Of a stretch of DNA of 64,000 nt, positions 1-64,000 are shown piece by piece. Below the pieces are notes generated by a model. That model saw nothing but the letters and a program-made list of their open reading frames with translations. It was not told the DNA's origin and ran no database searches. The DNA lies in assembly GCA_963748825.1 (NCBI GenBank), contig CAVVKN010000023.1, positions 160,001 through 224,000 on the forward strand, written 5' to 3'. A program made the translations under genes and the position numbers. How positions within the stretch are numbered: position 1 is the first letter of the stretch; every line of letters starts with the position of its first letter. The stretch is from Methanotrichaceae archaeon. GTDB taxonomy: Archaea; Halobacteriota; Methanosarcinia; Methanotrichales; Methanotrichaceae.

Positions 1-8571: not shown

Positions 8572-9819
8572 ATGTTCATTGGAATTGATGATACCGATTC
8601 TGAAAGGGGACTGTGCACCACATACCTTTCCGCAGTGCTGATGGAGAGGTTGCAGCCACTGGGAGAGATGGTAGGCCGGCCAAAACTGATTCGTCTCAAT
8701 CCCTGCGCCCGATATAAAACGCGCGGCAATGCCGCCATAGCCATTGAGCTGGAGAGCGACCGCCCCGATGAAGTCAAGAATGTGGCCTTAGAGACAGTGC
8801 TGGAACTGTCCGATTTTTCCGGGATGAATACCAATCCGGGCCTCGTGATCGCGCCGCAGGTGACGGCAAAGATGGCGGCCTTCTACCTGCGCGCCGTTAC
8901 AGAGATCCTGGAGATAAAAGAGGCCAAAAAACTGCTGGATGACGAGGGGGTCTGGTACCGGGGCTTCAAGAAAGGGCGCGGCCTGATCGGAGCCCTGGCG
9001 GCAATCGGAGCAGTGCTACCGGACTTCACTTACGAGCTGATCGCCTACCGGGAGCGGGCGCGCTGGGGCACGCCGCGCAGCATTGATGAAGAGTCCGTCT
9101 GGAAAGCGGATGCACTCACCTATCCACGCACCTGGGATACAGTGGATCATCATAATAATAGAATCGTCTTTGCCCCCCACTCAGGAGATCCCGTTTTGTT
9201 CGGCATAAGAGGCTCGGACCCAGAAGCGATCTTAAAGGCATTCCATACCATAAAATCGGAGCCTGCAGAGAGATACGTGCTCTACCAGACCAACCAGGGA
9301 ACTGATGCCCACATCCGGACGGGCGTTGTGACCGATGTTCGGGACAGCGAAAGCTACAGGCTGCACGGGTTTGTGGCTGAACCCGCTCAGGCTATTGCTG
9401 GAGGCCACCTCTTCTTCCCGCTGCAAAAGGGCGATGCCCGCCAAAACTGCGCCGCCTTCGAGCCGACCAAGAACTTTCGCGCCATAGTAAAGCAGCTTAT
9501 TTTAGGCGATGAGCTGGAGGTCTACGGCTCGGTGCGAGAGGGCACGCTCAACCTGGAGAAGCTCAACATCCTCCATCTGGCTGAGAAAGAAGAGATGGCT
9601 GTGCCCCTCTGTCCGGAGTGCCAGAAAAGCATGGAGTCTGCAGGCAAAGGTCAGGGATACCGCTGCCGCCGCTGCAAGACGCATGCTGAGGGCCGCGTGC
9701 GCCAGCTCCTCCCCCGCGATCTGGAGACTGGTTACTACGAGGTGCCACCATGCGCCCGCCGCCATCTTTCCAAGCCGCTGGTGCGCATGAATGACGATAA
9801 GGTGCATCCAGCCAGGTGA
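8572..9819 (+). CDS. tiaS: tRNA(Ile2) 2-agmatinylcytidine synthetase
   Basis: IGIDDTDS...CTTY, KTRGNAA, TNQGTD and a C-terminal Zn ribbon. Confidence 0.95.
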   Translation: MFIGIDDTDSERGLCTTYLSAVLMERLQPLGEMVGRPKLIRLNPCARYKTRGNAAIAIELESDRPDEVKNVALETVLELSDFSGMNTNPGLVIAPQVTAKMAAFYLRAVTEILEIKEAKKLLDDEGVWYRGFKKGRGLIGALAAIGAVLPDFTYELIAYRERARWGTPRSIDEESVWKADALTYPRTWDTVDHHNNRIVFAPHSGDPVLFGIRGSDPEAILKAFHTIKSEPAERYVLYQTNQGTDAHIRTGVVTDVRDSESYRLHGFVAEPAQAIAGGHLFFPLQKGDARQNCAAFEPTKNFRAIVKQLILGDELEVYGSVREGTLNLEKLNILHLAEKEEMAVPLCPECQKSMESAGKGQGYRCRRCKTHAEGRVRQLLPRDLETGYYEVPPCARRHLSKPLVRMNDDKVHPAR

Positions 9820-9948
9820 GGCCTTTGTGTTTGTGGTGATCGGCAAGCCCTCAGCTTACCACAGAAATCGAAATCTAACCAGAGAGAAATGAGAGATAAA
9901 AAGTTTGAAAATAGTGAAGATGGTGTGTCCACCTTCCCATCTTGAGAT

Positions 9949-10884
9949 TTACTTCTTGAAGGCGCCTTCCAGGGGCGGGACGACCTGCTTCTTTCGAGAC
10001 AGGCACTTCTCCTTGTAGATGGAGTTATTGGCGAGCTTGCCGCCGAATGCCTTCTCAAATCCTGCCGCAGCAGCCGCATTTCCTACGAAGAGCAGATCGC
10101 TGGCTTCTTTCATGACATCGGTGAGCATGAGCACGACCATATCCAGCTTCTCAGCCTCTTTCATCTTATTCATCTCATCCAGAATGGCAGCTCTCTTGGG
10201 CGCGAGATCGGCTAGATCCATAACCTCGACCTGGCCCACGCCGGACTTGGTGCCGGAGAAGTCGAACTTCTTGAAGTCGCCCATTAGGATGTCCTTGGCG
10301 GACTTGGCGGACATGTTGCTCTTGGCCTTGAGCAGCTCCAAGCCGAACTTCATGGGATCGACGCCCGCGATCTTGGCCAGCTTCTCCACGGCGACCTTGT
10401 CGCGAGGAGTGCAGGTAGGGGACTTGAAGAGCACGGTGTCGGAGAGAATGGCTGACATCATCAGGCCGGCCATCTCCTTGCTGATGGCGATATTGTTCTG
10501 TTCATAGAGATTCGCGATGATGCCGCCCGTCGCGCCCACCGGCTCATTGAGGAAGAATATGGGCTTACCGGTAGCAAGGCCGCCGATCTTGTGGTGGTCT
10601 ACGATCTCCACGATATTTTCCATGTTCAGCTTGTCCACAGCCTGAGCCATCTCATTGTGATCTACCAGGATGACCATCTTGTCGGTGGCATCGGTGAGCT
10701 TCTCAGGATATGCAACTTTGAAGTAATCCAGCAAGAACTTTGTCTCGTCGTTGATGTCTCCTGCGGCGGCAGCGACGACCTCTTTCATTCCCATGGCGTT
10801 CTTCAGATTGGCATAAGCTATTGCAGATGTTACAGAATCGGTATCGGGACTCTTGTGCCCAACTACGTAGATCTTGTCGGTCAA
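9949..10884 (-). CDS. ppaC: Manganese-dependent (family II, DHH) inorganic pyrophosphatase
   Basis: GHKSPDTDS, VDHN, VDHH and SRKKQV motifs; likely TTG start at 10884 after GAGGTG. Confidence 0.93.
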   Translation of the reverse strand: MTDKIYVVGHKSPDTDSVTSAIAYANLKNAMGMKEVVAAAAGDINDETKFLLDYFKVAYPEKLTDATDKMVILVDHNEMAQAVDKLNMENIVEIVDHHKIGGLATGKPIFFLNEPVGATGGIIANLYEQNNIAISKEMAGLMMSAILSDTVLFKSPTCTPRDKVAVEKLAKIAGVDPMKFGLELLKAKSNMSAKSAKDILMGDFKKFDFSGTKSGVGQVEVMDLADLAPKRAAILDEMNKMKEAEKLDMVVLMLTDVMKEASDLLFVGNAAAAAGFEKAFGGKLANNSIYKEKCLSRKKQVVPPLEGAFKK

Positions 10885-11305
10885 ATGAAGCACCTCAGCA
10901 TTGTTAATGTAGAACTTCAACTTAAAGCTTACTAGGCAGCAAAGAAACTCATCAGGAAATTGTTGTACCAGGCTAGGAAAACTTTATAAATTCAAGCTGC
11001 ATTCAAGTAACGTCCCTTTAGAGGGCTGACATGAGCTTAGAATATGTTCTGCTGTGAATGTTGGTGCAAGAAGGGGACTACAGGCCGCGTTGATAGGTCC
11101 TTATGGTAGGATACTGACTATCTGTCTACCTATGACCATGAGACAACCCAAATGCGGTACAGACGCCCGCTACGAGGGTTACTGGGCTGACTGCGGATAC
11201 CCATCGGATGACGTACCAGAGTTAGTATCGGGCGACAATATCTATTTTCCTTCAAACGGATCACCAGCGACAATTTAATCTCACTCCTGCCCAAAACCTG
11301 GTAGT

Positions 11306-11947
11306 GTGAAGGGACTGCTCATCACCCTGGAGGGCATCGACGGCTCGGGAAAGAGCACTGCTGCCAAACTTATTGCCTCAAAGCTAGCAGAGACAATGCC
11401 CGAAAGGAGATTGGTGCTTACCACCGAGCCTACGGCCGGAGAGGTGGGCCGGATCCTGAGAGCTGAGCTGGCAAGAGCGGGCGGCGAGGAGAGTTCTCCC
11501 GCGCAGCGCATGCAAGAGCTTTTCCTCTTCATGGCAGACCATGCCCATCATCTTACTAAAGTCGTTCTTCCCGCTCTGGAAACGGGTGCAATCGTCATTT
11601 CCGATAGATATGCCGACTCCACCGCCGCCTACCAGGGCGTGACGCTGAGAGGGATCGTTCCCGATCCGGTGCCATGGATCCAGAGCATCTACCGCCCCTG
11701 GAATTTGCGCCCCGATAAAACACTGCTCTTCGTCTTAGACCCACACGTCGCCCTGCAGAGAATGCAGTCGCGTCAGGGACGGCAGAAGTTCGAGAGGCTT
11801 GAGTTCCTGCGATCGGTGGATGAGAACTTCCGGCGCATGGCCGCCCTTGAGCCGGAGCGATTTGCGCAAATAGACGCCGAGCAGGATGCAGAAAAGGTAG
11901 CGGAAGAGGCCATAAAAGCGATCCTCAATCTCATAAGCAGTAGCTAA
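11306..11947 (+). CDS. tmk: Thymidylate kinase
   Basis: EGIDGSGKST, EPT and SDRYADS motifs. Confidence 0.93.
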   Translation: MKGLLITLEGIDGSGKSTAAKLIASKLAETMPERRLVLTTEPTAGEVGRILRAELARAGGEESSPAQRMQELFLFMADHAHHLTKVVLPALETGAIVISDRYADSTAAYQGVTLRGIVPDPVPWIQSIYRPWNLRPDKTLLFVLDPHVALQRMQSRQGRQKFERLEFLRSVDENFRRMAALEPERFAQIDAEQDAEKVAEEAIKAILNLISSS

Positions 11948-12391
11948 CCTCAAGTTATAGTCGTTTCTTTGCGCGTTCTTTGTGGCTTTGTGCCGTTGTG
12001 TTTCGAGTGGGTAATGGATAATAGAGTTCTCTGTGAGTCCTCCGTGCGCTCTGTGCCTGCGGTGGTGGTAGTATCCTCCGCCATTTTGTTATAACCAGAT
12101 GCTAACGACGACATTTCAACCACAGAGCTCACAGAGAACGCACAGAGACGAACAAACAAGGGAAAACCATAGCAACTTGAGGTTAGTCACTGATCCAAAA
12201 TCCAGGTTGATAATCGTCTCCGTTCGTTCGTCCTCCGTGCGCTTCTAGCGACTCTGCGGTTTTATTCGGTAACCCCATGGTTTGATATTCAGCTACGAAT
12301 ATTAACCGCAGAGACGCAGAGGTCGCAGAGACGTGAAATTTACCATATCAGCGTTCGTAGTGAGGTTAGCCACTGGAAATAGCGAAGAGCC
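11943..12391. repeat. Cluster of REP-like inverted repeats and IS/MITE-like end sequences
   Basis: 13-bp inverted repeat ctaacctcaagtt (11944-11956 / 12174-12186); internal ctctg..ggtt / aacc.cagag pairs; tgaggttag.cactg repeated at 12178 and 12361. Confidence 0.75.
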
Positions 12392-12394
12392 TGA

Positions 12395-13030
12395 TTATTT
12401 TTGTCCGGCAAGAGCCAGTTCTATCAGCCGTTTGGCCCAGGCAAGCTTCCTTTTTTTGCGCGGCGTGACGCTCTCATCCTCAAAGTCAAAGCCGACCAGC
12501 TTTATAGAGGCCGCGCCTAGCTCTTTGGCCAGAAATACACATCGATCTCCATCCGTGAACCCCCCGAAGTTATAGAGGCCCGGCGGCGCATGACACTGCA
12601 CTGTGCCTATGATTCTCTCCAGCTGCGACACATATCTATTCAGAGCATCCAGATTATCTCCGTGGGCATGCACCACCACGATAGAGCCCATCTGATTGGC
12701 CTTTAAAATGGCAGGGAATGGGCCGTCCAGGTCAGTGACCACAATATCGGGCACAATGCCGTGCCTCAAAAGAACCGCTGTGGCCCCATCCGCAGCCAGA
12801 AAGACGGCACCCTTTTCTTGCAGCCCCTCCAGCTCCTTCTCCAGCGAGGGGGCATTGCCGCATACGACTGCCCTATGCCCGGCTACAATTGCCTCTGCGG
12901 CGCATAGCGATGGCTCTCGGCCGCGCAATAGCTCAGCCAGGAGCATTGCCGCATCAACATCTCGGCCAGGAGAAAAGCCGAAGTCTTGCAGGATGGATTG
13001 GTAAAGGGGCTCCCAGGTCGCGAATTGCAT
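12395..13030 (-). CDS. mptE: 6-hydroxymethyl-7,8-dihydropterin pyrophosphokinase
   Basis: AADGA, VTDLDG, HAHGDN and NFGGFTDGDR motifs. Confidence 0.9.
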   Translation of the reverse strand: MQFATWEPLYQSILQDFGFSPGRDVDAAMLLAELLRGREPSLCAAEAIVAGHRAVVCGNAPSLEKELEGLQEKGAVFLAADGATAVLLRHGIVPDIVVTDLDGPFPAILKANQMGSIVVVHAHGDNLDALNRYVSQLERIIGTVQCHAPPGLYNFGGFTDGDRCVFLAKELGAASIKLVGFDFEDESVTPRKKRKLAWAKRLIELALAGQK

Positions 13031-13129
13031 GCTGAAAATAGGTGCTGCATTTCTTAAAGATCTTTTCCCCAAGATGTTTCTAAAATATTAAGCCTAAGAA
13101 AAATGAAAAGAGAAAGGAAAATCCTCTCT

Positions 13130-14141
13130 CATTAGATAAATTCTTGGGAACTGAGCCAGGGTTGGTGCCTTGAAGCAGGTGCAGTCGAATACGCCGGTTG
13201 CTGACTTGAAGGGCTTCTTATCAACATAAGCTCATGGTATCGAAACCGCCGAAGCAGCAGGGCAGCCAGTCGTCAGTAACTTCTGATCAGGTGGTAGGGC
13301 ACCTCGAGGGTCATGTTCTTCTCGATGTGATAGGTTCCCCAGTAATCCTCATCGATCTCGATTGAGGGATTCCTCCAGGCAGACTTTTTAGCAGCGAAAG
13401 CATCAGGCCCGCCAGTCCATGGATTTACATCTGCAAAGTTTGTATTTGCCTGCAGTACGCCGATATGGGCCTTGCCGTCCGTTACATCTTCAACTAATTT
13501 CATCTGGGTATAACCAACGGCTTCCCAAGCTCCGGATCCTAGGTCATAGTTAATCTTCTCTTTGGCAACGATTTCCAGTTCCTTATCCAGGGCATGAGCA
13601 TACTCGACCTCATGATGCATGCTGGTGCCGGCACAGATAGTTCTTCACCCAGGTCTTTTCCTTGAGCAGAGAGCTGTAATCCAGTGGATTTGCCGCATAA
13701 TAGCCGGTTCCGACAGCGATCCTCATGGGCGCATAGACCATGGAGACATCCTCTTTGAACTGGATGCAGTTCTGCATCGAAGTCATTGTAGTCGGAGTAT
13801 GTCGTTATGATGTCGAGTGATCCAAGTTCTGGTAGGTCAAAGTGGCCTCGCTGTTTAAGGAGCCGCAGCCGTGAGCGTAATTCTTCACGGCAACGATTCC
13901 CGGCCTTAGCATACAGGTAGGTAACGAAGTAACCATTTCCCTGCACGCTCTGCTCAAAGTCGAATGTCGTATTTCTCTCTTCGTATCCACTATATGTTTG
14001 CCCATACGCATTATAACCAGCTGGTGGCGTAGCTGGAAATTGAGCAAATGAACACCTTATGAGCGACACTAAAACCATTGCTACCACCATTGCTAGTATA
14101 GCCTTCTTCAGATCAATCCCTCCATCTAAAGCGAATAACAC
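13130..14141 (-). pseudogene. Secreted protein with Cys-rich C-terminal motif (WLPCC...FDCTC), multiply frameshifted (pseudogene or sequencing errors)
   Basis: Signal peptide, then coding sense continuing across ORFs 13805..14047 and 13273..13620 and a DDWLPCCFGGF...GVFDCTCFK tail. Confidence 0.7.
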
Positions 14142-14242
14142 TATTCTTTATGATTCTGCTTTCCGTAAGTCAACGCACCTATTTTAATCTGTTGATTGCC
14201 TTTTTATTAACAGAGAGAGAGATAAGACTTTTCCCCTTGCGC

Positions 14243-15280
14243 AATCAGATTACATAAGTCCTTTCTTTGTCTTGGTTGCACCGATTAGCTTGATAATCGT
14301 TTCATAGCTGGCCAACGGCTTTCCACGCCAATTCATGCTTATGAATGAGAACATGCAATGCTCAATCTTATTCCATTTGCTTGTCCCCGGCGGAAAATGA
14401 CAGACTGTTATTGTCACTCCAATTTTGTCCGCCAAATCCTGCAAAAAGAATTTCCAGCTTCTGTTTCGGCTTCCATTGCTTCCTCCTCCATCCGCACAGA
14501 TAAGCAAATTTTTACATTCTACATAATTGTATTTTCCAATCATATTCCACCATTGTCGGATGCTTTCAACGGCGAACTCCGCAGTGTTATAGCTCTTGCC
14601 CACATTAACCAAGCCATCATTTCGTTTGAGATCATAAATACCATAAGGTATCGCAGAGCCTATTGCTAACGATGGAAAATCATACACATTTACCTCTTCG
14701 GGATCGCCTATTTGCCTCCAAGTTCTACCTGAGTTCTTAAAATCGCCAATGCTCTCTTTTTTCTTTGCGTCTACAGAAATTACAGGATCGCCATTATCTA
14801 TGAATTTGGCTGCCTGTGTATTAATATAACGAAACTGACTATCTCTCTCAGGAACTGATTTGCCTTCTAATGTTTTTTTATTGGCTTGAAGCGAATAGCC
14901 ACTTTCTTTCAAGAGACGTCCTACCGTATCGTGGCTCACATCATGCCCTTTTAACTGTAGCTCTTCGGCTATGGCATAGGTCGATTTATATGTCCATTTA
15001 AGAAGGCTCATTGGATCGCCTGCCGTGCTTTCTTTCATGAGATCTTCCAGGTCACTCATAAGAGATGGGTCCGTGTTTTTAGCCTTCTTCCGTCCGCCAC
15101 CTGGCTTGCGGAGCCTCTCCGGCGGCTTCAATTCATCTTCGTTCTCAAGCTCTTGAACGCCCTTATCGATGGTCTTTCTGGATAATCCAGTTATGGCAGA
15201 GACTTTTGAGACACCACCCCGACCGATCTCAAGGGCTTTGGCCGCTGCAAATCGCCTTGCTGGTCGGAATCAGATTACAT
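14243..15280 (-). mobile_element. Internal fragment of an ISAzo13-family transposase between 13-bp direct repeats aatcagattacat (14243-14255 and 15268-15280)
   Basis: PGGGRKK, SVDAKKKE, ADGGGSN and PPGTSKWNKIEH motifs. The frame extends upstream to RRFAAAKALEIGRGG without a start codon, and the C-terminus is cut at TKKGLM*. Confidence 0.88.
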
Positions 15281-15606
15281 GCATAACCAAAAGGTTAATA
15301 CGTAATGCGTTTATCGATATGTAGTAGTATGCTCGCTCCTATCGATCTTATGATAAGGTCATCTTTTGGTCAAAACCATTTTGCACGAGAATCAGGCTAT
15401 TTGGACAGAGAATCAAAAAAGGATTTATAATTATATCAAGATTGACATCGATCATAAGATCTGAAAATCGAGCATGCAAAAAACCCCACCATGTATAGTG
15501 CTAAAAGAGAAGACCTTCGCCACCCAGGCGAAGGATTCCCGGGTTTTTTGGTTCCAAATTGGAACCAAACCCCAGCCGCAGGCTGGAACAGGAGGACAAA
15601 CGGGGG

Positions 15607-16467
15607 ATGCTGGCAGAACTGGAAGATAAGAGAGGCAAACTCAGACAGGAGTCCCTTGCCTTCAAGGATCGAAGAAGCCAACTTAACGCTGAAGCGAGCA
15701 AATGGGCCGCTAAGCGGAATGAGCTGAACAAGGCCACCAAAGAGCTAATAGACAAGGCCCAGGAGCTTAAGAAGCTGCGGGACGAAAATAACAAGAATGT
15801 GGCCGATTCCAAGAAGGAAAGGGATGATTACAATGAGAAGACCAATCAGCTCTATGCAAGGATAGATGATATCCGCAAGAAGTACAACCTCACCGGCGAG
15901 CGTTCCATAAGGGATCTGCGCCGCGAGATCGATCACCTGGAATTCAGGCAGCAGACTGAGGTCTTAAGCCCGGATAAAGAGAAGCAACTGGTCGATAAGA
16001 TCGCCGCCTTGCATGCAGAGTTCAAAGGCAGAAAAGAGCAGCTTGAGAAGAACGAAGAGCTGAGGAAGCTTCTCGATGAAGCGCAAGCCATGAGAGATCA
16101 GGCTTCTAACCACCACGATCAGGTCACCAAGTTCGCGGAAATGGCCCAGGAATACCACGATCAGATGATAGGCACCTTTAAAGAAGCCGATCAGACTCGT
16201 GCCGAAGCCGATGCCGCTCACAAGGAGTTCGTGAAGGCCCAGGAGGCCGCCGATGAGCAGCATAAAGAGTTCATCCGCACCCAGAGAGAGGTTCGCGACT
16301 TCGAAAAGGTCATCGTGGGCTTGAAGAAGAAAAACCGGGACATAAAGGAAGATCGCGCCAAAGAGGTTGCCAAGCGCGAAGCCGAAGATATCCTTACCCA
16401 CTTCAGGCAGGGCGAGAAGCTGAACACAGCCGACCTACTAAGGCTGCAACGTGCCGGCCTAGTTTGA
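15607..16467 (+). CDS. Conserved archaeal coiled-coil protein (COG1340-like)
   Basis: Long heptad pattern; LEFRQQT and GEKLNTADL motifs. Confidence 0.8.
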   Translation: MLAELEDKRGKLRQESLAFKDRRSQLNAEASKWAAKRNELNKATKELIDKAQELKKLRDENNKNVADSKKERDDYNEKTNQLYARIDDIRKKYNLTGERSIRDLRREIDHLEFRQQTEVLSPDKEKQLVDKIAALHAEFKGRKEQLEKNEELRKLLDEAQAMRDQASNHHDQVTKFAEMAQEYHDQMIGTFKEADQTRAEADAAHKEFVKAQEAADEQHKEFIRTQREVRDFEKVIVGLKKKNRDIKEDRAKEVAKREAEDILTHFRQGEKLNTADLLRLQRAGLV

Positions 16468-16626
16468 TTTGCACTAAAATTTGAATTTATGGGCAGAGAA
16501 CCTGCCCCTCTAAGATTTTATGCATCTTTCTTCGCAGAACTTCATTAGATGCTTCTTTGAGCCGATTATCAATTCAGTAGCATGCAAGACCGTAAGCTTT
16601 TAAGCCTCCTCATCAGATCGGAATTG

Positions 16627-17127
16627 ATGAATGAGATTCGCCTGCTCTTCGGAAAGCCGGTTATCAGGGAAAAAGAGCAGCTTTTATCAGCGATTAAAGA
16701 TCTACAATCCCGTCATGGCTGCATAGTGCAGGCCCTCGACGCAGATAAGATCGCAGGTGAGAGACATATCCGCTTTGCCGCCGAGAAGGCGCTGACAGCT
16801 TTTTCCGAAGCGAGAAACATCGCTAAAGATGCAGGAATGGAAATCATGCGTTACGCCTCCGGAGAGAGGCAGATTGAAAGATCCCTTTTCATGAGAGTAT
16901 CGGATCGTACAGAGAGAATAGCACTTGTCCTCACCGGCTGCGGCAGCTGGCCGGACGCCTCGGAGCTATCCCGGATCATAGAGCAGGACGGGCAGGGCTG
17001 TTCGTTTTGTGCAAAGGCTGTAAAAGAGGCTTTTAATATCTCTTCCGAAGAGCTACGAGCCGTGGGCGAGGAAAGGATAGAAGACCTGGTCATCGAAAGA
17101 GTGGCCCTGGTGGACACATACCGGTAA
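16627..17127 (+). CDS. cgi121: KEOPS complex subunit Cgi121
   Basis: QALDAD...H...A and EIMRYASGERQI motifs; terminal IERVAL. Confidence 0.85.
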   Translation: MNEIRLLFGKPVIREKEQLLSAIKDLQSRHGCIVQALDADKIAGERHIRFAAEKALTAFSEARNIAKDAGMEIMRYASGERQIERSLFMRVSDRTERIALVLTGCGSWPDASELSRIIEQDGQGCSFCAKAVKEAFNISSEELRAVGEERIEDLVIERVALVDTYR

Positions 17128-17143
17128 ACAGCAAAAAATAAGG

Positions 17144-17755
17144 ATGAGTTGTAAAATGAAAGAAGAATTCTACACCGAGAAGCGATGGCTTAACTGGATG
17201 AATAAGGTCAAGGAAAGCAAATTCAAGCTTACCGAAGAGGATGATAAGAACTCGGGTGCCGTCTTCATCTACATCATGGATGACGTGGTGCTGGCCTGCC
17301 TCAAGGTAATAGCCCGATGCGAGCACACGGTTATAACTCCCGAAGAGGCCCTAGCCGAGATCACGGCCATCAGGTCGATTGTCTTTGCCGAGAACGAATC
17401 CATGGGAGAAGATGCAGATTTGATGCTCGAATCCCTCAAGACATCTCTTGCCGCAGTATTCGTCTCCAGCCAGCGCTATATCATAGGAATCTTTGATCGC
17501 GAAAGCCCCCTGGGAGAGATGGTGGCAAAGGCGGTTGCTGCCGAGCAAGAGGATAACCTGGATGATGCATTCGATCTGCTCAGTCAGGTAGGGGCCAGAG
17601 TGATAGGCGGAGAGAGCCTTCCTGAGATTGGCGACATACCTTACTGCATGACGGCAGAGCTTATGGACGGAATTGATGCCATATCGGCAGCAATGCTTGG
17701 CGATGATAGCTACAAAGATGACGATGGGTCAGAGGATACAGGCGGGGCCGACTAG
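17144..17755 (+). CDS. DUF2150 family protein
   Basis: FYTEKRWLNW N-terminus and acidic tail. Confidence 0.75.
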   Translation: MSCKMKEEFYTEKRWLNWMNKVKESKFKLTEEDDKNSGAVFIYIMDDVVLACLKVIARCEHTVITPEEALAEITAIRSIVFAENESMGEDADLMLESLKTSLAAVFVSSQRYIIGIFDRESPLGEMVAKAVAAEQEDNLDDAFDLLSQVGARVIGGESLPEIGDIPYCMTAELMDGIDAISAAMLGDDSYKDDDGSEDTGGAD

Positions 17756-18633
17756 CTTGATCTAGTTATTACCTCGCATCCCTTCTCGAGAACCACAATT
17801 GTGTGCTCGGCCTGAGAGACCAGGGCCCCTTCAACCTCCCAGAGTACAGGATATCTGTGCACGGCGTTGCTGCGGAGGAGCTGCATGAGCGCATATTCCG
17901 CTCTTTCGCCTTTGAGCCAGCGCCGAGCAAAGGGAAGTGTTTTGTAGCTTTCTGAAATCTCTTTTAAGAGCGTTCGAGCCGCAGGAAGCCGCACTGGCCG
18001 CAAAGCGGAAAAGCCATATATCTCGTTGATGAGAGCCTCGCTGATCCTGCCCGAGCCATTGGTGGCAAAGGGCTCGATAGCGATAACATCTCCATCCTTC
18101 AAGACGGTGCCCTTCTCCATAGCCCGGTTGGGCACAGCGGGCTCGTCATGGGCCAGATATCTGGACAGACCGTGGCCTGTCAAGTTATATACCGGCTTGT
18201 AGCCGTAGCCGGTTATGGCCTCTTCTATGACCTTGCCGATCTGGGCCGTGTCGATACCAGGCCTAATTATCTCTAAAGCCGCCTCTAGAGCGACATGGGA
18301 GGCCTCGACCAGGCTTTCATGGCCGCTCAGGTCAATTGTGATGGCGGCGTCGGCAATATAGCCGTCCACGTGCACACCCACATCCAGCTTGACCATATTC
18401 TCGCCAAAACGAGAGGCATCAAGGGGCGAAGGCGTATAATGAGCCGCGTTTCTATCCAGAGATATGTTGCAGGGAAAGGCAGGCTTTGCGCCCCTTGATC
18501 TGATCGCATCCTCCACGAAATTTGCCACATCCAGCAGTGACGCGCCCAATTCAACTCGCGGCCTTGCCTCAGCCAGCACTTCGGCCAGGATTCGCCCTGC
18601 CTTTCTGTAATTCTCTAAAATTTCAGTTTCCAT
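17752..18633 (-). CDS. map: Type II methionine aminopeptidase
   Basis: AAHYTP, DVGVHVDGYIAD, GHG, EPFAT and EHT motifs. Confidence 0.95.
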   Translation of the reverse strand: METEILENYRKAGRILAEVLAEARPRVELGASLLDVANFVEDAIRSRGAKPAFPCNISLDRNAAHYTPSPLDASRFGENMVKLDVGVHVDGYIADAAITIDLSGHESLVEASHVALEAALEIIRPGIDTAQIGKVIEEAITGYGYKPVYNLTGHGLSRYLAHDEPAVPNRAMEKGTVLKDGDVIAIEPFATNGSGRISEALINEIYGFSALRPVRLPAARTLLKEISESYKTLPFARRWLKGERAEYALMQLLRSNAVHRYPVLWEVEGALVSQAEHTIVVLEKGCEVITRSS

Positions 18634-18642
18634 TGATAACAC

Positions 18643-19788
18643 CTAAAGCACGAGCTTCCTCTCGAAATGGGTAAGGTTCTCAGAGCCATTTTCCTTTACC
18701 ACTACCAGGTCCTCCAGACGCACGCCTCCGATATCGGGATAGTACAGCCCCGGCTCCACAGTTACCACGTGATTGACCTGCAGGACCTCACCAATCTCGC
18801 TCAGGAGAGGTTTTTCGTGCACATCCAGGCCCACGCCATGCCCGGTGGAATGGGTAAAGCCGCGGCCCTCTCTCTCCGGGTATCCCTGATCCAGGAAGAC
18901 CTGAGAGACCCGAGAATGAACTTCCTTGCCAGAAATGCCTGCACGGATGGCCTTAAGGCCCTCGTCCTGCGCCAAACGCACCGCCTCGTAGATCTCTTTT
19001 GCCTCGGGCGCGGCTTCGCCCTTGAGAACGGTGCGCGTCATATCGGCAAAGTACCGGCTGCTCTTAGAGCGCGGAAAGATATCGATGACAATGGGAGCAT
19101 TAGCTGCTATTGGACCCGTCCCTCGCGCATGAGGGTCGGCCCCCGCGAGGCCGCCGGCAACGATGGTGTCCAATGCCTCGCAGCCGTCCTCTAGCAGGGA
19201 TATCTCAATTGCGCCGCGCACCTTTTCCGAGGTAAGAGGCTGACCATCACGATAGAGCAATTCCCCGCGCGGCTTGGAGCTGCCTATTAGAAGAATCGCC
19301 TGACGCATGGCCCTCTCGCAGGCCCTCTGCGTGCAGCCGATTGCATCCAGCTCCTCTTGCCTCTTTATCCCCCTCCAGCGCGAGGCGGGGCTCTCCAGGA
19401 TAGAGACCTCAAAATCCATGGTTAGATGCTGGTAAAAACCAGCCGGAAAGCGAAAAGGCACGCCCAGACGCCTTATGCCGTGACCCTGCAAAAACTCCAC
19501 CAGCACCCGATAATAAGCCTCTTCCGGATTTTTGCATTTCTTCAGCGTTTCCATGATCTGGTATTGGGCGGTGCTCAGACACTCATCCGCAATGGACTCT
19601 TTCCCAGCCCGGCCCATCTCCATGGAAGAGACGAGCAGTGTAGTTTTCTCCTGGGCAAGAAGGGCGAATTTGTCGCCGGCCAGAAAGTGAGTGAGATAAT
19701 ACATATCAGCATCACAGATGCTGTCGCCGACAAAGAGAAAACCGTCCAGATTATGCCGACCTAGAAAGATCTGGATTGGAGAAGGCAC
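18643..19788 (-). CDS. Xaa-Pro aminopeptidase (M24B)
   Basis: HSTGHGVGLDVHE, TVEPGLY and GGVRLED motifs. Confidence 0.92.
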   Translation of the reverse strand: MPSPIQIFLGRHNLDGFLFVGDSICDADMYYLTHFLAGDKFALLAQEKTTLLVSSMEMGRAGKESIADECLSTAQYQIMETLKKCKNPEEAYYRVLVEFLQGHGIRRLGVPFRFPAGFYQHLTMDFEVSILESPASRWRGIKRQEELDAIGCTQRACERAMRQAILLIGSSKPRGELLYRDGQPLTSEKVRGAIEISLLEDGCEALDTIVAGGLAGADPHARGTGPIAANAPIVIDIFPRSKSSRYFADMTRTVLKGEAAPEAKEIYEAVRLAQDEGLKAIRAGISGKEVHSRVSQVFLDQGYPEREGRGFTHSTGHGVGLDVHEKPLLSEIGEVLQVNHVVTVEPGLYYPDIGGVRLEDLVVVKENGSENLTHFERKLVL

Positions 19789-19794
19789 GAATAA

Positions 19795-20553
19795 CTACCT
19801 GCGAATGGATTTTGTCAACTCAAAGACAAAAGAGGTGACGTCTTGGCTCTTCTCCACGCCAGTTCCTGTGACAATCAAGTCTGCGCCGGCGGCTACCAGC
19901 TCTGCCGCTGCGTCGCCGCAACGTATCCCGCCACCAACTATGAGCAGGACGTCTCCGAGAAGCTTCTTGACCAGGGCCACCATGCCAGCAGGCACGGGAG
20001 AGTCTGCACCTGACCCCGCCTCGAGATACACCATTCTCATGCCCATGAATTTGGCAGACAGGGCATAGGCGGCAGCCAGCTCCGGCTTTCTTCGCGGTAT
20101 GAGGCGGGCATCGCCCACAAAGCCCACTGTGCCGCCCGGCTCAATGATGATATAAGCCATGGGTATGGGCTCCAGACCGTAGCGCAGGATCAACGGAGCA
20201 CCAAGCGCCTGGTTTTCCACGATATAAGCAGGGGAACGGGAGTTTAACAGGCTCATAAAAAAGACAGCATCGGCATTTTCACATAGGCCGGCTACGCTGC
20301 TGGGAAAGAGAATTACCGGCAGATCGGTCTTCTCCTTGATCTCTCGCACCGTCTCATGAAGAAGAATTCCTGCCGCACCTACCGAGCCACCTACCATGAT
20401 GGCGTCAGTGCCACCTTTGGCCGCTGCTAGGGCCATAGCTGCAGCCTGCCTCGGGCTCTGGGAATCCGGATCAATCAAAGTGAGATGTCCGGCCCCGCGC
20501 TCGGCTACTGCGCCGGCCAGCAGCTTCTCGACTCTGCCCCTCTCAAACATCAT
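19795..20553 (-). CDS. Geranylgeranylglyceryl phosphate synthase
   Basis: LIDPD, MVGGS, YLEAGSGA and VGGGIR motifs. Confidence 0.92.
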   Translation of the reverse strand: MMFERGRVEKLLAGAVAERGAGHLTLIDPDSQSPRQAAAMALAAAKGGTDAIMVGGSVGAAGILLHETVREIKEKTDLPVILFPSSVAGLCENADAVFFMSLLNSRSPAYIVENQALGAPLILRYGLEPIPMAYIIIEPGGTVGFVGDARLIPRRKPELAAAYALSAKFMGMRMVYLEAGSGADSPVPAGMVALVKKLLGDVLLIVGGGIRCGDAAAELVAAGADLIVTGTGVEKSQDVTSFVFELTKSIRR

Positions 20554-20703
20554 TTAAGCGGTCTTGTTTTCCTTGGACTTCATCCTCAGTCCTTTGTAAC
20601 CGCACTTGCGGCAGCGAGTCGCTCTTACGGGATTTCGTGCGTTGCAGCTCATGCATATCTTGAGATTCAAGATTCTATTTTCTGCTTCTGGAAATCTAGC
20701 CAT
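20554..20703 (-). CDS. rpl40e: 50S ribosomal protein L40e
   Basis: [10 protein letters not shown]...[20 protein letters not shown]; true start at 20703. Confidence 0.95.
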
Positions 20704-20754
20704 AATTTTATCGCCTTTATTTACTCTGATATGAAACTTTCCATAATTAAATAG

Positions 20755-20903
20755 CGCCGGGGTTGGGATTTTCCTGAGAGAGCTATCGCGCCCCGCCATT
20801 TTGAACCCAAGCGTCCCTGGAAGGGACAACAGGTCTCGAGCCTGCCGCGTATGAACTCCCGCCGCCCAAAAGCAACAGAAATTGTCCGCTCTGCCACCCC
20901 GGC
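20755..20903 (-). tRNA. tRNA-Ser(CGA) with two non-canonical introns (20851-20881 at ~21/22; 20769-20799 at 59/60)
   Basis: Acceptor GCCGGGG/CCCCGGC, discriminator G, anticodon arm GCAGG-CTCGAGA-CCTGT, long variable arm GTCCCT/AGGGAC, T stem TTGGG/CCCAA. Removing both inserts gives an 87-nt cloverleaf. Confidence 0.88.
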
Positions 20904-20985
20904 CCTTGCAATTCTCCGTCTGACCCATGCTTTATATCTGTTGCTCCTCCCTAGTAGCCGCAGGATCCTAAATTCAGGTGTTGTT

Positions 20986-22227
20986 ATGTCTCTTAGAGAT
21001 GATGCATTAGCATTTCATAAAGATGCCAGGGGCAAGATTGCCATCCACAGCAAGGTCCCTTGCGCTACCGTGCGTGACCTCTCCTTAGCGTACACTCCGG
21101 GCGTTGCCGAACCCTGTCGCGAGATTGAGAAGAATCCAAACGACGTTTATGAGTACACCGCCAAGGGCAATATCGTGGCCGTGGTAACAGACGGAACTGC
21201 GGTCCTGGGCCTCGGCGATATTGGTCCCTTGGCTTCCATCCCGGTTATGGAAGGAAAGGCCATTTTGTTCAAGAACTTCGCCGGCATAGATGCCTTTCCC
21301 ATAGCCATAACCTCCAAGGACCCTTCCGTCATCGTGGATACAGTTGCCAGAATAGAGAGCGTCTTTGGCGGAATCAACCTGGAGGACATAAGCGCACCTC
21401 GCTGCTTTGAGGTAGAGGAGCGGCTCAAGAAGATCCTGTCGATACCAGTCTTTCACGATGACCAGCACGGCACCGCCGTGGTCGCCCTGGCCGCGCTCAT
21501 CAATGCCCTCAAGGTGGTAGGCAAGAGCTTTGATCAGGTACGCGTGGCCGTGAGTGGAGCTGGCGCGGCGGGCATCGCCGTTACCAAATTTCTCTACAGC
21601 TTTGGGGTAAAGGACGTCATACTCTGCGATAGCCGGGGAGTGATCCACACCGGCCGGCCCGACCTCAACCCATCCAAAAAGGAGATCGCCCGGACGACCA
21701 ATCCCCGTAATGTTACGGGCACGCTTGCCGACGCCATTGCCGGAGCGGACGTCTACCTGGGCCTGTCAGTAGCGGGCATTGTAACTCCCGCTATGGTAAA
21801 GAGCATGGCCTCCGGCGCAATCGTCTTTGCCATGGCTAATCCCGTGCCCGAGATCATGCCCGATCTGGCCTTGCAAGCTGGAGCGCGAGTTGTAGCCACC
21901 GGCCGATCCGATTTCCCCAATCAGGTAAACAATGTGCTTGGCTTCCCGGGGATCTTTCGCGGAGCCCTGGATGTGCGGGCTTCAGACATCAATGAGGCCA
22001 TGAAGGTCGCAGCTTCGCGGGCCATTGCCGACCTGGTAGAGAACGTATCCGAGGAGTGCATCATTCCCTCACCACTGGACCGAAGAGTCGTTCCCGCCGT
22101 CGCCGCAGCCGTCGCTCGCGCCGCCATAGAAACGGGCGTGGCGCGCGTTCCGATGGATCCAGCCGAGGTGGGAAGACGAGCGGAGGCATTGGTAAAGAAT
22201 CTGGAGAGAAACGCTTGCTCTCCATAG
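20986..22227 (+). CDS. NAD(P)-dependent malic enzyme
   Basis: LAYTPGVA, GINLED, FHDDQHGT and GAGAAG motifs; start at ATG 20986. Confidence 0.93.
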   Translation: MSLRDDALAFHKDARGKIAIHSKVPCATVRDLSLAYTPGVAEPCREIEKNPNDVYEYTAKGNIVAVVTDGTAVLGLGDIGPLASIPVMEGKAILFKNFAGIDAFPIAITSKDPSVIVDTVARIESVFGGINLEDISAPRCFEVEERLKKILSIPVFHDDQHGTAVVALAALINALKVVGKSFDQVRVAVSGAGAAGIAVTKFLYSFGVKDVILCDSRGVIHTGRPDLNPSKKEIARTTNPRNVTGTLADAIAGADVYLGLSVAGIVTPAMVKSMASGAIVFAMANPVPEIMPDLALQAGARVVATGRSDFPNQVNNVLGFPGIFRGALDVRASDINEAMKVAASRAIADLVENVSEECIIPSPLDRRVVPAVAAAVARAAIETGVARVPMDPAEVGRRAEALVKNLERNACSP

Positions 22228-22236
22228 ATTCTATAC

Positions 22237-24558
22237 TCATGATTTTTTCGAACAGGGACAGGTCTTTTTGCCCTGTCCCGTCTTTTCTGCTTTTGTCGCT
22301 GCAGAAGGGTTGTCCTTTGAGCGGCGGGATGCATCATAAATTCTCACATTTTTGGTAGTGGACCAGGGCGATACAGCTTCATTGCTGTCTGTGGCCATGA
22401 CCCGGACCGAATATGTTCCGGCCTGGCTCCAGGTATGCGAAACGCGCCCAGAAGTTCCCGAATTTACCAGATTGGTCTGCGAGGTACTGCCGTCGCCCCA
22501 GTCGAAGGTATAGAAGATCTGGTCTCGATTGGAATCCGTAGTATAGCCTGTAAAGGAATAGGACTTGCCCACATAGCCAGATGCGACCCCCTTTGGAGTG
22601 GAAGGCTTTTTAGGGGGGATGTTAGCGGTTATCCTGACCGCAAGATATGTTGACCAGGCGGACTGACCACCCCTTCGATCTGTGGCCTTAGCCCGCACAT
22701 AGTATGTACCAGATCGCTGCCAAGCGTGAGATAAGCTGATCTTCTCCGCAGATTTCGCGAACTCTGTCACCGACGAGCTTTCATCTCCCCAGTCGAAGGT
22801 AATCTGGACATCATCGCCATCCGGATCAATCGCTGAAGCTGTGTAACTGTAAGATTTCTGCAAAATGCCTGATGTAGTACCTTGGGACTTGGCAGGCTTC
22901 GAAGGCAGCCGATTGGCGGCAGCAATGGTGACGGGAAGAGCTGCTGACCATTGGGATGAGGCTCCTTTGCTGTCTGTAGCTTTAGCCGTTACCTGGTAGG
23001 TTCCCGCCCGGCTCCAGGTGTGCGTGGCCGCCCCCGGGCCGGAAGTGATCAGCCCGGTCTCCGAAGTGAGGCCATCTCCCCAGTTGAAGGTGAACTTGAC
23101 CGGATCTCCTTCGGGATCGGCAGCTGAAGTGGTGTAGCCTAAGGAATTAAGGATGGACCCCTGCACGGGGCCCTGAGGCTGAGAAGGCATTTGCGGCGCA
23201 TTGTTTTCGCTATCGTGATAGCTCATATCCAGAGTCATCCAGTAGAAGGCATATCCTAGACCGCTGTAGGCACAATCGTAATTCATGTCCATATTCATGC
23301 GGAAGAGGCCAGCCGGTCGCCCTGTCGTCGTTCCCCAGCTATTGAGCATGATCCAGTAGCGGTTATTGGGATCTGTATCATCATAGCCCACGCAGAGAAC
23401 GGCATGCCCGCCTCCGCTCTGATAGTTATACGACCTTCCTGCAGCAAAGTCCGGCTGCCATAAGGCGCTCTCCGGCTGCGTGCCCCAGAAGCTAAAGAAG
23501 TTGTTCCAGGCATTACTATCCGGCAAAAAGTAGCCAAACCATATGCCTTTGCCCTGCCCAAGGACGTTCTTGATGTTGGAGATGGCGGCCTCTCTTGCCA
23601 GTCCGTGTGAGGGAACGGTACTGGTGGAGATGGTAGTCAGATCATAATGGGGATCGGTGGATATGGTGGAAGCGGGAACTGCAGAACATGCGCCGCAGCC
23701 CTGACCGCCATCACGATAACGGGCGTTGGCGTTGGACCAGGGAACGATCATGCCCTTCGCTCTGTAAAAGCTAGCAAGACCCTCCAGCCAGCCGCCGCAG
23801 CAGGCTCCCGAGCCGCCGCAGCCTCCGTTGTAGTTGGAATCAAGGTACTGAACGGAGAAGCGATCGGATGCGCCCATCTGTCGGGCGTAATCGATCTCCA
23901 TCACGCCGGTTCCTGCCCAGGCCCAGCAGTTGCCGCAGCTTCCCTGATCACGCTCGGAGGGCGTGTATTCGATCTGGTCCAGCAGGCTGACGGAAGCGGC
24001 AGGCGCGGCTGCCATCCGTGCTGCAATCTCAGGGCTGAGGTAGGCCTTGGCAGAAGCATTGTACTGCCCCGTCCATAGGCTCGCATCTTCTAGCGTGGGG
24101 CGCATGACAGGATATTCCCGAGCGGGGAGAGAGGCAGTGAGATTGGCTGGGGCGAAAAAGCCATAGTCCAGACCAAAGCCGGGCTTATCGGCGAGCGTCA
24201 CTTCATAGTAGCCGGCTCCGGGAGCTGTCTGATTGCTGCCGGGAAACGGATCTACCCTTAGCTTGTAGTGGCCAGGGGAGAGATTGACGAAGAGGTACTG
24301 CCCCGATTCGTTGGTGGTAGTGTTCGAGATTTCAGTTCCATCCAGGATCAGCCGGATGGTCCTATTCTCGAGACCGATCTCACCGAGCGAGAAGAAACTG
24401 TCGCCATTCGTATCCTGAAAAGCGGTGCCGTTCAGGGAAAGGCCCGCCGCATCCGGTGAGAAGGAAAGAGCATCAGCGCCGGCTGCTATCAGCGAGGCTG
24501 ATAATAAGAAGAACAACGCGGTCAAGCAGAAGAAATGTCTTTGGGATTGTTGAATCAT
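22237..24558 (-). CDS. Secreted C1A (papain-like) peptidase with SdrD-B-like and three PKD-like domains
   Basis: QGSCGNCWA, GGHAV and NSWG catalytic motifs; three F[DN]WGD repeats; signal peptide. Confidence 0.88.
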   Translation of the reverse strand: MIQQSQRHFFCLTALFFLLSASLIAAGADALSFSPDAAGLSLNGTAFQDTNGDSFFSLGEIGLENRTIRLILDGTEISNTTTNESGQYLFVNLSPGHYKLRVDPFPGSNQTAPGAGYYEVTLADKPGFGLDYGFFAPANLTASLPAREYPVMRPTLEDASLWTGQYNASAKAYLSPEIAARMAAAPAASVSLLDQIEYTPSERDQGSCGNCWAWAGTGVMEIDYARQMGASDRFSVQYLDSNYNGGCGGSGACCGGWLEGLASFYRAKGMIVPWSNANARYRDGGQGCGACSAVPASTISTDPHYDLTTISTSTVPSHGLAREAAISNIKNVLGQGKGIWFGYFLPDSNAWNNFFSFWGTQPESALWQPDFAAGRSYNYQSGGGHAVLCVGYDDTDPNNRYWIMLNSWGTTTGRPAGLFRMNMDMNYDCAYSGLGYAFYWMTLDMSYHDSENNAPQMPSQPQGPVQGSILNSLGYTTSAADPEGDPVKFTFNWGDGLTSETGLITSGPGAATHTWSRAGTYQVTAKATDSKGASSQWSAALPVTIAAANRLPSKPAKSQGTTSGILQKSYSYTASAIDPDGDDVQITFDWGDESSSVTEFAKSAEKISLSHAWQRSGTYYVRAKATDRRGGQSAWSTYLAVRITANIPPKKPSTPKGVASGYVGKSYSFTGYTTDSNRDQIFYTFDWGDGSTSQTNLVNSGTSGRVSHTWSQAGTYSVRVMATDSNEAVSPWSTTKNVRIYDASRRSKDNPSAATKAEKTGQGKKTCPCSKKS

Positions 24559-25050
24559 TTTTACACACCATATATATTTAGACTGAATTGAAATATAAAG
24601 TTTTGCTGAATGTTATAGCTCTGCAAAAACAGGCCATCAGGTATTAAGCCCCGGGCATTGAAAGAGTGGATGGGTGATTTTCGTGAAGAAGAAGGCAAAG
24701 AGAGGGGAAAAGGATCAGGGCGAGATGAGGAAGAGGCTGGAGAATAGCTTGCCCTGGAGCTTATCACGATGGTTGGCAAAGATGTGGCGGAAAAGAAAGT
24801 GATAATGTCAGGTTTTTATGCTGCCTCTTAAGGTCAAACTGATAGGATATTCTTTCAAGCAGACGGCCCAGAAGATAGTGTTTTTTGCAGGCGCATATTG
24901 CACCGATCACGCAAAGCATCAGCCAGCCATCCCTATTACCAAGCCAGGAAGAGGCCAGGGCTAAGATCTGGCGGCGATTCTGGAGATGAGGAGGAATAAT
25001 CATAATAGACATATTTAAGTTATATAATTCAAGTGTATCGACTTAGCCCT

Positions 25051-25352
25051 ATCTCCTCTCCCTCATCTTGAAGGAAGGAGAGATAAGTTGGAGCGAGTGG
25101 TTCTCAGCAGCATGATCTTAAGACTAAAAAATCCTTAATTTTTCCACCACCGCTCTTGTCACATCCGCCGTCCCACTGTCCCGCCCAAATCCGGCGTCCG
25201 CGCTCCCCCGACCAGAGCATTTTGCACCGCTGCTTCGATCCGGCGCGCCTTTTCCGGCTCTCCCAGCCACTTCATCATCATGGCTGCACTTCTGATAGCA
25301 TCCACAGGATTGGCTATGCCCTTTCCAGCGATGTCCGGCGTACTGCCGTGGA
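25051..25352. repeat. Diverged ~300-bp duplicate of 25852..26154 (hicA 3' end plus dehydrogenase 3' end)
   Basis: Shared atctcctctcc...gatcttaagactaaaaaatcctt...ctgccgtgga. The copy encodes HGSTPDIAG...ARTPDLGG with a frameshift. Confidence 0.85.
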
Positions 25353-25444
25353 ACAAATTGAAAGTTTGCCACCGTTGAGGCAAAATGCCTCGCATCGCAT
25401 CAGGATCAGTGTTAAATCCTTTCAGCACCCAATAAAACCGCTAT

Positions 25445-25699
25445 ATGTTCGCAGAGTATGTCGCAGCTGCCTTAGAGCGAGCGAAATATAAAACTCTCGA
25501 AGACGGCACTTATGCTGCAACCGTAGAAGGGCTTCGGGGTGTTATCGCGATAGGCGATACCATTGAAGAATGCAGAAACGATCTCATCGGAGTAATTGAC
25601 GGCTGGATCGCCTTGAGGCTGCGCATGGGCCGGACCATTCCACCCATAGGCCGCCTTACGATTGACGTATCCACGGAGCCGGTTGCCATTGTCGAATAG
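25445..25699 (+). CDS. hicB: HicB-family antitoxin (short form)
   Basis: LEDGTYAATVEGLRGVIAIGDTIEECRNDL pattern. Confidence 0.85.
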   Translation: MFAEYVAAALERAKYKTLEDGTYAATVEGLRGVIAIGDTIEECRNDLIGVIDGWIALRLRMGRTIPPIGRLTIDVSTEPVAIVE

Positions 25700-25922
25700 G
25701 CTTATACCTATTTCACGACGAGAATTGATCAGGTGACTGAGGAATTTGGGGTTTGAAGGACCATATCCTGGTTCCGGCCATGATTATATGGTCAAGGATG
25801 ATGCTTATGTTTCGATCCCAAATCCGCACCATGGTGGAAAAATCAGTGTGGATCTCCTCTCCATCATCTTGAAGGAGGGAGAGATAAGTCGGACCGAGTG
25901 GTTCTCAGCAGCACGATCTTAA
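25689..25922 (+). pseudogene. hicA: HicA-family toxin with in-frame TGA at codon 16
   Basis: MSNRLIPISRRELIR*LRNLGFEGPYPGSGHDYMVK...IPNPHH...LLSIILKEGEISRTEW; stop at 25734-25736. Confidence 0.8.
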
Positions 25923-25924
25923 GA

Positions 25925-26902
25925 CTAAAAAATCCTTAAATTCTCCACCACTGCCCGGGTCACATCCACCGTCTTAGAACACCCACCCAGATCAGGCGTT
26001 CTGGCTCCCCCGGCCAGCGCATTTCGCACCGCCGCTTCGATCCGGCGCGCTTTTTCGGGCTCGCCCAGCCACTCCATCATCATGGCCGCGCTTCGGATGG
26101 ATCCCACGGGATTGGCGACGCCGCTTCCCGCTATGTCCGGGGCGCTGCCGTGGATGGGCTCGAAAAGGGCATGAGAAATGCCCAGGTTGGCGCTGGCGCA
26201 TAGACCGAGGCTGCCGATAACTCCCGCCGCCTCATCGCTCAAGATGTCCCCGAAGAGATTGGTGGTGACCAGCACGTCGAAACGTTTGGGATTCACCACC
26301 AGATTGTAGGCGGCGGCGTCCACCAGCATATCATCGCAGAGCACGCCCCGCCGCGCAGCTACGGCGCGGCAGGTCCCCAGGAAGAGGCGATCGCTTCGCA
26401 GCACATTGGACTTGTGGATGATGGTCAGCTTTCTTCTGCGACTGGCCAGGTCGCAGGCAATCTCCGCAATCCTCTCCGAGCCGGCCCTCGTTATCACCCG
26501 CAAGGTGCGCGACTCCTCCACCCCCACTTCCTCCAGACCCGAGTAAAGCCCCTCCGTGTTCTCCCGCACAATTATGAAATCAAGATCGTTGGACTGGAAA
26601 GGGCGGATATTTGCATAAAGGTCCAGCTCCTTTCGTATTCTGAGGAGCACACTTTTATAATTAGGATCAGGCGGCGTGCTGATCGCTCCAAAAAGAACGC
26701 AGTCGCACTCTTTGAAGGCCCCTAAATCCTCCTCGGCCATCGCCAGGCCCGTTCTCTTCCAGCGAGCCAGGCCAATCTCCACGGGGACCCGTTCAAACTG
26801 CGCGCCGACGGCGTCCAGCACCGCCAGAGCGCTCTCTATTACCTCGGGACCGATGCCGTCACCGGCAACTACGGCTACTTTCTTAGATCCTGCACCAGAC
26901 AT
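25925..26902 (-). CDS. Isopropylmalate/homoisocitrate dehydrogenase family (LeuB/AksF-like)
   Basis: GDGIGPEV, RENTEGLY, NLFGDILSD and EPIHGSAPDIAG motifs. Confidence 0.92.
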   Translation of the reverse strand: MSGAGSKKVAVVAGDGIGPEVIESALAVLDAVGAQFERVPVEIGLARWKRTGLAMAEEDLGAFKECDCVLFGAISTPPDPNYKSVLLRIRKELDLYANIRPFQSNDLDFIIVRENTEGLYSGLEEVGVEESRTLRVITRAGSERIAEIACDLASRRRKLTIIHKSNVLRSDRLFLGTCRAVAARRGVLCDDMLVDAAAYNLVVNPKRFDVLVTTNLFGDILSDEAAGVIGSLGLCASANLGISHALFEPIHGSAPDIAGSGVANPVGSIRSAAMMMEWLGEPEKARRIEAAVRNALAGGARTPDLGGCSKTVDVTRAVVENLRIF

Positions 26903-27702
26903 CTTACCGCCTCCGCTATTCTAGCCGGCCCGTCTCCCCAATGAACCACCATGCCCGGCTGCCCGTTCTTGGAAGCTTTGCCACTCCGCTCGGAACGGCA
27001 GCACCGGGTGATAAAAGGCCCCTTTGGTTCAAAGATGGGCTCCGAACTGTGCAAGGGACATATATTGACAAACTCGAAATCTTTGCCAGGATTATTGGCC
27101 ATAAAGATCTCTCGCGAGACCTCGCACCCCACAATCCTGGGGTGCTCGTGCACCACCCTATCCGTGTCCAAAGAGCGCCCCAGGCCCGAGGCCCGGCAAG
27201 GGTAATAAACAGAGTTGCAATCAAATCGGCGCAGATCCAGAATATGAGGTACAAAACGTACCGTCAGATCGCCTAAGACGCCGCAGGCCTCCAGGCCGGC
27301 GAGAACGTGAACCAGCCAGGACGGATTGGGAGGCGAGACGTCCAAGACCTCGATGGTCAAGACCAGGGCAGGGTCGGGGTCCTTGACAAAGGTGATGTGC
27401 TCATCCAGACCCTTAAAGACGACAGTGTTCGCCTTCCCACTCCGGCAGATGCCGTCCGCCAGCTCTATGAGACGGGCCCGGTTCCGGGTGTCCACAATAT
27501 CAGGATAAAACATGATCTCCTGGCCTGAGGCGATCAGCTCCAGCTCTACCACGGTCCTCATGAAGCCTGAGCCGCTACTTTTGACATGGTAGAGACTGGG
27601 CCCATCCCGACTGATGAGATACTCCGTGGCAAAGTAGACGGATTCACCCCGCCGCTCCCGGTCCTTTATGCCCACAGACTTGTACTCGTCCGGAAAGATC
27701 AT
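26875..27702 (-). CDS. Conserved Cys-rich hypothetical protein
   Basis: Operon-like position between the dehydratase subunit and dehydrogenase genes; YYPC, VGC, NICP and RCC motifs. Confidence 0.7.
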   Translation of the reverse strand: MIFPDEYKSVGIKDRERRGESVYFATEYLISRDGPSLYHVKSSGSGFMRTVVELELIASGQEIMFYPDIVDTRNRARLIELADGICRSGKANTVVFKGLDEHITFVKDPDPALVLTIEVLDVSPPNPSWLVHVLAGLEACGVLGDLTVRFVPHILDLRRFDCNSVYYPCRASGLGRSLDTDRVVHEHPRIVGCEVSREIFMANNPGKDFEFVNICPLHSSEPIFEPKGPFITRCCRSERSGKASKNGQPGMVVHWGDGPARIAEAVRCLVQDLRK

Positions 27703-27706
27703 GCCA

Positions 27707-28186
27707 TCATGCCAGTCCTTTCTGCCGCCTTCGGTGCGCCACCAGGCCCCCGTCTTCCAGTATTTCCATCAGGAAATCAGGCAGCCTGGTGCCATTATAG
27801 ACTTTATCCCCCACGCGCACCGTTCCTTCCACAAGATCCACCACCACAGTTTCGCCCTTCTGGCAGGACACATCCGCCTCGATCAGAGCCAGCCCTACAT
27901 TGATGGCATTTCTGTAGAAGATACGAGCAAAGGACCGGGCTACCACCACGGCCACGCCCGCCCCCTTCAAGGCACGGGGTGCCTGCTCGCGCGACGAGCC
28001 GCTGCCGAAGTTTCTGCCCGCTACAATCACATCGCCCTTCTGCACCTGGGATGCAAATTGCGGGTCTAAGCCCTCCATGGCATGCTCCGCCCAGAGCCTC
28101 GCGTCTTTTGTGCGCAGGTACTTGCCGGGGATGATCACATCTGTATCTACATCGTCTCCAAAGACCCAAGCCTTGCCACTGATCAT
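27707..28186 (-). CDS. 3-isopropylmalate dehydratase/homoaconitase small subunit (LeuD/AksE-like)
   Basis: [20 protein letters not shown] and FARIFYRN motifs. Confidence 0.92.
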
Positions 28187-28463
28187 GATTTTCTTATCCC
28201 CTATCGCATTTTATATTGGCATTTCCCGCATAATACTTTTTGCATCACTTTCGCCCCGCTCGGCTATCCTTCATCTTTCTCAAGACGATCATCTCCATGA
28301 TGTCATCTGCTTTATAATCATCTTCTTTATGGGAAGCTAATTATGGGGGCATTATTAGCAGACTATTTGTATCATATACATACTTTTATTAGTTCATAAA
28401 ATGATTTACTGCTATCATTTAATCTGGAAAAGTATTTATTCTTACACGCACTAGATAGCTGCT

Positions 28464-28667
28464 ATGGCAGGAGTTTTCGCACAGCTAGGGTGGCCCTTGC
28501 ACAGGAGGCAGAGAATAGAGCGGCTGGTCTTTCCCAGAAACAGCTTGGACAGAAAGGCCCTGGAGCTACAAACCGCCAAAGAGATCCTGGAAGAGGTCTT
28601 CGGCACCACCTCAGCCGATGTGGAGGAGATGATCATGCTGCGCCTGGCGGAGCAAAAGGCCCTTTGA
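28464..28667 (+). CDS. Small hypothetical protein
   Basis: 67-aa helical ORF with an AT-rich, promoter-like upstream region. Confidence 0.55.
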   Translation: MAGVFAQLGWPLHRRQRIERLVFPRNSLDRKALELQTAKEILEEVFGTTSADVEEMIMLRLAEQKAL

Positions 28668-28806
28668 GATCTATTTTTGAGGATTCTAATCGTATTGTAC
28701 TCAAATCATATTGTGCCATTTATCAGAATTTATTTTAATTGATGTATTTTTTAGAGGGCATGCCCATCAGGCAAATCTGAAATATCTTTAGCTCCTATGG
28801 ACAATC

Positions 28807-29409
28807 ATGATACTCGGCATATCCGGCAGTCCCAGGAATATGGCCACGGAACATATCCTGGGAGAGGCCCTCAAGATGCTGGAGGAGAAGGGCCTGGAGA
28901 CGGAGCAATTCACCATGCGAGGCAAGCATATCAGCCCCTGCCGGCACTGCGACTATTGCCTCAAAAACAAGGAATGCATAGTCAAAGACGATATGTACCA
29001 GCTTTATCCCCTCATCAGGGAGGCGCAAGGATTTGTTATCGCCACGCCGGTCTATAACGGCAGCATGAGTGCTCAGACCAAAATAGTAATAGACAGAACA
29101 CGTGCCACACTGGCAGCCGACCCAAAAGCTCTGCGGCTCAAGCCTGGCATGGCCATAGCTGTGGGAGGCGACCGCATGGGCGGCCAGGAGCTGGCCGTGC
29201 AGCAGATCCATACCTTTTACATTCTCAACGGCATGATCCCGGTAAGCGGGGGATTTTTTGGCGCCAACCTGGGAGCAACATTCTGGTCTCGCGATACACT
29301 GGAGGGGGTAATGTTGGACGAAGAAGGCTTCCGCACACTTAGAAAGACGACAAAGAGGTTCGCCGAGACCGTGGTACGTCTGGAGAAGATGATGGGACAG
29401 GAAAAATAA
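28807..29409 (+). CDS. Iron-sulfur flavoprotein / NADPH-dependent FMN reductase family
   Basis: GSPR, CRHCDYC...C, TPVY and GGQE motifs. Confidence 0.9.
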   Translation: MILGISGSPRNMATEHILGEALKMLEEKGLETEQFTMRGKHISPCRHCDYCLKNKECIVKDDMYQLYPLIREAQGFVIATPVYNGSMSAQTKIVIDRTRATLAADPKALRLKPGMAIAVGGDRMGGQELAVQQIHTFYILNGMIPVSGGFFGANLGATFWSRDTLEGVMLDEEGFRTLRKTTKRFAETVVRLEKMMGQEK

Positions 29410-29444
29410 TTATCATGAAAAAGACTAAGTGACTGCAGGGACAA

Positions 29445-30026
29445 GTGATTACTATGGCAAAGGATAGTATCAAGAGGAAGATCGCCTGGGGGATCACGGG
29501 CAGCGGCGACCGCATTGAGGAGACGGTCGAGGCCATGATAAAACTGCAAAAGCAATACGACGATGTGGTGGATGTGCGCGTTTTCGTATCCAAGGCAGGC
29601 GAGCAGGTCATCAAGTACTACAAGCTCTTCAACACCTTAGAGAAGCACTTTGATAAGGTCTGGGTGGAGATCAACGCCAACTCTCCCTTCCTGGCCGGCC
29701 AGTTGCAGGTGAAGCGCTATGAGTTTTTGCTGCTGGCACCCGCGACATCAAATACCGTGGCCAAGATCGCATTGGGCCTGGCAGACTCGCTGCTCTCCAA
29801 CGCAGCCATCATGTCCCAGAAGGCATTCGTTCCCACATACATCATGCCCTGCGACTATAAGCCCGGAATCATAACTACCATTCTCCCGGACGGCAGCGAG
29901 ATGCGGCTTCGCATCCGAAAAGAGGACGCACAGCATGTAGAGAGTCTGCGCCAGATGGAAGATGTCTTCGTCATCGAGAAGCCCTCCGAGATTGCAGGCA
30001 TCTTCGAGAAGCATTTCTCAGTCTGA
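29445..30026 (+). CDS. afpA: Archaeal flavoprotein AfpA
   Basis: IAWGITGSG and APATSNTVAKI motifs; adjacent to the Fe-S flavoprotein gene. Confidence 0.85.
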   Translation: MITMAKDSIKRKIAWGITGSGDRIEETVEAMIKLQKQYDDVVDVRVFVSKAGEQVIKYYKLFNTLEKHFDKVWVEINANSPFLAGQLQVKRYEFLLLAPATSNTVAKIALGLADSLLSNAAIMSQKAFVPTYIMPCDYKPGIITTILPDGSEMRLRIRKEDAQHVESLRQMEDVFVIEKPSEIAGIFEKHFSV

Positions 30027-30365
30027 AATGCTTTTGCTATTGATTTTCAGGCAGACAAGATCATTGCCCTCGCCTGCGTAAAATCTCTTCACCATCAGCG
30101 TCAGCTTGCCGCAGTTTAATGTATCATTTATGCCCAAAACCATTGATAAAGACGGCTCTTGCCCAGCCAGGATTAACAGCCAGACCTTTGCCGCCTGCGA
30201 ATCTATATCCTCGACCTGCAATGTGCAATTTTCCAGGGTGTAATTCTCATGCATAGAGAGAACGACCTCCTGGGAAAAGGCTGGATAAACCAGGATCATT
30301 AGAAATAGGATACAAGCAAAGAATATGGATAATCCAATTGCCCCATTCATGTTGATACAAATCAT
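30018..30365 (-). CDS. Small secreted/membrane hypothetical protein
   Basis: N-terminal hydrophobic segment and beta-rich remainder. Confidence 0.55.
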   Translation of the reverse strand: MICINMNGAIGLSIFFACILFLMILVYPAFSQEVVLSMHENYTLENCTLQVEDIDSQAAKVWLLILAGQEPSLSMVLGINDTLNCGKLTLMVKRFYAGEGNDLVCLKINSKSISD

Positions 30366-30525
30366 CTCCCTGGCGGCGCCTTTGCTAGTCCGGATAGCCT
30401 TCTCTTGCCGTGGGCATTAGTCCGACCTTGAGCCCTGGCAAGCAGCGCAGCCTCGAAAGGATTTAGTACTTATGAATCTATCGCCCCTTAACACGGGATT
30501 TGTAAAAAGTAATACTGGTGTTTCC

Positions 30526-30918
30526 ATGAAGGACGTAGGCATACTTGTACTTGGGCATGGTTCCAGCCTGCCTTATAATAAAGAGCTGGTGGAATCGCTC
30601 GCCCAGATGATCAGCAAAAACCACTCCGGACCGGTCAGGACCGCTTATCTCAATATGAACCAGCCCAGCATTCCGGAGGGTTTGAATAGCTTTGCAGGAA
30701 CCAACGTATCGAAGATCGTGGCTCTGCCGCTCTTTTTGGCCCACGGGGTTCATACCCGCCAGGACATTCCCCAGGAGATGGGCATCGATCCGCAAAAGCG
30801 CAGAGGTATTTTGAAGATAGGGGGCAAAGAGGTGGAGGTCATCTGTGCCGAGCCCCTGGGCGTGGACGAATGCATTGCGACACTGGCATACAAGCGGACG
30901 GAAGAGGCTCTAAGGTAG
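30526..30918 (+). CDS. cfbA: Sirohydrochlorin nickelochelatase
   Basis: LGHGS and PLFLAHGVHTRQDIP (short CbiX type); adjacent to cfbE/cfbD. Confidence 0.88.
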   Translation: MKDVGILVLGHGSSLPYNKELVESLAQMISKNHSGPVRTAYLNMNQPSIPEGLNSFAGTNVSKIVALPLFLAHGVHTRQDIPQEMGIDPQKRRGILKIGGKEVEVICAEPLGVDECIATLAYKRTEEALR

Positions 30919-32126
30919 CCGTACTCGACACCATTCACGGCGGCGCCGTCATCGCTCGCAGAATGGTTGAATCAGGCCTTCAGGCAGAAGCTTTCGAAGT
31001 ATATCACCATGCCCCAAATCTGGCAGGCTTCGATCTGGTAGTAGCCCCCGTACACCTCGCACCCGACAATCCGGCCCTAGCTCAGGCTAAGAAGGCCAAG
31101 AAGAAGATAATCACCCACCATCAGGCAGTGGGCGAACTGCTGAGGGGAAGAGTTGATCCTGATCTAGAGATCTTCGAGGTAACGGGCACGCACAGCAAGA
31201 CCTCCACGGCCCTCTTGCTGGCCCTGATGCTCTCCCGGCAAAAGAAAGTATTATCCCACACCACCCGCGGCCTGGAGATCTGGCAGGAGGGTAAAGCCCG
31301 CCTTCTGGAAAAGGGGCTTTCCATCACGCCCGGAAATGTGATCCATGCTGCAGAAGTCGCCAAGGCCCAAGGAGTGCAGGCCCTGATCTGTGAGATCTCT
31401 TTGGGCGGCACGGGCCTGGCTAATTATGGGATCTTGACCAGCCTTTCCGGAGACTATCTCATCGCCAATGCCACAAAGTGGGCCAGCACTGCCAAGCTGC
31501 AGATGCTTACCCTTGCCAAGAGTGGAGCGAAGCTTCTTGCCAACAGCGATGCCGGTCTCTCCCCGGATGTTTCTTTTGCCAGAGGCGGAAGGGTTCATGT
31601 CAGGCCGGATAAATTGATCTTTGCAAAAGAAGTGGTGCATCTGGATCTGGGCGAAGATCTGGACTTTTTGGGCTACGAGACGGCAATAGCGGGAGCCGCG
31701 GCTGCCGCAGACCAAGCCGGCATCCCGAGGAGCGAGATCGCCCAGGCTCTTTCTGGCTTTGATGGCTTTTCCGGGCGCATGAAGATCAAGCGGCTGCCCA
31801 ATCAGACGCTCTTTGACAGCTCCAACTCCGGACTCAAAGTCAGAGACGTGGCACGAGCACTTGACCGGGCCTCTGGCAGTGACCTGTTCGTCGTGGTGGG
31901 AGAAGACAGTGAAACCGTATGTGAAGGCATGAACATTCCAGCACTCTCCGACCTAATCCGGCAAAGGAAAAGCGAGATGGCAAAGCTGATATTAGTAGGA
32001 GAAAGACTCGCCCCCCTGGCAGAGGAGCTGGGGGCGGCAACCGCCAAAAATCTGCAGCAAGGGCTGGAAAAGGCTCAAAAAGGCAGCCCGAAAAGGCTGC
32101 TTTCGTGTGTAAAATGCTTTAGGTGA
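30870..32126 (+). CDS. cfbE: Coenzyme F430 synthetase (Mur-ligase-like)
   Basis: LDTIHGG, APVH, EVTGTHSKTST and EISLGGTG motifs; exact start uncertain. Confidence 0.88.
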   Translation: MHCDTGIQADGRGSKVAVLDTIHGGAVIARRMVESGLQAEAFEVYHHAPNLAGFDLVVAPVHLAPDNPALAQAKKAKKKIITHHQAVGELLRGRVDPDLEIFEVTGTHSKTSTALLLALMLSRQKKVLSHTTRGLEIWQEGKARLLEKGLSITPGNVIHAAEVAKAQGVQALICEISLGGTGLANYGILTSLSGDYLIANATKWASTAKLQMLTLAKSGAKLLANSDAGLSPDVSFARGGRVHVRPDKLIFAKEVVHLDLGEDLDFLGYETAIAGAAAAADQAGIPRSEIAQALSGFDGFSGRMKIKRLPNQTLFDSSNSGLKVRDVARALDRASGSDLFVVVGEDSETVCEGMNIPALSDLIRQRKSEMAKLILVGERLAPLAEELGAATAKNLQQGLEKAQKGSPKRLLSCVKCFR

Positions 32127-32131
32127 TATGA

Positions 32132-33238
32132 ATGGCAAACGAAGTGCAAAACTTAACGATACTCCATCCCAGACCAAGCTCCATTGTGGCAGCCCTATAC
32201 ACTCTGCGCGACCTTGGTGCCGAAGTAGTCATACTGCATGGTCCAAGCGGATGCTGCTTCAAGCATGCCCGTCTCTTAGAAGAGGACGGAGTGCGGGTAC
32301 TTACTACCGCATTGGACGAAGCGGGATTCGTCTTCGGAGGCCAGCAGCCGCTCACCGCCCTTCTGAGGAAGGCCAATGAATTGTTTCATCCGAAGCTTAT
32401 GGCGATCTCAGGGACCTGTAGCAGCATGATCATAGGCGACGATCTGCATCAGGCCGTCCTTAATGCCGACCTGGACATACCCGTCTTGGAGGTAGAGGTT
32501 CACGCCGGCTACAGAGACAACACTAAAGGCGTGATCATCACATTGGAGGCTGCAAAAGACAAGGGAATCATAGACGAGGCCGAGCTGGAAAGGCAGAAGG
32601 GCCTGCTCGAGAAAGCCACCCTTGTAGAGAAGCTCTACGGAGCAGCGAGCAGTGAGTACCTGGCTCCGGAGCGAGGAGATCTCAAATATGAGGCGGCCAC
32701 CAGGCTTCTAGAGCTCATCCGGCAAGGTAAGCGCGGCCTGAATATCCTCAATGCCAAGAAGGAGACGGCCTACATGTTTGCGGATATTACCGCAGCCGTG
32801 GCCGAGGTTGCTGGAGATCAGGTGGATACCCTGGCCAATCTGGATGACCAGGTGGGCCTGCCCAAGGTGAGAAGGGACGCAGCCAATATTGCCCGCGATC
32901 TAATGGAACGGAAAGTAGAGTTCAAGCTCATCGGCGGACTGGACGAGTACCCGGTAACTGGAGATGCGGTGAAAAAGCTGGCCGCCGAAAAGCATTACGA
33001 CTTTGCCGTGATCTCAGGAGTGCCCCATGCCCTGCCGGTATCTGCTCTAGAAGGCATGGAGATATTCTCGATTACCAATGGCCCCCGCCAGGTCAAGCCT
33101 CTGCGCAATTTAGGCCACCAGCATGTCACGGTAGAGCTGGATCTGCATCCCAAGACCATGGGCGTCAAGTCTCTGGTAGAATCGGAGTTCGGAGCCACAT
33201 TGCGGGCGCTGAATAAGGCCAAAGCTAAAGAGAGCTAA
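32132..33238 (+). CDS. cfbD: Ni-sirohydrochlorin a,c-diamide reductive cyclase catalytic subunit
   Basis: [25 protein letters not shown] and GTCSSMIIG motifs (NflD type). Confidence 0.93.
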
Positions 33239-33290
33239 AGAAGATATGCCCGTCGTGTGCTCTAAGAGCTAAAAATTTTTAAAGTTTTTT

Positions 33291-33581
33291 TTAGAAGGCT
33301 TTGGGCAGCTCTGTGAGCAGCGCATATATGACGAAGCCCAAGGTACCAATGATGCCTATGCCGGCCATGGAAATCTTGGCGATCATATTGAACTCCTCAC
33401 GACTGGGCTTTCTGGCCAGCCTTAAAACCCGCATGTACTCGTTTACATTCGTGGAAGGCATGGTGACGCCCAGATCCACGTTATCTAGATTCAGCTTGCT
33501 CTTAAGATCCAGCTTATTCTTGAGTTCGAGCTTCTGCTTAGCAAAGCCCTTCTTCTCAGTATCGTTAGTTCCCTCGCTCAT
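33291..33581 (-). CDS. secE: Protein translocase subunit SecE/Sec61-gamma with N-terminal extension
   Basis: EYMRVLRLARKPSREEF followed by a TM helix. Confidence 0.88.
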   Translation of the reverse strand: MSEGTNDTEKKGFAKQKLELKNKLDLKSKLNLDNVDLGVTMPSTNVNEYMRVLRLARKPSREEFNMIAKISMAGIGIIGTLGFVIYALLTELPKAF

Positions 33582-33745
33582 TCTCCAAGAGGAAGGAATT
33601 AGAGAATAAAAAACCTTTCGATCGTTTTCCTTGCCGATCAAGATAGAGCTGACTCGGACCGGCTACCATGCCCATGACCCTCGCTTGCACAAGTGTAATT
33701 GATATTTAGATGAGATTAACAACTACCGAATCCTGACGCTTGCGG

Positions 33746-34555
33746 TCATTGGCGGCATGCGGCCTCGCCTGCGCGTGGCTTTTCTGCCTCCACTTCCAGG
33801 CGCATCATCTGCACATGAGTCTGGCCTTTCTCATCCAGAGGATACCTCTCCAGATACCTTCCAGCTATCTCCTTTACGAACTTGTCCCGCAGATGGGCAG
33901 GCAGCCTTTCCGTGTAGGGCAACCAGGTATTCCTGATGATGCCCTCCAGGCCCGCCTGACCCTGATGGACCATGTCCTTAGAAACCAGCTCCGCCCTTAG
34001 GGGCCGCAGGCCCGCCTCTGCCAACCAGACCCTGTACTCTTCCGGACCATAGAAGTGGTAAGGAAAGGAAAAGCCGGAGAAGTACTCCTTCCACGACGGG
34101 CTGGCGACAAGATCGCCGGTAAGATCCAGGATCCGGGCAGCGTTTCCCCTACCACCACACTGCATGAGAAAGTGGCCGCCAGGCACAAGGCTTTGCCGGA
34201 CGGTTTTCAGGACAGACAAATGATCCTTTACCCAGTGCAGGCAGGCAAAGGACACGACCAGATCGAATTTCCCGGCAAATTTCAGGTCGGAGGCATCGCC
34301 TACCAGAAAGGAGAGATTGGGATGATCTCCATACTTGCCGGCTGCAAAGCGGATCATTTCCGGGGAGAGATCTATTCCCAGGACACTACCATTGGGCACC
34401 AGGCCGGCCAGGTGGGCAGTGATCCTGCCATCTCCGCACCCAATATCCAGGATTCGTTCATCGCCGTCAAGCTTCAGCCCGGCAATTAGAGCCATGGCCC
34501 AATTGTACTGGGCGGAGGAACTTTTCTGGTAATCGGCTGGGTCCCATTTGTGCAT
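33746..34555 (-). CDS. Class I SAM-dependent methyltransferase (Tam-like)
   Basis: WDPADY, LDIGCGDG and LHWV motifs. Confidence 0.88.
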   Translation of the reverse strand: MHKWDPADYQKSSSAQYNWAMALIAGLKLDGDERILDIGCGDGRITAHLAGLVPNGSVLGIDLSPEMIRFAAGKYGDHPNLSFLVGDASDLKFAGKFDLVVSFACLHWVKDHLSVLKTVRQSLVPGGHFLMQCGGRGNAARILDLTGDLVASPSWKEYFSGFSFPYHFYGPEEYRVWLAEAGLRPLRAELVSKDMVHQGQAGLEGIIRNTWLPYTERLPAHLRDKFVKEIAGRYLERYPLDEKGQTHVQMMRLEVEAEKPRAGEAACRQ

Positions 34556-34557
34556 TT

Positions 34558-34962
34558 TCAGGAACTCTCGTCATCGCCCTTAATCTGCACATGCGTCTCT
34601 TTCTTGCGGGTCAGGCCTTCCAGAAGCTTGGGCACGGCGTCTGCCATGTGCTCTATCAAAGTGTGTTGGGCCTCCTTGAGCCGCTCCACTCTCACGCCCT
34701 GTTGATCAATTATTATCACAGCAACGGGCTTCATGCCGAGTGCGCCGCCGCCACCTCCACCCGGATTATCCGCCTTTCCAGAGCTTGAACCTGCACCAAA
34801 GCCCATGCCCACGCTCATTAGGGGGATGATGGTCTTGCCCTCCACAGTAACAGGATCGCCCACGGCAGTCCTAGCGGATAAAGCCTTTTGCATCTCCTCG
34901 GTTATGGTTTTCAGTATGTCGGTCAACTCTTGCATCTTCTCACTCCCGGTCAATGATTTCAC
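34558..34962 (-). CDS. YtfJ/GerW family protein
   Basis: VGDPVTVEGKTIIP, GFGAG and GGGGG motifs; start may be ATG 34935. Confidence 0.85.
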   Translation of the reverse strand: MKSLTGSEKMQELTDILKTITEEMQKALSARTAVGDPVTVEGKTIIPLMSVGMGFGAGSSSGKADNPGGGGGGALGMKPVAVIIIDQQGVRVERLKEAQHTLIEHMADAVPKLLEGLTRKKETHVQIKGDDESS

Positions 34963-34969
34963 ACTCCTA

Positions 34970-35959
34970 TTAATAATGGTCAGGGATGGGTGAAAAAGCT
35001 TTCTTCTTCTCCTTGAACTTTATCAGCGCGGTGAGAAGGTCATTGTAGGGTGTAGAGATACCATAATCCCTGGCATACAGGGAGATGGCCCCGTTCAAAG
35101 CATCGATCTCCGTTTGCCGTCCCAAAAGAATATCCTGAAGCATGCTGGCGCGGTGATCCTCCGTTGGAGGAAGCTGCCCCTCCATTAGATAAAGATAGTA
35201 TTCATCTGCATCCTGATAAGGAACCTTTACCCCTTTGGCCCTCATCACATGAAAGATCTCCTCGATTATGACCTTTATAATGCCTCTCGTCTCCGCATTT
35301 TCCCCCAGCTTTCCGTAAGGCACCTCAAGCAATGCGCCCAGCGGGTTTAAGGAGCAATTGTAGAGCATCTTCTCCCAAATGGCCGCCCAGATATTATCCT
35401 TGCTCACAATTCTGGTGAGAATACCAGAGAGGCTCAGATCCACCTGTAACGTCTCTAAAAGCCGCCGGTTCACAGGCAGAAAGGGCTCGCCGAGCAGAAC
35501 ATCATCGGCTTTGACGGTGACCCTGGCGTGGCCTGGATCAGGAATCTCGGCTCCAAAGATGACGCGCGCTCCCACAGTGCGATCTTCTCCAACCTGACGA
35601 GCGATGGCCTCCCAGTTGTTCAGGCCATTTTGGATAGAGACCATGATGCCGCCCTCTTTGAGCAGCGGTGCAGCCTCCGCCGCAGCAGCCTCTGTGTCTT
35701 TTGATTTTACGCAGAGCAAGATTATGGAAAATTGCTTATTTAAAGCAGGAGTGGAAAGGATCTGCACATCTTCTGCCGGGACAAAGTGCTCTCCCCAGAT
35801 GCCCGTGATCGTCAATCCCTTCTCCGAAAAGACACGAAAATGCTCGCCTCTGCCGGCATAGGTCACACAGCGACCGATTTTATGCAGAAATGCGCCAAGT
35901 ACGCTGCCTATGGCTCCTGCACCGTAGATGAGATAGTCCGGGCTTATGCCTGGTTTCAT
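34970..35959 (-). CDS. panE: 2-dehydropantoate 2-reductase family
   Basis: GAGAIG, QNGL, WEK..N, SMLQD and TEIDALNG motifs. Confidence 0.85.
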   Translation of the reverse strand: MKPGISPDYLIYGAGAIGSVLGAFLHKIGRCVTYAGRGEHFRVFSEKGLTITGIWGEHFVPAEDVQILSTPALNKQFSIILLCVKSKDTEAAAAEAAPLLKEGGIMVSIQNGLNNWEAIARQVGEDRTVGARVIFGAEIPDPGHARVTVKADDVLLGEPFLPVNRRLLETLQVDLSLSGILTRIVSKDNIWAAIWEKMLYNCSLNPLGALLEVPYGKLGENAETRGIIKVIIEEIFHVMRAKGVKVPYQDADEYYLYLMEGQLPPTEDHRASMLQDILLGRQTEIDALNGAISLYARDYGISTPYNDLLTALIKFKEKKKAFSPIPDHY

Positions 35960-36073
35960 AATCGCGAGAAGGATTTAGTCCCTTAAGAGGGTTTCGAAAA
36001 GCGTAAATTTAAATATTTTTCGGGGGGATATTTCGGGGAGCTGGAAAGAAACCGGAAAGGCCGTTCTAACTTT

Positions 36074-36367
36074 ATGAGCGCGATATTTGGTGAGAAGCTG
36101 ACCTTCCCTCAAGAAAAGGGACATGAAGTCAAATTGGTAGTCTACGGTGACGAGTTCTATGCTCAATACGAGACGGAAGATGGCTACTCCGTGGTTTACG
36201 ACAAAGAGCAGGGCTTATTCTGTTACGCCTTTTTGAAGGATGGAGCCATTTTCTCCAGCAAAATTCCCATCAGCAAAAGTCCGCCCCAGGATCTGGAAAA
36301 GCATCTGCAAGAGACGGGCGACATTCGCCTGAACGAAGCAGATCAGAGCGCCAGGAGAAAAGGATAG
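36074..36367 (+). CDS. Stand-alone N-terminal domain resembling that of M6 (immune inhibitor A) metalloproteases
   Basis: Q..G..V.L..YGDEF...YET.DGY.V......CYA pattern without a catalytic domain. Confidence 0.55.
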   Translation: MSAIFGEKLTFPQEKGHEVKLVVYGDEFYAQYETEDGYSVVYDKEQGLFCYAFLKDGAIFSSKIPISKSPPQDLEKHLQETGDIRLNEADQSARRKG

Positions 36368-36423
36368 CAGCTTTAGCAAGGCATTATCTAAATAGGATAA
36401 AATAGCCAATAGAGACGATTGCC

Positions 36424-37137
36424 ATGAAAATTCACTACCTTCAACATGTGCCCTTCGAAGATCTGGCCAATATCGAGACCTGGGCCAAGTCCCACGGCCA
36501 TGATCTCACCCGCACGCGGCTATTTTCGGATGAGGCGCTGCCGGAAATAGCCCATTTCGACTGGCTGATAATCATGGGTGGGCCCATGAATATCTACGAA
36601 AATGACAAATACCCCTGGCTAGCGAGGGAGAAGAAGTTCATCCGTCAAGCCATAGCATGCGACAAGATCGTTCTCGGCATCTGCCTGGGCGCTCAGCTTA
36701 TGGCCGATGTGCTGGGCGGCATTGTACGGAGAAACGAGTACAGGGAGATTGGCTGGTTTCCGGTTAACCTTACAAAAGAGGGAATTGCCTCCCCGATCTT
36801 CGCAGTCCTGCCTGAGAGATTTGTGGCCCTGCACTGGCATGGCGACACCTTCGAGATTCCTCCCGGCGCGGCGCGAACGGCAGAGAGCCGGGCCTGCATA
36901 AATCAGGCTTTTGTACAGGGAAAGGCAATAGGGCTACAGTTTCATCTGGAATCTTCCCATGACAGCATCGATCACCTGCTCCAGAACTGCGCCGACGAGC
37001 TGACAGAGGGGCCGTATGTGCAAAGGCCGGAAGAGTTGTCGGCTCATCCGGAGCAGTTTTCTCAGATTCAAGGCCTGATGGAGCTTTTCTTGGACAAAGT
37101 GGAGGAAGATCTGGGACCCACGCGGGATGCATCCTGA
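36424..37137 (+). CDS. Type 1 glutamine amidotransferase
   Basis: MGGPM, GICLGAQL, WHGD and QFHLE motifs. Confidence 0.9.
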   Translation: MKIHYLQHVPFEDLANIETWAKSHGHDLTRTRLFSDEALPEIAHFDWLIIMGGPMNIYENDKYPWLAREKKFIRQAIACDKIVLGICLGAQLMADVLGGIVRRNEYREIGWFPVNLTKEGIASPIFAVLPERFVALHWHGDTFEIPPGAARTAESRACINQAFVQGKAIGLQFHLESSHDSIDHLLQNCADELTEGPYVQRPEELSAHPEQFSQIQGLMELFLDKVEEDLGPTRDAS

Positions 37138-37169
37138 TTTTAGAAATGCAATTTGGCGAATATAACGGG

Positions 37170-39011
37170 TCAGCTTTGTCCCACCCTCAATTTTTCAATA
37201 TCCTTTTGCATATCAGAACTCATTTTGGCGTTATCGAGTTTTGAACTCGCAATCATGGGGAGGATCAGGTTATCGTACTTTATCCCCACGAGATTAGCTC
37301 CACTCAGATCAACATTCACGAGTGCCGTCCTACTTAACTCAACATTCCTCAGATCTGCATAGGAAAGGTTTACATTTTCCAAGAGAGACGCATCAATTTT
37401 GGCATTTCTGAGGTCTGCGCCCTGAAGATCAACGTCGTTAAGTATCATCCAATTCAAGCTTGCTGATCTCAACACAGCACTACGCATAACGGTTCCCCTC
37501 AAGTTCATGGATTCCAGCTTACAGCCAGCCAGGTCAGTTCCGGATAAGTTAGCCTCATCCAGATCAGCCTTAATGATTTGGACACCACCAAGATCAGCCC
37601 CGGACATATCTGTACCGGAAAGATCTGCATTGTCCAATTTTGTGTTTCTAAGATTAGATCCATGCAGATTGGCCCTTGGCAAATATGCCCTAGTTAAGTC
37701 AGAATTGCTGAGATCAGAGTGGCTCAGGTTGGCTCCAAACAGCTCTGCTCTGGAGAATTGGCAACGCATAAGAGCGCTTCCACTAAGATCCGCCCAATTT
37801 AATCTGGCACCTACCATATTTGCTCCGCTCAGATCCGCACCTTTCAGGACGGCAAGGCTCAGATCCGCACCAAAGATCCTGGCTCCAATCAGATTGGCAC
37901 CAGTCATATTGGTTCCACTGAGCAAGGCACTGGTGAGATCTGCCTGTTCAAGATCGCAGTTAGATAGATCAGAATAGTCCAACTGCGCTCTGGCTAAAAT
38001 TGCGCCCATTAGCTTGGCTTCAACAAGTCTAACTCTACGCATTAAGGCATTTTCGAGGTTCGCTCCGGTTAGATTAGCTTGGAAAAGATCGGAGTCATCC
38101 AGACACGAAGCCATGAGATATGATCCGGATAGGTTCGCCATGCTCAGGTTTACACTGGTTAGATTGGCAAAACCCAATTTTGATTTGACCAGCCGGGAGC
38201 CAGAGAAATTTGCTCTCGAACAGCGCGACTCCGAGATATCCGCCCCGGAGAGGTCTGCATTGGATATTGTGGCATTAATCAGGTTCACCCCGACCAGACT
38301 TGCTCCGGTCAGATTAGCACCATTCAACAGAGAATTCTGGAATGTGGAACGATCCATGAGTGCTCTTGTGAAGCAGGCTTCTTTCAGGTTAGTATCGCTC
38401 ATTTTCGCTGCCCATAAGCTGGCTTCATTCAATTTAGTACCGACCAGAGTTGAATTATCCAAAAAAGACTGATCCATATTGGTATTGGATAGGTCTGCGC
38501 CATTCAGATTTGAGCCCATTAAGTAGCTGATCGGCAAGTAGGCCCCGGTTAGATTCGCTTTGCTCAGATTTGAGCCCAACAAATTGCAGGCCGGCATGAA
38601 GGCGCCCCGGAGATCTGCCAGGTAGAGATCGGAACCATGAAGGTCTGCTTCTACCATAATTACTCCGCGAAGATTTGCTCCTGCAAGCTTGGCATCGGAG
38701 AGACTGGATTGGCTCAAATAAGATAGACTAAGGTTTGTCCCGCGAAGATCTGATCCTTGCAGCTCAGAATAATTCAGTTGGGCCCCAGACAAGTTCATGC
38801 CGCTCAGGTTCATGTCGATGAGCAGGGCATGATCTTTGAAAGGAGTTTCATCGACTGCGTATGAAATAATAGATAGAAGAACGAAAAGCAAATACACCCA
38901 TGAAACCAATCTTATCACAGAAACATTCATAATAATACAATCTGCACTAATACTATTAATTTTAATCGGGAGTGAACTCCACCCGAGTAGATGATGAGAT
39001 AAGCCACACAA
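37170..39011 (-). CDS. Long pentapeptide-repeat protein with signal/TM segment
   Basis: About 500 aa of A[DN]Lxx repeats after a hydrophobic N-terminus; real start probably at MNVSVIRL. Confidence 0.88.
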   Translation of the reverse strand: MCGLSHHLLGWSSLPIKINSISADCIIMNVSVIRLVSWVYLLFVLLSIISYAVDETPFKDHALLIDMNLSGMNLSGAQLNYSELQGSDLRGTNLSLSYLSQSSLSDAKLAGANLRGVIMVEADLHGSDLYLADLRGAFMPACNLLGSNLSKANLTGAYLPISYLMGSNLNGADLSNTNMDQSFLDNSTLVGTKLNEASLWAAKMSDTNLKEACFTRALMDRSTFQNSLLNGANLTGASLVGVNLINATISNADLSGADISESRCSRANFSGSRLVKSKLGFANLTSVNLSMANLSGSYLMASCLDDSDLFQANLTGANLENALMRRVRLVEAKLMGAILARAQLDYSDLSNCDLEQADLTSALLSGTNMTGANLIGARIFGADLSLAVLKGADLSGANMVGARLNWADLSGSALMRCQFSRAELFGANLSHSDLSNSDLTRAYLPRANLHGSNLRNTKLDNADLSGTDMSGADLGGVQIIKADLDEANLSGTDLAGCKLESMNLRGTVMRSAVLRSASLNWMILNDVDLQGADLRNAKIDASLLENVNLSYADLRNVELSRTALVNVDLSGANLVGIKYDNLILPMIASSKLDNAKMSSDMQKDIEKLRVGQS

Positions 39012-39033
39012 TCAAGGGAAAAAAAGAAAGCGC

Positions 39034-40095
39034 CTATGATTTTGGCAGCTCACCCACAACATTGGGCTCGAGATAATACATCGTTTTCAGCTCTTCATCG
39101 CGAATATCCGGGAATATTGCCAGTTTTTTCTGCACAATCTCCTTTTGCTTCTTATCCACAAGAGATCTGACATTGCCCGGAACCAGATTACCGAAAGGTG
39201 CCAGCTTTACTCCACCTTCTGCCAGTCCGTACCACCATTCCTGCCCGGAATGAGAATTCCAGGTCCCATTATGCACGGATTCTACAATATCGGTCATAAT
39301 AGGTTCCCAGTTCCAAACAGCGCCCGTGAGATATACACGAGGGGAGAACCTGCCGACATCTGAGCCGAAAGATATGAAGTAGATATTCATCTCATCAGCA
39401 GTTTGGCCGGTAGCATCTGAATCGGACCAATGGGTTATGATATCACATCCTTTGCTGATGAGTGATAATGCCACTGCCCGCTCTTTTCCTGGGTCGTACC
39501 AGTCTCCGATCCACTCTACGTACACCTTAGCGCGAGGATTGGAAGATGCGACTCCCTTGGCAAAGGCATTGATGCCGATAATTACCTGGGATGTGGGAAG
39601 GGCGGCAACAAACGCAATCTTTTCCGTCTTGGTCATATTGCCCGCCACTATTCCGGCAAGATACTGAGCCTCATAAATCCTCTCGTAATAAACTCCGGCA
39701 TTGGGAGCCAGCTTTTCCGTCCCGCCGCCCCACATGAAAATGACATCCGGATATTCAGGAGCTACTTCTTTGATGGCATCTATGAAGTTGTAGCTGTGAC
39801 AGAATATCAGCTTGGCTCCATTTTTGGCGTATTCTCTCAAAATTTGGGATGCACCAGGACCTGCAGCATTCTCTCTCTCGGAGAGGTTAACAAAAGATAG
39901 CTTCTGGGCCATTTTGGATGCGCCCGCATGGGCCTCGTACGTCCAGCCATGGTCCCCAACCGGACCAAAATCAAGCAAAGTCACATTTAGATCCAGCTCA
40001 GATTTTCCCGATTCATTAACGGCTGCTGCGCTGCCTGCTACAGCCAAGCCAACCAGGAGAAGAGCACAAAGAATTACAATCGACACGCATTTCAA
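39034..40095 (-). CDS. BMP-family (nucleoside-type) solute-binding protein
   Basis: GPVGDHGWTYEAH, YLAGIVAG and WYDP motifs; signal peptide. Confidence 0.88.
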   Translation of the reverse strand: MKCVSIVILCALLLVGLAVAGSAAAVNESGKSELDLNVTLLDFGPVGDHGWTYEAHAGASKMAQKLSFVNLSERENAAGPGASQILREYAKNGAKLIFCHSYNFIDAIKEVAPEYPDVIFMWGGGTEKLAPNAGVYYERIYEAQYLAGIVAGNMTKTEKIAFVAALPTSQVIIGINAFAKGVASSNPRAKVYVEWIGDWYDPGKERAVALSLISKGCDIITHWSDSDATGQTADEMNIYFISFGSDVGRFSPRVYLTGAVWNWEPIMTDIVESVHNGTWNSHSGQEWWYGLAEGGVKLAPFGNLVPGNVRSLVDKKQKEIVQKKLAIFPDIRDEELKTMYYLEPNVVGELPKS

Positions 40096-40180
40096 TCAGA
40101 CCAGCTCCATTCAACTTCACACCTGTGTATAATTGATTCTCCTAAGAAAATGATAAAGGTTATTATCAAAAAATTGCTGG

Positions 40181-43060
40181 TCAGGTCATTTTCCCTGACC
40201 GCAATTTTTCGAGATCCCTTTGCAGATCAGCGCTCATCTTGGCCCCGTCGAGTTTGGATACGGCGAAAAAATCAAGCGCTATGGAATCGTACTTGATTCC
40301 CTGCAGATTTGCACCCGTAAAATCAGCGTTTTCGAAGGCCGACGTGTCAAAGACGGCACCACTCAGATCCGCACCGGAAAAGTTGGTGTCATTCATATAG
40401 GTCTGGGCAAAACGGACCTTCCGCAGGTCAGCACCGCTGAAATCTGCATCCAATAAGTTCAGCAATAATTATGCTGGACGATCTCAATTTCGCCTTTTTC
40501 CAAACAGTTCCCTTAAGGGTCATGCTATAGAGGTAAGATCCAGTGAGGTCCGCGCCCGATAGATCGGCATCATTGAGAAATACGTTCGCGAGTCGTGACC
40601 CTGCTCATTTGGGCATTTCTCAGATTTGCGCCGGTAAGGTCGACGTAATCCAAGTTGACGTCCTTCAGAGTGCAACCAGATAGATTAGTTCTCACTAAAT
40701 ATGCCCTGGTGAAGTCCGAACCTGTCAGATCGGAATTACTCAGGTTGGCTCCAAAGAGTTCAGATCTGGTGAACTGGCAATTTGTGAGACTGCTGCCGCT
40801 CAGATCCACCCAGCTCATTTTGGCACCGATCATGTTGGTCCGGGTCATATATGCACCATCCATGGCAGCAAGACTAAGATCCGCACCCAGGAGCCTGGCT
40901 CCATTCAAATTGGCGCCAATCAGATTGCACCCGCTAAGCAATGCACCGGTAAGATCGGCGTTTTCAAGATTAGAGTTAGATAGATCGGAATCTTCCAGAT
41001 GCGCTCCGGGCAAACTGGCGCCGGATAGATCGGCTCCAATAAGTCTGGTTTTGTGCATATCGGCAATTTCGAGATTTGCACCGGAGAGATTCGCTTTGGA
41101 GAGATCGGAGCCTTCCAAACCCGAAGAAGCAAGATACGATCCTGAGAGGTTCGCCATGCTGAGGTTTGTATCAGTCAGGTTGGCAAATCCAATGCGAGAA
41201 TTGACTAACCGAGAGCCTACGAACTTTGCGCCATGACAGCGGCTCTCCGAGATATCCGCACCAGTAAGATCTGCATCCGACAGATCCGCATCAATCAGGT
41301 TAGCCCCAACCAGGTCTGCCCCAGACAGATTGGCACCATTCAGGGTCGCATCCATCAGCATGACCCGCCTCATGTAGGCATTGATGAGATTTGCACCCGT
41401 CAGATTGGAGGCGCTGAGGTTGGTGGCCATAAGATCGACCGCGCTTAGGTTTGCACCTACGAATCTTGCACCAGACGCCCTGGCCTCTTCCAAGTTGGCT
41501 TTAAAAAGATTAGCACCTGTCATGTCCGAAGCGATCAAGCCGGTTCCGACGAGATCTGCCTCTGACAGATTGGCTCCCATTAGTCGCGAATTGCGTAAGT
41601 TAGCCCGCCTTAAATAAGCTCTGAATAAGGAGGCTCCAGTTAGATCTGCATTAGAAGATTTACAGCAGACAAGTTTGACTTATCCAGATTTGCTCCGGCT
41701 AGAATCGCATTTGGCAAACGAGCCTGACCCAGGTCCGCTCCCGAAGATTCGCACCAGTCAGATTTGAGCCGGTCATGTCTGCACCAACAAGATAAGCATC
41801 ACTGAGATCGGCAAAGGATAGGTCGGAATCATCCAGGTCGATCTCATCCATTACTGCACCCTCCAAGTTAGCATTAACCAGCTTGCTGTCGGTTAATTGA
41901 GCTTCTTCCAATAACGACCGCTGAGATTTGTCCGCTCAAGGTTTGAGTCTTTTAGCAGCGATCGCAATCAGATTGACTCCGGAAAGATCAAGGCCGCTCA
42001 GGTTTTTACCTCTCAGATTGGACGAGGGTGGAATGGCTGATTAACGATGACGCTCTCCGGCGGAATATCTGAGAGACTGATATTGAAGCGTCGCAGTTCA
42101 ATCATATCGAACATATAAGATTCTGAGGATCGTTTTTACTACCGGTATTTCGTCCGCAGATTCACCTCGCAGAATACGAAGAGCTAGATCCGCGGTCAGG
42201 CTGCCTTGGACTGGACTGGTGGTAATCACTCCGCCAAGCACACCAAAGCCCATGTAGACGTCCCGCGTACCATAAATCGGAACAGAGCTCGCGCTTCGAA
42301 GAAGCCATGCGCTCTCCTCGTGAGTCAGAACTCTTCCAACACTGTCGCGATTGTAATTTAAGAGGAGAAGCAAACTGCCCTCCGACAGAGCAGACGCATT
42401 CCGTTGCAGCTCCTCTACAGTCATATTATCCCAGATAACGAAGCTGATATTTTTGCGGAAAATTCGGAAGAGTCTGGTTCACTACCTCTCGGTTGGCCTT
42501 ACCGGTGGCGGTCCGGTCGTTTACTATAACGATTTGCTTGTTTTCGGATGTAGGCTTTGCATCAGAGAAAGGGTACCTGGGAGATCAAACGCCTCCACTA
42601 CGCCCGTGAAGCCCTTCTTACCGGCCAGCATCTTGTCTTCGAAGAAGTTTACTCCGCAGAAGACCACCGGGCTGCCGGAAAACAATTCATCTCTGTTGCT
42701 TCGCATGAACTGGAAGGCATCGTCATCCGAACAGATTATCACGTCGAAATGGCGATTCTTGTACTTATTTTGATATAATTCCAACAATTCAGCCAGGCGG
42801 GTCTTTGTGGGTGCCTGCTTCTTGGTATCCATATACTCAAAAGAGAAATCTGCAGTGGGATAGTATATGGATAATTGATTTTCTATCTCGCTACCAATGG
42901 AATCGGTCCATCTCAAGCCGGGATTGTAGGAGGCAAGAATTAGAATTTGCTTCGAAGTCTTTTCTTCAGTTGCTAAGGAACCAGTAACCAAAAATGCTAT
43001 CAGAAGAAATCCGATAATGAATTTTACCAAGGCTTGCATAGTATTGAATCTCCGTATCAA
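40181..43060 (-). pseudogene. ABC-substrate-binding-like domain fused to a long pentapeptide repeat; multiply frameshifted (probably one gene)
   Basis: LASYNPG..WT, EYMDTK and PVVFCGVN in 42524..43060, continuing through 42098..42424 and YMFD...VIVNQP into NLSGLDLSG repeats. The C-terminus is paralogous to 37170..39011. Confidence 0.75.
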
Positions 43061-43113
43061 CTAGTTATTACTTGCAATACTTATTACTTGTCTTCATTTT
43101 TAAACGGGTTTAT

Positions 43114-43443
43114 TTATAGAGACGCTACGGTTACATTAGCCAGTCCGGATAATTGACCATTGGGCACCAACTTGTAGACGCTACCATCGATATTGACTTC
43201 GACGTGGTCTTTTTTAGGGACGGCATCAAAATCGTGTGTGGCCAAAAAGAACGCAAGATCCTTCACGCCCATTCGTGGATCCTCATTTTGAGAGATCAAC
43301 TTCATGAGGGCCGAATTATCAGCCGCTGCAAAGGACAAAGCTGTAAAGGACTGTGATGTGAGAAGGATGAGGATTATAGCCAGAATGTGCAAATTCGCGA
43401 TATTATAAAAACCTGTTTTTCTTGTCATCGTTTCTCCAGGCAA
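43114..43443 (-). CDS. Small secreted hypothetical protein
   Basis: Signal peptide; DLAFFLATHDFDA motif. Confidence 0.65.
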   Translation of the reverse strand: MPGETMTRKTGFYNIANLHILAIILILLTSQSFTALSFAAADNSALMKLISQNEDPRMGVKDLAFFLATHDFDAVPKKDHVEVNIDGSVYKLVPNGQLSGLANVTVASL

Positions 43444-43534
43444 CTATCCAACAATATTGTTTTTCATGTACATATTTAGCTGTAATGCTCCTGGCACAAT
43501 TAGCTATTTAAGCCAAAATTTCCATTTATAAACA

Positions 43535-46239
43535 ATGATCTTCCAGATCCTGGACGCCAACTACACCTATGACTCTGATAGAAATCCACTAGTCCAGCTC
43601 TTCGGCACGACCCCGCAGGGTTGGAGCGTTACCTGTCGTGTGGCAGGCTTTCGTCCCTACTTTTATGCGAGCGTGGAAGAAAACCTATCAAGAAGCGCCC
43701 TGGAGGATCTCCGGGCACTGGGACTGGATGTAGAAGAGGTGGAGCGCTTTCTGCCCATCGGCTTTCAGACCACCCCCCAGAAGATGCTCAAGATCACCAC
43801 CCACGACCCCAAAGAGGTGAGAAGCCTCAGAGAAAGGGCAAAAGAGGTGGCCGGCATCAAGGCCGTCTACGAGACGGACATTCTCTTCAAGAACAGATTT
43901 CTCATAGACCGCTCTTTAGGCGGCATGGGATGGGTGGAGGCCCCCATTCCGGAATGGACCACAGGCGGCGGCGCAACGGGAGGCGCCTCTTTCGCCTCGG
44001 CCCTACCACCGATACACGTTGAGGCACTGCATCCGGTGCAGCATGAGACCAATGCTCCGCTGCGCTTTATGAGCTTTGATATCGAGTGCCTGCCCGATCA
44101 GGGAGAGATGCCCAAGGCGGAAAAGTCGCCAGTCATTTTGATCAGCATGGCCTTTGAGCCGGAGTATCAGGGCCAAAAGGATCTGGTGCTGGTGGGAAAG
44201 AATATTGACTGCCCTCGCTCTGACACAAGAGCCTGCCAGGATGAGTACGATCTCTTAGCCCAGTTTGCATCAATCATTCGGGATTACAATCCGGATATCA
44301 TGGCCGGCTACAACTCCAATGAGTTCGATTTTCCCTACCTGCAGGAGAGGGCCAGGCAAAACCGCGTGGAGGCGCGGGTGGGCCGGGACGGCAGCTCCTG
44401 GTATATTAGGAAGATCGTAAGCAGAACCGATGTATCCATTACCGGCCGGGTGGTGGTGGACCTGCTGCCCATCATTCGCTCCTCCTACAGCCTCAAGCAG
44501 TACACCCTCAGAAACGCGGCCGCCGAACTTCTCAAAATGGAGAAGTACGATGTGGACCCCAAAGAGATTGAGGCCCTCTGGGCGGAGAGTGGCGAAGGTC
44601 TGCGCCGCTTCATCAGCTACTCCCGAAGAGATGCCGTACTGGCTATGCACATGCTCCTCGACCTGCGGCTCATGGACAAGTACATCGCACTCTCCCGGGC
44701 CAGTGGCTCATTGCTGCAGGACATCGTGAACGGCGGACAGTCGGGGATGGTTGAGAACCTGCTCATGCGCCGCTTCCGGGAAAGGGGACGGGTGGTGCCG
44801 CCCAAGCCAGATTCAGATGTCTCGGATGAGCGCCATGTGGAGAACGAGGGGCTGAAAGGGGGAGCCGTCCTGGTGCCGGAGAAAGGGCTGGTGGAGGATG
44901 TGGTCATCCTGGACTACAAGTCCCTTTATCCCACCATTATGATGGCCCATAACCTCTGCTACACGACCGTATTGACACAGGGTTCAACGGCTGTAGACAG
45001 TGGGCAAAGATGGGCGGGGGCGAAGGCATCATAACTGCCCCCTCGGGCGGCAGGTTCGTCTCTCCCCAGGTCTCGCCTGGCATCATGCCTGCCGTCTTGC
45101 GGGAGCTGCTCGATGAGAGGACGGCGACCAAAAATCTGATGAAAAAGGCCAGCGAGAACGAGCGTCGCTTTTTGGATGCCAAGCAAAACGCCATGAAGAT
45201 TCTGCTCAACAGCTTTTACGGCTACTCGGGATACGCCCGGGCCCGGCTCTACAGCCTGGCACTGGCCAATGCCGTCACCTCATTTGGCAGGGAGAACATT
45301 CTGCGCACCAAGAAGATCATTGATGAGATCGGCTCAGCCTACGTGATAGACGGAGAGGTGGTCTTCAAGGATGCCCTGCCTTTCGGAAAGGCGGCAGAGA
45401 AATGCTTTGACCTTTCCGTGGTCTATGGGGACACGGACAGCGTCTTTGTGCGTCTGCGGCCCGCCGGGCCTGGGGCTGGAGCGATCTCGCTCGAAGATGC
45501 TGAGCGGATCGGCAGAAAGATTGCAGAAACTGTCACCTCCTCCCTTCCCGAGCCCATGGAACTGGTCTTCGAGGCCTTCGCCCGGCGCGGCATCTTTTTG
45601 GCCAAGAAACGCTACGCACTCTGGGTCTTCGAACCGAGGGGCGACGGCTGGAAGGATAGAATCAAGGTGAGAGGCATGGAGACGGTGCGGCGGGACTGGT
45701 GCGGTCTGACCTCGAAGACGCTCAAGACCTGCCTGGAGCTGGTGCTAAAAGAGGGCAAGGTGGAGGAAGCGGTAGAGCACGTCCGCTCCGTAGTGCTCCG
45801 GCTGCAGAATCTGGATCTCTCTTTGGATCCGTCCCTCCTGGAGGATCTCACTCTGACGCGCCGCTACACCAAGAGTTCCGGCTCCTACAAGAACAAGCAG
45901 CCGCATATTCAACTGGTGGAGAAGATCAGAGAGCGGGGCGGCAGCGTGCCGGGCGTGGGCGACAGGGTGCCCTTTGTCATCGTCCAGGGAAAGAGGGGCA
46001 AAAAGAACAAAGAGCTGTTCGTAAACCGGGCGGAGGATCCCGCCTTTGTTTTGGAGAAGAACATGCCTCTGGACACAGAGTACTACGTAGAGAAGCAGAT
46101 CTTGCCGCCCGTGCTGCGCATCTTCGAGAGCTTTGGGGTCACCAAGGAGCGGCTGTGCCCGGGAAAGGGGCAGAGCAATCTCTTCAGCTTTTGCGAGGCG
46201 CCCAAAGAGCAGAAGCAGAAGTCGCTGTTTGACTTCTAG
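43535..46239 (+). CDS. polB: Family B DNA polymerase, split by one frameshift near 45000 (ORFs 43535..45034 and 45010..46239)
   Basis: Exo FDIE and YN...FD; motif A DYKSLYP; motif B KILLNSFYG; motif C YGDTDS; C-terminal PIP box QKSLFDF. Confidence 0.93.
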
Positions 46240-46258
46240 GAGATTGGCGGTGTCTCTT

Positions 46259-46930
46259 TTAATTTGATGAATTGGGGGCAAGTTCGACTTTGAATATCCT
46301 TTCGCAGGTATGCGGAACCACAATATTTTTAAGTGCATAATTGATCAACCCCAGCCGACGACTGATGGCCAGAGAGTATCTCTGTAGCCTCGAATATTCT
46401 TTGGGATACTCAAAAGTTGCATATATCCGAACATAAGAAACTGAATCGGGAACAGACGTCCCGAAAGTATATACTTGATCGACACCTGGTTTAACAAAAG
46501 TGCGATGACGCAGAACACAGAAGCTATGGTCACATGCTTCTTTGTCGGCATTACAATTTTTGGCATCTAGGACACCGGTGGCACACAGATCTTCCTTCAA
46601 ACAATGGGGAAAATTGAGTCTGCCGAGCAAATGCATTTTATTGGGATCTTTTAAGCTTATAAATCCTGGTTCATCTCTCTTTTCAATATACCTCAATTCA
46701 AGGCATAAGTTATTTACCACAAGGACCGAACTGCCCAAATTTTTCACATGTAAGAGAATTTCTAAGATGAACCGTTCTTTCTGTGAACCAAGAACATTAC
46801 AATCAATGCTGAATTGAGCCGGCGGGAAGATTCCTCTCTCTATTACAAACTTTGTGTATGCTAAAAATGCTGACGCTAGAAGGCCAAGAAACAAAAGAAA
46901 ATCCGTGAGATGTCTGAAATCCGGCCACAT
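46259..46930 (-). CDS. AT-rich membrane-anchored hypothetical protein
   Basis: 223-aa ORF with N-terminal TM helix and lower GC than its flanks. Confidence 0.6.
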   Translation of the reverse strand: MWPDFRHLTDFLLFLGLLASAFLAYTKFVIERGIFPPAQFSIDCNVLGSQKERFILEILLHVKNLGSSVLVVNNLCLELRYIEKRDEPGFISLKDPNKMHLLGRLNFPHCLKEDLCATGVLDAKNCNADKEACDHSFCVLRHRTFVKPGVDQVYTFGTSVPDSVSYVRIYATFEYPKEYSRLQRYSLAISRRLGLINYALKNIVVPHTCERIFKVELAPNSSN

Positions 46931-47090
46931 TTTAATCTAGGATCATTATTAATTAAGTTCAACTCTTTTATTAGCGAGAACTAATATTTAAATTTTGCTA
47001 TTTGTTATCCTTCGCTGAGGAAAGGTAAGGAAGAGGACGCATAAGTTACTGCTGTTTTTTTGGCAGGACCGCATCCTCCCCAATTCTATC

Positions 47091-50000
47091 TTACCTTATA
47101 TCCGCGTGATACTCCTGAAGCGATTTTACCCCCGATCTGCCCTTTGCAAAGGCAGCAATCCCTTTAGCGGCAGCACAAGCAGCCGCGATAGTGGTAATAT
47201 ACGGCACCTTGTACTTGATGGCCGCCTTGCGGATATAGGAGTCGTCGTACTGGCTGGCTTTGCCGATGGGCGTGTTGATGACGAGCTGAATCTGCCCGTT
47301 CTTGATGGCATCGTCAATATTGGGCCGGCCTTCCTGAAGCTTCTGGATCAGATCCGTCTTTACCCCATTGGCAGCCAGGAACTCATGCGTCCCTTTTGTG
47401 GCCATGATCAAAAAGCCCAGTTGAGACAGCTCTCGGGCTACGATTCAGTGCTCCCGGCCGATCTTTCTCGGCAACGGTTATCAGTACGGTCCCCTTCTCG
47501 GGAAGGGTCTGTTTGGCTGCTTCCTCTGCCTTGTAAAATGCCATTCCGAAGGAATCGGCCAGGCCCAAAACCTCGCCGGTTGACCGCATCTCCGGACCTA
47601 ATATCGGATCAACCTCAGGGAACATATTAAAGGGAAACACGGACTCCTTAACCCCAAAGTGCGGGATCTTCTTCTCTGAGAGGCCCATATCCTGCAGCTT
47701 TTTGCCCATCATCAGCTCTGTGGCCATGCTGGCCATGGAGATGTTGCATACCTTCGAGACCAGGGGGACTGTACGCGATGCCCTGGGATTGGCCTCCAGC
47801 ACATAAACCGTATCATCAGCAAGAGCATACTGCATATTCATGAGGCCCACAACATGCAGCCCTTTGGCAATCCTCTGCGTATACTCTTTGATGGTTTTCA
47901 TGTGCCCGGCCGGAATGCTTACCGGCGGAATCACGCAGGCAGAATCCCCGGAATGAATGCCCGCCAGTTCGATATGCTCCATAACGGCCGGAACAAATGC
48001 CTCCCCGCCATCAGAAAGGGCATCGGCTTCCATCTCCAGGGCATTGTCAAGGAACCGGTCGATGAGGATGGGCCGCTTTGGTGTGACATCCACCGCCGCC
48101 AGAACATACCGCTCCAGCATCTCAACATCGTGGATCACCTCCATGCCCCGTACCGCCCAGAACATAAGAAGGCCGCACCATGAGCGGGTAGCCTATCCGT
48201 CTCGCAACCTCCCTGGCCTCCTCCAGGCTGCTGGCCATGCCCGATTCCGGCATGGGTATCTTCATCTGCTCCATCATCTTGCGGAACCGATCGCGATCCT
48301 CGGCCAGGTCGATGGCGTCCACCGATGTCCCCAGAATCTTTACACCGGCGTCGGCAAGCTCCCGGGCAATATTGAGCGGCGTCTGGCCGCCGAACTGAAC
48401 TATCACCCCATCCGGCTGCTCCTGCTTCGTAGATGCTGAGGACATCTTCCACCGTCAGAGGCTCAAAATAGAGCTTGTCGGAGGTATCATAGTCGGTTGA
48501 GACCGTTTCCGGGTTGCAGTTGACCATGATAGTCTCGTATCCCAGATCACGGAGGGCAAAGGCGGCATGAACACAGCAGTAGTCGAATTCAATCCCCTGA
48601 CCGATGCGGTTGGGCCCGCCGCCCAGCACCATGACCTTATGCCTGCCACTGCCTTCCCTTTTATCTTGCTTGGGAATTGATCCATTATAAGTTGAATAAT
48701 AATAGGCCTGATTGAGAGCCCCGCTGACTGGAACCGGCTCCCATACCTCAACAATGCCCAGGCTTTGGCGGGCAAGCCTGATCTCTGCCTCCGGAATAGA
48801 GAGCAGTTTTGCCAGGTACTTATCGGCAAAGCCGTCTCTCTTGGCCAAAAGGAGAAGGTCGTCCGGAAGAGTGCGCCCTTTATGCTTGAGGATCTTTTCC
48901 TCCAGATCCACCAGCTCTTTCATTTGCTCGATAAACCAGGACTTGATATAGGTTAATTCGTGCAGCGTCTCGACGCTGGCGCCTTTTCTCAGGGCCTCAT
49001 ACATGATGAATTGGCGCTCAGATGTTGCGTCCTTGAGCAGATCCATGAGCTCGGAGAGTGACCTTTGATTGAAGTCCCGGGCATAGCCCAGCCCATACCG
49101 TCCATTTTCCAGGGACCGGATGGCCTTTTGAAGTGCCTCTTTGTAGGTTTTGCCGATGCTCATGACCTCGCCCACAGCCTTCATCTGCGTGCCCAGCTTG
49201 TCCTGCACACCTCTGAATTTCTCAAATGCAAAGCGCGGAAATTTCACTACAACGTAATCCCCAGAGGGCGAGTATTTTTCCAGCGTTCCATCACGCCAAT
49301 AGGGTATTTCGTCAAGCGTAACGCCGCAGGCAAGCCTTGCAGAGATGAGGGCGATGGGAAAACCGGTCGCCTTGGAAGCGAGAGCCGAAGAGCGAGATGT
49401 GCGGGGGTTGATTTCAATGACAACGATTCTTCCCGTCTTCGGATCGTGGGCAAACTGGATATTGGTTCCACCAATGACCCGGATTGCTTCCACAATCTTG
49501 TAGGAATAGTCCTGCAGCTTTTTCTGCAGAGCCGGCGAAATAGTCAGCATGGGCGCGGTACAGTAAGAGTCGCCGGTATGAATCCCCATGGCGTCTACGT
49601 TCTCAATAAAGCAAACTGTGATCATCTGATTCTTAGCGTCGCGAACAACTTCCAGCTCCAGCTCCTCCCAGCCGAGCACCGACTCTTCAATTAAAATCTG
49701 GCCGATGAGGCTGGCTGCAATTCCCCTGCTTGCGACGACACGAAGCTCTTCCACATTATAAACCAGCCCTCCACCGGTACCGCCCATGGTATAGGCAGGA
49801 CGCACCACAACCGGATAGCCCAGTTCTGTGGCCGCAGCCACGGCATCCTCGACGCTGTAAACGGCTGTGCTTTTAGGCACCTCGATGCCCAGGCTGTTCA
49901 TAGTCTCTTTGAAGGCAATGCGGTCCTCTCCCCGCTCGATGGCATCAATTTCCACGCCGATTACCAACACATTGAATTTGTCCAGGATTCCCGCCCTGGC

Positions 50001-50306
50001 AAGCTCACAGCTTAAATTAAGGGCGGATTGGCCACCAAGATTTGGCAAAATAGCATCCGGCCTCTCCTTTTCAATGATCTGCGTCATTCTTTCTAAATTC
50101 AGCGGCTCGATGTAGGTGATATCGGCCATGGCCGGGTCAGTCATGATGGTGGCGGGATTAGAGTTGACCAGAACAATTTTGTATCCCAGCCCGCGCAGCG
50201 CCTTGCAGGCTTGAGTTCCGGAATAGTCGAATTCGCAGGCCTGCCCGATAACGATAGGGCCGGAACCGATGATCATCACTTTGCTGAAATCGTCTCGCTT
50301 CGGCAT
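47091..50306 (-). CDS. carB: Carbamoyl-phosphate synthase large subunit, with apparent frameshifts near 48430, 48160 and 47440
   Basis: MPKR...[36 protein letters not shown] and the MGS domain, distributed over four ORFs. Confidence 0.93.
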
Positions 50307-50693
50307 GTTTGCATTCTCCCATTTTATATTCTTAAATCTGCCGTTTGCACCGTTAAAAAACCTCTTTAGACTGATTGCAGCAGATACATAACGAATCTCA
50401 GAAACAGAGATCAGATTCTTAGCGAAGCGTAAATGATCTTCGTTAACTAACGAGTTTAATTATATCTAATACAATTATCGGATAATTGCATATACACGGC
50501 TGCTAACGCGGAATCTATTTCCAACCATCTGGCGAGAAAATGATGAAAAATGTGGAACCGTGATTAAGCGAAAGGTTCAAGTAGTTCGACATTCAACGAA
50601 ATCACGGATCCCTAGGTTTAGAAACAATTGATCAAACGTACTGAGATATTGTTAGTACTTAGGCGTTATAGGGATCTTACAGGGGGTTTGTAC

Positions 50694-52112
50694 TTGGAAA
50701 AAGAATACACAGCCTTAGCATTAGCTATGATTTTATGTGGCTTAATGACACCAGCTATGGGCATCTCGGTTGATTTTAGTGCTGGCAATGGTGCAGAATC
50801 CGTATCATCCACCACAACATATGATCTGGACAGTTCTACCATGCTCCAGGAGGAAACCCTGCTGGACGAAGGCAATATTTTTCAAAACAGAGAGGCTAAA
50901 GGCTCAGGAAGCAATCGGATTGATCAGTCAGTTAGCGGCGATAAATACAGCACAAGCAATACAATTGACAGCTCCGGATCGTTTGCCACTTCGGCATCGA
51001 TCGCGGCATCTGCGAGCAATGTCGGCCAGAGTCAGAATCTAGCCGGTAGTGGCGACCTCATGGCGTCTATGCAGGCAACTACCAGCACCAGTACTTCGGG
51101 CCAGCTGGTAGAAGTGGCTAATGGCGCATTATCCACCTCCCAGGTTCTGGCTACAGCCGATGGCGTTTATTCCGGCCAAAATTCCGCGCTGAGTGGAAAA
51201 GCAGGCAACATCGAATCAATATCATCATCTCCGGATAACGAGATCGTTGTGTCGGGAGGCTTTTCCGGCGAAGGCGACTTGCAAGCAGATCTGTCGGCCA
51301 TTGCCGCAGAAAGTGCAGTGATGGGCGGCAGCGCATCCATTCTGGGATTGCCTACACTTAACGATGACAATCTGCAGACACTATCTTCAGGAGACATGGC
51401 CATGTCCATAGGGGGCATATACGCCCAGCCCAAAGGCGACCTTGGGACTTTCGGCCTTTACACCGCCAACAGCAAGAAGAATCCGATAGGCAGTGAATCG
51501 TCTAACCAGCTTACCGCCCCGGTAAATACCCCAGGCGGAGGAGATGCTGATGCCTATCTCTTGGCAGGCTGGAGGTGGAATACAAAGGACCCTCAGCTCA
51601 AACTTGTGCTGAAGAATGACGCTTACCTAACAGGAGAGAGACTGAGCACCAGTGCAGTGCAAAACGCCGTCGCGGCCGCGGCCAATACCTGGGATGCTGC
51701 CACGAATCAAAATATCTTTGCCGATAGCAACCTGGTGACGGCAAGCACAACAGTCAGTGCTGATAAATACGATAGAAATAATGTAGTGGCCTGGAAGCCA
51801 ATGAGCGGCAGCAGCGCTTTAGCCTACAGCAGGACATGGTTTAACTACAATAAGGTCGATGGCTACAATACGGCCTTGGAATCTGATATCGTATTTAACA
51901 CAGGATATACCTGGCGCACGGACGGCCTGAATGGCGGCGTCGATGTTCAATCGGTAGCATTGCACGAGCTGGGTCACACCTTGGGTCTAGGAGACCTTTA
52001 CGGCAAAGCTCAGTTCAGCGATGACACTAGACAGGTGATGCACTATTACAATGGCGTCAAGCGCACCCTCGGAAACGGCGATTCAGCTGGTATCTGGAAG
52101 CTTTACCATTGA
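50694..52112 (+). CDS. Secreted matrixin-like (metzincin) metalloprotease with Ser/Gly-rich N-terminal region
   Basis: HELGHTLGLGD zinc motif and Met-turn VMHY; signal peptide; start uncertain (TTG 50694 or 50628). Confidence 0.82.
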   Translation: MEKEYTALALAMILCGLMTPAMGISVDFSAGNGAESVSSTTTYDLDSSTMLQEETLLDEGNIFQNREAKGSGSNRIDQSVSGDKYSTSNTIDSSGSFATSASIAASASNVGQSQNLAGSGDLMASMQATTSTSTSGQLVEVANGALSTSQVLATADGVYSGQNSALSGKAGNIESISSSPDNEIVVSGGFSGEGDLQADLSAIAAESAVMGGSASILGLPTLNDDNLQTLSSGDMAMSIGGIYAQPKGDLGTFGLYTANSKKNPIGSESSNQLTAPVNTPGGGDADAYLLAGWRWNTKDPQLKLVLKNDAYLTGERLSTSAVQNAVAAAANTWDAATNQNIFADSNLVTASTTVSADKYDRNNVVAWKPMSGSSALAYSRTWFNYNKVDGYNTALESDIVFNTGYTWRTDGLNGGVDVQSVALHELGHTLGLGDLYGKAQFSDDTRQVMHYYNGVKRTLGNGDSAGIWKLYH

Positions 52113-52216
52113 CTTCTGGCGGCTCTTGAAGCCGTCCATTTTTTATAATCGTATGTCTAAAAAGTGAAGTACTAATGGTATGGAAGCCTTTTAAGAGTTG
52201 AAAAAGGGAATATAAT

Positions 52217-52525
52217 ATGGGTAGCGCAAAGTATAGGCCTGCAATCAAGATTGTACTCAAGCTGCTTGAGTGCATAACCAAGAACCAGTTAAAAGGGCGT
52301 GCTTTGAAAACCCATATAATCCAGTGTGCTAATCTGAAAACAACCTCGGCAGAAAAATACATCAATATGCTGAAAGAGGCCGGATACGTTGAAGAAAAGA
52401 GGTTGGATTGGGGGGCACGAGAGGTCATTACCTACGAGCTCACGCCCCTGGGCAAATCAAGATACGACTGGTTTAGGACCATCAATGACGAGCTCTTTGT
52501 ATCAGACGAGTACATAGACGAGTGA
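52217..52525 (+). CDS. Winged-helix transcriptional regulator
   Basis: KTHIIQCANL...KYINML...YELTPLG pattern. Confidence 0.8.
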   Translation: MGSAKYRPAIKIVLKLLECITKNQLKGRALKTHIIQCANLKTTSAEKYINMLKEAGYVEEKRLDWGAREVITYELTPLGKSRYDWFRTINDELFVSDEYIDE

Positions 52526-52529
52526 GAAA

Positions 52530-52868
52530 ATGGCGAACGTGACATTAACGGACAATGCGTATGACATTGTGGAGCGTATTGACCAGCAGAAGAGAAGATT
52601 AAAGGTGGCGATTATGGGATCCTTCTTGCCGGCACTTCTCTGCTCAGTGTTGAGTGGGTATATTTATTTGGTATTCTCTCACCAAAAAGGAGGCTTATCC
52701 GATAGTAAAATAGTTGCAATAGCCCTGCTGGCTCTTATGTGCATCATCCTTTTGGGGATCGCGGTTAAAAAATTAATTAAATTCAGTAAATTGAATAATA
52801 AACTTAATCAGATTGAGGCTCTAGAAGAGACGATCTATAAAGAGGTTTTGAAATACCAGGTGGATTAA
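52530..52868 (+). CDS. Two-TM membrane protein
   Basis: Two hydrophobic helices; starts 4 nt after the regulator's stop codon. Confidence 0.7.
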   Translation: MANVTLTDNAYDIVERIDQQKRRLKVAIMGSFLPALLCSVLSGYIYLVFSHQKGGLSDSKIVAIALLALMCIILLGIAVKKLIKFSKLNNKLNQIEALEETIYKEVLKYQVD

Positions 52869-53162
52869 ACTGGCAAAACCGATGGCATAAGATGCCACTC
52901 TTCTTGCGCAAACTTTTTTTCCCAAAACCCGTTCCAAGTTAAATTCAAAATATCGATAAACATCGTTTTCGTCATCGCGAATTGAAATCGATCTTTTATA
53001 AAATGGAGGGCAGGAGCGGCCACTTGGTCAATAGTCCCTGTGACTTTTCGCCCCTGTATTGGGAAAGATACATCGTTGGGGAGGAAGGTTATTGAAATTG
53101 GGGAAGATAGATCCACGCGGAGGCAAATGTTTTGGAGGCAAGTGCAATCCTTTAGATCTACC

Positions 53163-54923
53163 CTAATCTATACTGTGTAGTACAACATAAATATCATTTG
53201 TGGAACGATTTGTGTCCCCAAATGTACTGTACCAAAGGTCCGGACGAACCAAAAGCGAATAGATCAATCTCAAGGAGAAATATCCCAGGGATTTATCCTT
53301 CATCTGAGGGGTTTGCGCTAATAGCCTCCAGTTTGTCCATCTTTCCGTTGCCTCTCTGGCCTTATAAAAACACCTCTCCAGAGCTATGGAGCTGCTCGAT
53401 TTATCTTCTTCGCGCATGGCTTCACACAGATTGTAGGTAAAGAGGCTCAGAGATCCAAACCATACTTCGTTGCTGGGCTGGTCTTCTTTGGACGAGACCA
53501 ATATCATCTGGCCGTTTTCGACAACATTCTCCAGTCCGCCGCTATTGCAGGCATCTACCACCAGGGCGACGCTTTTTAAGCCCTTTATGCTTTTTTGCAG
53601 CTCCTCAGCACTGATGTAACTGGTGACTTGTCCATTGCTGTCTTGAGGTATCAGGTATGTTTTATCGCCCTTCTTTTCGCCATGACCTGAGAAGTAAATG
53701 ACGACCTTGCCCACATCTTTCTTGTACCCCATTTCGCCCAGGGCTTTCTCCAGGATGTTGCTCTTGGTGGGCTTCTCGTCTGTAATATCTGTGAGCTTGA
53801 CGACATCATAGCCGTAGGATTTCAGGAGGCGGGCCATGGTCTCGGCGTCGTTGACGCTGGTGTGCAGACTGCTGCGATCGGTGTAGTTATTGATGCCGAC
53901 GACTATGGCGTAGTTCTTAAGGGAGCGGGCCTTTCTACCCAGATCCTGGCCTGCGGCCATTAAATCAGGATGTATCATTTCATCAGCATTGTCCCGGATC
54001 AGCCGATTAATGTTAGAATTGGTACCAGCTTCTATGTCTGATACACTGGTGACCTGTGCTTGAGCGGTTTCAATGCTCGATGTCTCGGAGAGGTATTTTA
54101 GATTGGGTATAATGTCTGTAACTGGCCCCGGAAATTGAACATTCCGGGATGAGGCGGGACTAGGCGCAGTGGTTTCGGTTACAATGGCCGTGTTTTCATT
54201 TTGGGGCGCGACATAGTCATTTTTATAAATATAATCGAAGTTCGAATTTATATCATTATTCGCATTCGAGAGAGGCAAAGTCATCTCTTGATTGGGTTTT
54301 TTCTCATAATAATAACTATTGATAGGATCTCCGACGGCGGCACCCCCATCAGCGATCAGAATTCTATCCTCGGAATCATCTTTAGAATAGATATTACGTA
54401 GATTTGAGCTTACTTCTAGTTGCAATTCATTTGGATTCGTCTCTAAAACATTTTCTTTAGATGCGGCACGGTAAAGATAACCCATATTCGTCCCGATTTT
54501 GCGGCCGGTATCAGTACTAGCGATCCGAACATTCTGGGCATATGCAGTGTATTGGCTTACCAGGTCCAAGTTCTGATCATCTCTAGTTGGATAGTGTTTC
54601 GGGCCAGATCCTTCTTCAGGATTTTCGAGATCGTATGACGCATATGTGATATTCTCAAACAGCTTATCCATGGAAGACGGAGAATGCTCCATCGAGACCT
54701 GAACAAGGGGGATCGACTTGGATTCCAAGCTATTGTCACTGTACGACGGCAAACTTGCAGGAACAACGGGTTGCAGGTCTCCATTCGTCAATAATTGGAG
54801 AGCAGCCTCGGTAGAAGGCGCATGCTCTTGCACTTGATCCAGAGCCAGCCCCAAAGGTGCAATTGCTACAATCATCAACAAAATCCAGATTCTTCTATCC
54901 AATTGCACCAGCCCCAAAGGCAA
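53163..54923 (-). CDS. Caspase-family (C14, metacaspase/orthocaspase-like) peptidase with signal peptide and long N-terminal region
   Basis: YAIVVGINNY, YFSGHG and DACNSG catalytic dyad motifs. Confidence 0.85.
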   Translation of the reverse strand: MPLGLVQLDRRIWILLMIVAIAPLGLALDQVQEHAPSTEAALQLLTNGDLQPVVPASLPSYSDNSLESKSIPLVQVSMEHSPSSMDKLFENITYASYDLENPEEGSGPKHYPTRDDQNLDLVSQYTAYAQNVRIASTDTGRKIGTNMGYLYRAASKENVLETNPNELQLEVSSNLRNIYSKDDSEDRILIADGGAAVGDPINSYYYEKKPNQEMTLPLSNANNDINSNFDYIYKNDYVAPQNENTAIVTETTAPSPASSRNVQFPGPVTDIIPNLKYLSETSSIETAQAQVTSVSDIEAGTNSNINRLIRDNADEMIHPDLMAAGQDLGRKARSLKNYAIVVGINNYTDRSSLHTSVNDAETMARLLKSYGYDVVKLTDITDEKPTKSNILEKALGEMGYKKDVGKVVIYFSGHGEKKGDKTYLIPQDSNGQVTSYISAEELQKSIKGLKSVALVVDACNSGGLENVVENGQMILVSSKEDQPSNEVWFGSLSLFTYNLCEAMREEDKSSSSIALERCFYKAREATERWTNWRLLAQTPQMKDKSLGYFSLRLIYSLLVRPDLWYSTFGDTNRSTNDIYVVLHSID

Positions 54924-55158
54924 GACCCTCGCCGGATCGCGCTAACGGATACAACGCGAGGCCTTCCAATATATATCATAATCGTCATTACGCTATAAAA
55001 AGTTTCTGATTTGAGAAATACTAGGAATCATACGAAAAAAGCAATTCTTATCAAGAGCTCCGATCTGTATTACGGACATCTCTTAATTAGTTATAGTTCA
55101 TGGCAATTTATCTTATAGATATGAGGATTAATAATATATATGTAACGGAGGCAAGGAT

Positions 55159-55710
55159 TTGAAGCTGCAGCCGCTCTTGATAATTGTGATACTGACAATG
55201 CTAATTCAGGGTTGGGCAGCTTGCTCTGAGGACCAGAGTAAAAAGATCCTTCAGTTTAACCCTCGTCTGGCACTAAGCTCAGGAACTTTTTCGGATAAGA
55301 GTTTAGGTCAATTCATTCTTCCGGATGGCATGATAGTGCCAAACCCAGATCAAACATCAGTTGGTATTCCTATGATGGGTGAAATTAGCCAGGATCTCAA
55401 AGCGATCCTGCAAGTGCCCCTAGGAACCAGCGACCTTTCTTCAGCCATCGGAGATTCAAACCAGGATGATTGGAAAAGGCAACTGGAAAGCGGCTTCAGT
55501 CAGATCCTAGAGATGCGGGTTGAATCAAATGATCAGGGAGAATTATCCAGTGAATTCTCTATCAACCAGGGAATTGCTGATGACGTTAATTCCAATATGA
55601 TTAGCTTGATAGATAACGGGGAGAAATGGGACATGTCCTGGGGTATGGATTTGGATCCTCAAGAATTAGCGAGATCTGTGTCTAGCGCAATAAACGACGT
55701 TACCCCATGA
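55159..55710 (+). CDS. Secreted hypothetical protein
   Basis: Signal peptide; GGAGG upstream of the TTG start. Confidence 0.65.
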   Translation: MKLQPLLIIVILTMLIQGWAACSEDQSKKILQFNPRLALSSGTFSDKSLGQFILPDGMIVPNPDQTSVGIPMMGEISQDLKAILQVPLGTSDLSSAIGDSNQDDWKRQLESGFSQILEMRVESNDQGELSSEFSINQGIADDVNSNMISLIDNGEKWDMSWGMDLDPQELARSVSSAINDVTP

Positions 55711-56105
55711 GCAACGAACGAACAATTAAAATTGCATACCCTGCGGCAGATGCGGATAATTCATGCCAAGATAATTTTTAGAAATATTTTAATATTTATT
55801 TTATTCCGGCGGCAAAGGCAAGAGGATGCATTTCATATTCATAATTTTGCATGCCTGGCCCAAAATAAAAAAACATTTCTATAAATATTCCTAAGGGTTA
55901 AATAGTATGCGATTCACGAGAATTCAAAGAGGTAATGGATGGATAAACATAGTGGCCCTCAAATGTCGCAGATCCAAGATTACATCTATCGGATCTTGGC
56001 CATCTTCTCAGCAACTTTTTCTTTCAATTCTCAGAATACACGGCCTCACGAAGAATACTTTATTTGCCAGAAAGCCAAACCATCAATTAAGGAGTAGATC
56101 AGATT

Positions 56106-56753
56106 ATGAAAGGGCATGCTTCACAAGTTTCAATCCTGATAATATCTCTCATTCTAATACAGCTAAGCGGCATTCTTGCCTTTGCAGAAGACGAGGATAT
56201 AAGTCAGGAGGCGGCCGAATCTTTAGCCGTGATGGCTGCCCAGGATACCTCCGAGGATGTTCCTTCTGTGGAGGAATACATCAATCGCACCAATGCCGAA
56301 CCGGTCCCAGTCATTATTAGTTCGCCCAATCCCAGAGAAAGCCGTGCTAATTGGCTGCAAGGCAATAATGGGGATCTAAACGACTCAACATACCTGAATC
56401 TGATAGAACTGATAAGGACACAGTACCAGGAGGATCTCAATTATTCCTCATATATTCTTGATGAATTTGTCAAGAAGAAGATCGATGCCAGAGCGGCCAT
56501 GACAACAACCATGACCCTGTTTATTCTGACCTCAGAAACCGTGGATATGGTGGACCAGATTAAGCCGCCCGCCAAGTTCGAAGAGTACCAGAATACCACC
56601 CAGTTGGCTTTGATCAATTTGGAAGGGTACTTGTGGAATATGGTCAAGTTCTACGAGACCAACAGGCGAGTCTATGCCATGCAGGCGCATGATAACTTCA
56701 ACCGCAGCATGAGCTATTATGAAAAAGGAGCTAATTTCTCCAAACAGTTCTGA
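56106..56753 (+). CDS. Secreted helical hypothetical protein
   Basis: Signal peptide ending AFA; helical-bundle-like C-terminal half. Confidence 0.7.
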   Translation: MKGHASQVSILIISLILIQLSGILAFAEDEDISQEAAESLAVMAAQDTSEDVPSVEEYINRTNAEPVPVIISSPNPRESRANWLQGNNGDLNDSTYLNLIELIRTQYQEDLNYSSYILDEFVKKKIDARAAMTTTMTLFILTSETVDMVDQIKPPAKFEEYQNTTQLALINLEGYLWNMVKFYETNRRVYAMQAHDNFNRSMSYYEKGANFSKQF

Positions 56754-57004
56754 AAATCTTTTGCGAGAAGGCAAAAATAGCGGCTATGATCAAGAATTTT
56801 CATATACGCGTCGTTTGGTTAATATGCCACCGGATACACGGCGGTTTTCTCAAAAATGCTTTCGTGCAGCAATAATTCATAAGCCATAACGTCTGGATTT
56901 CGCGCGGGAAATGCCAGAAACTATCATATCTCATTATGCAAAAATGTAAGTTCACAAATCCCAGCAAATCCAAGTTGCCATTAAATATATAGTATTGTAT
57001 CAAG

Positions 57005-58672
57005 CCTAAACTCCGGCCCTTTTAATAACCAGGTTAGCCTCGATGGGAATTCCAATCTTCATCTTCTCCAGGATCGTTCTCTGTTTTTTTGAGATCTCCG
57101 TTAACCTCCATTTGCCGCCGACTTTAACTGCCCTGAGCTTTGCCAGTTCCAAGAGAATCTCTTCGATGGATTTCTTATCAAGCAGCTCCGACTCCCTGGC
57201 CTTTCTAAGCAATATCGCTCTCATGATCAACGATACGAAGAAAATGAATAGCAATCCCTGAAGCGTTTCAATCTTATGTACTCTCAGAGGCATAGCCTCA
57301 AGCTCATTCTTCAGATCATCAAACTTCTTCTCGACTTCATCCCTTTCGCGATAGAGTGAAAGCACTTCGTCCCATCTTCGTTTGGTCGCTGAAAGAAGAA
57401 TTGTCTTGCCAAATCGGTTTGAAGCCTGCGATATGGCATTTATTCTCCTGCGAAGGTGGATCGTTTTTCCCTCCACAATGCACTCCAAGTATCTTTCAAA
57501 ATTGCCTGCTGTCCGCTTGAATTCTCCAATCGGGTTTTTGAACTCTTTTCCATTGATTGCTGATTCGATATCGATCAGTCTGTTGTAGAACGAATTTGTC
57601 TCTGATCCTTCCCGCTTCTGATTAAACAAGACATATCCATAGGCATTGACTTCACCAATTAAGACCTCGCTTTCCAAGACGTAGAATATGTCTCCGCCGA
57701 ACCTCTTTGCATTGGCCGGATTTTCGATATCTTTGTTCGTCTCGCTGATAAGACCCTTGCCGATATTAACGCTAAAAGGAAGCGGAAGAATGAAATCAAT
57801 CTCTTCGGCAGTCATTTCTTTAATATTGCTCTCGCGGTAGAATCCTCGATCCAGAATGAAGAGACTCTTTGCAATGCCAAATGCTTTTATTTCAGCTACA
57901 AGATTCTTCAAAGTCACAACATCGCTGATGCTTCCAGGAAACAACTTGAAGTAAAGAGGTAAGTGATTGTTCAATGAAAGCACCAAGCCCAGGTTGACTT
58001 GAGGCAGGTCCAAGCCATCGCGGTTATATCCCCATTCCAACCAATCGATATTTCGCGAGGCTGAGGAGAGCGAAGTGATATCGAATATCAGCGTCTCATC
58101 TTCGCCAGCTATCAAAGAGTTGTAGAATGTGGTCATAGCGGCTTCTTTGGTGGATAATCGCTCCAGGAAACTTGAGAGCCACTGAGAGCTGAATGTCTCT
58201 TTTAGAGAGTACATCTCCGGCAGAAACGAGTCCTCTAGAACGTGGTGAAGGTTCTTAAGAGAGGTCTGATGCAGTAACCTGCTCATCGCAACAGCAAGAA
58301 TCAAATCTCCGTCCTTGCCAAACGCTTCAGAGAGCTTCTTTCTAAGCTGGATTTCATTGCCCACAGAATCAAGAAGATAAGCAGGACCCAATGATTTCGT
58401 CGTCTTGACATCACGTTCGGCGACCTTCGGAATGAGCTTTCCTGAAGTCTCATCCCAGACGCCAAGATAATTGCGTTTTTGCCTGGATTGCTTCTTCTCA
58501 GTGTCCCAAAAATTTTCGGCTTCGTAAACGTAAGTATGCCCGCGAATCTTCTGCTTGACCAGATACGTCATAGCTAAGAGTAATAACCATAATAGTATAT
58601 AAACCCTTCGGTAAATTCGCTGACGGAAGAGTTCAATACGAAAAATGGTTACTGCAAAGGCCGGAGTTTAGG
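57005..58672 (-). mobile_element. Complete IS1634-family insertion sequence
   Basis: 14-bp perfect terminal inverted repeat cctaaactccggcc; 6-bp target duplication atcaag (56999-57004 and 58673-58678). Confidence 0.92.
57006..58571 (-). CDS. IS1634-family DDE transposase
   Basis: FDITSLSS, GYNRD, LDRGFY and Y..R..VE..F..LK motifs. Confidence 0.92.
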   Translation of the reverse strand: MTYLVKQKIRGHTYVYEAENFWDTEKKQSRQKRNYLGVWDETSGKLIPKVAERDVKTTKSLGPAYLLDSVGNEIQLRKKLSEAFGKDGDLILAVAMSRLLHQTSLKNLHHVLEDSFLPEMYSLKETFSSQWLSSFLERLSTKEAAMTTFYNSLIAGEDETLIFDITSLSSASRNIDWLEWGYNRDGLDLPQVNLGLVLSLNNHLPLYFKLFPGSISDVVTLKNLVAEIKAFGIAKSLFILDRGFYRESNIKEMTAEEIDFILPLPFSVNIGKGLISETNKDIENPANAKRFGGDIFYVLESEVLIGEVNAYGYVLFNQKREGSETNSFYNRLIDIESAINGKEFKNPIGEFKRTAGNFERYLECIVEGKTIHLRRRINAISQASNRFGKTILLSATKRRWDEVLSLYRERDEVEKKFDDLKNELEAMPLRVHKIETLQGLLFIFFVSLIMRAILLRKARESELLDKKSIEEILLELAKLRAVKVGGKWRLTEISKKQRTILEKMKIGIPIEANLVIKRAGV

Positions 58673-58919
58673 ATCAAGACAAATTTTTTTATAATTATCT
58701 AATGGCCTGTTTTGTGCATAGTACCTATTTCTAATATGAATTTGTAGACAAGATATCAAATTAGAATAGAAAAATCTAAATCAAAATCAAAATAATTGTG
58801 TCTTAAGACCGGTTCTTTATCCTTTAACTAGAAAAACTTACTAGTTTAGTTTGTAATCTCTTGAAAAGCCATAACTCGACAAGAGATTGGGGAAGATAGA
58901 ACAAAGGAGGCAAGAAGAT

Positions 58920-59798
58920 ATGAAAATGTTCGTAGCATTAGTGGCTTTGCTGGCTCTGGTCGGCTCAGCCATGGCATGGGATATTAGCGATACTCTAACC
59001 TATACAAATGTAAAGACGGGTTTTGAACAGGGTGGATATGGAAATGTCCTCCCCCAAGTCATTGGAACTACGAGTGGAGCATACGTCAAAGAGCCCAACG
59101 ATCTATATGCGGATATGTGGGCACAAGTCGACAACAAGCTTCTCACCGCTACCTTGGATAGATCCAACGACCAATTGAATCCCGAATATGACGCTGATGG
59201 AAATAACTTCTACACAAAGCTGACTCAGGGCGGTGCAGCTACAGTATCTGTATCCTGTAAAGATACCATCGACACAGCCCCCGAGATTACTGGAAATGCA
59301 AATGCATACCAGAATCTATGGGTTGGTGGCGAATTCGCTGAGGCTGCCGCCACATTCGACAGCAGGGCAATTGTAGGATTCTCGGATATTCCAGCTAGTA
59401 CCTATAATGGTCCCGAGACTGCTCAGCACTTTGTCGTCACAGATGTTAAGTCTGCCAGCTCTTCTATCGATGCAAGCGCACATGGATCAGGCCTGTTTAA
59501 TACTGCTGATATGGGCGTCAAGGTAACTGCCGACATCCAACAGAATTACGTAGGCAGCGGATGGGCAGAGCCAACATACTCCGGTGGTATCAATATGTGG
59601 GCAAGCTTCGCTGGTGCCTGCGATCCGCACTGCGCGAACCCGATCATGACAAGCGTCTCTGGCACAGCAGGAACCTCAATGTTCCCAGCCAATGGAGTCG
59701 AACTGACAACCAACAGCCCATTCACCCAATCTAACGTGGGCGATGTGGCCTACTGGGGATCCAACTTCGCAACAGATCCCAACCTTCAGGGCGTATAA
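58920..59798 (+). CDS. Secreted beta-rich hypothetical protein
   Basis: Signal peptide MKMFVALVALLALVGSAMA; Ala/Gly/Thr/Asn-rich. Confidence 0.8.
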   Translation: MKMFVALVALLALVGSAMAWDISDTLTYTNVKTGFEQGGYGNVLPQVIGTTSGAYVKEPNDLYADMWAQVDNKLLTATLDRSNDQLNPEYDADGNNFYTKLTQGGAATVSVSCKDTIDTAPEITGNANAYQNLWVGGEFAEAAATFDSRAIVGFSDIPASTYNGPETAQHFVVTDVKSASSSIDASAHGSGLFNTADMGVKVTADIQQNYVGSGWAEPTYSGGINMWASFAGACDPHCANPIMTSVSGTAGTSMFPANGVELTTNSPFTQSNVGDVAYWGSNFATDPNLQGV

Positions 59799-59845
59799 GT
59801 AGCGGCAAAGACTGTGAAAATGCAAAATAGAATGGATGGAGGTGC

Positions 59846-60577
59846 TTGAAAATGCGGATGGCTCTGATTGTGCTGATTGGGATAGTGGCATTAGCTGGCC
59901 AATCTAGCGGGATCACCCAGACGAGCGCCTTCACCAATTCTTTTTTGGTGAGCAGTTTTTCTGAAGTAGCAGCATCAAGGACCATATCAGAAAGTTCTGT
60001 AACATCTCCAGATCTGAATTATATATCTCATGGACAGGTTGACTCCTATGTCATCCAGCCTGGCGGAGGTGCAGCAACAATAAGCCAAACTATCGAGTCC
60101 ACGGCCCAAAATTATAATGGATTAGGGGGCGGGGCATCCTTCAGCAGCAAGGTAACCGCCACCGATGTTACAAACTCATATATAATAATGAAAGGAACGT
60201 CAACTGCCGAGGTATGTAACAAACAAGATAATTCCAAGATAAAAAGCCAGACATTCGGAATGGGTATGGCCAAACCCGGAGAAGGCGAATATTCCTTTGA
60301 AGTGAATGGGGCTCAAAATACCAAATCTGACATGGTCCCAGCGCTTGCAACAATAGTGGATTACACTAAATTGCTTGATAAAGAGTTAATTGTGGCCTTT
60401 GAGCAGATACCAACGGAGTTTGAGCAGACCCCAGATATTCTGCAGCAGGAAGTCAACTTTAATTACGCTACGTCCAATAATCAGCCAACCTATTACGGCT
60501 ACGACTTTACGAGCACGATCGCAGTTGATGATACTATGTGTAGCTCCTCTATGAGCCTCTCGCATATAAATTATTAG
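59846..60577 (+). CDS. Secreted Ser/Thr-rich hypothetical protein
   Basis: Signal peptide; GGAGGTG ribosome-binding site. Confidence 0.78.
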   Translation: MKMRMALIVLIGIVALAGQSSGITQTSAFTNSFLVSSFSEVAASRTISESSVTSPDLNYISHGQVDSYVIQPGGGAATISQTIESTAQNYNGLGGGASFSSKVTATDVTNSYIIMKGTSTAEVCNKQDNSKIKSQTFGMGMAKPGEGEYSFEVNGAQNTKSDMVPALATIVDYTKLLDKELIVAFEQIPTEFEQTPDILQQEVNFNYATSNNQPTYYGYDFTSTIAVDDTMCSSSMSLSHINY

Positions 60578-60584
60578 GACTATT

Positions 60585-64000: not shown

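Follow-up and report, generated by a model that had tools for sequence, protein, structure and literature searches.

Among the described systems closest to the gene reported here are the multi-intron tRNAs of the Thermoproteales, in which several short introns, each set in a bulge-helix-bulge (BHB) motif, lie at non-canonical positions that include 59/60. As far as the account of them in PMC4090602 goes, many genes are affected there, signs of intron transposition are seen, and the splicing endonuclease is an (alpha-beta)2 enzyme with a Crenarchaea-specific loop. Another is the pre-tRNA-Glu(UUC) of Methanopyrus kandleri, a euryarchaeal transcript with a relaxed (HBh') intron in the D-arm and a second intron that is canonical; the organism's EndA is an (alpha-beta)2 enzyme lacking the specificity loop, and the mature tRNA has been seen by RNA-seq (Kaneta et al. 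2018, PMC5829648, in the sections concerned with this transcript). Relaxed non-canonical introns have been said to be handled by no enzymes other than those of the (alpha-beta)2 and epsilon2 types that carry an inserted loop (PMC5829648 and PMC12397907, in their passages on enzyme specificity), and the first of these reports describes the alpha'2 enzyme of Archaeoglobus fulgidus as removing the relaxed D-loop intron of the M. kandleri pre-tRNA-Glu inefficiently in vitro.

Closer still are genes that have been printed in a catalogue. Supplementary File S1 of the tRNAscan-SE 2.0 paper (Chan et al. 2021, PMC8450103) predicts, in the entries relevant here, a two-intron tRNA-Ser(CGA) in three Methanosaeta genomes: Methanosaeta concilii GP6 (151 nt, introns at 14-38 and 107-137, 69.0 bits), M. 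harundinacea 6Ac (150 nt, introns at 23-55 and 106-136, 81.3 bits) and M. thermophila PT (153 nt, introns at 22-56 and 107-136, 81.8 bits). All three are flagged "novel" relative to tRNAscan-SE 1.3, and the part of the supplement that holds them lists them without discussion. The same supplement prints a one-intron tRNA-Ser(CGA) for Methanohalobium evestigatum (intron 23-60, 81.5 bits) and for Methanococcoides methylutens, and gives a D-loop intron for the tRNA-Arg(CCT) of M. thermophila as well. The literature search found no paper discussing these introns, and it is possible that Marck & Grosjean 2003 or Sugahara et al. 2007 contain an earlier description; methanogens do not come up in a 2026 preprint on the tRNA introns of Asgard archaea.

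The locus described here lies in the window, by which is meant the whole 64-kb stretch of DNA that was analysed, and it is the same gene as that of the three Methanosaeta genomes. In their printed entries the exons are identical or nearly so, a T-loop intron of 30-31 nt lies between A59 and T60, a D-loop intron follows gene position 22, the 37/38 site is empty and the total length is 150-153 nt. The intron sequences themselves differ from those of the window; for example, intron 2 of M. thermophila carries TGAA, giving a perfect 4-bp central helix, whereas the window carries GGAA with an A.G opposition. The two-intron tRNA-Ser(CGA) gene is therefore already known, having been catalogued for three cultured relatives in 2021. 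The first-pass annotation, made from the DNA of the window, had allowed that the gene would be real but not novel if the same introns were already on record in relatives, and the entries of Supplementary File S1 (PMC8450103) show that this is how matters stand. What is added here is a conserved ortholog, a phyletic map of both introns and a corrected boundary for intron 1; no new kind of element is described.

The comparison with the other systems is also informative. The one-intron genes of M. evestigatum and M. methylutens, as printed, and of families f3, f5, f6 and lineage f2/g2 of the same class (see below) have their intron at the same D-loop position and use the same exon GGAC in the central helix, but differ from the window in being without a T-loop intron. 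Like the M. kandleri transcript, the window's gene is euryarchaeal and has a relaxed D-arm intron together with an EndA that lacks the specificity loop; here, however, the enzyme is of the alpha'2 type, both introns are non-canonical, and the mature tRNA is one predicted from the sequence. With the Thermoproteales it shares several short BHB introns at non-canonical positions, yet they are confined to a single gene, they are old and fixed, and the enzyme is again alpha'2.

The gene occupies 149 nt of the minus strand (20903-20755) and, as read from the sequence, consists of three exons of 22, 51 and 14 nt; all coordinates given for its parts refer to that strand. Exon 1 (20882-20903) contains the 5' strand of the acceptor stem, positions 8-9, the 5' strand of the D-stem and the D-loop as far as A21. 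Its six 3'-terminal bases belong to the motif of intron 1, with GGAC as the 5' strand of the central helix and the AA that follows as the first two bases of the bulge. Intron 1 (20851-20881, 31 nt) interrupts the D-loop at 21/22 and is composed of a bulge base T, a G-U-rich inner hairpin, a GTTC that pairs with the exon GGAC, and bulge bases AT. Exon 2 (20800-20850) continues with the 3' strand of the D-stem, the anticodon arm with the anticodon CGA at 20838-20836, the long variable arm, the 5' strand of the T-stem and the T-loop as far as A59. Intron 2 (20769-20799, 31 nt) interrupts the T-loop at 59/60; it is made up of a bulge base A, an inner hairpin whose six-base loop is conserved, a GGAA that lies opposite the exon TTCA, and bulge bases AA. 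Exon 3 (20755-20768) supplies T60, the 3' strands of the T-stem and the acceptor stem, and the discriminator G73; CCA is not encoded at its end.

A TATA-like box, GATATAAAG, is found at 20930-20938 on the minus strand and ends 27 nt upstream of the start of the tRNA. It sits inside a 22-nt block, AGCAACAGATATAAAGCATGG, whose sequence and distance from the tRNA do not vary among the 19 genus sequences listed; the 25 nt separating the block from the tRNA are variable across the genus sequences. Other genera have similar A/T boxes at the same distance upstream of the tRNA. From its conservation and position the block with its box is a probable archaeal promoter, and a T-rich tract, TATTTAATTAT (20743-20753, minus strand), 2 nt past the tRNA 3' end, is a possible terminator.

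It had been claimed in the first-pass annotation that a complete serine tRNA is recovered only when 20881-20851 and 20799-20769 are removed, as two 31-nt non-canonical introns at 21/22 and 59/60, and that there is no intron at the canonical 37/38 site. The present reading of the sequence agrees with this to the base. When the exons were joined by script, ARAGORN's call was a tRNA-Ser(cga), 87 nt long, in which the acceptor stem has 7 bp and the anticodon and T stems 5 bp each, and its drawing displayed the class II features of a long variable arm, with a stem of 5-6 bp, and a discriminator G. When only one of the two segments was removed ARAGORN gave no Ser call; it is only the double-spliced form that is recognised. 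The spliced sequence thus has the anticodon, the long variable arm, the G73 and the cloverleaf stems expected of a serine tRNA. Its D stem is weak, with two Watson-Crick pairs only and an A12.C23 mismatch, and this mismatch is also present in intronless orthologs. We consider it highly probable that 20903-20755 is the only tRNA-Ser(CGA) gene detected in this genome and that its product is a two-intron precursor spliced, by way of BHB motifs, by an alpha'2 EndA.

Both introns display the elements of a BHB motif, namely an exon-intron helix of four positions and two 3-nt bulges, the size of the bulges being taken as given by the motif-parsing script. In intron 1 the central helix GGAC/GTTC consists of three Watson-Crick pairs and one G-U pair and is accompanied by the bulges AA|T and AT|A; the exon-side GGAC includes G18 and G19 of the D-loop. 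This helix is fully paired in each of the 39 intron-bearing sequences that were parsed, with the intron side reading GTTC, GTCC or GTCT. The inner hairpin has 9-11 bp. The outer helix reaches at best 2 bp (G15-C25 and C16-G24) and does so with a 4-nt bulge on the 3' side; since it does not exceed 2 bp and needs a 4-nt instead of a 3-nt bulge, the motif of intron 1 is relaxed.

In intron 2 the T stem serves as the outer helix and the bulges read AA|A and AA|T; in the central helix, TTCA/GGAA, three positions are paired and one is an A.G. Three pairs plus the A.G are seen in 22 of 24 sequences and four pairs in the remaining two. The A.G is invariant in the window's genus (20/20), whereas L045 and L047, which belong to two other genera of the family, carry TGAA; this gives a perfect 4-bp central helix and so supports the register adopted for intron 2. 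The motif is near-strict hBHBh', its outer helix being the 5-bp T stem and its inner hairpin showing compensatory changes. The structural details proposed in the first-pass annotation (a relaxed motif for intron 1 and, for intron 2, a T-stem outer helix with one mismatch in the central helix) were therefore borne out.

A gene of this form is hidden from commonly used programs. ARAGORN found no tRNA in the whole window, and Rfam at the gathering score found an SRP RNA and a DUF3800-X RNA there but no tRNA. A whole-genome search with RF00005 returned 45 matches, none of them at this locus, and a permissive Rfam scan of 20650-21000 (E<=10) yielded no tRNA match. RF00005 assigned 47.7 bits to the intronless form (L039, the one f8 gene scanned) and 38.5-40.6 bits to one-intron forms; two-intron forms received no score from this model. 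Both programs are thus blind to the unspliced gene, as had been anticipated in the suggestion that standard annotation could miss it. The accompanying suggestion, that the gene could be overwritten by extended rpl40e and malic enzyme ORFs, was also well founded: two ORFs, 20554-20928 on the minus strand and 20851-22227 on the plus strand, overrun the tRNA gene, and their Pfam matches (L40e and malic enzyme) are confined to regions outside it.

No other Ser(CGA) gene, a point that the first-pass annotation had left to be checked, was found in the assembly (2.88 Mb in 25 contigs, 50.8% G+C, 94.9% complete). ARAGORN with intron search gave Ser TGA, GGA and GCT only, and BLAST of all tRNAs and of the spliced candidate against the genome revealed no second copy. 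The codon UCG accounts for 12.4% of serine codons in 564 long ORFs. Tools other than ARAGORN were also applied to the genome as a whole. A custom scan for a T-arm and adjoining acceptor 3' strand with a complementary 5' strand within 400 nt returned 34 candidates, of which one fell off the ARAGORN calls, and that one was spurious. BLAST of the spliced tRNAs against the genome otherwise gave only a degenerate tRNA-Leu-like fragment on contig C11. By these three methods no further non-canonical intron was found in the genome, with three tRNAs unaccounted for: none of the methods recovered Leu(TAA), Pro(CGG) or a third CAT tRNA from the assembly, and these may sit in assembly gaps.

The splicing endonuclease was examined in the same genome. 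There is a single EndA locus, a 350-aa ORF built of two tandem repeat units (two PF01974 and two PF02778 matches), whose best solved relative is the A. fulgidus alpha'2 enzyme (E=5e-41; 1R0V, 2GJW). The catalytic Tyr/His/Lys motifs FRVY, HSEY and SVRK are kept in the C-terminal repeat. No further locus in the genome matches PF01974, and hence there is no separate beta subunit gene. Because it is a single two-repeat gene with the A. fulgidus enzyme as its best solved relative, EndA is judged from its sequence to be of the ordinary single-gene alpha'2 type and not heteromeric; the first-pass annotation had named the architecture of EndA as something to be inspected, and this is what the inspection gave. 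EndA was also aligned from 11 lineages, of which three belong to the window's family, five are others with a D-loop intron, and the rest are from f8 (intronless) and f2/g4 (canonical intron only). No indel in this alignment separates the intron-bearing from the intronless lineages, and the architecture of the predicted enzyme gives no sign of special adaptation.

The distribution of the two introns was followed in 392 genomes of the class. In the window's family, a single alignment spans the whole two-intron gene in 87 of 105 genomes (G000 included), representing 16 genera; of the others, 7 give partial matches that stop at contig ends or masked bases and 11 give none. Among sequences of other families, picked from the best matches, the D-loop intron occurs alone in family f3 (9/9 sequences), family f5 (2/2), family f6 (3/3) and f2/g2 (1/1), and no non-canonical intron is present in family f8 (3/3; L039, L040 and L044) or f2/g4 (2/2; L031 and L032). 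The T-loop intron was found in none of these 20 sequences examined from other families. Across the class the length of the D-loop intron ranges from 17 to 39 nt, and where it occurs alone from 17 to 38 nt. Given this distribution by family, the T-loop intron is a family-level character and the D-loop intron, which is common to several other families of the class, is to be read as the older of the two. A single gain at the base of the family is the probable origin of the T-loop intron. As judged from their phyletic pattern both introns are old and vertically inherited, with no sign of recent or repeated gain.

These results bear on the proposal, made in the first-pass annotation, that the lineage has a splicing endonuclease of wider specificity, or an ongoing gain of introns, such as the Thermoproteales show. 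Intron 1 is relaxed, with an outer helix that is weak or absent, and relaxed motifs are said to need an (alpha-beta)2 or epsilon2 enzyme with a specific loop (PMC5829648, in the passages already referred to); the D-loop intron in the tRNA-Arg(CCT) of M. thermophila (PMC8450103, as printed) is a further point in its favour. Against this, there is one alpha'2 EndA gene and no gene for a second subunit, no EndA indel tracks the introns in the 11 sequences, and the genome has no other non-canonical intron among the tRNAs that were found. Furthermore, the fixed positions of the introns in one gene, across the family or the class, indicate old single gains. With a plain alpha'2 enzyme and introns of this age the proposal did not hold up, and we regard it as unlikely, although less so than the two rivals taken up below, other boundaries for intron 1 and a pseudogene.

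A different possibility is that the gene is real and spliced but that intron 1 has other boundaries, such as those printed for M. concilii GP6 by tRNAscan-SE 2.0 (14-38, at 69.0 bits; PMC8450103, in the entry for that genome), so that part of the hairpin would stay in an enlarged D-loop. The thermodynamic fold might be cited in support: in the minimum-energy fold of the precursor (-66.9 kcal/mol) the hairpin of intron 1 runs through the bulges and the motif is not formed, the minimum-energy and centroid structures both lack the bulges, and forcing central helix 1 costs around 5.5 kcal/mol. This counts weakly against the BHB motif.

The control genes, on the other hand, speak clearly for the boundaries used here. 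The f8 genes L039, L040 and L044 are intronless and 86 nt long, and the f2/g4 genes L031 and L032 have a canonical 15-nt intron in the anticodon loop only; the D-arm and T-loop of all five are collinear with the predicted spliced product of the window, and the spliced D-arm differs from the f8 genes at a single D-loop base (position 20b). This agreement with natural intronless orthologs fixes how long each excised piece is and in what register it lies. As a general property, the splicing enzyme cleaves each 3-nt bulge behind its second base, on the 3' side of either strand of the 4-bp helix. Applied to the two motifs, this rule gives exactly the predicted junctions, in agreement with the intronless orthologs. 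Alignment A1 has two variable columns at the junction, 23 and 61, and these boundaries place both of them in intron sequence. In the printed entries of PMC8450103, M. harundinacea and Methanohalobium evestigatum are given the boundaries used here, and M. thermophila nearly so. The M. concilii call of 14-38 is very likely a mis-delimitation: under it half of the hairpin would remain in the "mature" sequence, its score is 12 bits lower, and it conflicts with the intronless orthologs. Other boundaries for intron 1 are therefore very improbable, and the boundaries at 20881 and 20851 are kept in what follows.

Evidence that the locus is maintained as a gene comes from its conservation within the genus. 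A DNA search of 41 related genomes turned it up in 21 of the 24 congeneric genomes other than the window's own. When 20 genus sequences are aligned, no variation is seen in 82 of the 87 exon columns (21/22 in exon 1, 48/51 in exon 2 and 13/14 in exon 3), whereas only 21 of the 72 intron columns are free of it; the exons remain 97-100% identical to the copy in the window, and the introns drop to about 60%. Pairs were counted on a specified structure comprising the tRNA stems and both BHB motifs. Of 980 cells 94.4% are paired; shifting the 3' partners by 1-3 columns lowers the share to 35-52%, and the covariation score was reached in 0 of 500 shuffles. Double-sided changes were found at eight pairs, and all eight lie in the inner helices of the two introns; in the inner helix of intron 2 six of nine pairs have changed on both sides. 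The tRNA stems are nearly invariable and so are uninformative for covariation. When no structure was supplied, RNAalifold recovered the acceptor, anticodon, variable and T stems as well as both intron hairpins.

One member of the genus, G021 (93% complete), has no detectable copy; the sole pattern match there (3 mismatches) falls in coding sequence and was rejected. The gene may therefore be dispensable. A tRNA-Ser(UGA) could read UCG by wobble.

RNA data from four libraries, X1-X4, were available for comparison. Contigs from these libraries cover the unspliced gene, either that of the window or those of close relatives, and DNA may be present in the libraries. Intron 2 is contained in all four and intron 1 in part (to 20864 in X1 and X2, to 20873 in X3 and to 20888 in X4). 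No joint across either intron is reported for X1-X4, though contigs cannot show that a spliced form is absent.

The remaining alternative, that the locus is a decaying pseudogene with two insertions that are never removed and that UCG is read by tRNA-Ser(UGA), can draw on the spliced product not having been seen, on generic tRNA models giving no score at the locus, on the weak D stem and on the missing copy in G021, but it is hardly credible for a locus whose exons are near-invariant while its introns drift with compensation in the very helices that a splicing enzyme needs, which is kept with both introns in so many genomes and genera of the family, which has a conserved promoter block upstream, and which is the sole Ser(CGA) gene found. 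We conclude that the gene is real and under strong selection, and that it is almost certainly spliced by the usual archaeal pathway.

The pathway would run as follows. The gene would be transcribed from the conserved TATA-box promoter as a 149-nt body, which cannot fold as a tRNA since 31-nt introns sit in its D-loop (21/22) and T-loop (59/60). Each pair of intron-exon boundaries would instead fold as a BHB, in which exon bases pair with the 3' end of the intron and the interior of the intron forms a hairpin. The single alpha'2-type EndA would then cut after the second base of each bulge, and an RNA ligase, which in relatives is RtcB, would join the exons. Addition of CCA would complete an 87-nt class II tRNA that is predicted to read UCG in translation. 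RtcB was not found in the 94.9%-complete assembly of this genome; of 25 relatives with a completeness of 90% or more, 24 have it, and its absence here is read as an assembly gap.

For annotation, the consequence is that the sole Ser(CGA) gene found in the genome escapes both ARAGORN and the generic Rfam model and can be overwritten by two over-extended ORFs; archaeal-mode tRNAscan-SE 2.0 is needed to find such a gene.

For the enzymology, the tRNA-Ser(CGA) gene described here does not fit the generalisation that ties relaxed introns to loop-bearing enzymes. It is conceivable, and we put it forward only tentatively as the less probable reading, that the gene is a conserved natural counter-example in which an ordinary alpha'2 enzyme without a specificity loop removes a relaxed D-loop intron efficiently. 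If that were true it would break the rule that only loop-bearing (alpha-beta)2 and epsilon2 enzymes handle relaxed non-canonical introns, and also the rule of at most one canonical intron per euryarchaeal tRNA. The more modest question raised is how a plain alpha'2 enzyme is to be reconciled with a relaxed D-loop motif that several families of the class have kept. The textbook rule, by which Euryarchaeota with alpha4 or alpha'2 endonucleases have single canonical introns only, is too simple, for here an entire family of acetate-using methanogens has a gene with two introns as a fixed feature.

In the M. concilii GP6 gene trna35, the D-loop intron was set at positions 14-38 by tRNAscan-SE 2.0, with a score of 69.0, and the same gene in two other Methanosaeta genomes is listed with scores of 81.3 and 81.8 by the same program (PMC8450103, Supplementary File S1). 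Comparison with intronless orthologs, together with the calls in those two other Methanosaeta genomes, indicates that the true start of this intron lies after position 22. For intron 2 (window 20769-20799), the alignment of 20 same-genus tRNA-Ser(CGA) genes shows a hairpin loop (columns 124-131) in which the closing C-G pair is invariant, as are the G and the A at the two ends of the loop, giving the pattern C G-N-N-N-N-A G in 20/20 sequences; the stem beneath this loop is variable among the same 20.

The longest mechanical ORFs of both neighbouring genes extend into the tRNA gene (20903-20755, minus strand): that of the L40e-like gene runs from 20554 to 20928 on the minus strand and that of the malic enzyme gene from 20851 to 22227 on the plus strand. 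The Pfam match starts at residue 89 in the L40e-like ORF and at residue 68 in the malic enzyme ORF, in both cases outside the tRNA. With 21.1 bits, the L40e match falls short of the cut-off of 23 and is weak. Elsewhere in the window, on the minus strand, a DUF3800-X RNA (80 bits; 4433-4504) lies beside the archaeal SRP RNA (193.5 bits; 4670-4984).

In G021, a same-genus relative that is 93% complete in 5 contigs, no Ser(CGA) copy was detected by BLAST or with a 20-nt pattern allowing 3 mismatches; this may reflect either loss of the gene or an assembly gap. RtcB (PF01139) was not found in the window's own assembly, searched whole with the profile and by tblastn with a relative's protein. It was found in 24 of the 25 relatives that are at least 90% complete, and its absence here is probably an assembly gap. 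Searches of the same whole assembly with ARAGORN, Rfam, a custom scan and BLAST also found no tRNA-Leu(TAA), tRNA-Pro(CGG) or third CAT tRNA; several tRNAs that ARAGORN reported, with introns 557-2047 nt long, seem to be false positives. One contig of this assembly carries a degenerate tRNA-Leu-like fragment (G000:C11:42140-42225) that has a good T arm and TAA in its anticodon loop, but in which neither the acceptor strands nor the anticodon stem pair. This fragment is possibly a pseudogene, or else what is left of an integration site.

The D stem of the spliced tRNA-Ser(CGA) contains an A12.C23 mismatch, formed by window positions 20892 and 20848. Across the tRNA-Ser(CGA) genes compared (L001-L049), A12.C23 is invariant in families f1, f3 and f5 and in the intronless genes of f8; the pair is A12-U23 in f6 and in genus g4 of f2, and U12-A23 in genus g2 of f2. 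Two possible explanations are that the mismatch is tolerated and that position 23 undergoes editing or modification.
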